From contig LKMN01000001.1 of NCBI GenBank assembly GCA_001563875.1, forward strand, positions 32,001 to 96,000: a stretch of 64,000 bases of DNA, written 5' to 3'. Below the pieces are notes generated by a model. It saw nothing but the letters and a program-made list of their open reading frames with translations, did not search any database and had not been told where the DNA came from. Below are positions 1-64,000 of this stretch, piece by piece. The translations under genes were made by a program, and so were the position numbers. The stretch is from Nanohaloarchaea archaeon B1-Br10_U2g1. Lineage in GTDB: Archaea; Nanohalarchaeota; Nanosalinia; Nanosalinales; Nanosalinaceae. Each line of letters opens with the position of its first letter. Positions within the stretch are counted from its first letter, which is position 1.

Positions 1-269
1 GCTTTCTGAATACTTTTCACCGCCTCAGGGTTTGCGTCGTTCAAATGTAGCTCAGTGGATATTTTGGAGTATCTAAGACCTCTTATACCTGAGGCTGATA
101 AGGCGTCACATACCCGGAAGTCCTCGGTTTCTACCGCTTCTCTAAAAACCTTTCCGGCTATCTCTGATATATCTCTGTTGAGAACCATCTCTGAGTTGTA
201 AAATACTTCTGAGTCCTTTCCGGGCTCTTCTTCATTGGGCACGTACAGTATGTAGCCTCTCTCTTCCAT
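1..269 (-). CDS. trm1: tRNA (guanine-26 N2)-dimethyltransferase, 5' part (runs off window)
   Basis: Not in ORF track; manual translation MEERGYILYVP...VFYNSEMVLNRD...CDALSASGIRGLRY...LHLNDANP; GGAGGT SD upstream of ATG. Confidence 0.9.
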   Translation of the reverse strand, partial: MEERGYILYVPNEEEPGKDSEVFYNSEMVLNRDISEIAGKVFREAVETEDFRVCDALSASGIRGLRYSKISTELHLNDANPEAVKSIQK

Positions 270-361
270 GTTTAACCTCCTGAACCAAATCTTTTTAAAG
301 AAGCCATCGGCTAAAAAACAGTAACGTTTATTTAGTTTATCCCTAATCTTCAAACCGGACA

Positions 362-373
362 GGGTTTATAAGC
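362..373 (+). promoter_or_regulatory. TATA box of ATP synthase operon
   Basis: GGGTTTATAAGC about 40 nt upstream of first start, GCGGTG SD between. Confidence 0.55.
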
Positions 374-408
374 TTCTCTGTTTTAGAGCTTAATGCGGTG
401 GATTAAAA

Positions 409-726
409 GTGGTTAATGTAGTTCAGGAAGTAAAGAATGCGGAAAAAGACGCGGAATCAATAGTGGCCGAAGCCGAAGAGGACAAGAAAGAAATAATAAG
501 TTCTGCAAAGCAGGAAGCCAAAGAAATAGTTCAAGAGACAGAAGACAGTATCGAAAAAGAAAAACTTGAAGAAATGGACAGATTCAAGGAAAAAGTAAAT
601 CAAGAAAAAGAAGAAATAATTGAAGAAGGTAGAGAGGAAGCTAACAAGATTAGAGATAAAGCCGCAGATAACTTAGATGATGTAGAAAGTTTTCTCTGGA
701 ACAATTTTGAGTCAGAGTTCCTTTAG
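409..726 (+). CDS. atpH: A-type ATP synthase subunit H (G-like stalk)
   Basis: Charged coiled coil, first gene of operon, VKNAEKDAESIVAEA pattern. Confidence 0.8.
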   Translation: MVNVVQEVKNAEKDAESIVAEAEEDKKEIISSAKQEAKEIVQETEDSIEKEKLEEMDRFKEKVNQEKEEIIEEGREEANKIRDKAADNLDDVESFLWNNFESEFL

Positions 727-738
727 AGGTGTTTAGAA

Positions 739-2532
739 ATCAAACCTGCAGAAATGGATAAAATATCGGTTACAGGACCTAAAAAAGAGCTTGAAACAGT
801 TATAGAGAGGCTCTATGATTTACAGGTACTTGACATTGAACATTATGAAGGTGAACTAGATACAGGATCGCCTTTTGATGAATCAGAAGATCTATCCGAA
901 CTCTTAGTTGATATACGGTCCTTAATATCAAAACTTCCTAAAGTTGAGAACTCTGAAGAAAGGAACATTTCTATAGAAGAACTTCAGGAAAAGATACCTG
1001 AGATAAATGAAGTTATTGAGTCTTCCGAAGAAGAAAGAAGTAATATCGAAAGAAAGCTTTCAGAAACAAAGGAAAGACTCAAATATTATAGAAGACTCAA
1101 AGGAACAAATCTCAAGATAGAAGATCTAAAGGGGACAAAGAATCTTGATGTATATATAGGAAAAATAAAGGCTGAAAGATTTGAAGAAAGCTTAAAGGCA
1201 GATGACTATGAGTTGCTCAAAGGACAGAAAGCAACAGTAATAGTATACAAAAAAGGATCAGAAGAGATTGAAGATGCTATAAGAAAATATTCCAAAGAAG
1301 ATTATGGACTTACTGAGACAAGTTATGAAGGTAGTATAAGACAAGTAATAAGTGAGTTAGAAAGAGAAAGAGATGAACTCAAACAGGAATTAAACAGTAT
1401 TAAACAAAGGCTGGAAAAACTATCTAAGGAATGGTCAGCTGTACTCAGAAATAAAGAGAAATTCTTAATGGAGAAAGTAGAGAAAGCTGAGGCGCCAATA
1501 AACTTCGCCACCACCACAAATGCATTTATAGCACAAGGATGGGTGCCTTCCGAAAAATACAGAGAGGTCAAAGAAACCTTAGCTGAAGTTGCTGAAGGCA
1601 ACATCTACGTCCAGAAAGAGGAAACTGAAGAAGAACCTCCTGTCAAACACGAAAATAACAGATTAGTACAGCCCTTTGAGGATTTCACAGATCTAATAGC
1701 AGTACCAAGGTATAACGAGATAGATCCTTCATTTATGCTTTTGATCACGTTCCCACTTTTCTTCGGACTGATGATCGGAGACATAGGATACGGGCTAGGA
1801 AGCGCAGTAGTATTTCTAGCAGGTATGAAGATGGTTCCGGAGGCATCTGACATGTTCAAGGCACTGCTTTGGACCTCGGGAGCAACCGTTCTCTTCGGTG
1901 CAATATACGGAGAGATGTTTGGATTCCAGATATATGAGTCTCCGTTCTACAGAGCCGATTACTGGACAGAGATATTCTATATCTCATTGGGAATAGGTGT
2001 AGCCCATATCAATCTAGGACTCCTATTCGGAGCATACAACGAATATGTAAGCCATGGGATCATGGAGGCGGTCTACGCCAAACTATCATGGATAGTCTTA
2101 GAGATAGCTGCAGTCGGAGGCTACCTAGTATATGCAACATACGGCAGCACACCAGGAACAGCGGTCATAATGGGTCTAGGAATCCCGGCAGTAGCAATGA
2201 TCTTCAAGGGAGAAGGAGTTGAGGGTATAGTAGAGATACCAAGCCTAGTATCAAATATAATCTCTTACCTAAGACTGTTCGGAGTCTGTATGGCAGCATA
2301 CACACTTGCAGGTACAGCGAACGCAATCGCGGCTCCAGGACTAACCTCGGGAACAGTGATAGGTGTGGCTTCAGGGGTAGTAATCCTGATTGGAGCACAC
2401 ACAATGCTTACATTCATTAAAATCCTAGAAGGCGCTATTCAGGGCATCCGACTCCACTATGTGGAGATGTTTGGATGGTTCTATGAAGGCGGCGGAAGAA
2501 AATACGCTCCATTCGGAGCAAAATCCAAGTAA
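739..2532 (+). CDS. atpI: A-type ATP synthase subunit I (a); probable ATC start at 739, first ATG at 754
   Basis: QGWVP, PRYNEIDP, FFGLMIGDIGYG, SYLRL, RLHYVEMF, GGRKYAPF motifs. Confidence 0.95.
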   Translation: MKPAEMDKISVTGPKKELETVIERLYDLQVLDIEHYEGELDTGSPFDESEDLSELLVDIRSLISKLPKVENSEERNISIEELQEKIPEINEVIESSEEERSNIERKLSETKERLKYYRRLKGTNLKIEDLKGTKNLDVYIGKIKAERFEESLKADDYELLKGQKATVIVYKKGSEEIEDAIRKYSKEDYGLTETSYEGSIRQVISELERERDELKQELNSIKQRLEKLSKEWSAVLRNKEKFLMEKVEKAEAPINFATTTNAFIAQGWVPSEKYREVKETLAEVAEGNIYVQKEETEEEPPVKHENNRLVQPFEDFTDLIAVPRYNEIDPSFMLLITFPLFFGLMIGDIGYGLGSAVVFLAGMKMVPEASDMFKALLWTSGATVLFGAIYGEMFGFQIYESPFYRADYWTEIFYISLGIGVAHINLGLLFGAYNEYVSHGIMEAVYAKLSWIVLEIAAVGGYLVYATYGSTPGTAVIMGLGIPAVAMIFKGEGVEGIVEIPSLVSNIISYLRLFGVCMAAYTLAGTANAIAAPGLTSGTVIGVASGVVILIGAHTMLTFIKILEGAIQGIRLHYVEMFGWFYEGGGRKYAPFGAKSK

Positions 2533-2561
2533 AAACAATATTTGAGGTGAAAACCTAGAAA

Positions 2562-2780
2562 ATGGCAGTAGACGGACTAGTAGCAATCGGTGCAGCAGCA
2601 GCGATCAGCATTACAGCACTAGCAACAGCATGGGCGCAAGCAAAGATTGGAAGCGCAGGAATCGGAGCACTAGCAGAAGATGACGGCCTATTCGGAAAAG
2701 TATTCCTTTTAGCCGTTATCCCAGAGACCATGGTTATCTTCGGGCTGGTTGTTGCACTGGTTGTAACAGGATTCATTTAG
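2562..2780 (+). CDS. atpK: A-type ATP synthase subunit K (c, proteolipid)
   Basis: Two TM hairpin, WAQAKIG...IPETMVIFG with ion-binding Glu; GAGGTG SD. Confidence 0.95.
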   Translation: MAVDGLVAIGAAAAISITALATAWAQAKIGSAGIGALAEDDGLFGKVFLLAVIPETMVIFGLVVALVVTGFI

Positions 2781-2790
2781 AAAACCAAAA

Positions 2791-2810
2791 GAAGGGCCTC
2801 AAGGCCCTTC
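2791..2810 (+). terminator. Intra-operon hairpin after atpK (partial terminator or mRNA stabiliser)
   Basis: GAAGGGCC-TCAA-GGCCCTTC perfect 8 bp stem followed by AT-rich tract. Confidence 0.6.
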
Positions 2811-2861
2811 CAACCTATTATTTATTCAATAAAAGAAAGCAGACGGACGTGAAAAAATACT

Positions 2862-3398
2862 ATGGGACTTGAAGAAGTTAAATCCGAAATCTTGGACGAA
2901 GCGGAGGCAAAAGCCGATCACCTAGTTCAAGAAGCAGAGGAAGAAAAAGAAAAAATCTTGGATAAAGCAAAAGAAGAGGCAGAAGAGATAAGAGAAGAGC
3001 ACATGGAAGAGCTGGAAGACAAGAAAGATATCTATAAGAGAAAAGCAATATCCACAGCTCGGATGAAAGCAAAAGAGGAGAAACTACACGCAAGGGAAGA
3101 AAATATCTCTAAAGTGTTCGAAGAGTTTAGAAATAAATTAGGACAGATGTCTAAAAAAGAGAAAAAGAGCTATGTTGAAAGCTGCCTAGAAAAACCTAAA
3201 TTCGACATAGGTAAAGTGATCGGTTCTGAAGATTTTGAAGAGTTAGTAGATAAAGAGTTCGAAGAAGAAGACAGCATTGAAGGAATTGTTGTTGTTTCAG
3301 AAGACGGTAACCGAAGACAGAACTTCAGTTTCGACAAGATAGCCGAACAGTTCAAAAGCCAGTACAGAAGAGAAGTAGCTGAAAAACTCTTCGAGTGA
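2862..3398 (+). CDS. atpE: A-type ATP synthase subunit E
   Basis: MGLEEVKSEILDEA start, GIVVVSEDG..NFSF, operon position. Confidence 0.9.
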   Translation: MGLEEVKSEILDEAEAKADHLVQEAEEEKEKILDKAKEEAEEIREEHMEELEDKKDIYKRKAISTARMKAKEEKLHAREENISKVFEEFRNKLGQMSKKEKKSYVESCLEKPKFDIGKVIGSEDFEELVDKEFEEEDSIEGIVVVSEDGNRRQNFSFDKIAEQFKSQYRREVAEKLFE

Positions 3399-3405
3399 GT
3401 TGAAG

Positions 3406-4401
3406 ATGATGCTGAGCCGAGATTACCCTTATATGTATGCACGTGTAAGCGCCAAGAAAGCTAAACTTTTAGATGAAAGAGATTACCAGAATCTCTGGAA
3501 GATGCAGCCTAACGGGATAGCCCGGAACCTAGGTGAGAAAGACTATAAAAAGGATATAGATAGTCTTGGCTCGGAACATGAGGGAGTAGAACTTGTAGAA
3601 CTTGCCTTAATGAGGAACCTCTCTAGAACTATGAGAGATCTAGTCGAGATATCTCCTGAATCACTTCAACCGGTTATTGAAGGCTATCTAAGAAGATACG
3701 ATATAATAAGTATCAAAAGACTGCTGAGGTGGAAGAAGGGTGGAGAAGACGGCAATATTCACAGCTTCCTAGTGCCTGTGGGAGACTATGATCTTGAAAG
3801 ACTTGAGGAACTAGCAGAAAAAGATTTTGAAGAAATAGTGGAGTCCATAAATTTCCCTGAATCTAATATAGACTACCAAGAGGTTCTCACAAGCCAATCC
3901 GATATCAGAAAGATAGAAAGAGATCTTGACAGAGCCTACTACAAAGATCTAAAGGACATAAAGGGCACGGTTAGCAGTATATGGTTTGACGAGTTTATAG
4001 ACCGAGAAATTGAGTATGAAAATCTAAAAATTGCTTTAAGGCTAAAGAAACACTGTATAAAAGAAGATAAGATACGTGAATGGTTGATAACAGAGCAGCC
4101 TACGAAAGTAGTGGAGAAAGTTATAAAGGCTGAAAGCATAGAGCAAGCAGTAGAAGAGGTCTCCCAACACATAGATATTGATAACGGAGAGACTTTAGAG
4201 GAGATCGAGCACCAGCTTGAAATATATAGACTCAATAAAGCAATGAAAACTGCTCACGTAGAACCCTTAAGCGCTACATCAATCCTGGGCTACATCGTTG
4301 CGAAGATAGTTGAAGTCAAAAATCTCAGAATGCTTATACGGGCGAAGGAAACAGGAATACAAAATGAAGAAACAATCAAGAAGAAACTGGTGATAGCATG
4401 A
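3406..4401 (+). CDS. atpC: A-type ATP synthase subunit C
   Basis: YPYMYARVSAKKAKLL, EVKNLRMLIRAK. Confidence 0.9.
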   Translation: MMLSRDYPYMYARVSAKKAKLLDERDYQNLWKMQPNGIARNLGEKDYKKDIDSLGSEHEGVELVELALMRNLSRTMRDLVEISPESLQPVIEGYLRRYDIISIKRLLRWKKGGEDGNIHSFLVPVGDYDLERLEELAEKDFEEIVESINFPESNIDYQEVLTSQSDIRKIERDLDRAYYKDLKDIKGTVSSIWFDEFIDREIEYENLKIALRLKKHCIKEDKIREWLITEQPTKVVEKVIKAESIEQAVEEVSQHIDIDNGETLEEIEHQLEIYRLNKAMKTAHVEPLSATSILGYIVAKIVEVKNLRMLIRAKETGIQNEETIKKKLVIA

Positions 4402-4703
4402 AAAGAGACAAGAAAAGTATAGCAGTAATTGGAAGAGAGGAGTTCACTTTAGGATTCCAACTAGCGGGAATACAGAAAGTATATGAGAGAGAAAATTACA
4501 CAGAGAAAATCCAAGAAATTACAGATAGAGACGATATAGGTATCGTAATAGTGGAACAACAAGATCTTGAAGAACTGCCTTCACATATAAGACAGAGGAT
4601 TGAAGGATCAGTAGATCCTGTAGTAGTTCCGCTTACAGAAGAGGCAGAAGCAATGGGACTACAAGACAAAATCAGGAAGGTAATCGGAGTCGACTTATCG
4701 TAA
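4398..4703 (+). CDS. atpF: A-type ATP synthase subunit F
   Basis: [24 protein letters not shown]. Confidence 0.93.
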
Positions 4704-4734
4704 CAATACTATTTCAATAGGTGAATTATCAAAA

Positions 4735-6488
<1,754 letters not shown>

Positions 6489-6492
<4 letters not shown>

Positions 6493-6722
6493 CGGTCTAC
6501 AGTAGAGTCGAAGAAGTAGAGGAGTATCTGGAGTCAGAGGGCTGGGACAGCCTTCTTGACCAACTCTATGACTTTAATAATAAAGCAGGTCTAGGTGTAG
6601 AAGGACTACTGGAAAACAGCAGAGAAGAAGGTGCAAAGACTGTTGTAGCAAACCTTCTTGAGAATCATGACTACGAAATAGAAGAACCGGCGGAAACCTA
6701 TCTAACCGCTGAAGAGGTGTAA
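6489..6722 (+). CDS. Small acidic hypothetical protein between atpA and atpB
   Basis: GTGA overlap with atpA stop; acidic composition typical of this proteome. Confidence 0.7.
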
Positions 6723-6729
6723 AGATACT

Positions 6730-8121
6730 ATGACTCAACAAGAATACCAGACAATCAACCAAGTTAAAGGACCACTTGTATTTGTGGAGAAAACCGATGA
6801 AATTGCCTACGGAGATATTGTAGAAGTAGAGACTCCCAACGGCGAAGTCAAAAAAGGAGAAGTACTTGAAACAAGTAAAGACATCGTTGTTGTCCAAGTC
6901 TATGAAGAGACACAGGGAATTGGACAGGACGCACGGGTACGTTTCCTAGACCAAAACGTTAAGATGCCTGTAACAGATGATCTTCTAGGAAGAGTACTAG
7001 ACGGTACAGGAAACCCGATTGATGGCGGACCTGATATCGTGCCGGAGAAAGAAGAAGACATTCTAGGACAAGCAATCAATCCTTACAGCCGTGAACTACC
7101 TGAAGACTTCATACAGACAGGTATATCAAGTATCGACGTCATGAACACACTGGTTCGAGGACAGAAGCTACCGATCTTCTCCGGATCAGGGTTGCCGCAC
7201 AACGAACTGGCGATGCAAATTGCTAGACAGGCAGATGTACAGGGAGAAGACGACGAATTCGCAGTAGTATTCGCAGGAATGGGAATTACGGAAGAAGAGT
7301 CCCAAGACTTCATTGAAGAGTTCAGAGAGACAGGAGCACTAGAACGTTCCGTAGTATTCCTGAACAAAGCATCCGACCCTGCACCAGAAAGAATTATCAC
7401 GCCAAGAATGGCACTAACAACAGCAGAGTACCTGGCATACGAGAAAGGAATGGAAGTACTTGTTATCTTGACAGATATGACTAACTACTGTAACGCACTG
7501 AGAGAAGTATCTGCAGCAAGAGAAGAAGTGCCAGGAAGAAGAGGATACCCGGGATACATGTATACAGACTTAGCGAACATCTACGAAAGGGCAGGAATTA
7601 TCGACGGCAGAGAGGGATCAGTAACACAGATCCCTATCCTAACCATGGTTGGAGACGACATCACACATCCAATCCCGGACCTAACCGGATACATTACAGA
7701 AGGACAGATCGTGGTAGGAAGAGAGCTAGATAACCAAGGCTACGAACCACCGATCGACGTTCTACCAAGTCTATCTCGACTGATGGACAACGGAATAGGA
7801 GAAGGATTCACAAGAGAAGACCATGGAGACGTATCCGACCAAATATATGCAATGTATGCAGAAGGACAGTCACTTAGAGACTTGGTAGCGATTGTTGGTG
7901 AAGACGCGCTCTCAGATAAAGACGAAAAGATCCTGAAGTTCACCAACATGTTCGAGGAACACTTCGTAAGCCAAGGAAACCACGAAAATCGTTCAATAGA
8001 AGAATCCTTAGAGCTTTCATGGGATCTACTTTCAGTAATTCCGGAAGACGAGCTTACAAGAATCGATGCAGAGACACGACAAGAGTACCTTGAAAACCGT
8101 GAACCAAACTTTGAGGAATAA
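6730..8121 (+). CDS. atpB: A-type ATP synthase subunit B
   Basis: [44 protein letters not shown]. Confidence 0.98.
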
Positions 8122-8123
8122 GA

Positions 8124-8756
8124 ATGTCACAGGACGTAAAACCCACAAGATCTGAAGAACTGCGTTTGAAAGAACGTATAGAGCTAGCGGAGAACGGCCA
8201 CGGCATACTTGAAAAGAAGAGAGACGGATTGATCCACGAGTTCATGGAGATAGCAGGTGATGCCAAGGAGGTAAACCAAGAACTCGCAGAAACCTACTCG
8301 GAGGCAAAACTCAAACTGCTTCTTTCAAAGGTCTACGACGGAGAGGACAGCATAAGAGCAAATGCCTTCCCTGTAACTAAGGAGCCAAAGATTTACTCGG
8401 AGACAAGCAATATCATGGGCGTAGTCGTACCCGAAATAGAGTCAGAGGACATAAGAAAAGGAATTCTAGATAAAGAGTACGGCATAACATCTGCAACATC
8501 CAGGATCGACTCCACTGCAGACAAATTCGAAGAGCTCTTGGAGAAAGTGGTTGAGGCCGCCGAAACACAGACTAAGATCTTGAAACTTCTGGAAGAGATA
8601 GAGAAAACCAAGAGAAGAGTGAACGCATTAGAACACAAAGTAATACCCGAACAGAGAGCAGCTCTCGACAAGGTCTCCCAAATGCTTGAAGAAAGCGAAA
8701 GGGAAGAGACCTTCCGTATGAAGAAGATTAAGGAGATGCAGGAAGAGAAAGCCTAG
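8124..8756 (+). CDS. atpD: A-type ATP synthase subunit D
   Basis: VKPTRSE, LEKKRDGL, EIEKTKRRVNALE. Confidence 0.96.
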   Translation: MSQDVKPTRSEELRLKERIELAENGHGILEKKRDGLIHEFMEIAGDAKEVNQELAETYSEAKLKLLLSKVYDGEDSIRANAFPVTKEPKIYSETSNIMGVVVPEIESEDIRKGILDKEYGITSATSRIDSTADKFEELLEKVVEAAETQTKILKLLEEIEKTKRRVNALEHKVIPEQRAALDKVSQMLEESEREETFRMKKIKEMQEEKA

Positions 8757-8855
8757 AATCTTTTCTTTGAAATTCTATTTTTCTTGATTTCTAATTTAGC
8801 AACTAGGAAGATAGTAAAGTAAAATTAGGAAAAGGATCGTATTTTATCATAGTTA

Positions 8856-10103
8856 CTACTCCTTGCTTTCTTCTTCCTCTTTCTCTACTTCTTTCTCTGC
8901 CTTTTCTTCTAGGTTTGGAACCATCTCTTGTGTATCTGCTGCCTTTGCGATCGAGGAGGTATTCATCTTAGGAGTCATCTGCTCCGTCTTCCCCTCCTTC
9001 ATCTCTTTCAAATCCTTGCCAACTTCGGAGACAAACTCCTTGGTCTCTGTCTTGAGATCGTATATCTCCTTTTCGTTGACGTCTTCCATTTGCTTGTCTT
9101 TTATCTTCTCTATTACGTCTTCCCATCGGTCGAACATTTCTACATGTTCTTCTCCCAGGTCCAGATTATCTGCTACTACTTCTGGTAGTTCTTCTCTATC
9201 TTCTGGAGGCTCTATGTCTCGTGCTTTCAGTGCGGCGACGTTCGCTTTTAAGAACTGTTTATAGTCTTCGACAATATTTCTAACTTTCTTTTGTGCGCCT
9301 AGTTGAGAGACCAGCTGATGCATTCTTCTTACGAAGTCGTCTGCCTTTTCTAAATGCTTCTCTACAGCCTCTCCGGTAACCTTTTCAGGTTCCTTCTCTC
9401 CTAGGTCTCCGAAGTCGTATAATTCTTCAGCTATTTCTATGTATTCATCTTCTAGTAGCTCGTTTTCTACAAACATTTCGTCTAGGACTTCTGGAACTTT
9501 TTCTTTCGGTGGCGGTGTTTTTCCTTCAAGCATTATCGGTGCTTGTCCGGCGTTTGCCATTACTTGTTCGAGTTTGTGAGGTATTGAGGATTTGAAGTTT
9601 TTCTCGGCTTTCTTGTATCCTGCTGCAGCCAGTTTTAGTCTCTTACTTACGGATTCCTGTGTTGCTTCAATTTTACCTCTTTGGAGCAGTCTTTTTGCCG
9701 GCATGAATATTCCGGTGTCGTACACCGGTTCTCCGTTTCTTACGGCTTCTATTGCTAGTGGTTCTCCTTTTCTCAGTGAGTCCCAGAACTCTGTTAGGAA
9801 TGGGAAGTACTGTATTGTTATTCTATCATCTGTTTCCTTTGCTGCTTCTGTTACTTTTTGTTGTATCTTTTTCCGTGCGTCTTCTGGAACGTCCTCTCTC
9901 AGCTTTGTGTCGTCTAGTATTACAAGTGTATCGATATCACTGTCGTATCCGTGCTCGCCTTTTGGTACACTTCCCCATACTGCAACTACTTTTAGTTTGT
10001 CGCCTAGTTTTTCCTCTAGTTTGTCTGAGAACTCTTTTGCTGCTTCCATTCTTCTTTCTTGAGACTTCTTCCGCATCTCTTTCATCTTGTCTTTGGAACT
10101 CAT
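8856..10103 (-). CDS. Pol-beta family nucleotidyltransferase fused to HEPN-like helical domain(s)
   Basis: VWGSVPKG...SDIDTLVILDD (GS-x-DxD); downstream helical region resembling HEPN without RxxxxH. Confidence 0.75.
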   Translation of the reverse strand: MSSKDKMKEMRKKSQERRMEAAKEFSDKLEEKLGDKLKVVAVWGSVPKGEHGYDSDIDTLVILDDTKLREDVPEDARKKIQQKVTEAAKETDDRITIQYFPFLTEFWDSLRKGEPLAIEAVRNGEPVYDTGIFMPAKRLLQRGKIEATQESVSKRLKLAAAGYKKAEKNFKSSIPHKLEQVMANAGQAPIMLEGKTPPPKEKVPEVLDEMFVENELLEDEYIEIAEELYDFGDLGEKEPEKVTGEAVEKHLEKADDFVRRMHQLVSQLGAQKKVRNIVEDYKQFLKANVAALKARDIEPPEDREELPEVVADNLDLGEEHVEMFDRWEDVIEKIKDKQMEDVNEKEIYDLKTETKEFVSEVGKDLKEMKEGKTEQMTPKMNTSSIAKAADTQEMVPNLEEKAEKEVEKEEEESKE

Positions 10104-10164
10104 AGAACCACATTAAACCTTGTCAATATCCAATCTTAAAAGCTTTCCCTAATATTGTTACTAC

Positions 10165-10749
10165 ATGGTAGACAAAAAACGTATGGTGGAGTACCTTACT
10201 TTTGCGGATGTCCACGAAAATCTAGATGATAAAGGATCAGAACAGCTCTATGACTCGCTCTTTAATACTGCTGATTTGGAACCTGACTTCGGTCAGCCTG
10301 ACTATATCCTTCTACACGGAGGCCCTAGTGAGAAGAAAGAGAAACAACGTTTTAGAGCTTTTGAAGATCTATTGACAGATTTAAACAAAGATAAGCTCCC
10401 CTACTTGTTAACTACGCCGTCCTATAGAAGCAAGATTGAAGAATCAGATAAAGTTACGGAAAACGATTTTATTTACTGTCCTATAAGATCTGAAAGCACA
10501 TTCGGAGAAGTTAACACGCTTTCAGAACAGATAGAACCTGAAGAAACGGTTATATCGGTTACAAGCGACTACCATGTGCCACGCCTAGAGTCAATGATGA
10601 ACAAATTACTTGAAGAAGATATAGATTACTTAGTGGTCGGTCAGAAATACAGCTCTGAAGAGAAGAATTATAGAAGTAAATGGAGATCCGAATTCATAAG
10701 TACAGTACTTCCACAAAACATCAAGGATGTAGGAAAGGATATTCTCTAA
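10165..10749 (+). CDS. YdcF/DUF218-like protein
   Basis: ILLHGG, STFGEV, VTSDYHVPRL motifs. Confidence 0.6.
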   Translation: MVDKKRMVEYLTFADVHENLDDKGSEQLYDSLFNTADLEPDFGQPDYILLHGGPSEKKEKQRFRAFEDLLTDLNKDKLPYLLTTPSYRSKIEESDKVTENDFIYCPIRSESTFGEVNTLSEQIEPEETVISVTSDYHVPRLESMMNKLLEEDIDYLVVGQKYSSEEKNYRSKWRSEFISTVLPQNIKDVGKDIL

Positions 10750-13338
10750 CTACTTATACTCTTCCTGCATCCATTCTCCCGGCTGATTGTTGTTCTCCAT
10801 AGAAGCATTACTGGAGTAAGTATAGTCAAACTGTTCGGCCTCAAGCAGGCTCTGTAAAGGATCGAAAGCGTGTTGCTCGATCTTCGCCCATTCACGGTCA
10901 TAAGTAGGTCTATCCATACCGAAGAAACGTGCCATTAAGGCCTCTTTCTCGTCACGGTACTCTTCACCAGGATTAACCTTAGAAGGATCAAGTTCTTCAG
11001 GAGATACTCCTAACTCAATAAGGTTCATAGCGATACGTGCTGTGTATACCACTCCTCTATCGTCACCGCCGACCTCATACATTACATATGCTTTCTCGTT
11101 ATCTCGTCCGAAACCGGCTTTAACCATGTTCCACAGCCATTCGTAGAGCTGCTTATCACCTTTATCCCATGGACCGTGAAGTGTACGAGACTGAGAGGTT
11201 TCAAGACCAGGTTTCATCAGGTGCCACATCCTCATAATCTTGGCTAGAGGTTTTTCCTTTTCAACTCCTATATCGTACTTACTCGCTAATCCGCTTTTAA
11301 CCAAGTTTTCCTCCTGTTCAATCAGGTTTTCCATAGTCTTCCATGGATCTTCACCGAAGGTAGCAACGTGTTCCAAGTCTAAAGTAAATTTAGCAGGCAT
11401 ACCGTATAGGTCAGGATGGATGTCGTCTAGTTTGTCTCTAGCCCCTATATTTATAGCTCTTGCAGCCGCTACAGTATGTCGAGGTCTCCAGATCTTGTAA
11501 GGCTGTCTTGTATCTCCGGGCATAGCCTCCAGATTTACTCCTATACCGAACTCGTTCATCCACTCAATCCACGTAATATTACTGAATTTTTCCAGTACAT
11601 CTTCCTCTTCTTCGTACTCATGAACCAGATACTCTCTTATCGCCTTATCATCGATCATGAACTGGCCTTCTTGCTGGGTGAAGTGACCCCATACATAGCA
11701 TGCTGCTGAAGCTGCTGCAACATCTTCTTGGAACTCTCTGTTGTTTTCAAGTAAGTCTAGGAACCCCTTTCCATCATTTTTCCTCGGTTCCAAAAGATCG
11801 ATATCGTATTCGCTCCATTTTTGTTTGATTAGTAGCTCCCACAAGAACTTGGGGGCTTCCCTTTTCTTGTAGCCTTTATCACTGAAGTCTTCATCCGCAA
11901 CAGCCATCCATGCTGGGATAATTTTGTATATAACGTTTGACTCCATCCACATCTGGTTCTGTAGAGATCCTGTAAGTCGTTGTAGGAAGAGTAGATGTTG
12001 GTCTTCGGTACTGTTCTCATTGTCGAAGTAGCTATCATCTCCTGCTACCATGTTCTCAGCATGATTTCTTATTTTGTCTCTGTTACTAGTGAATGCCTCT
12101 TCAATTATTCTTTGCTGAGGGATTTCAAAGTTCCTAGAAACTGCCGCAAGTTTGTTTTGAATAGGGATTAGCGGTTCTCCTCCTTCCTTTTTGTATTCCC
12201 AAAGTTTTTCTATAGCTCTTTCTAGAGGCTCTTCTATAGCTTCAAGAATCTCTTCATCTTCGGTTATTAACTCTCCATTCTGTAGAACTCTGTTAAGCTC
12301 TAACTCTTCAGATTCAAGAAGTCTGTAGATTTCGGGAAGTCTCCTAATCATCGAAAGGTCATAGTTCACACTTAAACCTCGGATTACGGTGTCCAGGTCC
12401 TCTAAACTGTTAATTTCTACAGGTGACGTAATTTGTGGACTTCTGCTAGTTAACTCTATTGTTAGATCTTCGTCTACCGGTTCTTTTAGTAGGTCGTACC
12501 AAATAGTTGTTATCTCGGAGTCTCCTGCGGCACCGGTTCCTATCATAGTCACCTTCTCCTTAAGTCTGCTTTCACGAGATTTCGATCTTTCAAGGAATTC
12601 TTCGTTCGCTTTTTCGTCAATAGTTTTCCTCCATTCGCTGTCAAACCTGTCGGAAAAGTCAGAGAATATATCTTGGTAGTATCTGTACTCGTTCTGTTCT
12701 ATCGTATCTACTATGAAAACTCTGTAAAGTCTTCTTAGGAACTCCTCGTTACGGAATATGTTTTTATTCTCATCATCTTTTCCTTTCATTACTTCGTTTT
12801 TCAAGTCGGTCAGGCTATATCCGAAAGGATCAAGGCTTGTGTCCTGTGCTCTTTCCTCTTCTATTGCAGGTCTTGGGGAGGTACATATGTGGGGGTTAAT
12901 TCGGGAGATATTGAATCCGAAGTCTCTCTCCTTTTTACTCCGGTTTTCCGCTGTTTTTTTGAACGAAGCAAACTGTTCTAGATACTGTGTAAAATATTTA
13001 TGAGTCGGATCGTACTGAGCTCTATAAGGTGAGGTATAGCCTACATCCGGATTGCTGTGGAGAGATATGTCTATCTCTAATCCGTTAATAACGTCCAGCA
13101 TCTGGTCTCTATCAATCTGAAACGTCGCAGGATTGTTGATTATCACCTCCATCACACTTCCTCCTCTCATAGCCAGACTTCCTATCCTTTCATGCATGGC
13201 CGAAGGCACTCCTGGCGCCGCATCCATACCCGAAGTGTTTCCTACCTCGTAATTAAGGTCGGGAAAACCCTCTACCTCATACTTATCCTTTACCTGAAAG
13301 TTCTCTTTCACCGCGTTTAGAATGTATTTGAAACTCAT
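10750..13338 (-). CDS. Large AP-endonuclease-2/xylose-isomerase-like TIM barrel protein with long insertion
   Basis: Ordered motifs ISLH, INPH, VNLEAMP, TLDLEH, MWHL, LHGP, VMYE. Confidence 0.6.
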   Translation of the reverse strand: MSFKYILNAVKENFQVKDKYEVEGFPDLNYEVGNTSGMDAAPGVPSAMHERIGSLAMRGGSVMEVIINNPATFQIDRDQMLDVINGLEIDISLHSNPDVGYTSPYRAQYDPTHKYFTQYLEQFASFKKTAENRSKKERDFGFNISRINPHICTSPRPAIEEERAQDTSLDPFGYSLTDLKNEVMKGKDDENKNIFRNEEFLRRLYRVFIVDTIEQNEYRYYQDIFSDFSDRFDSEWRKTIDEKANEEFLERSKSRESRLKEKVTMIGTGAAGDSEITTIWYDLLKEPVDEDLTIELTSRSPQITSPVEINSLEDLDTVIRGLSVNYDLSMIRRLPEIYRLLESEELELNRVLQNGELITEDEEILEAIEEPLERAIEKLWEYKKEGGEPLIPIQNKLAAVSRNFEIPQQRIIEEAFTSNRDKIRNHAENMVAGDDSYFDNENSTEDQHLLFLQRLTGSLQNQMWMESNVIYKIIPAWMAVADEDFSDKGYKKREAPKFLWELLIKQKWSEYDIDLLEPRKNDGKGFLDLLENNREFQEDVAAASAACYVWGHFTQQEGQFMIDDKAIREYLVHEYEEEEDVLEKFSNITWIEWMNEFGIGVNLEAMPGDTRQPYKIWRPRHTVAAARAINIGARDKLDDIHPDLYGMPAKFTLDLEHVATFGEDPWKTMENLIEQEENLVKSGLASKYDIGVEKEKPLAKIMRMWHLMKPGLETSQSRTLHGPWDKGDKQLYEWLWNMVKAGFGRDNEKAYVMYEVGGDDRGVVYTARIAMNLIELGVSPEELDPSKVNPGEEYRDEKEALMARFFGMDRPTYDREWAKIEQHAFDPLQSLLEAEQFDYTYSSNASMENNNQPGEWMQEEYK

Positions 13339-14969
13339 TATTTCATCGTGTAGAGCCCTAAACCAATTTTAAGGTCATAGTAGTAGCTGAACTTTATTTC
13401 GTTCTTTAAATCAGCCAGAGGCGATTCGTTGTCAGGTATGTAGTACTTGTCGTAGTTTCCTGTAAACTTCCTGACAGCTATTTCGAAGTCTTTTCTTGCT
13501 CCGTTACTTTGTTCACTTTCCTCGCTGGTCGCGTAGTTGGTGTCCAGTATGTTATCCACTGCTTTCAGATAGTCCTTTGAGTATTTTTCAGCTATAGATT
13601 CCGGTGTCTCGAAACCGTCTTCAACCCTTCTTATGAACGATGAGAAATCCAGCGGAGGACTTTCATCTATTTTCTTACCAACTTCCTCTCTAAGCTCTCT
13701 TATAGCTAATCCTTTATCTACACGAGCGCTCTTGAACTCTTCACCTTCATCTGTTTCAAATTCCCCGGTATAATCTTCCATTAGCTGTTCATACAGTTCT
13801 TGACTCCTGTTGATCTTATCTCGGAATAGATTGTCAAAAACATGTTCGCAGACTACAGCAGGACGCCACTGGACTATTCCTGCGGTTGGACCTTTTGTAG
13901 GGCTGTTAGGATTGTCTCCTCCTGCAATATTGACGTGTACACAATGCATATGAACTAACTTGTAATGTGTGGCGTTATCTTCGCTTTCCACTTCAACCAG
14001 ACCTCCTTCCTCGTTCTCTAAGGGCTGGTATGCTATAAACTCCATCTGTTTGAACATCGTTGCGTAACCTGTGAACGTCATAAACCGGTTCAGGTCCTCA
14101 CCTATCTCCTCCTGACTTTTCTGATTGATCATTACCATGTCTCTGACGTATGGAGCTAGCCACTCTTTTGTCTCTTCTATAGCTCTCTCAATTCTTCTTA
14201 ATTCTTTTTTCAGATCTTTTAGTTTATTCTGTATCTCGCTTCCGTACATGTCTTTCCATTTCTCATACATGGTGTACTTCTTCTTTAGGATTGCCTTCTC
14301 ATTCGCTGGTAAGTTCGCCAGCTTCCCTGTACCTCCATCATCCTTAGGTTTTAGATCTTCTAAGGACTTCATCTCATTGAAGTCTGAGACTATAGTTGGA
14401 TAGATATTGTTGTCTCGCAGAAATCTCAGGGCTTGTTCGTCAGCCCCTTGTCCTCCGGCTCCAGCACCGTCTACCAGCTGTACAAAGTCGCCCTTAATCA
14501 CGTCTTCGTCGCCGGTACGTATATCTTCAATACGGGATCTCAGCTTGCGTATGTCATGTTGGAGTAGGTGTTTTGATTTCCTTAGCTGTTCAAGTCCTTG
14601 CATGTTTGTTTTAATATTCTGTTCGGCCTGCTGCTTTCTCTGTACCATCTCTTGGTGCATCGTGTTCTGAGGGCTAACAAAGATTTTCTCCTCTGTTTTC
14701 GCAACATTCCAGCCAAGATCTGTATCAAACTTATCTGCAGCTGAGAGTATGAATGTATAAGGCATTCCCTGGGTCCCTGAACTCACCTTAACATTTTTGT
14801 ATGGTTCTCCTAACACAGGAAGCAAGGAATAAGGGTCAGATGAATCCTTTTGAGCTTTCACTAGCTCTTTAAAACTATGTACGCCAGTCATCTCCGGACT
14901 ACCATTCACTTCGAAGGTATGTCCAAACTCACAAGTGTCTCCATCCTCTCCAGAGCTCATATATTTCAT
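13338..14969 (-). CDS. Hypothetical coiled-coil protein, coupled to TIM barrel gene
   Basis: 543 aa ORF, stop overlaps next start (TAATG), two coiled-coil segments. Confidence 0.8.
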   Translation of the reverse strand: MKYMSSGEDGDTCEFGHTFEVNGSPEMTGVHSFKELVKAQKDSSDPYSLLPVLGEPYKNVKVSSGTQGMPYTFILSAADKFDTDLGWNVAKTEEKIFVSPQNTMHQEMVQRKQQAEQNIKTNMQGLEQLRKSKHLLQHDIRKLRSRIEDIRTGDEDVIKGDFVQLVDGAGAGGQGADEQALRFLRDNNIYPTIVSDFNEMKSLEDLKPKDDGGTGKLANLPANEKAILKKKYTMYEKWKDMYGSEIQNKLKDLKKELRRIERAIEETKEWLAPYVRDMVMINQKSQEEIGEDLNRFMTFTGYATMFKQMEFIAYQPLENEEGGLVEVESEDNATHYKLVHMHCVHVNIAGGDNPNSPTKGPTAGIVQWRPAVVCEHVFDNLFRDKINRSQELYEQLMEDYTGEFETDEGEEFKSARVDKGLAIRELREEVGKKIDESPPLDFSSFIRRVEDGFETPESIAEKYSKDYLKAVDNILDTNYATSEESEQSNGARKDFEIAVRKFTGNYDKYYIPDNESPLADLKNEIKFSYYYDLKIGLGLYTMK

Positions 14970-15044
14970 TTATCTTGGATTCTACTTAAAGTTCTAGTTA
15001 TACTGTCCGAAAACTTATGAACAACAAGCTCGAATAGATTTCTA

Positions 15045-15536
15045 ATGAGTGTTTTTGATGACTTGAAAGATTCTCTACACGGATCAGAGAACTCTGAAAG
15101 TTTCTCGAACGATTTGGACTCCGATTTTGGTTCAAGAACAGATGGGAGTGGTTTGAACGGTTCAGAACCGGAGAGAAAGAATATTGGGCAAGACCGTTCA
15201 CAAAGTAGATCTGCTCAGAGAGGTCAAAACAGTCCGAACAGAAACCAAGATAAAAGGCAGCAAGGTAGAGCGAGAGGTCAAAGTATAGATTCTCCAAACG
15301 CGCAGGCAGGGAGACCTCAAGAAGGCTCTTCTAAGCCTCAGTTAAGCAGCCAGACCAGGAAAAAAATTGATCACGCTGGTTTAAACCAAGATTCTCAAAG
15401 AGACAGTAAACAGTCTGTTGCAGTACAGAGATCTGATATAGAGGACTTGAAGTCTCAGAACCAGCAGATAATAGAGCTCTTGAAAAGGATCAACCAAAGT
15501 CTTCAAAATAATAACTCTGGAAGACATAGACGTTGA
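15045..15536 (+). CDS. Hypothetical disordered protein with C-terminal coiled coil
   Basis: S/Q/R-rich middle, DIEDLKSQNQQIIELLKRINQSL. Confidence 0.75.
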   Translation: MSVFDDLKDSLHGSENSESFSNDLDSDFGSRTDGSGLNGSEPERKNIGQDRSQSRSAQRGQNSPNRNQDKRQQGRARGQSIDSPNAQAGRPQEGSSKPQLSSQTRKKIDHAGLNQDSQRDSKQSVAVQRSDIEDLKSQNQQIIELLKRINQSLQNNNSGRHRR

Positions 15537-15538
15537 AG

Positions 15539-15727
15539 ATGGATATAGAGTCGGAGCTACCTGAAAACTTTGAGGAGCTAACTGTTGAAGATAAAATTGG
15601 TGAGTTAGAACGTTTAGAAGATGTTTTTGATGCTGAAACAGACTCGGGAGCGATTAAGAGGCGAATGGTACAAGAGCTTATAAGACACTATAATAAGGAT
15701 TTAGAGGAAGGCAGAAAAAGTCCATAG
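15539..15727 (+). CDS. Small acidic hypothetical protein
   Basis: Follows previous gene directly; acidic composition. Confidence 0.65.
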   Translation: MDIESELPENFEELTVEDKIGELERLEDVFDAETDSGAIKRRMVQELIRHYNKDLEEGRKSP

Positions 15728-16018
15728 ACCTTTGGCAAATAGCAGTCCTGCTATTATCTCTTTATAGTCTACAAGTATTGGAGGTGTGCCTGTGAACAGC
15801 ATCATGGCCGATAGTATATCTGCAGCGCCTCCAACCAAAAATAAAGGGGTTAGAAAGGCTGGAGGATTAGCTCCAAAATCTATAAATCCTATAACTCCTT
15901 TTATGAATAGAAAAGCTGCGTGAGTATGCGCTAGCGGTTCTGGTACTGCGGAAACAGTGAAGTAAAGCATTAGTGCTGCTGTTATATCCACCCATCCAAG
16001 TAGGTTGAAGTTGAACAT
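15701..16018 (-). CDS. Small membrane protein with internal duplication
   Basis: Four hydrophobic segments; G-xx-D-I...KG motif occurs twice (GWVDI..FIKG, GAADI..FAKG). Confidence 0.75.
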   Translation of the reverse strand: MFNFNLLGWVDITAALMLYFTVSAVPEPLAHTHAAFLFIKGVIGFIDFGANPPAFLTPLFLVGGAADILSAMMLFTGTPPILVDYKEIIAGLLFAKGLWTFSAFL

Positions 16019-16028
16019 TTTCTTCCGA

Positions 16029-16493
16029 TTAGTCTATTTCTATCACTTTGTCGGCAGCGTTTTGGAGGGCTGTCGAGAAGCCAGGATCCATACCTATCAC
16101 TACTGTTTCTTTACCATGTTCTTTAGCTTTCTGTATAACAGGTAGAAAATCGGCGTCACGAGTCACCAATACTACTACGTCGATAGCTTCGTTATGGACT
16201 GCTTCCATGGCGTTTGTAGCCATATAAACATCCACATCGCTTTCTCTGTCTTTTTCTCCTCCTAATCCTAGAGAAGCCTCAAATCCTTGAGATACTATGG
16301 CCTCTATAAGCTTTTCTGAAGCATACTGGTTAAGGAAGACTTTACCAACCTTTATATTGCCAAACATCTCTATTTCTTCTCTCAATGCGTCCAAATCTAA
16401 GTCGAACTCTTTACGGATAACGTTCGGCCCATCTATAAAGACTGCGACACCTGGCTCTGAACTGACTTTGTCTTTGAACTTTTCTAGCACCAT
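16029..16493 (-). CDS. NYN domain protein (TIGR00288-like)
   Basis: [28 protein letters not shown]. Confidence 0.9.
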
Positions 16494-16539
16494 AAGAAAA
16501 GATTAAAGGTAAAGTATATAGTAATAAGCTTTTGGTTTC

Positions 16540-17280
16540 TCAGCCAAAAATTCTCTCTGCGTTTTTTGTAGTTTCTCGCACCACGTCTTCGTATTTCACA
16601 CCTTTTATATTGGCTATCTTCTCCGCAGACTCAGTAACATTTACAGGTTCATTTCTGCTTCCTCTATATAGAAATGGTGAATCAGTCTCAAGAACGATAT
16701 CCTTAAGCTCTAGGCTTTCTACAACTTTCTGAACTCTTTTGGAGTAAAGAACTTGTGTGGTTACCCCTATAGTCATTCCTTTCTGAGAAGCAGTTCTAGC
16801 CAGGCTTGATGAACCGTTGAAACAGTGTAAAAGAACCTCCGGTATATCATATCTTTCTATTAATTCTACAGTTTTCTGTTCAGCATCCCTAGAATGTACT
16901 ACTACGGGTTTCGAAAGTTCTTCTGCAAGTTTCAGCAGTTCATTAAAAACCTCCTCTTGTTCTCGCCTCTTTACACCTTCCTTTATGTGATAATGGTCGA
17001 GACCTATTTCTCCAATCGCAATAGGTTCATTGGCTCTTATCTGTTCTTTCACCTTTTCTACATCGTCGAAGCTGTCTTCGTAAGTTGGGTGTAGACCGAG
17101 GTTTGACTTAATTATGTCGGAGTTTTTATCTTCAAGTTTTAACGCCTCTCTATTGCTTTCGAGGTCTGTTCCTGCCGTAACAGCAAACTTGAGTTCGTTT
17201 CTACATCTTTCTATTACTTCTTCTCTATCAGAGTCGAATTTCTCGAATTCTAGATGGCAGTGGCAGTCAACAGGTCTCAT
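16540..17280 (-). CDS. tatD: TatD family nuclease
   Basis: DCHCH, GEIGLD, VHSR, LHCF, LETDSP. Confidence 0.95.
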   Translation of the reverse strand: MRPVDCHCHLEFEKFDSDREEVIERCRNELKFAVTAGTDLESNREALKLEDKNSDIIKSNLGLHPTYEDSFDDVEKVKEQIRANEPIAIGEIGLDHYHIKEGVKRREQEEVFNELLKLAEELSKPVVVHSRDAEQKTVELIERYDIPEVLLHCFNGSSSLARTASQKGMTIGVTTQVLYSKRVQKVVESLELKDIVLETDSPFLYRGSRNEPVNVTESAEKIANIKGVKYEDVVRETTKNAERIFG

Positions 17281-17318
17281 ACAGTGACATAATCGTTGGA
17301 AAGTCTTTAAACCGGTTT

Positions 17319-17645
17319 CTAGGGCTGCCCTATCTTAAAATCAGGTTCGAAGAGCTCAAAGTCTGTGAGGCTCTGATTATCACCGCATTCCACTAGTATG
17401 ACTTTTACTTCTTGTTCTGTTACTTCTGCCTTTAATACATAGTTTCCGTCATTACAGCTCATGAGTTTCCTGTCACTAATCCAGCTTATGTTGTTGTAAC
17501 CTGGTTCGAAGCCTAGATCCTCTAAATAAGATGTTGCAAGACTATCAGAATTTATTTCGGCTGAATATGTGTCTTTGGAAATTTTTTCCCAGTTGTAGTT
17601 AGCTTTTCCAGATTTTTCAAGAAGTTCCTCGAGCTCTTCCATCAC
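17319..17645 (-). CDS. Hypothetical protein
   Basis: Acidic ORF filling gap in same-strand run. Confidence 0.6.
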   Translation of the reverse strand: MMEELEELLEKSGKANYNWEKISKDTYSAEINSDSLATSYLEDLGFEPGYNNISWISDRKLMSCNDGNYVLKAEVTEQEVKVILVECGDNQSLTDFELFEPDFKIGQP

Positions 17646-17682
17646 ATATTCCTAAGTTTTGGGTGTCTAAATATTTTTCGTT

Positions 17683-18264
17683 TTATCTCTTTTCCTTGTT
17701 TAGACGTGAGCCTGTTGCACCGGTCTGTCCCATGTACTTAGTGTCTTTCTTGTCTCCATACGGCTTTCCTGCTTCAGAAGTCATGCTTTCAAACACTATC
17801 TGGCACACACGGTCTTCAGGATATATTTTAACCGGTGCGTTACCAAGGTTCTGTATTTCAAGTGTTATGTCCCCCTCAAAACCAGGATCTATGAATCCGG
17901 CGGTTGCATGAACTATAATACCTAATCTTCCGTAACTGCTTCGTCCCTCAACCCTTGCAACCTTGTCTTTAGGTACATTGATTGTTTCTAAAGTACTTCC
18001 GAGTATAAACTCGCCGGGGTGTATGACTACACCGTCTTCAGGAGTATGTTCCTCCTTTTTGATATAGTCATCGTATTTCTGCATATCTCTAGTGTCTATA
18101 AGCTCCAACTTCCGTGTATTAAGTATTCCAAACTCGTATCCCAGTCTCAGATCAAGTGATGAGGGACCTAGTTGTAGGTCGAGATCGAGATCTTTCTTAT
18201 CCGAGTAGACAGCATTTTCACTTTTTATCAGCTCTTTGAGATCCTTGTCTGATAGTATGGCCAT
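17683..18264 (-). CDS. dcd: dCTP deaminase
   Basis: ILSD, PSSLDLRLG, EGRSSYGRLG, TAGFIDPGFEG. Confidence 0.95.
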   Translation of the reverse strand: MAILSDKDLKELIKSENAVYSDKKDLDLDLQLGPSSLDLRLGYEFGILNTRKLELIDTRDMQKYDDYIKKEEHTPEDGVVIHPGEFILGSTLETINVPKDKVARVEGRSSYGRLGIIVHATAGFIDPGFEGDITLEIQNLGNAPVKIYPEDRVCQIVFESMTSEAGKPYGDKKDTKYMGQTGATGSRLNKEKR

Positions 18265-18320
18265 TAAACTCTATTTAATTTAGTAGGACTTTTATTGGTG
18301 TCTACATACTGAACCATTAT

Positions 18321-19751
18321 ATGAAAGTATTAGCCGTGGTTCTAGTTCTTTTAGTTACTCCTTTGGCGGCGTCTGATGTCCAGTACGAAATAGAGATGGA
18401 GAAGGAATCAGCGTCTATCAACACTTCCATCGTTTCAGACTGTGAGAGTAACTGTCCTGGTTTTCAATGGCAGCTGCCTGAAGGAGCTGAAGTACTGTCC
18501 GTCGAAGATGGTTCAGGAGATATCGACTATACTGTTAATGGAGAGATACTGGAAATACAGGGAGAGATAGCAAACCAAGATAAAAGGACTGTAAAAATAC
18601 AGACAGAACTAGAAAAAGCCGCTGAAGAAGTATATGAAGGGTTATACGCTAGGACCTTTTCTCTACCCTCATTCGAAGAAGAAACCACGTCGGGTACAAT
18701 TAAAAATCCCGACATGGTCTCCGGATCCGTTTATTCCGGCTTCGAGACCTCTTTTGCTGAGGGAAAAGCCGAGTTTAAAGGCAAAGGTCCTGGAAACGCT
18801 GAAATAAACTTTGGTCAAGGCGAAAAAACAGAATATTACGAGTTCTTTGGTGAAAAACCAGAGGACGCTGATAGAGCATTCCAAATCGCTATGGGTGTTA
18901 CCGGTATTGAACCGGGTTTTGAACGGTTCCCTGTAGCTGTGATGCCAGACCAGATGTATGATGAGAAATTTGAGCCTTGGAGCGGAGGAACATACAGCTC
19001 CGGCCTTATAGCAATAAGAAAGGATACAGAAAACGATGAACTTCCCGTGTTGGCTCACGAGACAGCTCACGGACTAAACCATGAGAGACTTGGTTGGGAC
19101 CAAACATCTTCTGCATACTTTGATGAGGGAGTAGCGGAGTATGCAGAGTTCTTAACGGTTAAGAAACTTTTCAACGAGGGAGAAAGAGATGTGGGTCCTC
19201 GAGAACTGTTTGGGGGTACAGCGGAGTATGACCATCCTGATGATCCAAATAGGTTCTACGAAGTACCTCCCAATGGTGAAAAGAAAGACTTATGGAATTA
19301 CTATCAGGAAAACGATAACTTCATGAAAGAGTGGAGTCCCTCGAGTACCTCTGTTGACAGAAGTTTCGGATATGCCTATTCTCAACTTCTGGTACGCTAC
19401 CATCTTATGGAGAACGGTAGTTTAACAGATATCTACGAGGATATGCCTGAAAAAGAGATAGACAGTTACGAAGAGAAATGGGGTTTCTTTTCAGAAAGAA
19501 TGGAGATGGACCCTTGCAACTACAGCGATCGAGAACGGTTCGAGAACTGTATAGAGGACGTCAACAGCTATGAACACAGTATAGATCTAGCAGACTACAA
19601 CTTTGAATCGGGGAATCTGGATATAGATACCGTCGAACTTTCTGAACAGGAACAAAATAGGTCTGTTCAAAAGGAGAACTACCAAGAGAGTTATGGACTA
19701 ATATTCAAACATCTCCAAAATCTTTTTCAAGACTTAATAGACTTCTTTTAG
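18321..19751 (+). CDS. Secreted gluzincin-type (clan MA) metallopeptidase
   Basis: Signal peptide, LAHETAH and FDEGVAEY. Confidence 0.8.
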   Translation: MKVLAVVLVLLVTPLAASDVQYEIEMEKESASINTSIVSDCESNCPGFQWQLPEGAEVLSVEDGSGDIDYTVNGEILEIQGEIANQDKRTVKIQTELEKAAEEVYEGLYARTFSLPSFEEETTSGTIKNPDMVSGSVYSGFETSFAEGKAEFKGKGPGNAEINFGQGEKTEYYEFFGEKPEDADRAFQIAMGVTGIEPGFERFPVAVMPDQMYDEKFEPWSGGTYSSGLIAIRKDTENDELPVLAHETAHGLNHERLGWDQTSSAYFDEGVAEYAEFLTVKKLFNEGERDVGPRELFGGTAEYDHPDDPNRFYEVPPNGEKKDLWNYYQENDNFMKEWSPSSTSVDRSFGYAYSQLLVRYHLMENGSLTDIYEDMPEKEIDSYEEKWGFFSERMEMDPCNYSDRERFENCIEDVNSYEHSIDLADYNFESGNLDIDTVELSEQEQNRSVQKENYQESYGLIFKHLQNLFQDLIDFF

Positions 19752-20106
19752 CCTCTTTACTGTATTTGTAGCCTCCTAGATTATTTTTTCCTGTTAAGCG
19801 GTGGCAGGGCACAATTACAGGTAAGGGGTTTCTGCCGCATGCCTGTCCAACTGCGATAGGAGCAGTTCCAATATTTGAGGCTATCTCGGTGTAGCTCTTG
19901 GTCTTTCCATAAGGTATTGCTAAGATCTCGTTTATTACTTCGCCCGTAAAACCTTCTGAGGTCTCAAGCTCCAGCTTGAAATCTCTTCTGTTTCTTCTGA
20001 AGTATTCCCTGAGCTGTTTTACTGCTTCCTCCTCGGATTCCTTGATTAAGGAGATATCGAGCTCAAACTCAGTACCTCCGTAAGAGTATATCATTCTTTC
20101 CGTCAT
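19705..20106 (-). CDS. ogt: O6-methylguanine-DNA methyltransferase
   Basis: IPYG..SY, AVGQACGRNP, PCHR active site. Confidence 0.92.
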   Translation of the reverse strand: MTERMIYSYGGTEFELDISLIKESEEEAVKQLREYFRRNRRDFKLELETSEGFTGEVINEILAIPYGKTKSYTEIASNIGTAPIAVGQACGRNPLPVIVPCHRLTGKNNLGGYKYSKEAKRSLLSLEKDFGDV

Positions 20107-20165
20107 GGAACTCTGTTTCGCCAGCATTTGTTTTAAACCCGTTTAGCACGGAAGAAGTAACTGTA

Positions 20166-21104
20166 ATGCAGGAAAGTCTACGTAAATGGCTGAGCCTATA
20201 CCTGAAAGGCTTTGCCATGGGAAGTGCAGATGCGGTTCCCGGGGTCTCAGGAGGCACTATAGCGTTAATACTAGGGATATATGAGAGAATGATAAATGCG
20301 GTTACATCGATCACCTCTCAAAGAGTTCTAGAGGCGTTGAACTTTGCTGAAATTTCGGAGGCCAAGAAATCATTCCGTGCCATGGATGGAGCTTTTCTTC
20401 TGGTGCTTGGTACAGGCATACTAACAGCAGTCGTATCTGTATTGAGATTGATGCAATTTCTTCTTACAAGCTATCCTGTACCGACTTACGGGTTTTTCTC
20501 CGGTCTTATAGCGTTCTCAGCTATTATTATGCTCTCCCAAGTAAATCTCTCTGGGTGGCGGCTAAAGTTGGTGGCCTTAACAGGTTTTTCTGTAGCATTT
20601 ATAGCTTCAGGTCTTTCTGCCGCAGATATGGGCCACTATCACCCTTTAATATTCTTTTCAGGTGTTTTGGCGGTGACAGCGATGGCTCTACCAGGAATTT
20701 CGGGTTCTCTTCTACTGATTGTTATAGGCCAGTATGAGTATATGTCGGGAGCTCTCACAGATTTTACAGATGCTTTCATACCGCTGATTTCAGGAGATTT
20801 CAGTCCTTTAATAGAAGCTTCTCCTCCTATAGCGTTCTTTATGCTCGGAGGTCTTGTCGGTCTTTTCACCGTAGCTCATTCTGTAAAGTGGTCCTTAGAA
20901 AGACATAGAGAAGCAACATATATTTTTCTGGTAGGCTTGATTGCGGGCGCTTTAAGAGCTCCTTTAGCTGAGGTAGAAAGAGTTATCACAGATACGAATC
21001 TTACTTGGATTCAGGTGCTCCCTGAGTTTACAGTAGCCGCTTCTTTAGGGGCTTTGATGATCTATGTAGTCTATTTCTTTTCGGATTCCGTTGATTATCT
21101 TTAG
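20166..21104 (+). CDS. DUF368 family membrane protein (polyprenyl phosphate translocase-like)
   Basis: MGSADAVPGVSGGTIALILGIY and second LPGISGS repeat. Confidence 0.9.
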   Translation: MQESLRKWLSLYLKGFAMGSADAVPGVSGGTIALILGIYERMINAVTSITSQRVLEALNFAEISEAKKSFRAMDGAFLLVLGTGILTAVVSVLRLMQFLLTSYPVPTYGFFSGLIAFSAIIMLSQVNLSGWRLKLVALTGFSVAFIASGLSAADMGHYHPLIFFSGVLAVTAMALPGISGSLLLIVIGQYEYMSGALTDFTDAFIPLISGDFSPLIEASPPIAFFMLGGLVGLFTVAHSVKWSLERHREATYIFLVGLIAGALRAPLAEVERVITDTNLTWIQVLPEFTVAASLGALMIYVVYFFSDSVDYL

Positions 21105-21676
21105 TATTTTTGCTCTCTTTCTCGTGCTTGTGCCAATGATCTCTTTATCTGTTCTTCAGCACCGCTTTCTACAGCATTTTCATGACCAGGATAGAAGCTC
21201 TCCACCTCTAGATTAGCTATTTCCTCTATAGATCTGATAAGGAGTTCTCTATCTCCTTCCTCTAGATCTGTCCTTCCGAAACTTCCTTTAGGAAAGATCA
21301 GGTCGCCCGTAAACAGGATTTTTGCTTCAGGGCTGTAAAGACAGATAGAGTCGTCTTTGTGGCCTGGTGTATGTATGACTTCGAACTCGAGGTCTGCGAT
21401 ATTTATATTTTCCTCGATTTTCTTGGCTTCTACGGGAAGATTCTCAGGTCTATAAGAATAGACTTCAGGACTGTACTTGTCCAGTATTTTTGGAAGATTG
21501 TCGACATGGTCGTAGTGTGAGTGTGTTACTACAACCTTGTCTATAGATTCCATCCTCTTTATCTGGTTCCAAACATCTCCTGTTCCCGCATCGACTAAAA
21601 CATTCTCTCCGTTTTGGATCATCCACACGTTACCAGTGAAGTCTTCAGCTCCCTCAGAAAGATTCTCTATATTCAT
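21101..21676 (-). CDS. MBL-fold metallo-hydrolase (glyoxalase II-like)
   Basis: THSHYDH, HTPGH, FTGD, PGH. Confidence 0.92.
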   Translation of the reverse strand: MNIENLSEGAEDFTGNVWMIQNGENVLVDAGTGDVWNQIKRMESIDKVVVTHSHYDHVDNLPKILDKYSPEVYSYRPENLPVEAKKIEENINIADLEFEVIHTPGHKDDSICLYSPEAKILFTGDLIFPKGSFGRTDLEEGDRELLIRSIEEIANLEVESFYPGHENAVESGAEEQIKRSLAQAREREQKY

Positions 21677-21712
21677 AATACTACGGTATTAAGTTTCAAG
21701 AGTAAAGTGTTT

Positions 21713-22954
21713 TTATCTTATCCTGTAACGCATGAGAGCGGCAATACCTCCCATATTCATGAGTCTCTGTCCTTCTTCATGGTCTGTTGAGATTATCTGG
21801 ATATCGCTAGACATTTCTTCAGCCTTCTCGGCCATGACGTCAATTATATCCTGCATCTCCTCTAGGTCCATATCTTCATTACACTCATCGCATTTGATGC
21901 TATCACTGATTTTTGGCTCCTTCTCATAAACCTGTTCTTCATGTCCGTTAGGACAGATATACTGTGCTTCATACATCTCTATATCTTCGGAAATCAGAAC
22001 GGTTTCGACCGCACCCATCTCCATAGCCTTCAAGACCTGTTTTAATCCGTATTCGGACTTTCCGTTCTCCTCTTTCAGGTTTTTCAGAAATTCGGTTACG
22101 TACTGTTTCTCTCTCACGGCTTCAGAGTCTTCTATTGCGTCTTCTGCTTTCTGAACGAGTTCGCTTAATGCTCCTTCTCCAGAGTGACCAAGTGATTCTG
22201 TAGTAATAATTCTGTCTTCTAGCTCTTGATGTAGGTATCCGTTGTCAACAAGCTTATCCTTAACAAATCCTGGGCCCCCAACAACTACACCAAGTAGTTT
22301 ATCTTCTCGGGCTTTATCTAGGAAAGCTTTCTTTGACTTGTCAGCAATCTCGTTGAGAAAAGTTTTCAACATCTGTTTACGTAGACGTGAGAAACGCTGA
22401 GCTGACTGTCCCCCTGCACGAGTTTTCCCCGGTACATTTGAATCCAGTGTATATGCCGTTTTAATACTAGAGCCTTGTAGATATCCTATTGCTGCCTCGC
22501 TTTTATCTGCGACGATTAAACCGTAGACACGGTCGTCCACAACCATGTTTTTCAGAGGTTCAAGTACGAACTCTTTGTCACACCTGTAACGTCGAGATTC
22601 AATGGGTTGAGGAGGTATTACCTGCCAGAGCTGGATGTCGGGCCGTCCTTCCTGTTCTGAAACGTTTCCTGAGAAAAATACTACTCCGTTCTCGGGTGTT
22701 ACAGGCTCTTCCTTCACTCTACGCCCAATCTTGTCTAAAGCAGCTTGAACGTTTTTCCGGGTATGTTTGGACTTAATGTTCTTGGCTTCTGAAGCCTCAG
22801 AAGTCACGAACTCGGATATTTTTGACATGTCGTAGCCCGCAGGAACGTAAAGACTGACCAACTCAGTATTCCTCCCTCTAATGTCATCAAGCTTCTTTAT
22901 CAGTCGTTTAAGCTGATATTTCGACATTTCTTGATGCTTTTCTTCTTGGCTCAT
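21713..22954 (-). CDS. prf1: Peptide chain release factor aRF1
   Basis: NIKS, YRCD, GGQSAQRF; ATG at 22954. Confidence 0.97.
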   Translation of the reverse strand: MSQEEKHQEMSKYQLKRLIKKLDDIRGRNTELVSLYVPAGYDMSKISEFVTSEASEAKNIKSKHTRKNVQAALDKIGRRVKEEPVTPENGVVFFSGNVSEQEGRPDIQLWQVIPPQPIESRRYRCDKEFVLEPLKNMVVDDRVYGLIVADKSEAAIGYLQGSSIKTAYTLDSNVPGKTRAGGQSAQRFSRLRKQMLKTFLNEIADKSKKAFLDKAREDKLLGVVVGGPGFVKDKLVDNGYLHQELEDRIITTESLGHSGEGALSELVQKAEDAIEDSEAVREKQYVTEFLKNLKEENGKSEYGLKQVLKAMEMGAVETVLISEDIEMYEAQYICPNGHEEQVYEKEPKISDSIKCDECNEDMDLEEMQDIIDVMAEKAEEMSSDIQIISTDHEEGQRLMNMGGIAALMRYRIR

Positions 22955-23061
22955 AAGGTATATTTGAATCAGGAATTCTTTTATTAACAAAGAAGATGTT
23001 TGGATCGCTTTTGAGGATTTGAGTTAAGGTGTATTTCTTCAGGAAACAAAGTTATTTATAG

Positions 23062-23086
23062 TGTCGCTACTATAAAGTAACATATG
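23062..23086 (+). promoter_or_regulatory. Palindromic motif between TATA and leaderless ATG, copy 1
   Basis: TGTCGCTACTATAAAGTAACATATG, 23/25 identical to 29620-29644. Confidence 0.6.
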
Positions 23087-23842
23087 AAAGATATTTGTCG
23101 TTATCTGGGTGATAAGGAAGCTGATCTCTCATCTCCGGCATTAGAGGAAGTTAAGGAGGGATCTTATAGACAACAGTCTAAACAGTTCTATGATTACGTT
23201 GATTCCAATAATATTTATATAACGGATGAGTCTTTTTACCAAGAAAAAGATATACTTGAAGTTGTTCTTGTAGCTGCTGAAGAGAAAAAGGGGGCCATGA
23301 TGCGTGCCACCCTGCCTGATAGAGAACCTTTAAACCAGCAAATTGAATCTATCAATTCGGTTGGTGGTGACTGTTATGTCATCCCGAATACCGTGATGGT
23401 TGAAGGAGAAGAATGGGACAACTCAATAGTATACCTTACTAAGGACTATGATTACAGAAGTTTCTCAGATAAAGAGCTTCCTTTTGACAATGGAGCGCAC
23501 AAAGACCATAGAGGTTTGGGGGAGTTTTTCGGATATCCTGAGGAAGAAATTGAGGCCTACGCTGAACATGGTATGTGGCCCCACGGTTTTACTCAGGAAG
23601 ATAACTCTTTCGTACCTTTAGACTATGTTTCTGGTACAGAGCATGTTTTCCCGCCGTATTCTGCCGCTAAACAATATGGGGAGGATGAGGAAACTGTAAA
23701 GAAGGTTGAAAAGTTGACAAGCTATTCAGTAAGAGATAGTCCTGACTCTGTTGAAAAATTAGTTGATACAGCCGAGGATAGATACCGCAAACTTCAAAAT
23801 TTAGAAGAAGAATACGGTGTTGAGCTCACCAGCATGATTTAA
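23084..23842 (+). CDS. Hypothetical protein (LGxxxGYP motif, DUF483-like)
   Basis: HRGLGEFFGYPEEEIEAY. Confidence 0.7.
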   Translation: MKDICRYLGDKEADLSSPALEEVKEGSYRQQSKQFYDYVDSNNIYITDESFYQEKDILEVVLVAAEEKKGAMMRATLPDREPLNQQIESINSVGGDCYVIPNTVMVEGEEWDNSIVYLTKDYDYRSFSDKELPFDNGAHKDHRGLGEFFGYPEEEIEAYAEHGMWPHGFTQEDNSFVPLDYVSGTEHVFPPYSAAKQYGEDEETVKKVEKLTSYSVRDSPDSVEKLVDTAEDRYRKLQNLEEEYGVELTSMI

Positions 23843-23846
23843 ATTT

Positions 23847-24599
23847 CTAATTTTCTATCCAGCCTTCCAGTTTTTCAAGTGATAAGAGCTGGTAGTCCGG
23901 GTCTTCTGTAAATATCTCCATACACCACGTACTGTTGAAGTCGTTCATCCGGTCTATTAGAGGTTGGAACTCGATCTCTGAGCTTCCTAAAGGTAGATGC
24001 ATGTCTCGTCCCTCACGCGTATCTGTAAGATGTAGGTGTGAGATTAAATGTGAGTATTCTTCTAGAAACTCTTCGGTTTCTTCCTGTCCTACTTCTGAGA
24101 AGGCATGTCCCGTGTCAAGACACATTGAGACTTCAAGTTCTTCCAGTAAAGGTCCTAGTTCAAACAGTTCAAGTCCTCTCCACTGTCCAAGATTTTCAAA
24201 ACAGACTTCTATACCGTGTTTCTCTCCTATCTCATCAAGTCTTTCTATCTGATCAGGAAGTCTTTCGATCTCATCTTCTGCGTCGTCGTAACGCATATCT
24301 GCGTGTGTAACAACTTTTTCTGCCCCTAGTTCCTTCGCGAATTTTATCATCCTTTCTTGGTACTCGAGTAAACCTTGGTTTATCTCAGGTACTGAAGTTG
24401 CTAAAGGCTGTTTAAAGGGAAGATGGATAGTTATTTCGAATTCTTTCTCTTCTAAAGCTTCTTTAACTTTTTCCGGTTGTATCTCCTCTACAGGTCTTTC
24501 ATGCTCTCCTATACCGAACTCAATGAAGTCGAACTCTTTAGGTGTGTTTTCTATGTGTTTTATGAGATCTCCTTCCGGCCCTAGACTTATTCCTTTCAT
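23847..24599 (-). CDS. Sugar phosphate isomerase/epimerase (AP endonuclease 2 TIM barrel)
   Basis: IHLP, THA, FENL, LDTGH, HLHLTD, HLPLG, MEI. Confidence 0.88.
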   Translation of the reverse strand: MKGISLGPEGDLIKHIENTPKEFDFIEFGIGEHERPVEEIQPEKVKEALEEKEFEITIHLPFKQPLATSVPEINQGLLEYQERMIKFAKELGAEKVVTHADMRYDDAEDEIERLPDQIERLDEIGEKHGIEVCFENLGQWRGLELFELGPLLEELEVSMCLDTGHAFSEVGQEETEEFLEEYSHLISHLHLTDTREGRDMHLPLGSSEIEFQPLIDRMNDFNSTWCMEIFTEDPDYQLLSLEKLEGWIEN

Positions 24600-27181
24600 T
24601 TGATGATCACTACTGTTTCCTCTGTTTCTACCATTTCTCCTTCACCTTTAAACACTCTCTCGCGTTCAACTTTGTACATCTCCGGCTTTAGGTGTTCGTC
24701 TGCGACTTCAAGTCTTCCATCTAGTAGATTCCACTCGTTGTTCTCAAGTGCTTCCTCAATCTCTCCTACCTTGTTACCGTACTCCGGCCCTGCCTTGGAG
24801 TAGTCCAGCTTTATCCTTGTTATCTTGTCCTCTGTTTCTGGCTCTCCTTCACAGACTTCAAGGTTTTCAACATGCATGACCTCTTCTACGGCTTCAGTGA
24901 ACTCTTCTATATCTCCGTACACCTCTACCTGTCCAAGTTTCTCTGTTGGAGCCATCTGGTTCTCTGATTTATAGCCTCTTAGTGCAGAGATAACTTCCAT
25001 AGCTCTCTCACCTTTCTCTAGGTCTGCGTCAACCTCTAAAGGTTCAGGCCATTCCGACCTGTGGATACTGACAGCCTCGTCGTACATATCGTACCATAAC
25101 TCTTCTGTTATATGTGATAGGAAAGGCGCAAACAGTTTTAGGAATACTTTGTGACATCTCTGAAGAGTGTACTCTGTTGAAGGATTTCCTTCCTCTTCAA
25201 GTCTCTGCTTCGCGATTTCCAGGTAGTTGTCGCAGAACGTGTTCCAGAACACGTATCTTAACCGGTCTCGGGCTTTTGCGAACTCGTAGTTCTCCATTTT
25301 CTCTGTTGTGAACTCTACTAGTTCGTCTAGTTCTCCGAGCATCCATCTGTCAAGTTCTTCAAGCTCGTCTTTCTCTACTGTCCCGGACTCTGGCACCAGC
25401 ATCTCTACAAGTTTTGATGCGTTCCAGAGCTTTCTCATCAGTTTCTCTCCAGCCCGTAGTTCTTTTTCCTTGAACGGGAAGTCGTCTCCGACGCTGGAAC
25501 CTGCTGCCCAGTAACGTGCTGCGTCAACAGGGAACTCCTCCAAAACTTCTGCAGGTGATACTACGTTTCCTTTTGATTTGCTCATCTTTTCACGGTTCTC
25601 GTCCAGTACGTGGCCGTGGTTCATAACCTGTCTGAATGGTACTTCTCCAGTATGTTCGTAACATTTGACAACGGTGTGGAACAGCCAGAACGTTATGATA
25701 TCATGACCTTCCGGTCTCAGGTCAAACGGGTATAGCTCCGGCCTTTCCATAGAGAAACCATCGTCATAGTCCCATTGAGCGTTTATTAAAGGTGTTAAGG
25801 AGCTTGTTGCCCATGTGTCGAACACGTCTTCTTCCGGTCTGAACTCGGTTGATCCGCATTCAGAACACTCTTCTACTGACGGCTCGTCCTCTATAGGGTC
25901 TACAGGTAACTTTTCTTTTTCTGCGATTACTTCTTTGTTACATTCTTCGCAGTACCATACAGGGAAAGGTATTCCGGAGTCTCTCTGCCGGGAGATACAC
26001 CAGTCCCACTGTAGTCCTTCAATCCAGTGTTTGTAGCGTGTAAACATTTTTTCCGGGTACCACTCCATCTGTTCTCCGGCTTTTAGGTACTCTTCTTTCT
26101 TATCCAGTAGTTTGATGTACCACTGCTCTTTAACCAAGAACTCTACAGGTGTATCACATCTTTCGTGTGCCTGTACAGTATGCTGGATCTGTCGGGAGTC
26201 AAGCAGTACTCCCTCTTGTTCTAAGTCTTCAATAATTTTCTCTCTGGCTTTTTCGGTGCTTAAGCCTTCGTAGTCTCCGGCTTCTTCTGTCATTGTTCCG
26301 GATTCGTCTATAGCAAGTTTCAGATCTAGGTCATGTGCTTGATACCATTCGATATCGTTTTGGTCTCCGAAGGTACAGCACATAACGATTCCGGAGCCTG
26401 TGTCCATGTCAACTCTTTCATCCTCGATTATCGGTACTTCCTGTCCAAACAGAGGTACTCTAGCTTTTTTACCGACTAGTTCCTGGTTTTCTTCGTCTTC
26501 TGGATGTACAAATACTGCTACACAAGCCGGTAGGAGCTCTGGCCGTGTTGTTGAGATAATGAAGCTGTCTCCGTCAACGACTTCGAATCTGATATCGTTA
26601 AAACGTCCTTGTTTATCTAAGTCTTCTGACTCAACCTGGCTTATAGCTGTCTCACATTCAGGACACCAGATTGCAGGTCCTTTTTCTCTGTATTCCCGGT
26701 CTTTCTCGTATAGGTCGATGAATGATAGCTGTGAAATTCTCTGTACTCGGGGCTCTATAGTCTTGTATGTGTTTTCCCAGTCATGGCTGATTCCTAGGCT
26801 TTGCATGTTTTCTGTGAACTGGTTTTCGTACTCCAGACATACTTTTCGGCATTTTTCCTGGAACTCTCTGCGTGTGTAGTCCTGATGTCTTATATCTAGC
26901 TCTGATTCGGTTAAACGTTCTGAGGCGATCCCGTTGTCGTCGTAGCCGAAAGGCTGGAACACTTTCTTTCCCCGCATTCTCTGGAATCGTGCCATAAAGT
27001 CTTGGAGCGTCTGCCCGTATAGATGACCCATATGGAGGCTTCCTGAAACTGTTGGTGGGGGCGTGTCTATAGAGAATACTTCGTCTCCTGTAAGGTTTTC
27101 GTATACATAAGTGTTGTTTTCAACCCAGCTCTGTTGCCATTTTTCTTCTACTTGTTCGGCTTTGTAATCTCCTTCCGGCAT
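24596..27181 (-). CDS. valS: Valine-tRNA ligase
   Basis: IDTPPPTVSG-LHMGH, WCISRQR, KMSKS. Confidence 0.97.
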   Translation of the reverse strand: MPEGDYKAEQVEEKWQQSWVENNTYVYENLTGDEVFSIDTPPPTVSGSLHMGHLYGQTLQDFMARFQRMRGKKVFQPFGYDDNGIASERLTESELDIRHQDYTRREFQEKCRKVCLEYENQFTENMQSLGISHDWENTYKTIEPRVQRISQLSFIDLYEKDREYREKGPAIWCPECETAISQVESEDLDKQGRFNDIRFEVVDGDSFIISTTRPELLPACVAVFVHPEDEENQELVGKKARVPLFGQEVPIIEDERVDMDTGSGIVMCCTFGDQNDIEWYQAHDLDLKLAIDESGTMTEEAGDYEGLSTEKAREKIIEDLEQEGVLLDSRQIQHTVQAHERCDTPVEFLVKEQWYIKLLDKKEEYLKAGEQMEWYPEKMFTRYKHWIEGLQWDWCISRQRDSGIPFPVWYCEECNKEVIAEKEKLPVDPIEDEPSVEECSECGSTEFRPEEDVFDTWATSSLTPLINAQWDYDDGFSMERPELYPFDLRPEGHDIITFWLFHTVVKCYEHTGEVPFRQVMNHGHVLDENREKMSKSKGNVVSPAEVLEEFPVDAARYWAAGSSVGDDFPFKEKELRAGEKLMRKLWNASKLVEMLVPESGTVEKDELEELDRWMLGELDELVEFTTEKMENYEFAKARDRLRYVFWNTFCDNYLEIAKQRLEEEGNPSTEYTLQRCHKVFLKLFAPFLSHITEELWYDMYDEAVSIHRSEWPEPLEVDADLEKGERAMEVISALRGYKSENQMAPTEKLGQVEVYGDIEEFTEAVEEVMHVENLEVCEGEPETEDKITRIKLDYSKAGPEYGNKVGEIEEALENNEWNLLDGRLEVADEHLKPEMYKVERERVFKGEGEMVETEETVVIIK

Positions 27182-27185
27182 AGTT

Positions 27186-27278
27186 TTAGTTCAGCTCCTG
27201 TTTTAAACCGGTCAAGGTATTCTTAAATGGGTTTTTCAAAGCTTGAAACCTGGTTCTGCTTGTTGTTTTTGTTTTCAT
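27186..27278 (-). CDS. Possible 30 aa upstream ORF of valS
   Basis: MKTKTTSRTRFQALKNPFKNTLTGLKQELN*, stop 4 nt before valS ATG. Confidence 0.25.
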   Translation of the reverse strand: MKTKTTSRTRFQALKNPFKNTLTGLKQELN

Positions 27279-27494
27279 AGAAAACCTTTGAGAGGTATAA
27301 ATTAGAGTTTTAGACTGAAGGCTGTGATAATCAGTTTCCGATTTTTGGGTGTACAAAGCGGCCACCCTTGATTGCCTTCAAAATCATGAATTGAAGTTGT
27401 TTGAGGATTGTTAAAAGTTCTTTGAAAAGACAAGATAAAGTTGTGATATATAAGTAACAAAACCTTTTTATGTATGGGCGCACCATTACTAAGT

Positions 27495-28772
27495 ATGACA
27501 GAAGAAAACCTTAACTTCGGCGAATACGAAACCAATATCGTACAACTAAGCGACACAGAGCTTGATGGAGTACCTTACGATGAAATCGCCGAGAATTATG
27601 GCGAAGGAGAAGCAGACGCTTTTGTCTACGCGGGAGACGCATCCAAGAAACAAGGTAATGACGTGATATCCCCCGAAGAGTATCTTGAGCAGTTCGAAGA
27701 GACATATGAAGATCTTTCCAAGATACAGGAAGAAACAGACACAGAAGTTCTTGTAGAACCAGGGAATCATGCTCCTATAGCGGGAGCTCACACCCCATGG
27801 AATGACGAGGAAGACATCGATACAAAATACGTCGAAGAAGTTGAAACTTTACTAGAAGACGAATATGAGGAGTTCGCTGACTACGATGGAAACTCATTTG
27901 AGTTCTTAGCAGAAGAATACAATTTAACTAATATTGAATATAATTCAGTGGAAGTCGGAGACCTAACCATTATTGGCGGAACACACCATGACGGAGAGAT
28001 GGAGAAAATAATTGAAAAAGAGTGGCTGGAAGAAACTCCGGGACTTGAAGAACTGGGATATGATACAGAGGAACTGGCTGAGGAAATTGAGGTAGATAAT
28101 AGCTATGATGGGATACTTTCAGACGTTCCTATTGTAGGAAACATACTAGACTACTTCTTGGGAGAGACCCGAAACCCTGAACCTGAAGAGATAACTTTAG
28201 AAGACGTCCCTGAAGATTATGGAATGACAGAAATTCACCAAAATTTAGAAGAAGCGCTTGAACTGAAGAATTATTTTGAAGAGTCCATAGAAAACGCAGA
28301 CACCGACATATACCTTACACACCACGGAGCACCAACATCAACAGCAGGAGAGTACGGCTCAGCAGTAGTAGACAACATAGTGGACAACTATTCTGATGAA
28401 ATAGCAATAGTTGGAGGAGGACATACAGGATCCGCAGGAATAGACGAATACCAAGAAACACCAGTGTTCAACACCAATTATGGAGCAGTAGCAGAAATAG
28501 GATATCAGAAAGGAGAGGTAGTATATAGCGATATCTACAACAAGTCAGAACAGGGCCAAGCCAGCATAGATGATCTAAGTGACGAAGAACTGATAAGACA
28601 AACGGTGCCATTAATGGCTCAAACAGGAGGTCCCGAAAAGTTCTATGAAAATATGGGCCAACTACCTGATGCAGCAAAAAATAGATTAGACGAACTTAGA
28701 CCTCAGATAGAGGAAGAGTGGGAAAATTTGCAGAACACTGTTCCGGAATCGATAGAGCCTCAAAGAGCCTAA
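27495..28772 (+). CDS. Acidic calcineurin-like metallophosphoesterase with insertion
   Basis: QLSD, YAGD, PGNH, LTHH, GGHT motifs in order. Confidence 0.7.
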   Translation: MTEENLNFGEYETNIVQLSDTELDGVPYDEIAENYGEGEADAFVYAGDASKKQGNDVISPEEYLEQFEETYEDLSKIQEETDTEVLVEPGNHAPIAGAHTPWNDEEDIDTKYVEEVETLLEDEYEEFADYDGNSFEFLAEEYNLTNIEYNSVEVGDLTIIGGTHHDGEMEKIIEKEWLEETPGLEELGYDTEELAEEIEVDNSYDGILSDVPIVGNILDYFLGETRNPEPEEITLEDVPEDYGMTEIHQNLEEALELKNYFEESIENADTDIYLTHHGAPTSTAGEYGSAVVDNIVDNYSDEIAIVGGGHTGSAGIDEYQETPVFNTNYGAVAEIGYQKGEVVYSDIYNKSEQGQASIDDLSDEELIRQTVPLMAQTGGPEKFYENMGQLPDAAKNRLDELRPQIEEEWENLQNTVPESIEPQRA

Positions 28773-28776
28773 TGAT

Positions 28777-28990
28777 CTAAAAATGTTCTAGGCTCTTGTT
28801 GCCAGGAAACTTCATACCGTCCTCGGCAAGTATTACTTTAAAGTCTTTTTCCTCTTTAAGTCGTTCTCCTTGTTTTTCCATATCGGAGTTGAGAAAACTA
28901 TGGTTGAAGTGTGTGAGTATTAATGTCTTCGGACTATTCTTCCTCCTACTGTTCCAGGATGTATAGCTTCATCTATAGTTAACCGTCTTA
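28777..28990 (-). pseudogene. Decayed C-terminal fragment of an MBL-fold hydrolase
   Basis: RLTIDEAI in one frame, then PKTLILTHFNH...VILAEDGMKF in another; N-terminus absent. Confidence 0.55.
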
Positions 28991-29063
28991 GATATCTTTA
29001 GTTTTTGAAGAAGATTTTTCCGGTCTAGTAATAAATCTCTTTGGATGTATTACCTATTTTGTT

Positions 29064-29573
29064 ATGAGTTTAAAGTATTTTGAAGAGGCTAAAAGGTTGG
29101 AAGACTTAAACGAGGACAGGTTTGATCTAGGTTTTGAATCCTTATTATCTGAGGAAAATGATGAAGGAATAGTTTATACCACCTCCTCCGGAGGCCGCAG
29201 TATGAAGGTAGTTTCTAGAGGAGAACAACTAGATTATGAAGAAACCTTTATGCTTGAGGATAGAATCGTGGGGTTAGAATCGGACGAAAGACTTAGACAA
29301 AGAACTATCTGGGATTCAGAAGGTTTTTTGTATGGTCATACAGCTAAGATTGTCAGAGATTCTTACGAAGATGTTAATGAAGCTCGTTTATTGGAACAGG
29401 GAGAGTATGGCGAGGATTTAGGTGTTGAGATTACTGATAGAGATGATGTTAAAGATTTGAAGACTAGGGAGGAATTCAACGAGTGCTGGAGATGGCTTGC
29501 TTATCCTGAGCCGGACACAGACATAAGTTTGAGAGATGTGTATACTGAAACAGCGGACTTTTACAGAGACTGA
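29064..29573 (+). CDS. Hypothetical protein
   Basis: 169 aa acidic ORF. Confidence 0.7.
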   Translation: MSLKYFEEAKRLEDLNEDRFDLGFESLLSEENDEGIVYTTSSGGRSMKVVSRGEQLDYEETFMLEDRIVGLESDERLRQRTIWDSEGFLYGHTAKIVRDSYEDVNEARLLEQGEYGEDLGVEITDRDDVKDLKTREEFNECWRWLAYPEPDTDISLRDVYTETADFYRD

Positions 29574-29619
29574 ATAGCGTCCATATCTTTGTCACTATAT
29601 AACCGCAACATTTATATGT

Positions 29620-29644
29620 TGTCGTTACTATATAGTAACATATG
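29620..29644 (+). promoter_or_regulatory. Palindromic motif between TATA and leaderless ATG, copy 2
   Basis: TGTCGTTACTATATAGTAACATATG with perfect palindrome GTTACTATATAGTAAC. Confidence 0.6.
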
Positions 29645-29764
29645 AGAGTGGTTCAAAAGATGTATGGTGATGTCGCGGACGAAAGCCTTAATGACCTGAG
29701 ACAACAGGTCGGGAATGGTAATATTGAACTCAAAAAAATGAGAATATACACAAAAAAGCCGTGA
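29642..29764 (+). CDS. Small 40 aa protein
   Basis: MRVVQKMYGDVADESLNDLRQQVGNGNIELKKMRIYTKKP*, ATG at leaderless distance from TATA. Confidence 0.45.
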   Translation: MRVVQKMYGDVADESLNDLRQQVGNGNIELKKMRIYTKKP

Positions 29765-29771
29765 TAAATAG

Positions 29772-30236
29772 ATGAAAAAAGCACTAGTTGTTGTTCACCC
29801 GCATGAAGAGTATGATCACGGGGTAGTGGGCGAACAGTTCGAGGAGTATGTACAATCATTTGAAGGAGACACCTATGTAGTTCCATCAGTAAAGTCGGAC
29901 AGGTGTGAAAGACCTTATGGTGACGCAGAGATCTATGATGAAGTGCTTGAAGAAGACTTTTATGGAAGCCTTAAAGAGGAAGATAATGAGTTTTTGGAGA
30001 CAAATTATGACGAAGTTATATTAGCAGGTGGATACGCTAGAGAATGTCTCCGCAACACTCACCAAGGAATATCCGGCAGAGATGTTCAAGTTAATATTGA
30101 ACCTGAGATAACCTATGACCAAACTTTCCGTAACACCGAAGGATTTACATTATCAGAGGTCATAGCTACAGGAGATAAAGAGATAATAGGAAAATTCTTG
30201 GAGCCCTTCAATAATGGAGAAACAGGACTAGTGTGA
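29772..30236 (+). CDS. Isochorismatase/cysteine hydrolase-like protein
   Basis: KALVVVH start, VILAGGYARECL. Confidence 0.55.
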   Translation: MKKALVVVHPHEEYDHGVVGEQFEEYVQSFEGDTYVVPSVKSDRCERPYGDAEIYDEVLEEDFYGSLKEEDNEFLETNYDEVILAGGYARECLRNTHQGISGRDVQVNIEPEITYDQTFRNTEGFTLSEVIATGDKEIIGKFLEPFNNGETGLV

Positions 30237-32303
30237 CTATCTTATCCTACTTCCTTTCTCTATATCCCCTTCTGATTTAAGCAGCGAAACATTTCCTTCT
30301 TCGTCTTCTGCCGCCAACATCATACACTCGCTTTTTTCTCCCCTAAGTTCTGCGGGCTCCAGATTTGCTAAAATTGTAACCTTCTTACCGTCAAGCTCGT
30401 CTGGTCTATAATGATTCTTCAGTCCGGCACAAGTCTGTAGAGTGGCCTCTCCAATATCTATCTTGACTTTGTAGAGCTTATCTGCGTTCGGATGTTCTTC
30501 TACAGAAACTACCTCTCCAACCCTGATATCCATGTCCTGAAAGTCTTCAAAACTAACTGTGTTGTCGTTAAAACTGTCTTCTTCTGACTCTTCCATAGCA
30601 TCTTTCTTCTCGTCAACCTCTATCTTTTCAAACAATATTTCTCGTTTACCAAGCCTGTGCCCGGACTCTATGCCTCCAAGTAACGGATCTACAAACTCGT
30701 TAAATCCCTCTTCTGTATGTATCTCGGTGTTCAGCATACCGCCAATTTTTTCGCTTGTTTCCGGTGTAAAAGGATAAAGTGTTACTCCAAGAGCTCTTAT
30801 TATCCTGACAGATACGTGTATTGTCTCATCTCTCCTGTCTTCGTTGTTCCATGGCTCCTCTTCAGACAAGTATCGGTCTCCTAGCCTTGCAAGCTCCACT
30901 GCTTTATCTAAAGCTTCTTTGGGTTTGTGTTCTTCGAAAAACTTCTCGTATTCTGAGATGATTCTTTCTGCCTCATCTACAACTTCCTCGTCTCTCTGTT
31001 CTAAATCTGCCGCAGGTGCTTTATTATCGAACCATTTTTCGGTTAGGCTCAAAGTCCTGTTGACAAAGTTTCCAATGGTATCGTTCAATACATTGTTTAT
31101 CTCGGATTCAAAGTCTTTCCAAGAGAACGTTGTATCGTGGTTTCTCGGTATCTTACGAGCTAAGTAGAATCTCCAGTAGTCTGCAGGATACATATCCAAT
31201 GCGTCCTCCGTTGAAAGACCTTTGCCTCTTGACTTCGAGAACTTCGTATCCTCTGCAAGCAAGTACTCTTGTATAAACTCGTAGTGTGGAAGCGAGTAGT
31301 CTGTTTCCTCTGTACTTGAACCTGTTAGCATCGAAGGCCACATAACGGCGTGGAATATAGTATTATCTTTTCCTATAGAGTAGTATGTCTCTGCATCTCC
31401 TGTCCAATAATCTTTCCATTCGTCGTTGTCCTGGAAAAGTTCTCTTGTAAAGCCTATATAACCTATAGGTGCATCAAACCATACGTAGAGAACTTTATTG
31501 CTGTAGGTGTCAGCGTCTAAGCTTTCAACTTCTAAACCTTCTTTCTCAATTCTCCTGTTTACCCTGTTCACAGGTATTTCGAATCCCCATTCTATATCTC
31601 GGGTTATACACCGTGGTTCAGTGTCGTCAATTGCGTTCAGTACTTCTTCAAACTTTGAGTCGGGGACAGGCTGAGGTTCCGCGTTTTTAATCCAGTCTCT
31701 TAATTCCTCTTTAAACTTGGTTAGATCGAAGAATAAGTGTGTAGTCTCTCTGAACTCTATATCCTCGCTTCCTGAGATGGTGGAGTAAGGCTCAGTCAGT
31801 TCTTCCGGCTCCACAAGTTTTCCACAGTCGTCACACTGGTCTCCTCGTGATAATCCTCCACAGTGTGGACATCCTCCTTCGACGTACCTGTCTGGAAGGA
31901 AACGGCCATCTTCTTTAGAGTAGGGGAGCGTCTGTTTCTTCTCTTTTATGTATCCGTTACAGTAAAGCTCAGTGAACATGTCATGGGTCTGTCTTTTATT
32001 GTACTCGCTGTGGGTATCACTGTAGATTGAGAAGTCCATAGCCATCTCTTCAAGAACTTCTTCAATCTTCTCATGTTGCTCGTCTTTAAGTTCTTCTACC
32101 GGAATATCTCTTTCGATAGCTTCAAGCTCTAGAGGTGTTCCGTGCACGTCGCTTCCGCATACGAAAATGTTGTCTACTCCTCTAAGATCCAGATATCTAT
32201 GAAATATGTCTGCCGGAAGGAAGCTTCCTACAATGTTTCCTAGATGCGGTACGCCGTGTATATATGGTAGTGCCGAGGTTACAGTGACCTTTCTTTCAGA
32301 GAT
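30237..32303 (-). CDS. metG: Methionine-tRNA ligase with C-terminal tRNA-binding domain; non-canonical start (ATC at 32303)
   Basis: In-frame upstream of track ORF: VTSALPYIHGVPHLGN; Zn knuckle, YVWFDA, KFSKS, Trbp-like tail. Confidence 0.96.
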   Translation of the reverse strand: MSERKVTVTSALPYIHGVPHLGNIVGSFLPADIFHRYLDLRGVDNIFVCGSDVHGTPLELEAIERDIPVEELKDEQHEKIEEVLEEMAMDFSIYSDTHSEYNKRQTHDMFTELYCNGYIKEKKQTLPYSKEDGRFLPDRYVEGGCPHCGGLSRGDQCDDCGKLVEPEELTEPYSTISGSEDIEFRETTHLFFDLTKFKEELRDWIKNAEPQPVPDSKFEEVLNAIDDTEPRCITRDIEWGFEIPVNRVNRRIEKEGLEVESLDADTYSNKVLYVWFDAPIGYIGFTRELFQDNDEWKDYWTGDAETYYSIGKDNTIFHAVMWPSMLTGSSTEETDYSLPHYEFIQEYLLAEDTKFSKSRGKGLSTEDALDMYPADYWRFYLARKIPRNHDTTFSWKDFESEINNVLNDTIGNFVNRTLSLTEKWFDNKAPAADLEQRDEEVVDEAERIISEYEKFFEEHKPKEALDKAVELARLGDRYLSEEEPWNNEDRRDETIHVSVRIIRALGVTLYPFTPETSEKIGGMLNTEIHTEEGFNEFVDPLLGGIESGHRLGKREILFEKIEVDEKKDAMEESEEDSFNDNTVSFEDFQDMDIRVGEVVSVEEHPNADKLYKVKIDIGEATLQTCAGLKNHYRPDELDGKKVTILANLEPAELRGEKSECMMLAAEDEEGNVSLLKSEGDIEKGSRIR

Positions 32304-32488
32304 AAATAATCCACCTAAAACTAAAGTTAAGAGATAAACTCTTTAAACTGACTATTCTTCATCAGGCATAACTTAGTATAGAGAAGACATCTAGCCCAAA
32401 ACTAAAACATTTAAACAACTCCAGACAGGCCTCCAGCATTCTTAACTAACTGGGTTAGGTTTTTGAAAGCTGGGAGATAGTTGATAAC

Positions 32489-33907
32489 ATGAAACAAAAA
32501 AAGACTAAGATTGTCGCTACTATAGGTCCAGCATCCAACTCTAAAAGAACGATAGAAGAACTCGTTGATGCAGGGGTCGATGTTTTTAGATTCAACTTCT
32601 CTCACAGTGACCATGAAACACATGAAGAGGTTTTCGATAGAGTTAGAGAGGTATCTGATGATATTGCCTTAATGCTGGACACCAAGGGTCCAGAAGTAAG
32701 ACTTAGAGAAGTAGAAGAAAGCACAGAGCTTCAAGGCGGCGAAACTGTCGAGATCACTTCTGAAAAAGTTATAGGAAACAGTAGAAAGCTTTCAATAAAT
32801 CATGTAGGTATAGAGAACAGGCTGGAAGAGGGAGACAGAATACTAATTGATGATGGTAAAGTAGCTCTAAAGGTCAAAGCCATCGGAGAAAACATAGAAT
32901 GTCTTGTACAGAATGGAGGAGAGATAGGTTCACGTAAATCCGTTAACGTACCGGGCAAAGACGTAGGTCTCTCAGCTCCTACAGAAAAAGACCTTAAAGA
33001 TCTGAAGTTCGGAGCCGAGAAAGGTTTTGACTTCGTGGCTCTATCGTTTGTGAAAGAAGCTTCAGACGTAGAAGAAGTAAGACAGTTCCTAGAAGAACAT
33101 GATGCAGATATTGATATCATATCTAAGATTGAGCATTTGAAAGCTGTAGAGAACTACAGCGAGATTTTGGAAGCATCAGATGGTGTTATGGTTGCACGAG
33201 GAGATCTTGGTGTGGAGGCAAGACCTGCAAGAGTCCCTCTGCTACAGAAAGAGCAGATCAGAGAGGCTAATAGAGCTTCTAAGCCTGTTATAACTGCAAC
33301 TCAGATGCTCGAATCAATGACTGAGAATCCTATGGCTACACGAGCCGAAGCCTCCGATGTTGCAAACGCTGTGATAGATGGTACGGATGCAGTTATGCTT
33401 TCCGGAGAATCGGCTGTGGGAGACTATCCTGTTAAGGCAGTAGAGTTCATGAAAAATATTGTTAAGGAAGTAGAGAAATCAAATGGAGACGATATACACC
33501 ATACAGTTAAACAAAGATCTAAGACTGTGACAGATGTAATATCCAAGAGTGTATGGCAGTCATCAAAAGATCTGGATACAGACCTTATAGTCGCTCACAC
33601 CTCTTCAGGCTCCACAGCAAAAAACATTGCCAGATACAGGCCAAATCAATCCATAATAGCATTCACTGATAAAAAAGAAGTGAAGAGGAAGCTTAATCTA
33701 GTATGGGGAGTGAAACCAATATATATAGAGTTTTCAGGATCTGTAGACGACTTAATCTACAGATCTGCTAAAACGCTCTATGATAGAGGTATTGTCGAAG
33801 AAGATAATCAGATTGTGCTGTCATCAGGCGTGCCTACAGCCGTACCAGGAGCAACTAACATGATGGAGATAAGAAATGTCGAAGATATTCTAGAGCACAA
33901 AAGCTAG
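32489..33907 (+). CDS. pyk: Pyruvate kinase
   Basis: TKIVATIGP, LDTKGPE, MVARGDLGVE, ATQMLESM. Confidence 0.98.
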   Translation: MKQKKTKIVATIGPASNSKRTIEELVDAGVDVFRFNFSHSDHETHEEVFDRVREVSDDIALMLDTKGPEVRLREVEESTELQGGETVEITSEKVIGNSRKLSINHVGIENRLEEGDRILIDDGKVALKVKAIGENIECLVQNGGEIGSRKSVNVPGKDVGLSAPTEKDLKDLKFGAEKGFDFVALSFVKEASDVEEVRQFLEEHDADIDIISKIEHLKAVENYSEILEASDGVMVARGDLGVEARPARVPLLQKEQIREANRASKPVITATQMLESMTENPMATRAEASDVANAVIDGTDAVMLSGESAVGDYPVKAVEFMKNIVKEVEKSNGDDIHHTVKQRSKTVTDVISKSVWQSSKDLDTDLIVAHTSSGSTAKNIARYRPNQSIIAFTDKKEVKRKLNLVWGVKPIYIEFSGSVDDLIYRSAKTLYDRGIVEEDNQIVLSSGVPTAVPGATNMMEIRNVEDILEHKS

Positions 33908-34674
33908 ATTATACGGCTTTTGAGTCTTGTAAGGCTTGAAAGCCCATAATCCGGCTTTCTGAAATCTTCTGCCTGTGAAAGCTGTTCTCTATCAATATCT
34001 CCTGACATGACAGCTGCGGTTGTCATTCCCAGTCTATTACCTGTTTCGATATCAGCAAAACGGTCTCCTATAAATGCTGAAGAGCTCGGGAAATAGCTGA
34101 AGTACCTTTTGAGAATTTTCCGGTACTCTATACTCGGTTTTCCTATAAGTACTGGCTCTGCAAAGCTTTCCAGCGCTTTATTGTATGTTCCCTGGTGCGG
34201 TTTTATCTTAGACATTGTTCTGAATGTGGACTCTCTACTACATAAGATAAGATCTCCGCCGTTTTGGAGGATTTGCTGCGCTTTCTCAAGTTTATCGTAG
34301 GAAAACTGTCTATCTAAACCTATTAGAACAGTGTCAGCGTTTTGATCTACTCTTATCTCCTGTTTATCCAACTCTTCCATAAGTCCTTGTTCTCCTATAG
34401 CGTAGACCTGGTTAATATTCCTCTCCGCCAAGTATTCTGCAGCCACATAACTAGAGGTAATTATATCGTCTTTTTCTGTAGGGATACCAAAACCTGTTAA
34501 CTTCTTCGCATACCCTTCACGTGAGAGAATACTGTTGTCGGTGTGGAAGTAGATTTTCTTACCGGCCTCGCGTAGACTGTCTATTGTATCCTCCGCTCCT
34601 ATAATGGTTTCATCCCAGTTCCATATGGTCTTATCTAGGTCGAAGAAAAAGTACTTGAGCTCATCGGTATCCAT
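33904..34674 (-). CDS. HAD-IIA (NagD-like) phosphatase
   Basis: FDLDKT, IGKP, IGDRFADI. Confidence 0.88.
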   Translation of the reverse strand: MDTDELKYFFFDLDKTIWNWDETIIGAEDTIDSLREAGKKIYFHTDNSILSREGYAKKLTGFGIPTEKDDIITSSYVAAEYLAERNINQVYAIGEQGLMEELDKQEIRVDQNADTVLIGLDRQFSYDKLEKAQQILQNGGDLILCSRESTFRTMSKIKPHQGTYNKALESFAEPVLIGKPSIEYRKILKRYFSYFPSSSAFIGDRFADIETGNRLGMTTAAVMSGDIDREQLSQAEDFRKPDYGLSSLTRLKSRII

Positions 34675-34813
34675 AAGGTTGTTCTGGTCTTTAAAACTCT
34701 TATACGTAATTATGTCAGGTTCAACAGAACCAGTGAAAGAACCTTTTCCCAGCGCGGAAAGGAGTTAGGAAAAGGATATTAACTTTATTTATAATCCTGA
34801 TCCAAGTTTCCCT

Positions 34814-37474
34814 ATGAAGATAATAAAAATCCTGTTGATCTTCTTGTTTCTGTCTATAAGCGCTGTATCTGCGGAACACGAACAGAGAACAAGCGTTCCT
34901 GAGATAAGTATTGAAAATGGTGAAAGCTTTGAGGTCTATTCGGACGAAATGGGTAGTATAGATTCCATAGAATTAGAAATAAGACACGATGATGAAACAG
35001 ATCCTTGGGGATCAGATGTTGAAATAGAGAATGAAGATTTACAGAATGTAGATGAAGAGACATTATCTGAAGAGGATGGTTTGATAGAAGCAGAGCTTGA
35101 TGGGTCTATGGAGCTTTTCGAATCAGATATAGATGTCTATGCGGAAGCTGATACAGACATACTGGTAAGCGGTATAACTCTTATAGGAAGTCAGAGATTC
35201 CAAGAGGTGGAGTATGCCGAAGAAGAGGGAACGGGTATTGCTGAGACATTTCATCCGGAGCTGGCTCTTTCAGTACAGCATCCTGACGATCAGGATCTAG
35301 AATATACTTTCTACAATATAGATGACGAATCAGAGCTTGGGGAGACATACTCTTTCACTACCTGCGGCCAAGATGGACGTCATGGTCCGGAGCAAGAAGA
35401 CTGTAATGAAGAGTATCAAGGTAGTAGTCTAGAAGGAAACGTAGAGATAGTTGGAGGTGACAGCGGGGTACAGGAGTGGGAGGTTCCCTTTACCGGAAGA
35501 TATAATCTGACTGCTGTAGGAGCACAAGGAGGAGGTCCGCATGGAGGAGAAGGCGCTTTAATAAATACAGAGTTGGCGCTGGAACAGGGAGACAGACTGA
35601 GGATTGTGAGCGCTCAACAGGGAAATCTGTTCGACCAGACCTTTACTGCCGGTAGTGGAGCCTCTTTTGTAGCTAGAGTAGTTGAAGATGGCTACCAGAT
35701 GTTCGATGGAGAGGAGGTAGAGCCAATACTCATAGCGGGAGGAGGAGCCGGATCTACACGAGCAAATGAGAACCAGGATGCGAATCTAGGGGAGTGTGGA
35801 CGAGACGCAACCCATCAGACAGGAGCCTCTGGAGAGACAGGAGATGGAGGCTGTGGTGGAGATGGAGGAGAAGGAGCCAACAGTGTCAGTTCTGGAGCAG
35901 GACTTCTAGGGGACGGACACCACTCAGGAACTGTTGAAGAAGATCCTCTCGCATATATTGGTAGTTCCAGGGGAGGGGTAGCGGACTCTCAAGGAGGCTT
36001 CGGAGGAGGCGGAGGCTCAAGAGAGGTAATATGGGACAGAGCCGGTGGAGGCGGAGGCTACTCCGGAGGAGGTGCTGCCCGTGGAGGTAACAATGAATGG
36101 GCTGCAGGAGGAGGCGGAGGCTCCTACATAACTAATGATCCGCGATACGATATAGAGGTCCTAAACGAAGAAGTCTCTTCTACAGGCCAAGGGATTGTTG
36201 AGATAGAGATCGAGGGCAGTCCAGAACGGATTATCGGAGATGATTCTGTAGAGTCAGGAGAAGCTGCGGAGGTAGAGTGGTCTGATAGAGACAACTTCGA
36301 GGAGTACAGCTGGGCTGTAGAGGTCTGTACTGAGGGTAGCGAGGAATGTGTCCTGAACACTAATCCCTGGAATTTCGCTGTGGAGATCGAGGACCCTGAA
36401 TTTGACCTAGAGTTCGAAGACTATACTACAGAGCATGCTTTTGATGTTGTGACGGAGATAGAGTTCGGAAGAGATGCTTATGAACCGAGATGCGACTTCA
36501 ACTTTACGAATACAAGAAACGGTGAGCACTATGAGATAGAGGATGTAGAAGTAGAGCCTATCTCTGGCACAGACCGGGAGGCAGTATGTGAAGCAAAAGT
36601 TTACGATGAGAGTCATGAGGACTTCGGCGGAGAACTATTCGAAAACTACGATGTCCTAGACGATATAGAGGTAGGTGTGAACGTTACAGATGAAGATGTT
36701 GGCCACAAATACTTAGAGGATGAAAGACAGATACCTAACCAACCACCTGAACTGGTCTCAGAAAGCCCTGCCGACGGTTCAATAGTGACTGAGGATGAAA
36801 TAGAGCTCTCTGTAACTCCAAGAGACCAGGACGATGAGGATATAACTGTTTACATCTATGAGACGGCCGAGGCAGGTCAAAACTCTGACACTCTGCTCTA
36901 CAGTGAGACGGTTAACGACTTCGACCAAGTAAGTTTTGACGATTGGGGGGATCTCGCCCCGGGAGAGGATTACACATGGTCAGTTGCGTTCGATGACACA
37001 CATGAGAACTCTACATTTGAGTTTGATTTTCTACGTTTAACCTCGGAGAGTTACAGGGTTGAGAAAACTTTGGAATATGACTATACTACACTTTTACTTA
37101 TGGAAGAAGAGAATACGGACTTCGTATTTAGTGTACAGAACAGGATAGATGCCACTCAAGAAAGTCTTAGAACCTATGTAGAAGGTCCGAACGCTAGATT
37201 CATGGACTCTGGTGAAGAAGTTAAGGAGTATGATATGGGTCCTGGTGAGGAAAGACAGTTCCATATAGAACTTGAGCCTGAGCAGACTGGTGATAAGGAA
37301 TTAAAATTAGTAACCGAAGATCAGGTGACAGGAGTTAACACTACAGAGTCTGTTCCTGTCACGGTTAGAGAGTTTCCCGAAGCATATGATCCTTACAGAG
37401 TTCCAGGAATAAGTGTGCTACAAGTATTATTTTTAGCTCTTGCAGCTACCGGTCTTTATTCTGTACGACTCTGA
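34814..37474 (+). CDS. Cell-surface protein with ALK/LTK-like glycine-rich domain, Ig-like modules and C-terminal PG-TM anchor
   Basis: Signal peptide; FTTCG..GP..C, GVQEWEVP, GGFGGGG, GGGGGYSGG; C-term VPGI + TM. Confidence 0.75.
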   Translation: MKIIKILLIFLFLSISAVSAEHEQRTSVPEISIENGESFEVYSDEMGSIDSIELEIRHDDETDPWGSDVEIENEDLQNVDEETLSEEDGLIEAELDGSMELFESDIDVYAEADTDILVSGITLIGSQRFQEVEYAEEEGTGIAETFHPELALSVQHPDDQDLEYTFYNIDDESELGETYSFTTCGQDGRHGPEQEDCNEEYQGSSLEGNVEIVGGDSGVQEWEVPFTGRYNLTAVGAQGGGPHGGEGALINTELALEQGDRLRIVSAQQGNLFDQTFTAGSGASFVARVVEDGYQMFDGEEVEPILIAGGGAGSTRANENQDANLGECGRDATHQTGASGETGDGGCGGDGGEGANSVSSGAGLLGDGHHSGTVEEDPLAYIGSSRGGVADSQGGFGGGGGSREVIWDRAGGGGGYSGGGAARGGNNEWAAGGGGGSYITNDPRYDIEVLNEEVSSTGQGIVEIEIEGSPERIIGDDSVESGEAAEVEWSDRDNFEEYSWAVEVCTEGSEECVLNTNPWNFAVEIEDPEFDLEFEDYTTEHAFDVVTEIEFGRDAYEPRCDFNFTNTRNGEHYEIEDVEVEPISGTDREAVCEAKVYDESHEDFGGELFENYDVLDDIEVGVNVTDEDVGHKYLEDERQIPNQPPELVSESPADGSIVTEDEIELSVTPRDQDDEDITVYIYETAEAGQNSDTLLYSETVNDFDQVSFDDWGDLAPGEDYTWSVAFDDTHENSTFEFDFLRLTSESYRVEKTLEYDYTTLLLMEEENTDFVFSVQNRIDATQESLRTYVEGPNARFMDSGEEVKEYDMGPGEERQFHIELEPEQTGDKELKLVTEDQVTGVNTTESVPVTVREFPEAYDPYRVPGISVLQVLFLALAATGLYSVRL

Positions 37475-37637
37475 CTATATATCCTGCGACACGGTTTCTA
37501 AGCTTCTTTGAGTTGAACTCGCCCATATCTTTGAGTTCTTCTTTGTTTTCATCGAAGTCTTCGCCGAATCTTTCCTCATCAGCGTCTACAAGATCTTTTG
37601 CTAGTCGTTTAATGTATGTTGGTCTTACGCGTCCCAT
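37446..37637 (-). CDS. rps17e: 30S ribosomal protein S17e
   Basis: MGRVRP..IKR, DFDENK, SKKLRNRVAGYI. Confidence 0.95.
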   Translation of the reverse strand: MGRVRPTYIKRLAKDLVDADEERFGEDFDENKEELKDMGEFNSKKLRNRVAGYIVRVVQNKDR

Positions 37638-37696
37638 CAACCTAAGAGTCGAAGACAACATTCTTAAACTACGGGGTCGCTGAAAACTTTATACGG

Positions 37697-37930
37697 ATGA
37701 GAAAGTACCGAGAGTTCCTTACTTCTGCATTTCCAGATGATATTGTAACGAAGGCAGTCCATTTATACAAAGTTGTGAAAATATTTACGTTCTTTTACAT
37801 ACTTTTGGCAGGTTTCTGGATAGCTTTTACTAGAAGTCTGATAGTAGGTATCTCTTTCATGTTCTTCAAGTTCGCGGCTTTTTGGCTTACCTCTATCTTT
37901 GTTGCTCCAGGAGGAAGACCAGCGGTATAA
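37697..37930 (+). CDS. Small membrane protein
   Basis: Two hydrophobic segments. Confidence 0.6.
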   Translation: MRKYREFLTSAFPDDIVTKAVHLYKVVKIFTFFYILLAGFWIAFTRSLIVGISFMFFKFAAFWLTSIFVAPGGRPAV

Positions 37931-37945
37931 ACGTTAAGAGCTGAA

Positions 37946-38671
37946 ATGCAAGATATGGCAGATCCTTTATATCTCCCTGATAGAGAGTACCGGAAGAAGT
38001 TTGAATCCTCAGTAGTGAAAGTAGAGTCTGATGGAAGCTACATAGTACTTCAAGAGACTCTTTTCTATAAGGAGGGAGGAGGACAACCCTCAGACAAGGG
38101 AAAAATTTACTGGAAAAACAAAGAATCTGAAGTAGTCGACGTTCAGAGAGAGGATGGAGAGGTAAGACATTACATTAAGGGACAGCTGCCTAAGCCTGGA
38201 GAGAAAGTCAAAGGAGAGATAGAATGGGATAGACGTTACAAACATATGAGAATGCATACTGCGCAACACTTAATATCTTGGATCGTTCTGAACATGTACG
38301 GAGCCTCAACAGCCGGAAATCAGATACATGAGGACTACTCTCGTATCGATTTCAAACCTGTAGAGTTCTCAGAAAGAGATGTAGAGAAGATTGAGAAAGC
38401 TGCAAATTCGCTTATAAAGAAAGAGCTTGGAGTCCAGAAGAAGATGATGGACAGAGAACAACTCGAACAGCAAGTAAAGGACGGAAGAACGAAACTTGAC
38501 ATAATACCGGATCATATCGATCCTTTAAGGATAGTAGTTATAGGAGGCGAAGATATCTGTCCTTGTGGAGGCACGCATGTGGATAACCTTGAAGAGATCG
38601 GAGAAATCGAGATAACAGATCGGAAGAGTAAAGGCTCAGATACTGAAAGAATAAAGTTCGAGCTGGCCTAG
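37946..38671 (+). CDS. alaX: Alanyl-tRNA editing protein AlaX-M
   Basis: GGGQPSD, HTAQH, CGGTH. Confidence 0.93.
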   Translation: MQDMADPLYLPDREYRKKFESSVVKVESDGSYIVLQETLFYKEGGGQPSDKGKIYWKNKESEVVDVQREDGEVRHYIKGQLPKPGEKVKGEIEWDRRYKHMRMHTAQHLISWIVLNMYGASTAGNQIHEDYSRIDFKPVEFSERDVEKIEKAANSLIKKELGVQKKMMDREQLEQQVKDGRTKLDIIPDHIDPLRIVVIGGEDICPCGGTHVDNLEEIGEIEITDRKSKGSDTERIKFELA

Positions 38672-39375
38672 TAAAGATAGCTGTCAGAGGTCTTTAATCT
38701 GTCTTCAATAAAGCTATCTTTGTACCATTCGTCTATATCTGTAGTGTTTGGTCTTTCTCCATATGCTTCAGTCCATTCCCAATAACAGTAACCATTATTG
38801 TTGAAGGTTATTTCCTCTTTTACTTTTTCTACAGGCAAAATTAGCTCTCCGATTAAGGCAGATTCAATTTCCGGACTTAGAGGCTCTAAAGGTACGCTGA
38901 AATCTTGTTCGAAATCTTTCTCAAAATCAGAACGAGGGTAATGGACTACAGTATGGAGTAGAGAATCTCTCTCAGCCAGTTTATTTATAGAGTTCTCTCT
39001 CATGTAGATTCCTCCTGGTCTGGAGTACCAGTTCCCAGTACCATCCTGGCCTTGGCTTACTAATACGGCAGCTCCTTTCGCCTGAACCTCTATATCTTCA
39101 AAGGCTCCGTCTTTGACTACGAGGTCTATACATCCATTGTTAACACGCTCCATGTTGTAGTTTTCCTCAAGATATCTCTCAACCATGTCACCTATACCTT
39201 CAGTATATCGGTCTAGATCTGGTCTACCCCACTCTTCCCTCTTATCTGCAGGCCTTTTCTCAAGAGGTCTGACAGAGTTTTTGGTTCTATTGTTCATGAC
39301 AAAGTAGGGATGCCAAGGTCTATAGGATCCGCCGAGCTCAGAATATAGCTTGTTTATCGTCTCTGTCCCTGTCAT
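38668..39375 (-). CDS. Hypothetical protein, possible PD-(D/E)xK nuclease fold
   Basis: E..IDL..EVQAKG pattern. Confidence 0.5.
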   Translation of the reverse strand: MTGTETINKLYSELGGSYRPWHPYFVMNNRTKNSVRPLEKRPADKREEWGRPDLDRYTEGIGDMVERYLEENYNMERVNNGCIDLVVKDGAFEDIEVQAKGAAVLVSQGQDGTGNWYSRPGGIYMRENSINKLAERDSLLHTVVHYPRSDFEKDFEQDFSVPLEPLSPEIESALIGELILPVEKVKEEITFNNNGYCYWEWTEAYGERPNTTDIDEWYKDSFIEDRLKTSDSYLY

Positions 39376-39402
39376 TTCACTATCCTTTATCGATATAGGT
39401 AT

Positions 39403-41187
39403 CTATTCTTCGTAGTACTCATCTCTCTTCCTCTGTTCCTTATCTTTCTGGCTGTCTGGCTTGTTCGCTCTTGGTCTGCCTGTCTCTGGGTCTTTCCGGA
39501 AGGTGACACCCACTTCTTTCAGGAAATCATTTACTGCTTCACCTATCTTCATTGGCTTGGTCGATTTCCCGTGTTCTCCGGACTCACCTTTGAATACTAT
39601 CCCTCTATCTGCCATATAGTCAAGCATTAGCAGATCGTGGTCAATAATCATCAATGGTTTCTCTGTTTTTCTTGCATAGTTTTTCAACATCTTGCCAAGT
39701 TTTACACGTGATTCAACATCCAAGTATGCTGAAGGCTCATCCAAGAGATACAGGTCCGCGTCTTTAGCTAGACAGATCGCTATTCCTACTTTCTGTAGTT
39801 CTCCACCTGAAAGTTCGTTAAGGTTTTTCTCGTATAGTTTTTCTAGTTCCAAAGGTTTTGCTATACGGTTCTCAAACCTTTTGTTATCAAGGGAGGTATG
39901 CTGTGATACTACATTCGCTACAGTTGTGTTAGAGGACTCTAGGTACTGTGGTTTGTACGAGATTGATAGGTCTAGAGCTTCTCCATTGTCCGGGCTTATT
40001 GCTCCGGCCAACATCTTTGCGAAAACCGTTTTTCCTAGCCCGTTTTCTCCAAAGATTGCAAGAATCTCTTCTTCATGTATACTGCCGGGAGCAGTCTCAA
40101 GTTCGAACTCGTTTTCTCCAAAGTCTTTCCTCATCTCTGGGAACTCGGCAACAGTTTCTTTCCTCTCAACTTGTGATCTTTTGGAACGGTCAAACTTTAT
40201 CTCGTCGGCTCTGAAACGGACGTTGTGGGTTGGAAGGTAGCCTTCTAAGTAACGGTTTACTCCTTCCTTACTTGACAGAGAGTCGGACACCATCCCGTAG
40301 CTGGCTTGATCTCCGTAGAAGATATGTATGTTGTCTGAGATCAGGTCCAGTGTAGCCAGATCGTGTTCTACAGCCATAACACTTTTCTTCTCTCCAAGCT
40401 TCCGAATTTCTCTACCGGTCTTAAGTCTCTGTTTAACGTCTAGGAAGGACGACGACTCGTCGAACATGTAGAGATCTGCGTCTTTAAGTATGGTCGAGGC
40501 TATTGCGACCCGCTGTAGTTCTCCGCCTGAGAGCTGTTCGAGCTTTCTATCCAGTAAATGAGCTATGTCAAGTTTTTCTGCAACTTCGTTGAGCTGTTCT
40601 TCATCGATATTTTCTAAAAGTTCTTGGACCTTACCGCTGTATACATCAGGTAGCTTTTCAACCTGTTGTGGCTTATAAGCCGATTTTACGTCTTCTTCAA
40701 GTTTCTCAAAATGTGTCTGTAGCCCTGTACCCCTGAACTCTTTAGTTACCTCTTCAAGTTTAGGAGGGTCTTCGTAATCTCCAAGGTTGGGTAGTATGTC
40801 GCCACTAAGTATCTTAAGTGAAACAGATTTTCCTATACCGTTTTTACCTATCATCCCTACTACTCGGCCACTGTCTGGCACAGGCAAGCCATAAAGTCTG
40901 AAACTGTTTTCGCCGAACTGATGGATTTTCTCCCCTTTTTCGTGAGGGAGCTGTATCATCTTTATAGCGTCATCGTAGGGATACTTGTTAATAGCCATCT
41001 TATGAGCTTCCATCACGTCTTCATCATCTATATGTAGCTCTCCTTCCTCTGTGAGGTAGAAACCTCCTTCTTTCCCCGCTCTATTTAAAGGATCAAAGTT
41101 GATTACGGTCTCTCTAGCTAAATCAGGCTCTATCTGTTCCTGATCGACTACTACAATAAATTTTTTCGAGTTTTTGTCAGTAGACAT
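39403..41187 (-). CDS. rli: Ribosome recycling factor ABCE1/RLI lacking Fe-S cysteines
   Basis: Twin ABC domains (GKNGIGKS, GENGLGKT, LSGGELQ x2), FRLYGLP, TFRKDPETGRPRANK. Confidence 0.95.
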   Translation of the reverse strand: MSTDKNSKKFIVVVDQEQIEPDLARETVINFDPLNRAGKEGGFYLTEEGELHIDDEDVMEAHKMAINKYPYDDAIKMIQLPHEKGEKIHQFGENSFRLYGLPVPDSGRVVGMIGKNGIGKSVSLKILSGDILPNLGDYEDPPKLEEVTKEFRGTGLQTHFEKLEEDVKSAYKPQQVEKLPDVYSGKVQELLENIDEEQLNEVAEKLDIAHLLDRKLEQLSGGELQRVAIASTILKDADLYMFDESSSFLDVKQRLKTGREIRKLGEKKSVMAVEHDLATLDLISDNIHIFYGDQASYGMVSDSLSSKEGVNRYLEGYLPTHNVRFRADEIKFDRSKRSQVERKETVAEFPEMRKDFGENEFELETAPGSIHEEEILAIFGENGLGKTVFAKMLAGAISPDNGEALDLSISYKPQYLESSNTTVANVVSQHTSLDNKRFENRIAKPLELEKLYEKNLNELSGGELQKVGIAICLAKDADLYLLDEPSAYLDVESRVKLGKMLKNYARKTEKPLMIIDHDLLMLDYMADRGIVFKGESGEHGKSTKPMKIGEAVNDFLKEVGVTFRKDPETGRPRANKPDSQKDKEQRKRDEYYEE

Positions 41188-41276
41188 ATTTAGAGGACGT
41201 GTAAGAAAGATTAATTAAACCATTTGAAGGATTTGGTTGGTAAGAAAGTTATAATGAAATAAAGGAAAGAAGGTTT

Positions 41277-41780
41277 TTACTCAAAGGCGAGCTGGTATTT
41301 CTCTCCTGTTACTTCGTCGATGATCTCTTCGAACTCTCCGACGGATAGGTTGATTTTTCCTTCGTAGTCGTCGTCTACAACGATCTTCTTACTCTGTCCT
41401 TCAGGTGAGAATACTGTGTTGACGGACTCTACTTCTGCCGGTGAGAGAAGTCCTTTAATGGTCTCTATATCTTCTGGAGCCTTCTCTACCACTCTTATTG
41501 ATTTATCGACCTGGTCTGCTATCTTCTTGACAATCTCTCCACTTCTGCCGACTACTTTAGCGCCGTCACCTTCCTCTGTAATGATTACGATGACGTTATC
41601 CATGTCGAAGATTTTAAGAATTTCTGAGTCTCTGAGAGATGCGTGTTCTTTGCTCAGATCTTGGAGTATACGAGATACCTCTACATCTGTCTCTGTTATC
41701 TCGCCATTTTCCAGTTTATCCTCGCACCCGCTACAGAGCACATCACTCTTTAGACATACATTACATATTGGAGCCTTCAT
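41277..41780 (-). CDS. NusA-like KH protein with N-terminal Zn finger
   Basis: PICNVC..LCSGC, KH loop VVGRSG. Confidence 0.8.
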   Translation of the reverse strand: MKAPICNVCLKSDVLCSGCEDKLENGEITETDVEVSRILQDLSKEHASLRDSEILKIFDMDNVIVIITEEGDGAKVVGRSGEIVKKIADQVDKSIRVVEKAPEDIETIKGLLSPAEVESVNTVFSPEGQSKKIVVDDDYEGKINLSVGEFEEIIDEVTGEKYQLAFE

Positions 41781-41874
41781 ACAACAGTTTGGCACTGTCA
41801 AGAATTAAATAGTTGAGGAGAGAGATCTTCCTTTCTCCAAGCTTTGCTCAAAGTCTACTTCTAACCTGTTGTAG

Positions 41875-42384
41875 CTAAAAATCTGTCTTTCTGTAAGTCA
41901 TGCTCACAATGTCGTACAATGATGCGGCAGTTAACGCTGCCAACCCGTAGAAAAGGAAATAGACGTTTACAGAATAAAGTATAAACCCTATAGAGAGCAT
42001 AACTAGTCGAGCCTCATGACCTATAACCGGTTGAACCGTCTCTCTCAACTCCTTAATGAAGCCGTTTCTAACAGTGTAAGTCATGAGAACTGCTGCTATA
42101 GATAAGGCTTTGAGGTAAGGAGGTATTATAGGTGAGAGAACTGCTCCAAAAATAAGGATTGATTCATAGAATGGAGGTAGTAAAACAAGCATTATACGCG
42201 TGTTTGATGTTTTACCAGTCTTCCTAGATTCTTTGAAACATAGACGGGATGAAAAGAGGACTCCGATAACAAGAAGCCCGCTCAGAGCCGAAGTATGTCT
42301 GCCAGGATGGTTTAACATCAGAGCTGAAAATATAGATAAAACCAGTGTCAAAACAGCATAGAGATGTAATCGGTTGTAATTCAC
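41875..42384 (-). CDS. Membrane protein (possibly degenerate CDP-alcohol phosphotransferase fold)
   Basis: Five to six TM segments; no DG-x-AR catalytic motif. Confidence 0.6.
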   Translation of the reverse strand: MNYNRLHLYAVLTLVLSIFSALMLNHPGRHTSALSGLLVIGVLFSSRLCFKESRKTGKTSNTRIMLVLLPPFYESILIFGAVLSPIIPPYLKALSIAAVLMTYTVRNGFIKELRETVQPVIGHEARLVMLSIGFILYSVNVYFLFYGLAALTAASLYDIVSMTYRKTDF

Positions 42385-42426
42385 GTGTTCAATTCTTTAG
42401 AACCAAAGTTTTACCGTTTTCGGTGC

Positions 42427-42448
42427 AGAGAAAAATAAAAAGAAAATA
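42427..42448 (-). terminator. U-rich terminator of ftsZ
   Basis: Minus strand TATTTTCTTTTTATTTTTCT directly after long stem. Confidence 0.6.
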
Positions 42449-42560
42449 CAGACCTCCGTTAAGGGGGGGAGGGGAGTGTTCTTTGAAGACCGACGGGGTT
42501 TAATGTTTTCCATCGGCCTCCAAGGGGACGGAGGTCTGAGGGGTATTAAAGGGGGAAATA
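42449..42560 (-). ncRNA. Structured C-rich ftsZ 3' element
   Basis: 11 bp outer stem CAGACCTCCGT/ACGGAGGTCTG, 14 bp inner stem with three G-U pairs on minus strand, unpaired C tracts. Confidence 0.6.
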
Positions 42561-42573
42561 TAAATTGTGAATA

Positions 42574-43635
42574 TTATTTCATAACCTCGAGACCGAGATC
42601 GTTTACGTCGCTTACCTCGGCTTCTTGTTCTTCTTCAACTTCTCCAAGCACGTAAGGAGATTTTACGCCGGTTATAATCGATATTACCTGAAGTTTGCCT
42701 TCCAGTTCTTCTCTAACTCTTGCGCCCCAGATTACTTGTGCTTGAGGGTCAAGGTTGTTTTGAACTGTTTGGCCTACTGCGTTGATTTCATTCAGTGTTA
42801 GGTCTTGTCCGCCCGCTACGTGTAGGAGGGCTCCGTTTGCACCGTCGAACTCTACGTCGAGCAGAGGGTTTGATAGTGCTTCATGGATTGCTTCTTCTCC
42901 TTTGTTGTTTGTGTCGCTTTCTCCGTATCCTACTACTGCGACGCCTCCTTCGTTCATGATTGCTTTGACGTCTGCGTAATCTAGGTTGACCAGTGAAGGT
43001 TTGCTGATTGTTTCTGTTACTCCTTTGATCATGGTTGTGATCAGTTCATCTGCAACTCCGAATGCTTGGTCTAGCGGCATATCTCCAGCGATATCGAGTA
43101 GTTTGTCGTTTTCGATTACGATTGCTGTGTCTACGTGCTGTCTTAGTTTGTATAGCCCTTCTTCTGCTTTGCTCATTCTTGCGCCTTCTATTTCGAAAGG
43201 CATGGTTACTGTTCCGATTACGATACAGTCTTCTTTTTTAGCGATTTCTGCTAGAACTGGTGTAACTCCTGTTCCTGTTCCTCCTCCTAGTCCGCATGTC
43301 AGGAAGACCATGTCTGCGTCTTTGAACAGGTTTCTTAGCTCTGCACGGTTTTCTTCTGCTGCTCGTGCTCCTTTTTCTGGATGTCCTCCTGCGCCAAGTC
43401 CTTTTGTCAGGTCTCGTCCTACTAGGATTTTTCTGTCTGCTGAGGACATTTCTAGGTGCTGTTTATCTGTGTTGATTACAACTGTCTCTGCACCTTCTAC
43501 ATCTTTCTTTTGGATACGTGTGACTTGGTTGTTGCCTGCGCCTCCGGCACCGACTACCAAGATTTTAGCATCTTTTACGTCGTCCAGATTTTGAACGTCT
43601 TTTTCCGACTTCGTATTATTGATTATTGATTCCAT
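42574..43635 (-). CDS. ftsZ: Cell division protein FtsZ (FtsZ2-like)
   Basis: GAGGAGNN, NTDKQHL, GGGTGTG, NLDYAD. Confidence 0.97.
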   Translation of the reverse strand: MESIINNTKSEKDVQNLDDVKDAKILVVGAGGAGNNQVTRIQKKDVEGAETVVINTDKQHLEMSSADRKILVGRDLTKGLGAGGHPEKGARAAEENRAELRNLFKDADMVFLTCGLGGGTGTGVTPVLAEIAKKEDCIVIGTVTMPFEIEGARMSKAEEGLYKLRQHVDTAIVIENDKLLDIAGDMPLDQAFGVADELITTMIKGVTETISKPSLVNLDYADVKAIMNEGGVAVVGYGESDTNNKGEEAIHEALSNPLLDVEFDGANGALLHVAGGQDLTLNEINAVGQTVQNNLDPQAQVIWGARVREELEGKLQVISIITGVKSPYVLGEVEEEQEAEVSDVNDLGLEVMK

Positions 43636-43685
43636 TTGAACACCACGGCATCAGTATGCCTAACTTTTTTAAAGCGGCATATCTA

Positions 43686-43842
43686 ATTCTACCTTAGAAT
43701 AAGTCAAATTCAAGCCCAACTTGAATGCCCAAATGTGATTTCGGATTCAACGCCCAAATCGAATCCGGTTCGATCATACTCGCGCCCAAACGAGTGTTGA
43801 TCAGTAGTCTCGAGTTCGTGGCCCAACACGAACACAAGATTA
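43686..43842 (-). ncRNA. Array of UUGGGC-loop hairpins upstream of ftsZ (5' leader or sRNA)
   Basis: Five TTGGGC motifs; four cap stems of unrelated sequence; G-U pairs valid only on minus strand. Confidence 0.7.
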
Positions 43843-43870
43843 ATGTTATATTCTAACCTTTAGTTGCCTA

Positions 43871-43884
43871 GTTTATAAAAGTTT
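43871..43884 (-). promoter_or_regulatory. TATA box for ftsZ leader RNA
   Basis: Minus strand AAACTTTTATAAAC about 30 nt before first hairpin. Confidence 0.6.
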
Positions 43885-44022
43885 GTCTTACTTCGTACAA
43901 TCCAAGCTGTTCAATGTCTTTGAACAGTTACTGTTCATAACCGTTCATAGAACCCATATTTTTGCACTATGCTGTTTCCACTTATGGTTACAAAAAGCTT
44001 TATTACACCAAACATTCTTAGG

Positions 44023-44301
44023 ATGGTAGAAAAGACTGAGGTAAAAAAGGTTTCGGAAAACGCACGTATCAACCTGTCTGAAGAAGAGACAGAAAAGTTC
44101 TCAAAAGAGTTTGAAACTATTCTTGAAGTATTCAATAAACTTGAAGAGATAGATACAGAGAACGTAGAGCCGGCATTCCATCCTATAGACGTAGAACCGG
44201 AGAAAAGAGAAGACAACGAAGAAGAAACTCTAACTGAAGAGGAAGTCTTCCAAAACACTGAAAATGAAGAAGAAGGATGGTTTAAAGGCCCTAGCGCATA
44301 A
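44023..44301 (+). CDS. gatC: Amidotransferase subunit GatC
   Basis: ARINLSEEE, IDTENVEP, REDN, GWFKGP. Confidence 0.92.
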   Translation: MVEKTEVKKVSENARINLSEEETEKFSKEFETILEVFNKLEEIDTENVEPAFHPIDVEPEKREDNEEETLTEEEVFQNTENEEEGWFKGPSA

Positions 44302-44310
44302 ATACACGTT

Positions 44311-44799
44311 ATGAAGATAGGAGTAATATCTGATACACACGACAATATTGAAGTAACTAAAAATGCTTTAGAACACTTCTCAGACAAAGAGGTGGACGTT
44401 GTCATCCACTGTGGAGACATGGTAGCTCCTTTTACAGCTGAACTTTTCGATAAAGACTTCGATTTCTATGCAGTGAAAGGAAACAACGACGGCGAATGGA
44501 GTCTAAGAGAAACTGTTGAAGAGTTCGGAACCTGGCTAGGGGATATAGGAGAACTTGAATTCGAGGGATACAGTATCGCGGTCTACCACGGAACAGAACA
44601 GGCAATAGTCGAATCACTGGTCTCTTCTGGAAAGTACGACTACGTTCTGAGAGGTCATACCCATACGAAAACTATACGTGAACAAGACGGCACAATCGAA
44701 CTCAATCCTGGAGGTATAAAGCTCCCTGAGAGCTCAGAAGAGTTCCATATAGCTGTTCTAGATCTTGATACAGGCAATATAAGGCTTCACAAAGTCTGA
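44311..44799 (+). CDS. YfcE/MJ0936-type metallophosphoesterase
   Basis: SDTH, HCGD, GNND, HG, GHTH, NPG. Confidence 0.92.
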   Translation: MKIGVISDTHDNIEVTKNALEHFSDKEVDVVIHCGDMVAPFTAELFDKDFDFYAVKGNNDGEWSLRETVEEFGTWLGDIGELEFEGYSIAVYHGTEQAIVESLVSSGKYDYVLRGHTHTKTIREQDGTIELNPGGIKLPESSEEFHIAVLDLDTGNIRLHKV

Positions 44800-44872
44800 T
44801 CGGCACTAGTTTGAAGAGTTCTGATACTTCACAAAGAACCACGGGCTTTAACGGTAAGACTTATTTCAGTAT

Positions 44873-45049
44873 ATGGAGAAGAGTCTAAACAAGAGTATGG
44901 AAAAAAGAACAGTGCTTCAATGTCCCAAATGCGGAGGAAAGATGGAGTTTAAAGGTTACAGGCCGTTGTTTCCTGACTGTGAGAGATGCGGTTTAAGCCT
45001 CCATGTAGATGAATGTGATGAGCAGCAGTTTAAGACGCAATTAGATTAA
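44873..45049 (+). CDS. Small CPxCG zinc-finger protein (alt. start 44897)
   Basis: Not in track; ...LQCPKCGGKM...DCERCG... Confidence 0.7.
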   Translation: MEKSLNKSMEKRTVLQCPKCGGKMEFKGYRPLFPDCERCGLSLHVDECDEQQFKTQLD

Positions 45050-45079
45050 TTTTTAAGATTCGCTAGTGAAATCGACTCT

Positions 45080-46456
45080 ATGGGTATAAAGCAGATAGTA
45101 GAAGAGAACAAAGAGTTTGAACATTCAAAGTTCTTGGATGAACTGAGATCAAAAGACTCTAAGCTAAACTTCATGAGGGAGACAGTCGAACCTGAAGAGA
45201 ACAACGGTGATCTGAATGGAGTACCATTTGTCGTAAAAGACGCTATCTGCACAGAAAATGTTGTAACATCTGCAGGCTCAAAAATAATCGAAGACTACAA
45301 ACCAGTTTTTGATGCAACAGTTGTCAAAAAACTGAAAAAGGAAGGAGCAACCTTCTACGGTAAAACAAATCAAGACGAATTTGGATTTGGAACATTCTCA
45401 ACCAACTGCGCGTTCGAAACTCCAAAAAACCCTCACGACTCTGAAAGAGTTGTTGGAGGTAGCAGTGGAGGCGCAGGGGCAGTAGTAGCCGCAACAGATT
45501 ACCCAATAATCTCGATAGGAGAGTCTACAGGAGGTTCGATAACAAATCCTGCAGCATACAACGGGGTTATAGGGATAACACCTACCTATGGAAGAGTATC
45601 ACGTCAAGGACTAATAGACTATGGAAACTCGCTGGACAAGATAGGAGTACTCACGAAAACAGTTTATGGTGCAGCTAAAGGGCTGGAAGTAATATCTGGC
45701 CACGATAAAAACGATCAGACAACAGTGAAAGGCGCAGTGCCTGCGTTTTCAAACAATCTTGAAGAGAGAGAGGACCTGAAGATTGGTGTACCAAAACAGT
45801 ATATAGAGTTAGAGGGTATGGAAGAAGGAGTAAGAAAAAATTTTGAAGAGTCACTAGAGTTCTTTAAAGATCAAGGCTTCACAGTTGAGGAAGTTGACGT
45901 GCCACTGCTTGATGCAGATTACTCTGTAGCAGCATACTATGTTATAGCAATGGCTGAAGCTTCAACTAACTTAGCAAGATTTTCAGGGATTCGTTACGGA
46001 ATGGAGTTTGATACAGAGGAATACTCAGACTTCAATGAATACTTTTCAAAAGTTAGAACGGAAGGGTTTGGAGAAGAAGCTAAAAGAAGAATACTACTGG
46101 GAACATACACTAGACAGGCTGGTTACAGAGATCAGTATTATGTCAAAGCTGCGAAAGTTCGACGTAAGATAATCAACCAGCTAAAGGAAATATTCCAGGA
46201 TTATGATGTACTAATATCTCCTTCAATGCCTAATATAGCACCAAAGATAGAGGAAGCAGAATCAATGAGTCCTGAAGAAGTGTACGCAATGGACACACTT
46301 ACAGTAGGCCCGAACCTTGCCGGTATGCCTATGATATCAGTACCCAACGGAACCTCTGAAGGTATGCCAACCGGTTTACACGTAATAGGAGATCACTTCG
46401 AAGAACAAAAGATACTTGACGTTGCGTACACTTTTGAGAGAGGTGAGAAGAAGTGA
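45080..46456 (+). CDS. gatA: Amidotransferase subunit GatA
   Basis: VKD, GKTNQDEF, GGSSGG, GFGEEAKRRILLG. Confidence 0.95.
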   Translation: MGIKQIVEENKEFEHSKFLDELRSKDSKLNFMRETVEPEENNGDLNGVPFVVKDAICTENVVTSAGSKIIEDYKPVFDATVVKKLKKEGATFYGKTNQDEFGFGTFSTNCAFETPKNPHDSERVVGGSSGGAGAVVAATDYPIISIGESTGGSITNPAAYNGVIGITPTYGRVSRQGLIDYGNSLDKIGVLTKTVYGAAKGLEVISGHDKNDQTTVKGAVPAFSNNLEEREDLKIGVPKQYIELEGMEEGVRKNFEESLEFFKDQGFTVEEVDVPLLDADYSVAAYYVIAMAEASTNLARFSGIRYGMEFDTEEYSDFNEYFSKVRTEGFGEEAKRRILLGTYTRQAGYRDQYYVKAAKVRRKIINQLKEIFQDYDVLISPSMPNIAPKIEEAESMSPEEVYAMDTLTVGPNLAGMPMISVPNGTSEGMPTGLHVIGDHFEEQKILDVAYTFERGEKK

Positions 46457-47871
46457 GCGAGGAAACCGATGTAATGATAGGGCTGGAAACACATATACAG
46501 CTGGATACGGACACGAAACTGCTATGCGGCTGTCCAAACAAAGAAGCTGAAGAACCTAACAGTCACGTCTGTCCAACATGTCTAGGCCATCCGGGAAGCA
46601 AGCCAAGACTGAACAAAGCAGTACTGGACAAAGCAGTGAAAACCAGTCTAGCACTAGGCTGTGAAGTCAATAAAGATATCTTCTTCTCACGTAAGACATA
46701 CTTCTACCCGGATATGTCTAAAAACTATCAGATAACACAGTATGAAATCCCTGTGGGAGAGAAAGGCGAGCTAGAAGTAAAAATAGAGGATGAGAAAAAA
46801 CAAATCGGTATCACAAGACTTCATATAGAAGAAGATCCGGCAAAAATGAAACACGTTGGCGGAGACATAGGAAACTCTAAATACACACTTGTAGATTACA
46901 ATAGGGCCGGTACTCCTTTACTAGAAATTGTTACCGAACCTGACTTTGAGTCGCCGGAAGAGGCAAGAGCATACCTTCAGCAGCTAGCACAGATATTTGA
47001 GTATCTTGGACTTTACAGCCCGGATTCAGACTACGCAATTAAAAGCGACGCCAATATCTCAATCGAGGGTGGAGAAAAAGTTGAAGTCAAAAACATTACA
47101 GGAACATCTGAGGTAGAGAAAGCGTTAAGCTACGAAATCTCACGTCAGAAACAGATGACACGTAGGGGCCGAGAAATCAGACAACATACGAGAAGCTACA
47201 ACGCAGACATGGCTTCGACAAAGAAAATGAGAGACAAAGAAACCGAAGAAGACTACGGATACATCTTCGATCCGGATCTGACAAGACAGGAACTAGACAA
47301 AGAGTACCGGGAAAAAATTAAGTCTGATATTCCGGAACTCCCTCATGAGAAATTTGAACGTTTCCAAGATGAGTACGGCCTAACAGATAAACTTGTGGAG
47401 TCGCTTATAACTGAGCCTGAAATGGCTGAAGATTTTGAAGCTTTGGTTGGCAAACATGGACCAGAACTGCCGGCTTCATGGATGGCAGGAGAGTTAAAGA
47501 AAACACTTAACTATAATGAAACATCTTACTCTGAATCGGATATCCAGAGAGGCTGGCTCTCTGAACTTTTCAGGCTTTTAGAACAAGACGAAATATCAGA
47601 TAGAAACGCAGAACAAGTTCTGAGAGAGATTGTCGACGATCCAAGAAGTACTGAGAAAATTGTTCAAGAAAAGGATTTATTGAAAGCTGAAGAGTCAGAG
47701 ATAGACTCTATTGTAATAGAGGTTGTTGAACAAAACTCCGACGCTGTTGAAGACTACAGGTCAGGAGAAGAAGGAGCAATTAACTTCCTAGTAGGACAGG
47801 TTATGCAGAAAAGCCAAGGAAAAGCTGATCCTAAAACAGCACGTGAGAAAATAACTGAAGAGATAGAATGA
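46453..47871 (+). CDS. gatB: Amidotransferase subunit GatB
   Basis: IGLETH, RKTYFYPD, HIEED, DYNRAGTPLLEIVTEPD. Confidence 0.97.
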   Translation: MSEETDVMIGLETHIQLDTDTKLLCGCPNKEAEEPNSHVCPTCLGHPGSKPRLNKAVLDKAVKTSLALGCEVNKDIFFSRKTYFYPDMSKNYQITQYEIPVGEKGELEVKIEDEKKQIGITRLHIEEDPAKMKHVGGDIGNSKYTLVDYNRAGTPLLEIVTEPDFESPEEARAYLQQLAQIFEYLGLYSPDSDYAIKSDANISIEGGEKVEVKNITGTSEVEKALSYEISRQKQMTRRGREIRQHTRSYNADMASTKKMRDKETEEDYGYIFDPDLTRQELDKEYREKIKSDIPELPHEKFERFQDEYGLTDKLVESLITEPEMAEDFEALVGKHGPELPASWMAGELKKTLNYNETSYSESDIQRGWLSELFRLLEQDEISDRNAEQVLREIVDDPRSTEKIVQEKDLLKAEESEIDSIVIEVVEQNSDAVEDYRSGEEGAINFLVGQVMQKSQGKADPKTAREKITEEIE

Positions 47872-48776
47872 AGGCTCACAAAGTCCTAGATCAGATTGGT
47901 ATAGAGTACGAACTTGTAGAACAAGATAATCCTACAAAGGACTGTGATGCTGCAGCTAAAGAACGTGGAATTAAGACATGTCAGATTGTAAAAAGTCTTT
48001 TGGTCGAGAGAGACGGTGAAAAACTCCATCTCTGTATTCCTGGAGATAGGAAGCTGTCGGAGAAAAAATTTGGAGAGTACAGACTTCTACCTTCTGAGGA
48101 GTCGGAGAGGATTACAGGGTTTGAATCAGGTACTATACATCCACTTTCTTCAGATCTTAAACATTTTGTAGATGAAAGGGTTTTCGAAAACGATAAAGTC
48201 TCCTTTACTATAGGCGAGACACTTAGAGGATTGATAGTAAGCTCTAAGGGCTTCAAAAAGGCTTTACAAGACCAAGACTTCAAATCGGTTGTACAGGACA
48301 TAGTTTCCGTTGAAGAGAGGGAGATTGAGCAGATTAAAGAGAAAGGGCTCTCTGAGGAAGAAGCAAGCTTTATTGTCAAGAACGGTTACAGAAAAAGGTT
48401 CCTAGAGTTAGAAAATATTTATACTGCTCAAGAGATATTTACGGTTACAAAGAAACTTCACAGAGATATACCGGATTTTTCTAGGGATCAGGCGTCCAAA
48501 ATACTTGATAAAGCGGAGAATGAAACCCATATACAGAAACTTGTTGAACATCTATTTACCGACGGAGAACTTCCTGAAGAAAACAGTTTCTTGCTGGAAG
48601 AGACTGTAGAAAAAACAGTTGAGGAAAACCCTGAAGCTGTAAAAGACTACAGAGACGGCAACACATCCTCTCTAAACTATCTTATTGGACAGATAATGCA
48701 GAAAACTCAAGGACGCGCAGACGGTGAGAAAACCAGAAAACTACTTCTAAGTAGACTTGATAATAATGAATACTAA
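47868..48776 (+). CDS. YbaK/ProX editing domain fused to GatB-type C-terminal (Yqey) domain
   Basis: IVKSLLV, TGFESGTIHP; C-term YRDG..LNYLIGQIMQKTQGRAD. Confidence 0.8.
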   Translation: MKAHKVLDQIGIEYELVEQDNPTKDCDAAAKERGIKTCQIVKSLLVERDGEKLHLCIPGDRKLSEKKFGEYRLLPSEESERITGFESGTIHPLSSDLKHFVDERVFENDKVSFTIGETLRGLIVSSKGFKKALQDQDFKSVVQDIVSVEEREIEQIKEKGLSEEEASFIVKNGYRKRFLELENIYTAQEIFTVTKKLHRDIPDFSRDQASKILDKAENETHIQKLVEHLFTDGELPEENSFLLEETVEKTVEENPEAVKDYRDGNTSSLNYLIGQIMQKTQGRADGEKTRKLLLSRLDNNEY

Positions 48777-49017
48777 AGAGATCTACGAGAAAATAGAAGG
48801 GGAAGATGTTGGACAAAAAAGGTACTTGATGTCGAAGATAATTGACAAACTTCTAGAAGAGAAATATCCTCAGATAACTGTCGAAAAAAGGCTGGATAGA
48901 CTTAAACAGGATGAAGGATATCTTTACAAGCTTGTCCAAGATTTCTTCTTATCTTCAAGTACTATAGAGAAGGAGAGAAAACTAGAGAAGATAAGAGAAC
49001 ATACAGATTTATTTTAG
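48766..49017 (+). CDS. Hypothetical protein
   Basis: Overlaps previous stop, helical. Confidence 0.65.
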   Translation: MNTKEIYEKIEGEDVGQKRYLMSKIIDKLLEEKYPQITVEKRLDRLKQDEGYLYKLVQDFFLSSSTIEKERKLEKIREHTDLF

Positions 49018-49022
49018 TTAGC

Positions 49023-49253
49023 TTAGGCCTGGTTGCCGCTGGAATCAATCAGCTTAAACCCGACTTCAAAGCCTTTACTGTCAGAGTGTACTCTCAAAGG
49101 TATTATGTTCTCAAAAGGCTGAAAGACCTTCCAGCCATCTCCCTCCATAGAAATGTTTTCTCCATCTTCTAATGAGTCCGCAAGATCTCTCAGAAATTCC
49201 GCGGCATCTTCTCTTTCAAGCCGGAACTCTTTTTCGAAGTCCTCGCTGCTCAT
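49023..49253 (-). CDS. Amphi-Trp domain protein
   Basis: REDAAEFLRDLADSLEDG. Confidence 0.75.
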   Translation of the reverse strand: MSSEDFEKEFRLEREDAAEFLRDLADSLEDGENISMEGDGWKVFQPFENIIPLRVHSDSKGFEVGFKLIDSSGNQA

Positions 49254-49255
49254 TT

Positions 49256-50455
49256 TTATGCGAACATCTCGTTTGGATGGATACCTTCCTCTGCAAGGAA
49301 ATCTTTCTGTTTTCCAATATTTCCTTCCTCAAGGTCTTTGATGGCTTCTTGGAAGTCTTTCATTCCTACTTTGGCCTTTGATATATCCTCTGATGCATCT
49401 AGAGCTGTTATAGCGGCTTGTTTAACTATCTGTTTGATGTCACGTCCTGTAAACTCCTTTCTAAGTTCGTCGGCCAGGAGGTCATGGTCAACGTTGTCAT
49501 CTAGGTCAAGTTTACGGGTATGTACCTGGAGTATTTCTTTCTTGGATTCTTGGTCAGGTACAGGAACCTCTATAGCTGAACAGCGGTTCAGCAGTGCTGG
49601 GTCCATTACATCTGGTTTGTTTGTTGCGAACACAGATATTACGTTAGAGTTCTCTGAGTCGAGTCCGTCGAGTTCGGAAAGTAGTTGACTCATAGTTCTT
49701 TCTACCTCTTCTCCTCCGTGTCTTCTGTCGTCAAGTCTCTTCTTTGCTATTGCATCTATTTCATCTATAAATATTATTGATGGCTTATCGCTTGCACGTG
49801 CTTGTTCGTATAGCCTCTTTACTTTTTTCGCGCCTTCGCCTATAAATTTCTCAACAAGCTGTGGTCCGTTGATCATGAACATGTCGGCTTCGTATTCTTT
49901 ACTCAGTGCCTTTACTAGATGAGTCTTACCTGTTCCTGGTCTACCTACGAGTAACATTGATTTGTCTAGGTCCATACCCCATTCCTGTATCTTCTGTTGC
50001 TTCTCAGGATCTAGCTGTGCGCCTACATTAGATTTCAGTGATCTAATCACGTGGTCTAGTCCTCCCACATCTTGGAATGTTACATCTGTCCTGATGGAGT
50101 CGAACTCTCCGTCTTTTCCTTTTTCAACTATATCTGTTATCTTGAAGCTGTTAGGATCCAAAGCTACTTCTGTTCCGGGGGTCAGGTCTTCCGGGCTGTA
50201 GCCGTTTGGCACCTCGACTCCGTAACGTCCTTTCATGTTTCCGGATGCTTCTACCCAGATTCTCTCTCCGTCGTACTCGGATACGATTACTCCTCTCAGT
50301 ACAGGTGTTTTCAGGTTGGTTCCATGAGGATTAGAGTCTGTCTGTGCTTTCTGTTTCTGAAAGTACTGTGGGAACTGAATCTTCTGCTCCTTCTCTTGTT
50401 GCTTGGTTTTCTGTTTTTTCTCTGACTTCTCCGTATCCTTGTTTTCATCAACCAT
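49256..50455 (-). CDS. PAN-like AAA+ ATPase
   Basis: OB-like N-domain, GRPGTGKT, KFIGEG pore loop, FIDEID, EVERTM, C-term MFA; AGGTG SD before ATG 50455. Confidence 0.8.
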   Translation of the reverse strand: MVDENKDTEKSEKKQKTKQQEKEQKIQFPQYFQKQKAQTDSNPHGTNLKTPVLRGVIVSEYDGERIWVEASGNMKGRYGVEVPNGYSPEDLTPGTEVALDPNSFKITDIVEKGKDGEFDSIRTDVTFQDVGGLDHVIRSLKSNVGAQLDPEKQQKIQEWGMDLDKSMLLVGRPGTGKTHLVKALSKEYEADMFMINGPQLVEKFIGEGAKKVKRLYEQARASDKPSIIFIDEIDAIAKKRLDDRRHGGEEVERTMSQLLSELDGLDSENSNVISVFATNKPDVMDPALLNRCSAIEVPVPDQESKKEILQVHTRKLDLDDNVDHDLLADELRKEFTGRDIKQIVKQAAITALDASEDISKAKVGMKDFQEAIKDLEEGNIGKQKDFLAEEGIHPNEMFA

Positions 50456-50643
50456 GTACTCCACCTTTTCAACTAACCTTTTTAACGGGTTACTGAATCG
50501 GAAAGATATCTTTCTTATCCGTTTCACCCAGTTTTTCATTATATTTGAGTGACTGTTTCAGCTTTATAAAACAAATCTTGACATCGGATATAATGCTAAT
50601 CTAAACATATTTTTTATACCAATCATAGATATCCGTTAAAATA

Positions 50644-50994
50644 ATGGATATAGAGGAAGAAACAGAAAGAGCAATAGAAGTAATGCATGATGAAGTATCT
50701 AGATATATTATCAATAGCTTAGAACCGGATAGAAAGCCGGTAAAGAGTATATCTGAAAATATAAGTAAAGAGGTCGAGGTCTCCAAGTCTACAGTTTATA
50801 GACGTATGAACTATCTGGAGGAAGAAAACGTCGTAGAGGAGGTCAGTCTGGTAGGTGATGTAAACAAAAACTACTATCAGCTAACAGACTACGGCGAAAG
50901 TATACACAGAACTCTTGAGCTTATATCTAGCATCCTAGAATCCGATGAATATGGGCCTTTAAAAGATCTAGAGAACGAGCCCGCAGGGATTTGA
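50644..50994 (+). CDS. Winged helix-turn-helix regulator
   Basis: VSKSTVYRRMNYLEE..YQLTDYG. Confidence 0.8.
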   Translation: MDIEEETERAIEVMHDEVSRYIINSLEPDRKPVKSISENISKEVEVSKSTVYRRMNYLEEENVVEEVSLVGDVNKNYYQLTDYGESIHRTLELISSILESDEYGPLKDLENEPAGI

Positions 50995-51050
50995 ACCCTG
51001 GGCCTTTCGGTCCGAAGCCGAACGCTCTGTCCGGGCTGAGCTACGGGCTC
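50976..51050 (-). tRNA. tRNA-Arg (TCG)
   Basis: GAGCCCG acceptor, TTCGG-CT-TCG-GA-CCGAA anticodon arm, TTCAAAT T loop; no intron, no encoded CCA. Confidence 0.95.
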
Positions 51051-51093
51051 CTGTTAACGTGTTTCAGATAGAAGTCTTATAACTGTTGATTTC

Positions 51094-52320
51094 CTACATC
51101 CACAAGATAAAGTCAACAAGTCTGTACCAGATATTTCTCAGGACGGCGAGAAATCCTTTCTGCTCAGTACTAGTTTGCCCCATTGAGGTGAAGTTGCCTT
51201 CCAGAGATTCGTATACATCAATCTTTCCTGAACCTTGGTAGTTCTCCGGATAATCAAGATCATGTGAGGTACCCATTATTTTCTTCTTTACTTCTCCCGG
51301 CTCTTTGTCTGTCTCTGACAGTATAACTGCTGCCTGTCCGGAGACGTGAGGAGCAGCCATGGAGGTGCCTGAAGAATATCTCCATCTGTTTTCAGGCCAT
51401 GTTGACACTATATCGGATCCTGGAGCCACAACATCGGGTTTGACTCTGTTGTCATACGTAGGGCCTCTACTGCTGTAGGGAGCCATTTTATCTTCTTTAT
51501 CTACAGACCCTACCGTAAGCGTATTTGAGGCGCATCCTGGCGCAGTAATTGTTGAATTATCTGGCCCACTGTTCCCTGCAGCGGTAACTGTTAATGTCCC
51601 TGAGTTTGTTGCTTTATTTGTTGCTCTAGAAAGCATGTCTCTCCCGTTACATCTCTCTACCTCGGCACCGATACTAATTGAAGCGATATCTACCTCTTCC
51701 TCTACTACCCATTCCAAGCCCTGTATAATCTGTGATGAGGAGCCTCTACCGGTTTCATTGAGAACCTTTGCATCGTAAAGATCTATTTTGGGGGAAATGC
51801 CGGTGTAGGTAGGATGTTGCGAACCTATAATTCCGGCTACATGTGTTCCATGGCCGTTCAGATCTCCTGTGCCTTCTTCGGTAAAGTTTTCAGCCTTGTA
51901 GATGTCCAAGTAATCGTGGTCGTAAATCCCTGTATCAAGAACAGCTACAGAGCTGTTTGATCCCATGTATCCATTGTTGTGTAGGTCGGGCATCCGGAAA
52001 CTTTCACCTGTGTCTGAGACTAGAGTCTCTACAGGATAGTCTGGTTCTATACGTTCTACAGGCTGTCTTGAACTTAAGTTTTCTATCTCAGAACTGGTAA
52101 GATTCATCTTGGCTCCTTCAATAAGACCGAATTCATGTTCGATCGAGTATCGGTCATCTATACCTTCAACCGTACTGTCGTCTATATCTCCTTCAAACGT
52201 AACAAGTACTTCGGTATATTCTTCTTGCTTCATCTGGTCTTCAAGTTGCTGTGTAACAGAAGATGCTGCGAGAGCTGAGAAAACAACTAAAATCAGAGTT
52301 AAGAACAAATAACGGGACAT
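51094..52320 (-). CDS. Secreted subtilisin-like S8 protease with propeptide
   Basis: AVLDTG, HGTHVAG, AAGN, GTSMAAPHV. Confidence 0.95.
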   Translation of the reverse strand: MSRYLFLTLILVVFSALAASSVTQQLEDQMKQEEYTEVLVTFEGDIDDSTVEGIDDRYSIEHEFGLIEGAKMNLTSSEIENLSSRQPVERIEPDYPVETLVSDTGESFRMPDLHNNGYMGSNSSVAVLDTGIYDHDYLDIYKAENFTEEGTGDLNGHGTHVAGIIGSQHPTYTGISPKIDLYDAKVLNETGRGSSSQIIQGLEWVVEEEVDIASISIGAEVERCNGRDMLSRATNKATNSGTLTVTAAGNSGPDNSTITAPGCASNTLTVGSVDKEDKMAPYSSRGPTYDNRVKPDVVAPGSDIVSTWPENRWRYSSGTSMAAPHVSGQAAVILSETDKEPGEVKKKIMGTSHDLDYPENYQGSGKIDVYESLEGNFTSMGQTSTEQKGFLAVLRNIWYRLVDFILWM

Positions 52321-52364
52321 AAAGATGTATTTAGGGAACAGGAATTTTTAACTCTTTCTTCCTT

Positions 52365-52916
52365 CTAAATAACCGTTAAACCGTTCAGATAGCCGTGGTC
52401 GTACAGATAATGTGTGCCATCGCAGGTAGGAAGGTCTTGGATTATCTCTTTCCTGTTGAACCATCTAACCTCGTCTGCATCCTTGCCTATCCTTAACATT
52501 TCTCTTTCGGTCTCTATCTTGAAAAAAATCCATTTATGTTCTTCACAGCTTCTCCAACAACGACTAGCTAAGACTACTTCCCCAAACTGTTTTGGTTTGT
52601 CAACTTCTAAGCCCGTCTGGCGTTCGACCATCTCTTTAACCGCACTGTCTAGGTTTTCATCTTTCTTTAGGTGTCTGAACGGTAGAGAGTATAGATAAGG
52701 AAATTTTTTTCTCTTAACCATTACTATCTCTTCTCCAGTGTATATAACAGAGGCTATCTTTACAGGAACTCTCTTAGAATTAAACTTGACAGTTTCAAGG
52801 TCCTCCTTATCTCTCTTCACTGTTGGTCTTTCATGTCCGTTAGAGCACTGGAAGAGAATACGGCCGGTTCTTTCCACCTCTACCACTTTACTGCTGTCAC
52901 ATATGCTGCATCTCAT
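52365..52916 (-). CDS. Zn-ribbon plus degenerate NUDIX domain protein
   Basis: CSIC..CSNGH; eroded Nudix box (PFRHL..ENLDSAVKEMVERQTGL). Confidence 0.65.
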   Translation of the reverse strand: MRCSICDSSKVVEVERTGRILFQCSNGHERPTVKRDKEDLETVKFNSKRVPVKIASVIYTGEEIVMVKRKKFPYLYSLPFRHLKKDENLDSAVKEMVERQTGLEVDKPKQFGEVVLASRCWRSCEEHKWIFFKIETEREMLRIGKDADEVRWFNRKEIIQDLPTCDGTHYLYDHGYLNGLTVI

Positions 52917-53044
52917 ATCTACAGTTTTGAAATCTGTCTGTTCTAATTAGAAGATTGTTGCAGATAAAAAACAGTTTTTTATCCGTATTATTGTTATTGA
53001 TGTTTATAGGAAGTCTTTTTACAAACCTAAAAGAAATTGGAATC

Positions 53045-54640
53045 ATGGAGTTGAAGACGGCATACTTCTCAATGGAGATAGCATTAGAGAATGATATCAA
53101 GACCTATAGCGGCGGATTAGGCGTCCTGGCAGGAGACACCTTACGGAGTGCTGCAGATTTGGACTATCCAATTTTAGGAGTCACTCTTCTATACCGAAAC
53201 GGTTTCATAAAGCAGGTTTTAGAGGACGGCGAACAGAAAGAGGAGCCAGATAAATGGGACATCGACCGATTACAGCATTTAGACGTATACACCAGTATTG
53301 AAATCTTCGGTAGAACCGTCGACATTACTGCTTATCAGTACACTATTCAAGGCGAAAATGGGGAAGTACCGGTTATACTACTAGATACAGATCTTGATTC
53401 AAACGAAGATTACGACAGATCTCTTACGGAGAGACTATATCTTGGAGACGATGAGTACAGACTTGCCCAAGAAGCGGTGTTAGGTATAGGAGGGTTCAGA
53501 ATACTTGAAGAACTGGGATACAGACCTAAGCACTACCATATGAACGAAGGACACTCATGTCTTTTAACAACAGAGTTGTTTGGAAGAGAAGACATACAGG
53601 AGAAATGTATCTTTACAACCCACACGCCTGTAAAGGCAGGTCACGACGTTTTTGATAAAGATACTGTCCGGAAAGTCTTGACAACAACTTCAAAGAAGCT
53701 AGAGGAAAGAGGGTTTGAAAGTCTAAACACAACAGAACTAGCTTTAGAGTATAGCGGCTTCGTAAATGCAGTGTCTGAGAAACATGAAAACGTGTCAAGC
53801 CAGATGTTTCCGGATTATGACTTTGATTCAGTTACAAATGGCGTTCACAGTACAACTTGGACGAACCCTTACTTAAGAGAGGTTCTTGACTCAGAGATAG
53901 GTGCTTGGAGATGTCAGCCAGGTATGCTGTCGAGAGCATTTAAGATAGATGATAGAAAGCTCTGGAACGCAAAAATGGAGGCTAAAAAGGAATTAATAGA
54001 CTATATCAGGGAAGAGACAGGAGAAGAATTTGAGCAAGATGTTTTCACTATCGGTTTTGCAAGACGTGCCACAGGTTACAAACGCCCTACACTTCTATTC
54101 AAGGATATTGAAAGGCTGGAAAGTCTTGGAGAGTTACAGATAGTATACGCAGGAAAAGCGCATCCGGATGACACACAAGGCAAACATTTCATAAAGAAGA
54201 TAAACAGATACGCAGATATACTTGAAAACGTCAAGCTAGTCTTCTTAGAAGACTATGACATGAATGTTACCAAGAAAATGGTTTCTGGAACAGACTTGTG
54301 GTTAAATACTCCTTTAAGAGGCAAAGAAGCATCAGGCACCTCCGGCATGAAAGCCGCTCTAAACGGTGTTCCCCAGCTTTCGGTTCTTGACGGATGGTGG
54401 ATCGAAGGACATATAGAGGACGTCACGGGGTGGAGCATAGGAGAGAATTATGTTGAAGGCGAGAACCAAGACGAAATAGACAGCGCCTCAATCTATCAAA
54501 AACTTGAACATGCCCAGTCGTTGTATTTTGATGATAGAAAAAAATGGATAGAGATAATGAAGAGCTGTATAGCTATAAACGGTTCTTACTTTACCACGGA
54601 TAGGATGTTTAAAGAGTATGTTACAAAAGCTTATCGTTAA
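53045..54640 (+). CDS. glgP: Alpha-glucan (glycogen/maltodextrin) phosphorylase
   Basis: AYFSME, YSGGLGVLAGD, HMNEGH, EASGTSGMK PLP motif. Confidence 0.95.
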   Translation: MELKTAYFSMEIALENDIKTYSGGLGVLAGDTLRSAADLDYPILGVTLLYRNGFIKQVLEDGEQKEEPDKWDIDRLQHLDVYTSIEIFGRTVDITAYQYTIQGENGEVPVILLDTDLDSNEDYDRSLTERLYLGDDEYRLAQEAVLGIGGFRILEELGYRPKHYHMNEGHSCLLTTELFGREDIQEKCIFTTHTPVKAGHDVFDKDTVRKVLTTTSKKLEERGFESLNTTELALEYSGFVNAVSEKHENVSSQMFPDYDFDSVTNGVHSTTWTNPYLREVLDSEIGAWRCQPGMLSRAFKIDDRKLWNAKMEAKKELIDYIREETGEEFEQDVFTIGFARRATGYKRPTLLFKDIERLESLGELQIVYAGKAHPDDTQGKHFIKKINRYADILENVKLVFLEDYDMNVTKKMVSGTDLWLNTPLRGKEASGTSGMKAALNGVPQLSVLDGWWIEGHIEDVTGWSIGENYVEGENQDEIDSASIYQKLEHAQSLYFDDRKKWIEIMKSCIAINGSYFTTDRMFKEYVTKAYR

Positions 54641-54697
54641 ATAAAGAATAAAAGAAAAAGGTTCGCCTGTGGGAGGAGAATATAGTTTAGGAAGTTT

Positions 54698-54814
54698 TCA
54701 AGATTCTATGCTTGCTTTGACAGGTAATTCGTTGTTTTTTGTACCTAAACGGTTCTTGAAATTTCTATCAGACGCTACCTTCTCCAAAAACTCGTCCAGC
54801 TCTTCATCAGTCAT
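54698..54814 (-). CDS. Small 38 aa protein
   Basis: MTDEELDEFLEKVASDRNFKNRLGTKNNELPVKASIES*, GAGGTG upstream. Confidence 0.5.
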   Translation of the reverse strand: MTDEELDEFLEKVASDRNFKNRLGTKNNELPVKASIES

Positions 54815-54957
54815 CTTGCAGATTGGAGACCACCTCGACAGGAAAATACTATGGTTGCCGGTTTAAAATCGTCATTACAGTCGAGAACAATAGAAAAAAC
54901 CGTTTAAACATGTCTAAGAACGATTATATCGCCGACAAATTTCTATAAAATATCTAT

Positions 54958-55209
54958 CTAGCTCTCTTCTTCATCTTCAACAAGAGCTTTAATCTGAAAA
55001 GTTTTCTGACATTGAGGATAACCTTCACAACCCCAAAAATAGCCGTAACGCCCCTCTTTAAGCTTCATTGGCATCCCGCATTCCGGACAACCAACCTCTT
55101 TAGGCTTCTTGTCCTTGTGTTTCCTACATACTGGCTGTCCCTTAGAGTTTTTCTTTGTAGCATTCCTACCACAAAAAACACAGGGAGTCATAACGGTTTC
55201 AGAGGTCAT
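54958..55209 (-). CDS. Small zinc-finger protein with topoisomerase-type C4 finger
   Basis: CVFC..CRKH and CPECG..GRYGYFWGCEGYPQC. Confidence 0.85.
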   Translation of the reverse strand: MTSETVMTPCVFCGRNATKKNSKGQPVCRKHKDKKPKEVGCPECGMPMKLKEGRYGYFWGCEGYPQCQKTFQIKALVEDEEES

Positions 55210-55369
55210 ACTCTTCCTTGAGAGGGCTAGAAATATAACGGTAAGTTATGTTTGTTAAAAAGGGCTTCAAGTCAAAACTTTGTAAGAGCGGTAAAAGCGA
55301 AAATAGTCTATAATAGTTCTGTGAGGAACAGTTTACGTATTAAGCTTTGGAGATGTGTTATAGAAATAA

Positions 55370-55822
55370 ATGAAAGGAACCGCAGCAGAAAAAGTTATCG
55401 GAAACGAGTACAGTATTGCCACACATTCCTTTAATCTAACAGGTCTACTAGAGGTGGAAAAGAACAATATATTCGACTACACCTTACAGTCTAGGGTTTC
55501 CGAAGAATTTCTGAACTCAAAGTCGTCAGCAAGCTCTCTAGCTTCTATAGTCAGGGCTTTAGACGATTCAAGAAGTGAAGACTATCAACACCGTTACGGT
55601 ACCACATTGTGGACAGGCACAGTTGATACAGATAATAGAGAACTATGCATTGCGGCTGAATACTCAGTTAGCTCTTCCAGAGAAGATCTGCCTGAAAGAT
55701 ACAGATTCCAAAGAGATCTGAAGTACGGTGAAGACCCATACGATATTCTCGAAGAGCCTCTACAATTTAAAATTGAAGGAGAGCCAGATCTAGCGCCTAG
55801 AACAGTAAAAGAAACGCTTTAA
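55370..55822 (+). CDS. Hypothetical protein
   Basis: 150 aa ORF. Confidence 0.6.
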   Translation: MKGTAAEKVIGNEYSIATHSFNLTGLLEVEKNNIFDYTLQSRVSEEFLNSKSSASSLASIVRALDDSRSEDYQHRYGTTLWTGTVDTDNRELCIAAEYSVSSSREDLPERYRFQRDLKYGEDPYDILEEPLQFKIEGEPDLAPRTVKETL

Positions 55823-55827
55823 ACGAA

Positions 55828-56751
55828 CTATTCTGATTTCTGGGATTTAACATACTCTGAAGCATTTAGAGCTGCCTGACAGCCTTGTCCGGCGGACACG
55901 ACTAGTTGTTGAGCGCCTTTATTTGTTACATCTCCTGCAGCGTACAGACCGGTTGTAGATGTCTCTCTATTCTCATCTACTTTGATGTATCCGGAGTCGT
56001 TGGTTTCAACAAGATTTGTGATATCCGAGTTGGGTACCGTTCCAATTTCTATGAAAGCTCCTTCAACTTCTAAATCTCTAATCTCTCCTTTGTGATTGAT
56101 CTTTACTCCTTCCAAGAGATTGTCTCCATAAAACTCTTTAACAGTTGCTTCTCTCACTACTTCTACGTTTTCTGCCTCTAGAACTTCGTTTATTGTGATT
56201 TCTTCTCCTTTTAGTTTTCCTGACCTACTTAGAACGTATACTTTTTCCGCTATATCTGAAAGATATACAGCGGCTTCAGTACCGGCATATCCACCTCCTA
56301 CGACAGCTACTTCTCTTCCTTGGTACAAAGGCCCGTCACATACAGCGCAGTAAGCTACACCTTTATTCGAGAACTGTTCCTCGCCTTCAACACCTAACTT
56401 TCTGCGTGAGCCTCCTGTAGCTATTACTACGGAGTAGCTTTTGAAGACAGAGCCATCCTCAAGTTCGGTCTCGAAGACACCGTCCTCCTTTCTTATATCG
56501 ACAGCTTTCTGTCCTACCTCTTCATCAACATCGTATTCGCGCATATGTTCAAGATATCTCTCCGCTAGCTCCGGCCCTGAAACGGATTTGATACCAAGAT
56601 AGTTCTCTACGACATCAGTATTGTTTATCTGTCCACCGTACTCATCAGCGATAACGAGCACGTCCATACCGCTTCTTACAGCATATATCGCAGCACTCTG
56701 TGCTGCACAAGCACCTCCAATAACTATTAGATCCTGAATCCCAGAACTCAT
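55828..56751 (-). CDS. trxB: Thioredoxin reductase
   Basis: GGQ, CAVCDG, GGGYAG, YAAGD. Confidence 0.92.
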   Translation of the reverse strand: MSSGIQDLIVIGGACAAQSAAIYAVRSGMDVLVIADEYGGQINNTDVVENYLGIKSVSGPELAERYLEHMREYDVDEEVGQKAVDIRKEDGVFETELEDGSVFKSYSVVIATGGSRRKLGVEGEEQFSNKGVAYCAVCDGPLYQGREVAVVGGGYAGTEAAVYLSDIAEKVYVLSRSGKLKGEEITINEVLEAENVEVVREATVKEFYGDNLLEGVKINHKGEIRDLEVEGAFIEIGTVPNSDITNLVETNDSGYIKVDENRETSTTGLYAAGDVTNKGAQQLVVSAGQGCQAALNASEYVKSQKSE

Positions 56752-56842
56752 ATACTAAGGAACATAGAACATTGGTATTCAAAAATCCAACTCACCGGGT
56801 AAGTTTAAAACAGTAAACACACTCAACAAGATATACGTAGAA

Positions 56843-56913
56843 GCGGCATTGGTCCAGTGGCACGACGTCACGTTGCCAACGTGGAGACCCGGGTTCAAAT
56901 CCCGGATGCCGCA
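56843..56913 (+). tRNA. tRNA-Gly (GCC)
   Basis: GCGGCAT/ATGCCGC acceptor, TT-GCC-AA loop, CCGGG-TTCAAAT-CCCGG. Confidence 0.95.
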
Positions 56914-56988
56914 AAATCCGCCGACTCTAAGGTAAAACTTATTTTACGAACAGTGAGAGATTATTTTCACAGAGCGGCAGACTGTGTT

Positions 56989-57957
56989 ATGAAGGAACGT
57001 TTTTTTGGATTGGTCGAAAAAGAACTTGGAGATGAACTTATTGCTGTAGAAGAAATTGATGAAGGCCTCAATACAGTGTACAGGCTGGAATCTGAAGATA
57101 AAGAGTATATCGTTAAGGTCCACACTAACGAACAGAACGAAATAACATGGTTTAAAGCCGAGCCCAGAATATATGAACTGATTTCTGATAACGAAGACGT
57201 CCCTTCCCCCGAAATCATCTTTAAGGATTTCTCTGAAGAGAGGTACGAAGACTCTTTTTACGTAATGGAAAGATTGCCTGGACGAAACCCTGATAAGATA
57301 AAACATGATCTTTCTAAGAAAGAACTTCTTAATATTGTCCGCAGATACGGTCAGATACTAGGTAAGATCCATAATATAACCTCTTTCGACAACTACGGAA
57401 TGCTTTCTGGTGAAGGCGACAGCCTTCAAACTATCAACGATGCTGAGAAATGGACTTGGTCTCTTAAAGGAACAATTGATGCATGGGCAGATATTGTGAA
57501 AGATAAGTGGGATGAACCGGTGAAGATAGATACTCCTGAGACAGAGATAAGGGAAAGACTGCCTGAAGAACCAGATTCTGTACTTATACACTCTGATAAC
57601 CGTTTAGACAATCTGCTTGTTGATGAAGAAACTATCACGGGTTTTCTAGACTGGAGTCATCCAAGGACCGGTCATAACGAATATGACTTGGTAAGAGCAG
57701 AGTATCTATTGATAGACTGGGATTTAGATTTCAAAGATGATCAGTTAAAAGAAGTATTGAGAGAAAGGCTTTACCAGGGTTACAAAGAATTCAACTCGCT
57801 CAAAGAAGATTTTGATGATAGAAGAGAGGTCTATAGATTCGCTACTACGGCTTGGCTTGCAGCAGGATTCGCTAATTGGGGATCAAAACTTAATGAAAAA
57901 GAACACAGAGAAATGAGAGAAGAGATAATAAAGAGAATTAGAGAAGAGTCTCTGTAA
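56989..57957 (+). CDS. APH/choline kinase family phosphotransferase
   Basis: YIVKV, VMERLPG, IHSDNRLDN, FLDW; true ATG after the tRNA. Confidence 0.88.
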   Translation: MKERFFGLVEKELGDELIAVEEIDEGLNTVYRLESEDKEYIVKVHTNEQNEITWFKAEPRIYELISDNEDVPSPEIIFKDFSEERYEDSFYVMERLPGRNPDKIKHDLSKKELLNIVRRYGQILGKIHNITSFDNYGMLSGEGDSLQTINDAEKWTWSLKGTIDAWADIVKDKWDEPVKIDTPETEIRERLPEEPDSVLIHSDNRLDNLLVDEETITGFLDWSHPRTGHNEYDLVRAEYLLIDWDLDFKDDQLKEVLRERLYQGYKEFNSLKEDFDDRREVYRFATTAWLAAGFANWGSKLNEKEHREMREEIIKRIREESL

Positions 57958-58013
57958 ACCGGTTAGTCGCACAGGCTGATATCTGTTTAAGTCCTCATTG
58001 TTAATATCCAGTT

Positions 58014-58505
58014 ATGGAGACAGCGGTTTTTGGTGGAGGATGTTTCTGGTGTACTGAAGCAGTTTTCCAAAGGGTTGAAGGTGTTGAGAAGGTTGTATCA
58101 GGTTATGCCGGAGGGGATACTGATAACCCGAGCTATGACGAGGTGAAGAAAGGACTTACAGGTCATGCTGAAGTAGTCCAGATAAGTTTTGATCCGGAAA
58201 AAGTTAGCTACTCTAAACTTCTGGATATCTTCTTCGATATCCATGATCCTACACAGCTTAACAGACAGGGTCCTGATACAGGCAGTCAGTACAGATCAAT
58301 TATCTTGTATCGTAACGAACAACAGAAGTGTCAGGCTGAAAAGGCTGTCGAGAGGGTGGAAAAGGATATCCAGAAAACTGTGGTTACAGAGGTTGAAGCT
58401 CTTAAAGATTTCTACTCTGCTGAGGAGTATCATCAAGACTTCTACAGTAAGAATCCGGAACATCCTTACTGTAGAATTAATATTGAGCCCAAGCTTGAGA
58501 AGTAG
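58014..58505 (+). CDS. msrA: Peptide methionine sulfoxide reductase A
   Basis: GGCFWC, GHAE, HDPT, AEEYHQ. Confidence 0.97.
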   Translation: METAVFGGGCFWCTEAVFQRVEGVEKVVSGYAGGDTDNPSYDEVKKGLTGHAEVVQISFDPEKVSYSKLLDIFFDIHDPTQLNRQGPDTGSQYRSIILYRNEQQKCQAEKAVERVEKDIQKTVVTEVEALKDFYSAEEYHQDFYSKNPEHPYCRINIEPKLEK

Positions 58506-58564
58506 GGTTTCAGAAAGGTTCCTGTTTGTAAGGTTATAAAGAAATTCTGTTACAAGTTTCGGAT

Positions 58565-60220
58565 ATGAAGCTTGAAGAGGTCGCAAGAAAGTATGCTTTA
58601 AAGAACGCTGTGGAGTACGGCGGTGAATCAAACCCGGGAGCAGTTATAGGTAAGGTGATAAACGAGACAGGGGAAGCGCCTGACAAGGTAGGTAAAATCG
58701 CTGGAAAAATCTGCGGCGAAGTGAATCAGCTTTCATTAGAGGATCAGGAAGAAGAGCTTGAAAACTACGAGTTTGAGGAAGAAGAACATGAACACGACCC
58801 TTTACCGGATCTAAAGAATGCGGAGGATGGTGAAGTTGTTGTACGTTTTGCACCGAATCCGAACGGACCGCCACATATAGGTTCAGCAAGAGGAATGTTC
58901 GTTAACGGAGAACTGAAGAATAAGTATGACGGTAAACTGGTTTTACGTTTCGATGACACTGATCCAAGGAACAAACGGCCTCTACCTGAAGCATATGATA
59001 TGTATCAGGAGGATTATGAATGGATGGGCTACGAGGTTGATGAGGTTGTACGTAGCTCAGAACAGTTCGACAAGTATATCGAACATGCTGAACAGCTGAT
59101 TGAAATAGGTAAAGCCTATGTCTCCAAGACCTCTCCTGAAGAGATGCAGAAGCACAGAAAAGAAGGAACAGCGTCAGAATACAGGAAACAGAGTCCTGAG
59201 GAGAACATGGAACTCTGGGAACAGATGAAGAATGGAGGAATAGAAGAAGGAGAGGCAGTACTGAAAATTAAGACAGATCTTGACCATAAGAATCCGGCTG
59301 TAAGAGACTTTGTAGCATTCCGTATAATAGAGAATCCTGATCATCCGATAACAGGAGACAAGTACCGTGTATGGCCATTACTTGACTTCGCAGGGGCTAT
59401 AGAGGACCATTATACAGAGACTACGCATATTGTAAGAGGAAAAGATCTACGTGCCTCTACTAAAAGACAGAAATACATCTACAACTACCTAGACTGGGAG
59501 TATCCTGAGGTACGTTACTGGGGAACCATTAAAGTATCAGGCTTTGACGCTCCTATGAGCACTTCAACTCTGGGCGAGATGATTGATAACGGCGAACTTA
59601 ACGGCTGGGACGACCCACGCGTCGGAACGGTTAGAGCGTTGAGACGTAGAGGTTTTCAGCCAGACGCCTTGAAAGAGTTCTTCCTGGAGATGGGTGTTAC
59701 CGAAAACACTGTTGAGGCAAGTCTTGAAACACTGGAATCATACAACCGGGATATAGTCGAGGATTCTGACCGCTACTTCTACGTAAGAGATCCTGTGAAA
59801 CTTGAGATAGGGAATATCCCAGAAGATCTTGAGCCAGAGATTGATAGACATCCTGATTATCCTGAAAGAGGTGTGAGGAAACCTGGTCTAAAACGTGAAG
59901 ACGGTAAAACAGTTGTGTACGTTGAATCGGATGACCTAGAAGACGGTTTCATGAGACTGAAAGGTTTATGCAACGTCAAGGTAGAGGATGGAGAAGCAAC
60001 GTATATTGAGGGAGATCACAAAGTAGCTATCGAAAAGGACGCGGATATAGTTCACTGGGTGTCAGAACATGACGAAGCCAGAGTCTTGATGCCTGATGGG
60101 AAGGAGTACGAAGGTTATGTTGAGCCTTTCGATGTGGAAGAAGGCGATATTGTCCAGTTTGAGCGTTTCGGTTTCACACGGTGTGAATCTGGAGACTTGT
60201 TTGTCTATACACATGAGTAA
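58565..60220 (+). CDS. gltX: Glutamate-tRNA ligase (archaeal type)
   Basis: RFAPNPNGP-HIG, RFDDTDP, THIVRGKD, QFERFGF. Confidence 0.96.
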   Translation: MKLEEVARKYALKNAVEYGGESNPGAVIGKVINETGEAPDKVGKIAGKICGEVNQLSLEDQEEELENYEFEEEEHEHDPLPDLKNAEDGEVVVRFAPNPNGPPHIGSARGMFVNGELKNKYDGKLVLRFDDTDPRNKRPLPEAYDMYQEDYEWMGYEVDEVVRSSEQFDKYIEHAEQLIEIGKAYVSKTSPEEMQKHRKEGTASEYRKQSPEENMELWEQMKNGGIEEGEAVLKIKTDLDHKNPAVRDFVAFRIIENPDHPITGDKYRVWPLLDFAGAIEDHYTETTHIVRGKDLRASTKRQKYIYNYLDWEYPEVRYWGTIKVSGFDAPMSTSTLGEMIDNGELNGWDDPRVGTVRALRRRGFQPDALKEFFLEMGVTENTVEASLETLESYNRDIVEDSDRYFYVRDPVKLEIGNIPEDLEPEIDRHPDYPERGVRKPGLKREDGKTVVYVESDDLEDGFMRLKGLCNVKVEDGEATYIEGDHKVAIEKDADIVHWVSEHDEARVLMPDGKEYEGYVEPFDVEEGDIVQFERFGFTRCESGDLFVYTHE

Positions 60221-60221
60221 C

Positions 60222-60608
60222 TTAGAGGGTGGTGACCTCTACTTTGTCACCGTCTTCTAAACCCAGTTTCTCTCTTAACTTTATAGGCGCTATAATCTCT
60301 ACTACGTTGTCTTCATAGTCTGTAACATCTATATCTATGTAGTATGCGTTAAAGCCTTCTATTTTTACAGGGTATAGGTCTAGTCCGCTGTAGCCGGTAT
60401 TGTTCTTTCTAAATCCAGGAATTCTTGCTTTTTCAGTTGTTTCTGCAAGTTTCTGAGTCTTTTTATCGTCTACGTTGAGGTTCAGTGTTCCTGGGAACGG
60501 TCTGAAACCGGTTTTATCTTTAATTCTTTCTTGATACTCTTCCATGGAGAGATATTCCTTTGCAACCTCCATTCCCGAGAAAAGTCTCCCTTCTAGCCTC
60601 ACTGTCAT
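60222..60608 (-). CDS. ribK: CTP-dependent riboflavin kinase
   Basis: PFPGTLN, EIIAP..LR..L.DGD. Confidence 0.9.
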   Translation of the reverse strand: MTVRLEGRLFSGMEVAKEYLSMEEYQERIKDKTGFRPFPGTLNLNVDDKKTQKLAETTEKARIPGFRKNNTGYSGLDLYPVKIEGFNAYYIDIDVTDYEDNVVEIIAPIKLREKLGLEDGDKVEVTTL

Positions 60609-60647
60609 TCTATACTCAGAGTGAGAATTTTAATTATAGTGTTTTAA

Positions 60648-61001
60648 TCACGGATCCTGTCCCTTGAAGTCGTCTATCTCGTAGTTTTCTCTCAACAGTT
60701 TTTCAACTTTCTCTAGCCGGTTCATGTCAACCTCTTTGGGCAGATAACGGTTTGGCGAACTAGACTCGGTTCTCACCTTTACAATATCTAGTTCATTTAA
60801 GATGCTTAGAGATGATCCTGCTGCCGGTATGCTCAAGGGAAAGTTTTCTGAGATCTTGTTGGCTGTAAAGGACATATTTTTCTTGACTGTATAATATCTT
60901 ACAGCGGACTTCACCAGATAGAAATTGTTGGTGAATACTTTGAACTTTCTAGGATATACGTCCTTAAGCTTTACAGTATCCTGTTTCAGTTTCTCATCCA
61001 T
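60648..61001 (-). CDS. Putative winged-helix protein
   Basis: FTANKIS..AGSSLSILNEL..V..PNRY pattern. Confidence 0.55.
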   Translation of the reverse strand: MDEKLKQDTVKLKDVYPRKFKVFTNNFYLVKSAVRYYTVKKNMSFTANKISENFPLSIPAAGSSLSILNELDIVKVRTESSSPNRYLPKEVDMNRLEKVEKLLRENYEIDDFKGQDP

Positions 61002-61281
61002 CTATACAACTTCATTTTACAACCTAACATAGATAAAGATCAGAGATGTTTGTTTTTGAGAAAAATCTGGTATAAAAATAAGAAGTAAAAAGATAAGTTC
61101 TGGTAGGTGTAGAGGTTTTTAGGCTGGTTCTTCTTTTTTCTTTGGTGTTTATTTTATTTTAGTTTTGTTCTCAACGGTTTTGCCGTTTTTTATGGAACTT
61201 TTTGTAGTTTTTTATGTTTCTTTGTTATTTTTCGAGGTATTGGATGGTTGTATCAGGGTTTTAATCTGATGTGAAGTGTTT

Positions 61282-61530
61282 CTCCTCTTTTTTGGAGGAG
61301 TTGAGAATTATTTTGTTTCGGTCAAGTCCTTGACGTCAAACCCGCTTAGTTGCGGGTTAAATCAGGGGATCCTGACCTACTCCTTCATTATCCTGCAATA
61401 TTGTGCAGGATAAAGCTATATGAGTTATAGAAGTAGCTCACTTCGTCCTTAGACTTCTTGGACTGATTCGTAAATGCGCCGGGACGTGTGTGAGCCATTC
61501 GCATATACCTTACTTGTAGCGACGCATTTA
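61282..61530. ncRNA. Hairpin-rich intergenic RNA candidate
   Basis: At least six inverted repeats in 250 nt, including a perfect 10 bp stem. Confidence 0.4.
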
Positions 61531-61670
61531 AAAAAGTTTCTGAGAATGGTAAATAGTTTTTCTCTTATTAGTATCATGGCGATAAGCACCCTATATTGAG
61601 GAGATATTTCTAGAAACTGTTGCCAAACAAAGCGCTTTATATTAAAAGCTGGCCGCTTAACACGATACTC

Positions 61671-61931
61671 ATGGTACAGTTTGAGACAATTGAGAGAGAA
61701 CGTAAAGACTACGGAAACTTTCCTGGAGAGAAGTTTATCGAGGTAAGCAGAAACAAAGTAATCAAAGACAACGGTGATGAGAATACTTTCTTGCAGGTTG
61801 CGACAGGTTACTACAACAACGATGAAGAACCTCAGTACAAGAAACGTTTTACGGTCCCTACGGATGAGAAAGCAGTAGACCACGTAGTTGAAGAACTGCC
61901 AAAGATGTTTGAAAAAGAAGTCTCAGAGTAA
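61671..61931 (+). CDS. Small protein, possible PC4/Pur-like single-strand nucleic acid binding fold
   Basis: Beta-rich FIEVSR..FLQVATGYY..YKKRFTVP then helix; TATA 61635-61644, leaderless ATG. Confidence 0.55.
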   Translation: MVQFETIERERKDYGNFPGEKFIEVSRNKVIKDNGDENTFLQVATGYYNNDEEPQYKKRFTVPTDEKAVDHVVEELPKMFEKEVSE

Positions 61932-61964
61932 TCTGACTCTATACTGTTCCGTCATTTATTTTCT

Positions 61965-62720
61965 TTATTGGGTTCTACATCTTGCTAGGAATTTAACGAA
62001 AACCAGCCATGAGAGAGCTGCCAAAACAAAGCTGTATACAGAGAAAACATGGCTGGATATTTCCGAGTAAACTGTTGAAGTTATAAGAACTAATAGGCCA
62101 ACAGCTGTAAGGTATTTTAGAAAAAATCTCTGATACCTAGTGTTCTCAGGTCGAGCATTAGTTATCAGATTCCCTCTTACTTTCAGATCTGAGTAAGGAT
62201 GAAGCCATTTGACGCCTGACCTAGTACAGCTGTCCTGAACAAGGTGAAGAAATGCACCAAGTAAATATCCTGACAGGAATATACTCAGAAAGTGTATAGA
62301 GAAGAGATCAAAGAAGATTAGGAAAGGCGTAATATATATACCAGTAACCAGTGTTGAAGTAGATATACCGAGTATAGAATGCATAAAACCTCTATGTTTC
62401 ATCTTTAAACTATTTTCTGAAAAAATAAGTGTGTTGAAGACTATTACTGAAGGTTTGTAGATACAGTACTTTGTTAAATAACCGAATAAAGGGAAAATCA
62501 ATGCAAAAGTGTTTAAGGCTGATAGAGGACCGCTATTTCGGAACTCTTTAACCTCTGTATGGAATATAACGGCGTCACGACTATCAATATCTGGTATTAA
62601 AGATCCTATAATACATCCTGCTATTGAAATTAGTACAGCTTCTGGAAAAATACTAAATAAAGGTATTATTACCATTAGGAACGTTAAAGTAGAAAGTAGA
62701 AGGTGATGGCGCCCTAACAT
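61965..62720 (-). CDS. YdjM-like membrane metal-dependent hydrolase
   Basis: H at N-term, GSLIPDID, HRGFMHS, HLVQD. Confidence 0.85.
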   Translation of the reverse strand: MLGRHHLLLSTLTFLMVIIPLFSIFPEAVLISIAGCIIGSLIPDIDSRDAVIFHTEVKEFRNSGPLSALNTFALIFPLFGYLTKYCIYKPSVIVFNTLIFSENSLKMKHRGFMHSILGISTSTLVTGIYITPFLIFFDLFSIHFLSIFLSGYLLGAFLHLVQDSCTRSGVKWLHPYSDLKVRGNLITNARPENTRYQRFFLKYLTAVGLLVLITSTVYSEISSHVFSVYSFVLAALSWLVFVKFLARCRTQ

Positions 62721-62840
62721 ACTAAAGCTTGCCGTGGCGCTGGCTTATAAAATCGAGACGGTTTCTAAGCTGTAGCTTAACCATGTTTGAAACTGGTGAG
62801 AAGGGACAAATTAATATTAACTAAGGAAAATTTTCTGAAT

Positions 62841-63752
62841 ATGAGACTAAACAACGCGGTAATCTTCATGGCTATTCTGGCTTTTTCAATAAACTCGGTA
62901 GCAGCTTCGGACATGTGCGAGGAAAGGATAACGGAGCTTGAGATGGATTTAGAACATAGTTTAGCTGAGGCAGAGTCCCAGGAAGAACAGGAGGAGATAA
63001 CTGACGAGTACGAGATGATGATAAATCAAGTAGAGGAAGAATGCGGGGCACAGGATGATAGCTCTGATACTGTAGAGGAGGTTAGAGATGATATAGATCA
63101 CGAAGATCATCAGGCTTCAACCTCTCTAAGCTTTGAAGAGAGAAAGGAGGAGGTTCTTGAGAGTCTGAATGAGTCCGGCGATTATCTGTATGAGGAGATG
63201 CATGAAGAATGTGGGGAGCTTGGAAGATCTCCTGAAGAGTATATGGAGAGGGTAGAAAATGCTGAGGATGAGCGCGAACTGGAAGAGGTAATGGGTCAGA
63301 TGGATGAAGTAGGTCTAGCTGTACAGGACTGTATTAGACAGTTAGGAGATCATGAAGATTCTGACCAACCCTCTTTCGAAGAAGCCGTTGAAGATGATAT
63401 TTCGGATCAAGACTCACCTAATCATGAAGAAGTAACTCCTGAAGACCTTGAAGATATTGAAAAATCCTTCACGGGCCTTAAAGAAGAGCTGGAGAGAAAG
63501 AATGAAAGGATTGAAGATCTAGAGCAAAGAGTCGAAGAGCTTGAAAATCAGTTGCAGGGAACTAGCCAAGAAACAGATGAACAACAAGAATCTATAGAAG
63601 ACTCTCTAGAGAAACAGAGCTCCACGGGCACTGATGAAGAGGTAGATGATAGGAATCAAAGCAGTGAACAAGATGGCCTAGATGCTGAGCCTACAGAAAA
63701 TAGGTCTCAGGCGGAAGGACTAGCTAGAAACCTTGCCAACAGGCTGTTTTAG
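62841..63752 (+). CDS. Secreted highly acidic helical/coiled-coil protein
   Basis: Signal peptide from ATG 62841, four Cys, coiled coil, amphipathic tail. Confidence 0.75.
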   Translation: MRLNNAVIFMAILAFSINSVAASDMCEERITELEMDLEHSLAEAESQEEQEEITDEYEMMINQVEEECGAQDDSSDTVEEVRDDIDHEDHQASTSLSFEERKEEVLESLNESGDYLYEEMHEECGELGRSPEEYMERVENAEDERELEEVMGQMDEVGLAVQDCIRQLGDHEDSDQPSFEEAVEDDISDQDSPNHEEVTPEDLEDIEKSFTGLKEELERKNERIEDLEQRVEELENQLQGTSQETDEQQESIEDSLEKQSSTGTDEEVDDRNQSSEQDGLDAEPTENRSQAEGLARNLANRLF

Positions 63753-63849
63753 AGGTCTTTACAAAATCTTATTTTCTTCTTTAATTCGCAGTATTAAAAC
63801 TTAAAGTAAGATTTACCAAAAATAGAAACAGCTTTATAGAGGTTTCAAC

Positions 63850-64000
63850 TTGAACTACCAGCTAAGAAATCTTTATCCAGATAATTTCTACATAAATGCT
63901 CTAGAAATCCTAGAGTCTGTCTCTCAGAAGGACTATCCTCCGCTTTATCACAGGATGTCTGTAAAGGCCGTGAGAGGTTTTTATGGTATCAACAGGCGCA
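63850..64000 (+). CDS. Partial hypothetical ORF running off the window
   Basis: GAGGT then TTG, open to window end (MNYQLRNLYPDNF...). Confidence 0.4.
   Translation, partial: MNYQLRNLYPDNFYINALEILESVSQKDYPPLYHRMSVKAVRGFYGINRR

Follow-up and report, generated by a model that had tools for sequence, protein, structure and literature searches.

A YbaK-type editing domain joined to a GatB-type tRNA-recognition module in Nanohaloarchaea suggests a possible proofreading step, not described before, on the two-step path to asparaginyl-tRNA

A gene found directly behind gatB in the genome of Nanohaloarchaea archaeon B1-Br10_U2g1 points to a proofreading step, so far undescribed, in the two-step route to asparaginyl-tRNA. 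The gene encodes a 302-aa protein in which a domain of the YbaK/INS superfamily is joined to the C-terminal tRNA-recognition region of GatB. We tentatively favor the reading, to which we give somewhat less than an even chance, that the protein is a trans-acting deacylase on the plan of GatB, with a predicted hydrolase replacing the cradle, that would be aimed at tRNA-Asn and would most likely clear unamidated Asp-tRNA-Asn. All positions given below refer to the window, which is the whole stretch of 64,000 nt that was analyzed.

Domain architecture of the fusion protein

The fusion gene lies downstream of the genes for the GatCAB amidotransferase, and a small conserved open reading frame overlaps its end. 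The genes and their junction are as follows.

43969..44301, plus strand: gatC, 110 aa (Pfam GatC, E 1.4e-15)
45080..46456, plus strand: gatA, the amidase, 458 aa (Pfam Amidase, E 7.6e-116)
46453..47871, plus strand: gatB, 472 aa (NCBIfam GatB equivalog, 562 bits against a cut-off of 338; Pfam GatB_N and GatB_Yqey)
47868..47871, plus strand: ATGA, a 4-nt overlap of the gatB stop codon TGA with the ATG of the fusion gene (read from the sequence)
47868..48776, plus strand: YbaK/INS-GatB-module fusion gene, 302 aa (open reading frame; Pfam PF04073 and PF02637)
48766..49017, plus strand: small conserved downstream open reading frame, 83 aa when read from its ATG at 48766

The original prediction had described a YbaK deacylase fused to a GatB tail and coupled to gatB. 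The reading frame was located exactly at 47868–48776 on the plus strand, and the coupling is seen as the stop/start overlap at 47868–47871. Using Pfam, we found a YbaK-type N-terminus, with tRNA_edit (PF04073) matching residues 21–127 (E 4.5e-11, 43.3 bits against a cut-off of 25.5), and a GatB-type C-terminus, with GatB_Yqey (PF02637) matching residues 204–297 (E 2e-18, 67.1 bits against a cut-off of 27). The same set of two domains was found in 61 homolog clusters of the protein. The fusion protein is not a GatB: it scores 54 bits on the NCBIfam GatB equivalog, for which the cut-off is 338, and has no GatB_N match in Pfam. An AlphaFold (AF2) model of the protein, with a pLDDT of 92 and a pTM of 0.77, was used for the structural comparisons. 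The parts of the gene are listed here.

47868..48308, plus strand: predicted catalytic domain with the INS/YbaK fold, residues 1–147 (VIA and Foldseek on the model)
47991..47993, plus strand: codon of Lys42, the conserved INS-superfamily lysine (unchanged in all 24 aligned sequences of the family)
48129..48143, plus strand: GXXXP loop, G88-T-I-H-P92 (G88, H91 and P92 likewise unchanged in all 24)
48309..48575, plus strand: shortened GatB-type helical domain, residues ~148–236 (hhalign and VIA, with limits following those of the S. aureus GatB domains; PMC2811023)
48576..48761, plus strand: GatB-type (YqeY-like) tail domain, residues ~237–298 (phmmer, VIA and BLASTP)

Residues 1–148 of the model matched 2cx5_A, the T. 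thermophilus ProX/ProXp-x, with a Z of 19.9 and an rmsd of 1.8 over 143 aligned residues (VIA), followed by 1wdv (Z 19.4) and YbaK 1dbx_A (Z 19.0); Foldseek gave TM values of 0.79–0.83 for this domain against ProX/YbaK-type structures. Both motifs to which the original prediction had drawn attention, K42 in QIVKSL and the G88-T-I-H-P92 loop, are present and invariant in the family, and the lysine and the G..P pair have a frequency of 1.00 in all three GatB-linked groups of editing domains. Judged by profile, fold and these motifs, the N-terminal domain belongs to the INS/YbaK superfamily, and ester hydrolysis is its predicted activity. The protein is not YbaK proper, since its score of 40.4 bits on the Cys-tRNA-Pro deacylase equivalog TIGR00011 falls below the NCBIfam cut-off of 153.25.

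The role ascribed to the conserved lysine and GXXXP loop of the superfamily is that of stabilizing the aminoacyl-tRNA (PMC11286415), and the motifs alone therefore do not prove hydrolysis. They would also suit a non-hydrolytic accessory, in which the YbaK-like domain held or shielded the aminoacyl-CCA end and the GatB-like module held the tRNA body, so that Asp-tRNA-Asn was handed from AspRS to GatCAB or its ester protected. Transamidosomes do protect and channel the intermediate (PMC3367201), and in other archaea an editing domain is physically part of GatB. We nevertheless regard such an accessory as very improbable, because the characterized INS-superfamily members named in the available text of PMC11286415 and PMC11295145 are all hydrolases. 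The fusion protein, moreover, brings a complete tRNA-binding module of its own, which is what one would expect of a factor acting alone.

In GatB, the cradle holds the aminoacyl-CCA end, while the helical domain and tail read the elbow of the tRNA (D-loop and variable-loop region); D-loop and variable-loop elements are what the archaeal GatCAB reads (PMC2811023). Alignment of the fusion family with 22 nanohaloarchaeal GatB sequences using hhalign gave a match with a probability of 99.45% (E 4.7e-22) over 181 columns to GatB residues 265–472, and residues 148–302 of the model matched residues 295–477 of S. aureus GatB 3ip4_B with a Z of 9.7 and an rmsd of 5.4 over 155 aligned residues, the Z values across GatB fold matches of the module being 9.7–10.3 (VIA). 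The match to GatB thus spans the whole C-terminal tRNA-recognition region, helical domain and tail, and not the tail end alone. The helical domain is shorter in the fusion, with 138 profile positions versus ~176 residues in GatB.

In phmmer, the tail hit those of the GatB chains 3al0_B (E 1.9e-8) and 2df4_B, and YqeY 1ng6 matched residues 237–298 of the model with a Z of 5.1 (VIA). The original prediction had noted that the C-terminus resembles the end of the adjacent GatB; the two tails are identical at 22 of 48 positions (46%; BLASTP E 2e-12 and 1e-13), and the likeness extends further than had been claimed. Identity to the tail of the organism's own GatE is 31%, with gaps, and the NCBIfam scores of the whole protein are 54 bits for GatB versus 24.6 bits for GatE. 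On these sequence comparisons we assign the tail to the GatB type, not to that of GatE. Its hydrophobic-pocket residues M277, G282 and A284, equivalent to S. aureus M452, G457 and A459 in the phmmer alignment to 2df4_B, are invariant or nearly so, and G274 is invariant in the family; the position of P461 is variable. The region of the GatB-specific, lysine-rich KXGKXK motif reads R-D-G-N-T-S in the fusion, with a family consensus of RxGKDS, and contains no deletion, unlike the GatE alignment. This degeneration of the motif counts against the Asp-tRNA-Asn reading; the organism's own GatB is likewise degenerate here, reading R-S-G-E-E-G. In a quick, unresolved tree of 38 C-domain rows, the module formed its own long-stemmed clade (SH-aLRT 96) that was not nested in nanohaloarchaeal GatB, and there was no sign of a recent copy from the neighboring gatB; taken as a whole, the tree speaks neither for nor against an origin by recent duplication.

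Distribution and relatives of the editing domain

The fusion family is present in 34 of the 70 genomes of the phylum Nanohaloarchaea and absent from 36 at E<=1e-30. Among the 28 high-quality genomes it is present in 17 and absent from 11, and it is on account of these absences that we consider the gene accessory. As gatB is kept in 10 of the 11 high-quality genomes without the fusion gene, the transamidation pathway works without it. Named matches in a profile search (A2) were all nanohaloarchaeal, and a search of the ESM Atlas gave no matches beyond the family's own cluster. A candidate extra fusion partner in genome G003, a 735-aa open frame, was rejected as a high-GC artifact; the protein there has its normal length of 302 aa.

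At 27 of the 28 named nanohaloarchaeal loci the fusion gene is preceded by gatB on the same strand. The gap between the two genes is at most ~60 nt in 18 loci, and in nine it is a spacer of 333–471 nt with one small reading frame; at one locus (L029) the fusion gene lies away from gatB. A predicted complex of GatB with the fusion protein scored 0.00, a value that says nothing for or against contact. The small downstream reading frame has no match in Pfam or NCBIfam; tblastn found matches to it in most fusion-gene loci, and in four genomes without the fusion gene (G031, G065, G063 and G027) it comes straight after gatB.

A related YbaK-like domain also occurs within, or N-terminal to, a complete GatB in other archaeal proteins from metagenomes; one of them, P0217, is labeled ‘GatB [archaeon]’ at NCBI. 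Altogether 22 protein clusters of 609–709 aa contain tRNA_edit, GatB_N and GatB_Yqey together. P0074, P0086 and the consensus of the GatB-with-insert family (A5) have the editing domain as an insert near the N-terminus of GatB, where it separates the CxC motif from the CxxC motif, whereas P0077 has it N-terminal to GatB; P0074 and P0077 both score above the NCBIfam GatB equivalog cut-offs. In a tree of 67 editing-domain rows, the fusion family, its P0067-type relatives and the GatB-fused domains fell on one side (UFBoot 99, SH-aLRT 98), with 40 stand-alone, ProRS-fused or AspRS-fused domains on the other. The same split was obtained with 120 rows (SH-aLRT 93), and the ProRS-fused domain P0173 falls outside the GatB-linked group in these trees. 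At nine metagenome loci of P0078-type relatives (L046–L054), where recognizable coding content is low, no gatB was found nearby, so they provide no second instance of synteny with gatB.

These groupings bear on the possibility that the protein is an ordinary prolyl editing factor, removing Ala, Cys or aminobutyrate from tRNA-Pro, with the GatB module as a general tRNA-affinity handle that came to lie beside gatB through duplication there. The best structural matches, at Z 19–20, are to ProX/ProXp-x (2cx5), APE2540 and YbaK; the nearest solved folds are thus those of prolyl-editing enzymes, which speaks for this possibility and against the Asp-tRNA-Asn reading. The genome encodes an archaeal-type ProRS (TIGR00408, 560 bits, in a 502-aa frame), a kind not known to carry an editing insertion. 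ProRS charges Ala as well as Cys in error, which could call for two factors (PMC11286415). YbaK selects poorly among tRNAs (PMC11295145), and in plant ProXp-ala an appended helical C-terminal domain boosts tRNA binding and Ala-tRNA-Pro deacylation (PMC9425024). However, all 28 high-quality genomes also contain a second, stand-alone YbaK-like gene, which is therefore another candidate for ordinary prolyl editing, whereas the fusion gene is patchy (17 of 28) even though ProRS is essential. A prolyl function would also make little sense for the related domains within complete GatB enzymes, which group apart from the ProRS-fused P0173. With 40.4 bits against a YbaK cut-off of 153, and with no recent copying of the neighboring gatB indicated by the C-domain tree, we consider a prolyl role unlikely.

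Proposed function

The only class IIb synthetase of the genome passes the aspartate–tRNA(Asn) ligase equivalogs (556 bits versus 353) and fails the AsnRS cut-offs; AsnRS and GlnRS were searched for in the genome and neither was found. The genome thus has a non-discriminating AspRS, one GluRS-type enzyme, and GatCAB and GatDE with one GatB and one GatE. Because charging proceeds through only the non-discriminating AspRS and GatCAB, Asp-tRNA-Asn is an obligatory intermediate here. The assembly contains 28 tRNA genes, none of them for Asn, and ARAGORN at relaxed settings yielded nothing but noise.

The archaeal amidotransferases divide the tRNAs between them, GatCAB acting on tRNA-Asn and GatDE on tRNA-Gln. 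Together with the GatB-type tail, this division makes tRNA-Asn a likelier target than tRNA-Gln. The original prediction had the factor aimed at tRNA-Asn/Gln; that aim gains comparative support from the GatB-linked editing domains, the adjacency to gatB, the combination of non-discriminating AspRS with GatCAB and the second YbaK-like gene that could see to prolyl editing, but its tRNA-Gln part now appears less likely than tRNA-Asn.

In the mechanism we propose, a YbaK/INS-fold hydrolase would stand in the place of the cradle, joined at the same boundary (residue ~148 of the fusion, equivalent to ~295 of GatB). The C-terminal module would anchor the protein to the tRNA species chosen by archaeal GatCAB, presumably tRNA-Asn, and the N-terminal domain would cleave the ester bond of the attached group, most likely Asp that escaped amidation. 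Hydrolysis would strike Asp-tRNA-Asn that GatCAB lets go or fails to keep pace with, and Asp would thereby be kept out of Asn codons. Such a deacylase would need to be kinetically weaker than amidation, acting as a back-up, a role that fits the dispensability of the gene. One objection to this reading is that breaking down an obligatory intermediate seems wasteful if there is no kinetic gate.

The evidence for targeting would serve equally for a deacylase that removes something else from tRNA-Asn (or tRNA-Gln), be it another mischarged or damaged aminoacyl group, or any group at all as a form of broad stress recycling. Futile attack on the obligatory intermediate would then be avoided, and INS members vary widely in amino-acid specificity despite their common lysine and GXXXP loop (PMC11286415 and PMC11295145). 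No feature of the sequence identifies the specificity of the pocket. We know of no alternative mischarged species on tRNA-Asn, and find the alternative rather improbable.

Removal of unamidated Asp, as favored here, could be one case of a more general arrangement. The GatB-linked YbaK-like clade might serve the indirect synthesis of Asn-tRNA-Asn and Gln-tRNA-Gln as its dedicated proofreading branch, present as a free enzyme with a copy of the GatB sensor in Nanohaloarchaea and built into GatB in other archaea, and hydrolyze the unamidated intermediate when amidation fails. We offer this wider proposal with more reserve, as possible but doubtful. If it is true, it would explain why an editing domain is joined to parts of GatB in at least three different ways, and a GatB with a built-in domain would be a two-site ‘amidate or destroy’ subunit, comparable to an editing synthetase.

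Relation to known systems

Organisms that make Asn-tRNA-Asn or Gln-tRNA-Gln indirectly must keep Asp-tRNA-Asn and Glu-tRNA-Gln off the ribosome, and discrimination by elongation factor helps to exclude mischarged intermediates. Two papers credit protection to channeling in the transamidosome (PMC3367201) and to a synthetase that hydrolyzes the intermediate in one bacterium (PMC3241645). In the latter case H. pylori GluRS2 clears an unamidated intermediate by hydrolyzing excess Glu-tRNA-Gln, a role similar to the one predicted here; unlike the fusion protein, GluRS2 is the synthetase itself, in a bacterium and acting on tRNA-Gln, and no dedicated editing protein is involved (PMC3241645). A literature search for a YbaK-type deacylase fused to a GatB module found no description of one. 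The remark in the original prediction that it knew of no such quality control has to be qualified by the published activity of GluRS2 (PMC3241645). A dedicated hydrolytic proofreader, if that is what the protein proves to be, would be a new layer of quality control for the transamidation pathway. On the wider proposal above, it would be the pathway's first dedicated editing factor, and no INS-superfamily member before it would have borrowed a reader of tRNA identity.

The protein resembles YbaK, ProXp-ala, ProXp-x (2CX5) and ProXp-ST1/2 in fold (Z 19–20), in its lysine and GXXXP loop and in being free-standing. Those INS trans-editing factors are described as consisting of one domain and lacking a part dedicated to RNA binding (PMC11295145), whereas the fusion protein has a tRNA-recognition module of 150 residues, groups with the GatB-linked domains and not the stand-alone ones, and fails the YbaK equivalog. 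Whatever its substrate, the fusion contradicts the current picture of INS trans-editing factors as single-domain proteins that lack an RNA-binding domain. In addition, its hydrolase and tRNA sensor make up a separable pair provided by nature, with which the grafting of tRNA identity onto an editing enzyme could be studied. YbaK-like proteins of Leishmania and Trypanosoma were considered as equivalents and rejected, the available text of PMC3532385 and PMC11286415 describing no GatB-type module in them.

To the GatB of GatCAB the likeness is one of full-length homology in the helical and tail domains, of domain order (catalytic, helical, tail) and of adjacent genes; the differences are the absent kinase/transamidase cradle (GatB_N), in place of which stands a hydrolase fold, and the shorter helical domain. 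Plant ProXp-ala is a trans-editing enzyme of similar size (~308 aa) with a helical C-terminal domain that increases tRNA binding and the rate of deacylation (PMC9425024). That domain is poorly conserved and mediates dimerization, and it reportedly shows no sequence homology to translation-related domains (PMC9425024). The resemblance would be a functional analogy only.

The same module is also found on another enzyme whose tRNA belongs to the amide pathway, GlnRS, where a GatB/YqeY-like domain is C-terminal in D. radiodurans and N-terminal in yeast and human. GlnRS recruited the GatB module twice, and there it raises tRNA-Gln binding (PMC1865053 and PMC3333875), a precedent that speaks for the reading favored here. 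The partner of the module in those enzymes is a synthetase, and here it is an editing-type hydrolase. In the D. radiodurans enzyme its main contribution may be tRNA affinity of a general kind, which would speak against an aim at tRNA-Asn in particular. The human and yeast GlnRS N-terminal domains were among the fold matches of the fusion protein, with Z values of 5.4–6.5 (VIA).

Domain composition and homology to GatB

The fusion gene is an open reading frame of 302 aa in which Pfam places tRNA_edit (PF04073) at residues 21–127 (E 4.5e-11, 43.3 bits, cut-off 25.5) and GatB_Yqey (PF02637) at residues 204–297 (E 2e-18, 67.1 bits, cut-off 27), the latter match spanning profile positions 57–148 of 148. 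Both matches are well above chance, and the YbaK domain with a GatB tail originally predicted at 47868–48776 is real. The predicted coupling to gatB was also borne out, the ATG of the fusion gene being shared with the gatB stop in a 4-nt overlap (ATGA, 47868–47871). The genes of the locus are:

43969–44301, forward strand, gatC
44311–44799, forward strand, calcineurin-like metallophosphoesterase (Metallophos_2, E 1e-38), between gatC and gatA
45080–46456, forward strand, gatA
46453–47871, forward strand, gatB
47868–48776, forward strand, fusion gene
48766–49017, forward strand, small conserved ORF, 83 aa from the ATG at 48766, overlapping the last 11 bases of the fusion gene

The metallophosphoesterase occupies the same position between gatC and gatA in many related loci. 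The small downstream ORF matched nothing in Pfam or NCBIfam and possibly also belongs to the gatB operon.

The family was aligned using 24 members, namely the window protein and 23 of 61 homologue clusters. Invariant residues are K42, H54, P58, G59, G88, H91, P92, R104, T114 and G116 in the N-terminal half and G264, S267, G274, M277 and G282 in the tail. In an AlphaFold model built from this alignment (mean pLDDT 92, pTM 0.77), residues 1–148 superimpose on Thermus thermophilus ProX (2cx5_A; Z 19.9, rmsd 1.8, 143 aligned), which is ProXp-x in the nomenclature of PMC11295145, on APE2540 (Z 19.4) and on Haemophilus influenzae YbaK (Z 19.0). The nearest folds are thus prolyl-editing enzymes, which counts against a role on tRNA-Asn and favors prolyl editing with the GatB module as a generic handle; we regard this alternative as unlikely.

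Residues 148–302 of the model match Staphylococcus aureus GatB 295–477 (3ip4_B; Z 9.7, rmsd 5.4, 155 aligned) and a human GATB model (9a6e_A; Z 10.3), with weaker matches to the N-terminal tRNA-binding domain of human and yeast GlnRS (Z 5.4–6.5) and to Bacillus subtilis YqeY (Z 5.1, model residues 237–298). Because a Z of about 10 for a helical domain is not decisive alone, the GatB homology rests on sequence evidence. A profile-profile comparison of the family with 22 nanohaloarchaeal GatB sequences gave a probability of 99.45% (E 4.7e-22) over 181 columns, reaching the GatB C-terminus. Locus L034 was left out of the GatB set because its gatB match (Candidatus Nanosalinarum J07AB56, L034:5270–6667) has an in-frame stop, which could reflect a sequencing error or a pseudogene. 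Since S. aureus GatB consists of cradle (1–294), helical (295–407) and tail (412–475) domains (Nakamura et al., PMC2811023), the fusion contains the whole post-cradle region of GatB, with the helical domain somewhat shortened, and its hydrolase domain is attached at the position of the cradle. The likeness to GatB, first noticed at the tail end, is therefore larger and takes in both helical and tail domains.

The tail of the fusion is 46% identical to the organism's own GatB over 48 residues (E 1e-13) and 31% identical to its own GatE over 51 residues with two gaps (E 0.004); on these alignments it is of the GatB type. Using a phmmer alignment to 2df4_B and the pocket definition of Nakamura et al. 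(PMC2811023), the family-wide conserved residues M277, G282 and A284 were matched to M452, G457 and A459 of the tail hydrophobic pocket. The Lys-rich segment specific to GatB has a counterpart in the fusion, but this reads R-D-G-N-T-S (RxGKDS as consensus of the family); in the organism's own GatB the segment is likewise poor in lysine (R-S-G-E-E-G).

Distribution and gene context

A domain-architecture search, one of the checks put forward with the original prediction, found both tRNA_edit and GatB_Yqey in 61/61 near-length homologue clusters, and the named ones are nanohaloarchaeal. Scanning one genome per species yielded 28 loci, whose neighbors were identified by tblastn. All carry Nanohaloarchaea-type titles except for one Colwellia MAG contig and two or three entries named ‘uncultured archaeon’ or ‘euryarchaeote’. 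The contig filed under ‘Colwellia polaris’ (L016) holds a complete nanohaloarchaeal ftsZ-gatCAB-fusion-PAN locus, and its assignment is probably a binning error.

gatB lies upstream of the fusion gene on the same strand in 27/28 loci; at the exception, L029, the fusion gene stands among unrelated genes. No more than about 60 nt separate the two genes in 18/27 loci, and in the remaining 9/27 a spacer of 333–471 nt contains one small ORF:

L011, L015, L024, L025, L026, L030, L031, L034 and L035, loci with an ORF between gatB and the fusion gene

Most of these ORFs resemble cupins (Cupin_2 confirmed by Pfam in L024); those of L011 and L026 resemble Nudix proteins (NUDIX confirmed by Pfam in L026). 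In L013, L014, L018, L021, L027 and others, 1.3–2.1 kb separate gatA and gatB, which overlap in the window.

Among 70 genomes of the phylum, 28 of them of high quality, the fusion gene (E ≤ 1e-30) was found in 34 (17 of high quality), gatB in 59 (27) and a stand-alone YbaK-like gene in 64 (28). High-quality genomes without the fusion have gatB in 10 of 11 cases, and presence of the fusion is uneven within genera, for example g6, g15 and g21. We inspected the gatB loci of seven fusion-less genomes. The small downstream ORF lies immediately 3′ of gatB in G031 (with a 4-nt overlap), G065, G063 and G027; an unrelated 155-aa ORF separates the two in G046, and other genes follow gatB in G009 and G015. 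The fusion gene is thus bound to gatB in position, yet dispensable, and has been lost or gained repeatedly. This is how an accessory factor of quality control, rather than a pathway component, would be distributed.

Other architectures and phylogeny of the editing domains

A family profile search over 1.84 billion representatives returned 9,630 proteins at E ≤ 1e-3, only 18 of them at E ≤ 1e-30. P0067 (311 aa), with a full GatB_Yqey profile, and P0068 (329 aa) have the architecture of the window protein, as do P0078, P0081, P0084 and P0085, which form a related group whose N-termini are extended by low-complexity sequence. Loci of P0078-type relatives (L046–L054) lie on contigs with little recognizable coding sequence, and the match at metagenome locus L053 is split in an intron-like manner; the source of this group is possibly eukaryotic. 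In P0074 (631 aa) and the fragment P0086, tRNA_edit lies inside GatB, after IGLEIH...CxC and ahead of CxxC, while in P0077 (626 aa) it precedes a complete GatB. Both P0074 (528 bits) and P0077 (504 bits) exceed the GatB equivalog cut-off of 338. When residues 1–200 of P0074 were searched against long proteins only, 22 clusters of 609–709 aa from several sources emerged; all 22 carry tRNA_edit, GatB_N and GatB_Yqey, and one bears the name ‘GatB [archaeon]’. The consensus of the GatB-with-insert family retains the GatB N-terminal motif ahead of the insert.

P0074, P0086, P0208–P0228 and P0077, GatB with a YbaK-like domain, 609–709 aa, archaeal metagenomes

Fusions to synthetases were also found: in P0126, a 323-aa fragment, tRNA_edit follows the C-terminus of an AspRS-like class IIb synthetase of bacterial type, and P0173 is a ProRS with tRNA_edit at its N-terminus.

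N-domains were cut out of all collected proteins with the family HMM. A quick IQ-TREE run used 120 rows. Of these, 74 were stand-alone or other domains and 24 were fused to GatB; the rest came from the P0067/P0078 type (7) and from the nanohaloarchaeal family (15, standing for about 100 members). The nanohaloarchaeal family with the P0067/P0078 type (SH-aLRT 97) was sister to the GatB-fused domains (98), and the branch uniting them had an SH-aLRT of 93. For a careful run of 67 rows, four long-branch and four fragment rows were removed, the fusion groups were reduced to 9 and 11 rows, 37 stand-alone rows were drawn at random, and the organism's own paralogue and the ProRS- and AspRS-fused domains were taken in. 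The split between all GatB-linked domains and 40 others received UFBoot 99 and SH-aLRT 98, with the bootstrap not fully converged (correlation 0.91). The editing domain of P0126 clusters with stand-alone proteins, outside the GatB-linked clade. Stand-alone sampling is skewed to near relatives because the rows were best matches to the family profile, and the trees are unrooted. The safe statement is that, in these trees, editing domains joined to GatB parts in three ways group together and stand apart from the other domains sampled, whether stand-alone or fused to ProRS or AspRS. Every group keeps the lysine and the G...P loop.

Predicted role in tRNA editing

The source genome (709,831 bp, 96.75% complete) has a sole class IIb synthetase, which passes the aspartate--tRNA(Asn) ligase equivalogs (556.5 bits versus 353; TIGR00458 461 versus 368) and falls below the AsnRS cut-offs. 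It also has a single GluRS-type enzyme, one GatB, one GatE and a ProRS of archaeal type. With an ND-AspRS, this one GluRS-type enzyme, GatB and GatE, Asp-tRNA-Asn and Glu-tRNA-Gln are therefore obligatory intermediates in this organism. No tRNA-Asn gene was detected among the 28 tRNA genes of the assembly; its tRNA-Met (C9:1384–1521) has a 65-nt intron. The genome's second YbaK-like protein is 28% identical to the fusion N-domain and scores 71.5 bits with TIGR00011, under the cut-off of 153:

G000:C20:4399–4911 (L001:1462–1977), reverse strand in G000, stand-alone YbaK-like gene, 171 aa

According to PMC2811023, the GatB tail is required for tRNA binding, tail and helical domain read the D-loop/variable-loop region, and archaeal GatCAB distinguishes tRNA-Asn from tRNA-Asp by the tertiary core, not the first base pair. 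A GatB module in GlnRS is reported to strengthen tRNA-Gln binding (PMC1865053; PMC3333875), and INS-family enzymes to hydrolyze mischarged tRNA through a lysine and a GXXXP loop (PMC11286415). The window protein would dock on tRNA-Asn in the manner of GatB and hydrolyze the attached residue, most probably unamidated Asp. We tentatively read it as a deacylase for tRNA-Asn/Asp, giving this somewhat less than an even chance. In its favor we count a domain of hydrolase type that bears the signature residues, a GatB module that is complete and has a conserved pocket, domains arranged in the order of GatB, a place in the gatB operon, a sister group built into GatB and the organism's reliance on ND-AspRS and GatCAB. 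The same tRNA targeting with removal of another aminoacyl group is improbable in our view. Besides the prolyl-editing folds, dispensability of the gene and the kinetic awkwardness of destroying an obligatory intermediate count against the tRNA-Asn/Asp reading. A non-hydrolytic holding role is very improbable. As a deacylase for tRNA-Asn/Asp, the protein would be a dispensable back-up and not a core step. The originally proposed trans-editing of tRNA-Asn/Gln is plausible, with independent comparative support, and its predicted target should be narrowed to tRNA-Asn.

The original prediction also knew of no description of such a step. Our full-text searches of open-access papers returned no description of a YbaK-like/GatB-module fusion, but removal of an unamidated intermediate is an idea with a precedent, as H. 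pylori GluRS2 is reported to do this (PMC3241645); the transamidosome has likewise been compared to an editing system (PMC3367201). What appears to be new is a putative trans-editing factor that has borrowed its reader of tRNA identity, together with a clade of editing domains linked to GatB. This clade may be one of the unnamed clusters of Kuzmishin Nagy et al. 2020; PMC11295145 lists ProXp-7, -8 and -9 as three uncharacterized clusters. Database entries name the family no more specifically than ‘YbaK/EbsC family protein’ or ‘prolyl-tRNA editing enzyme’.
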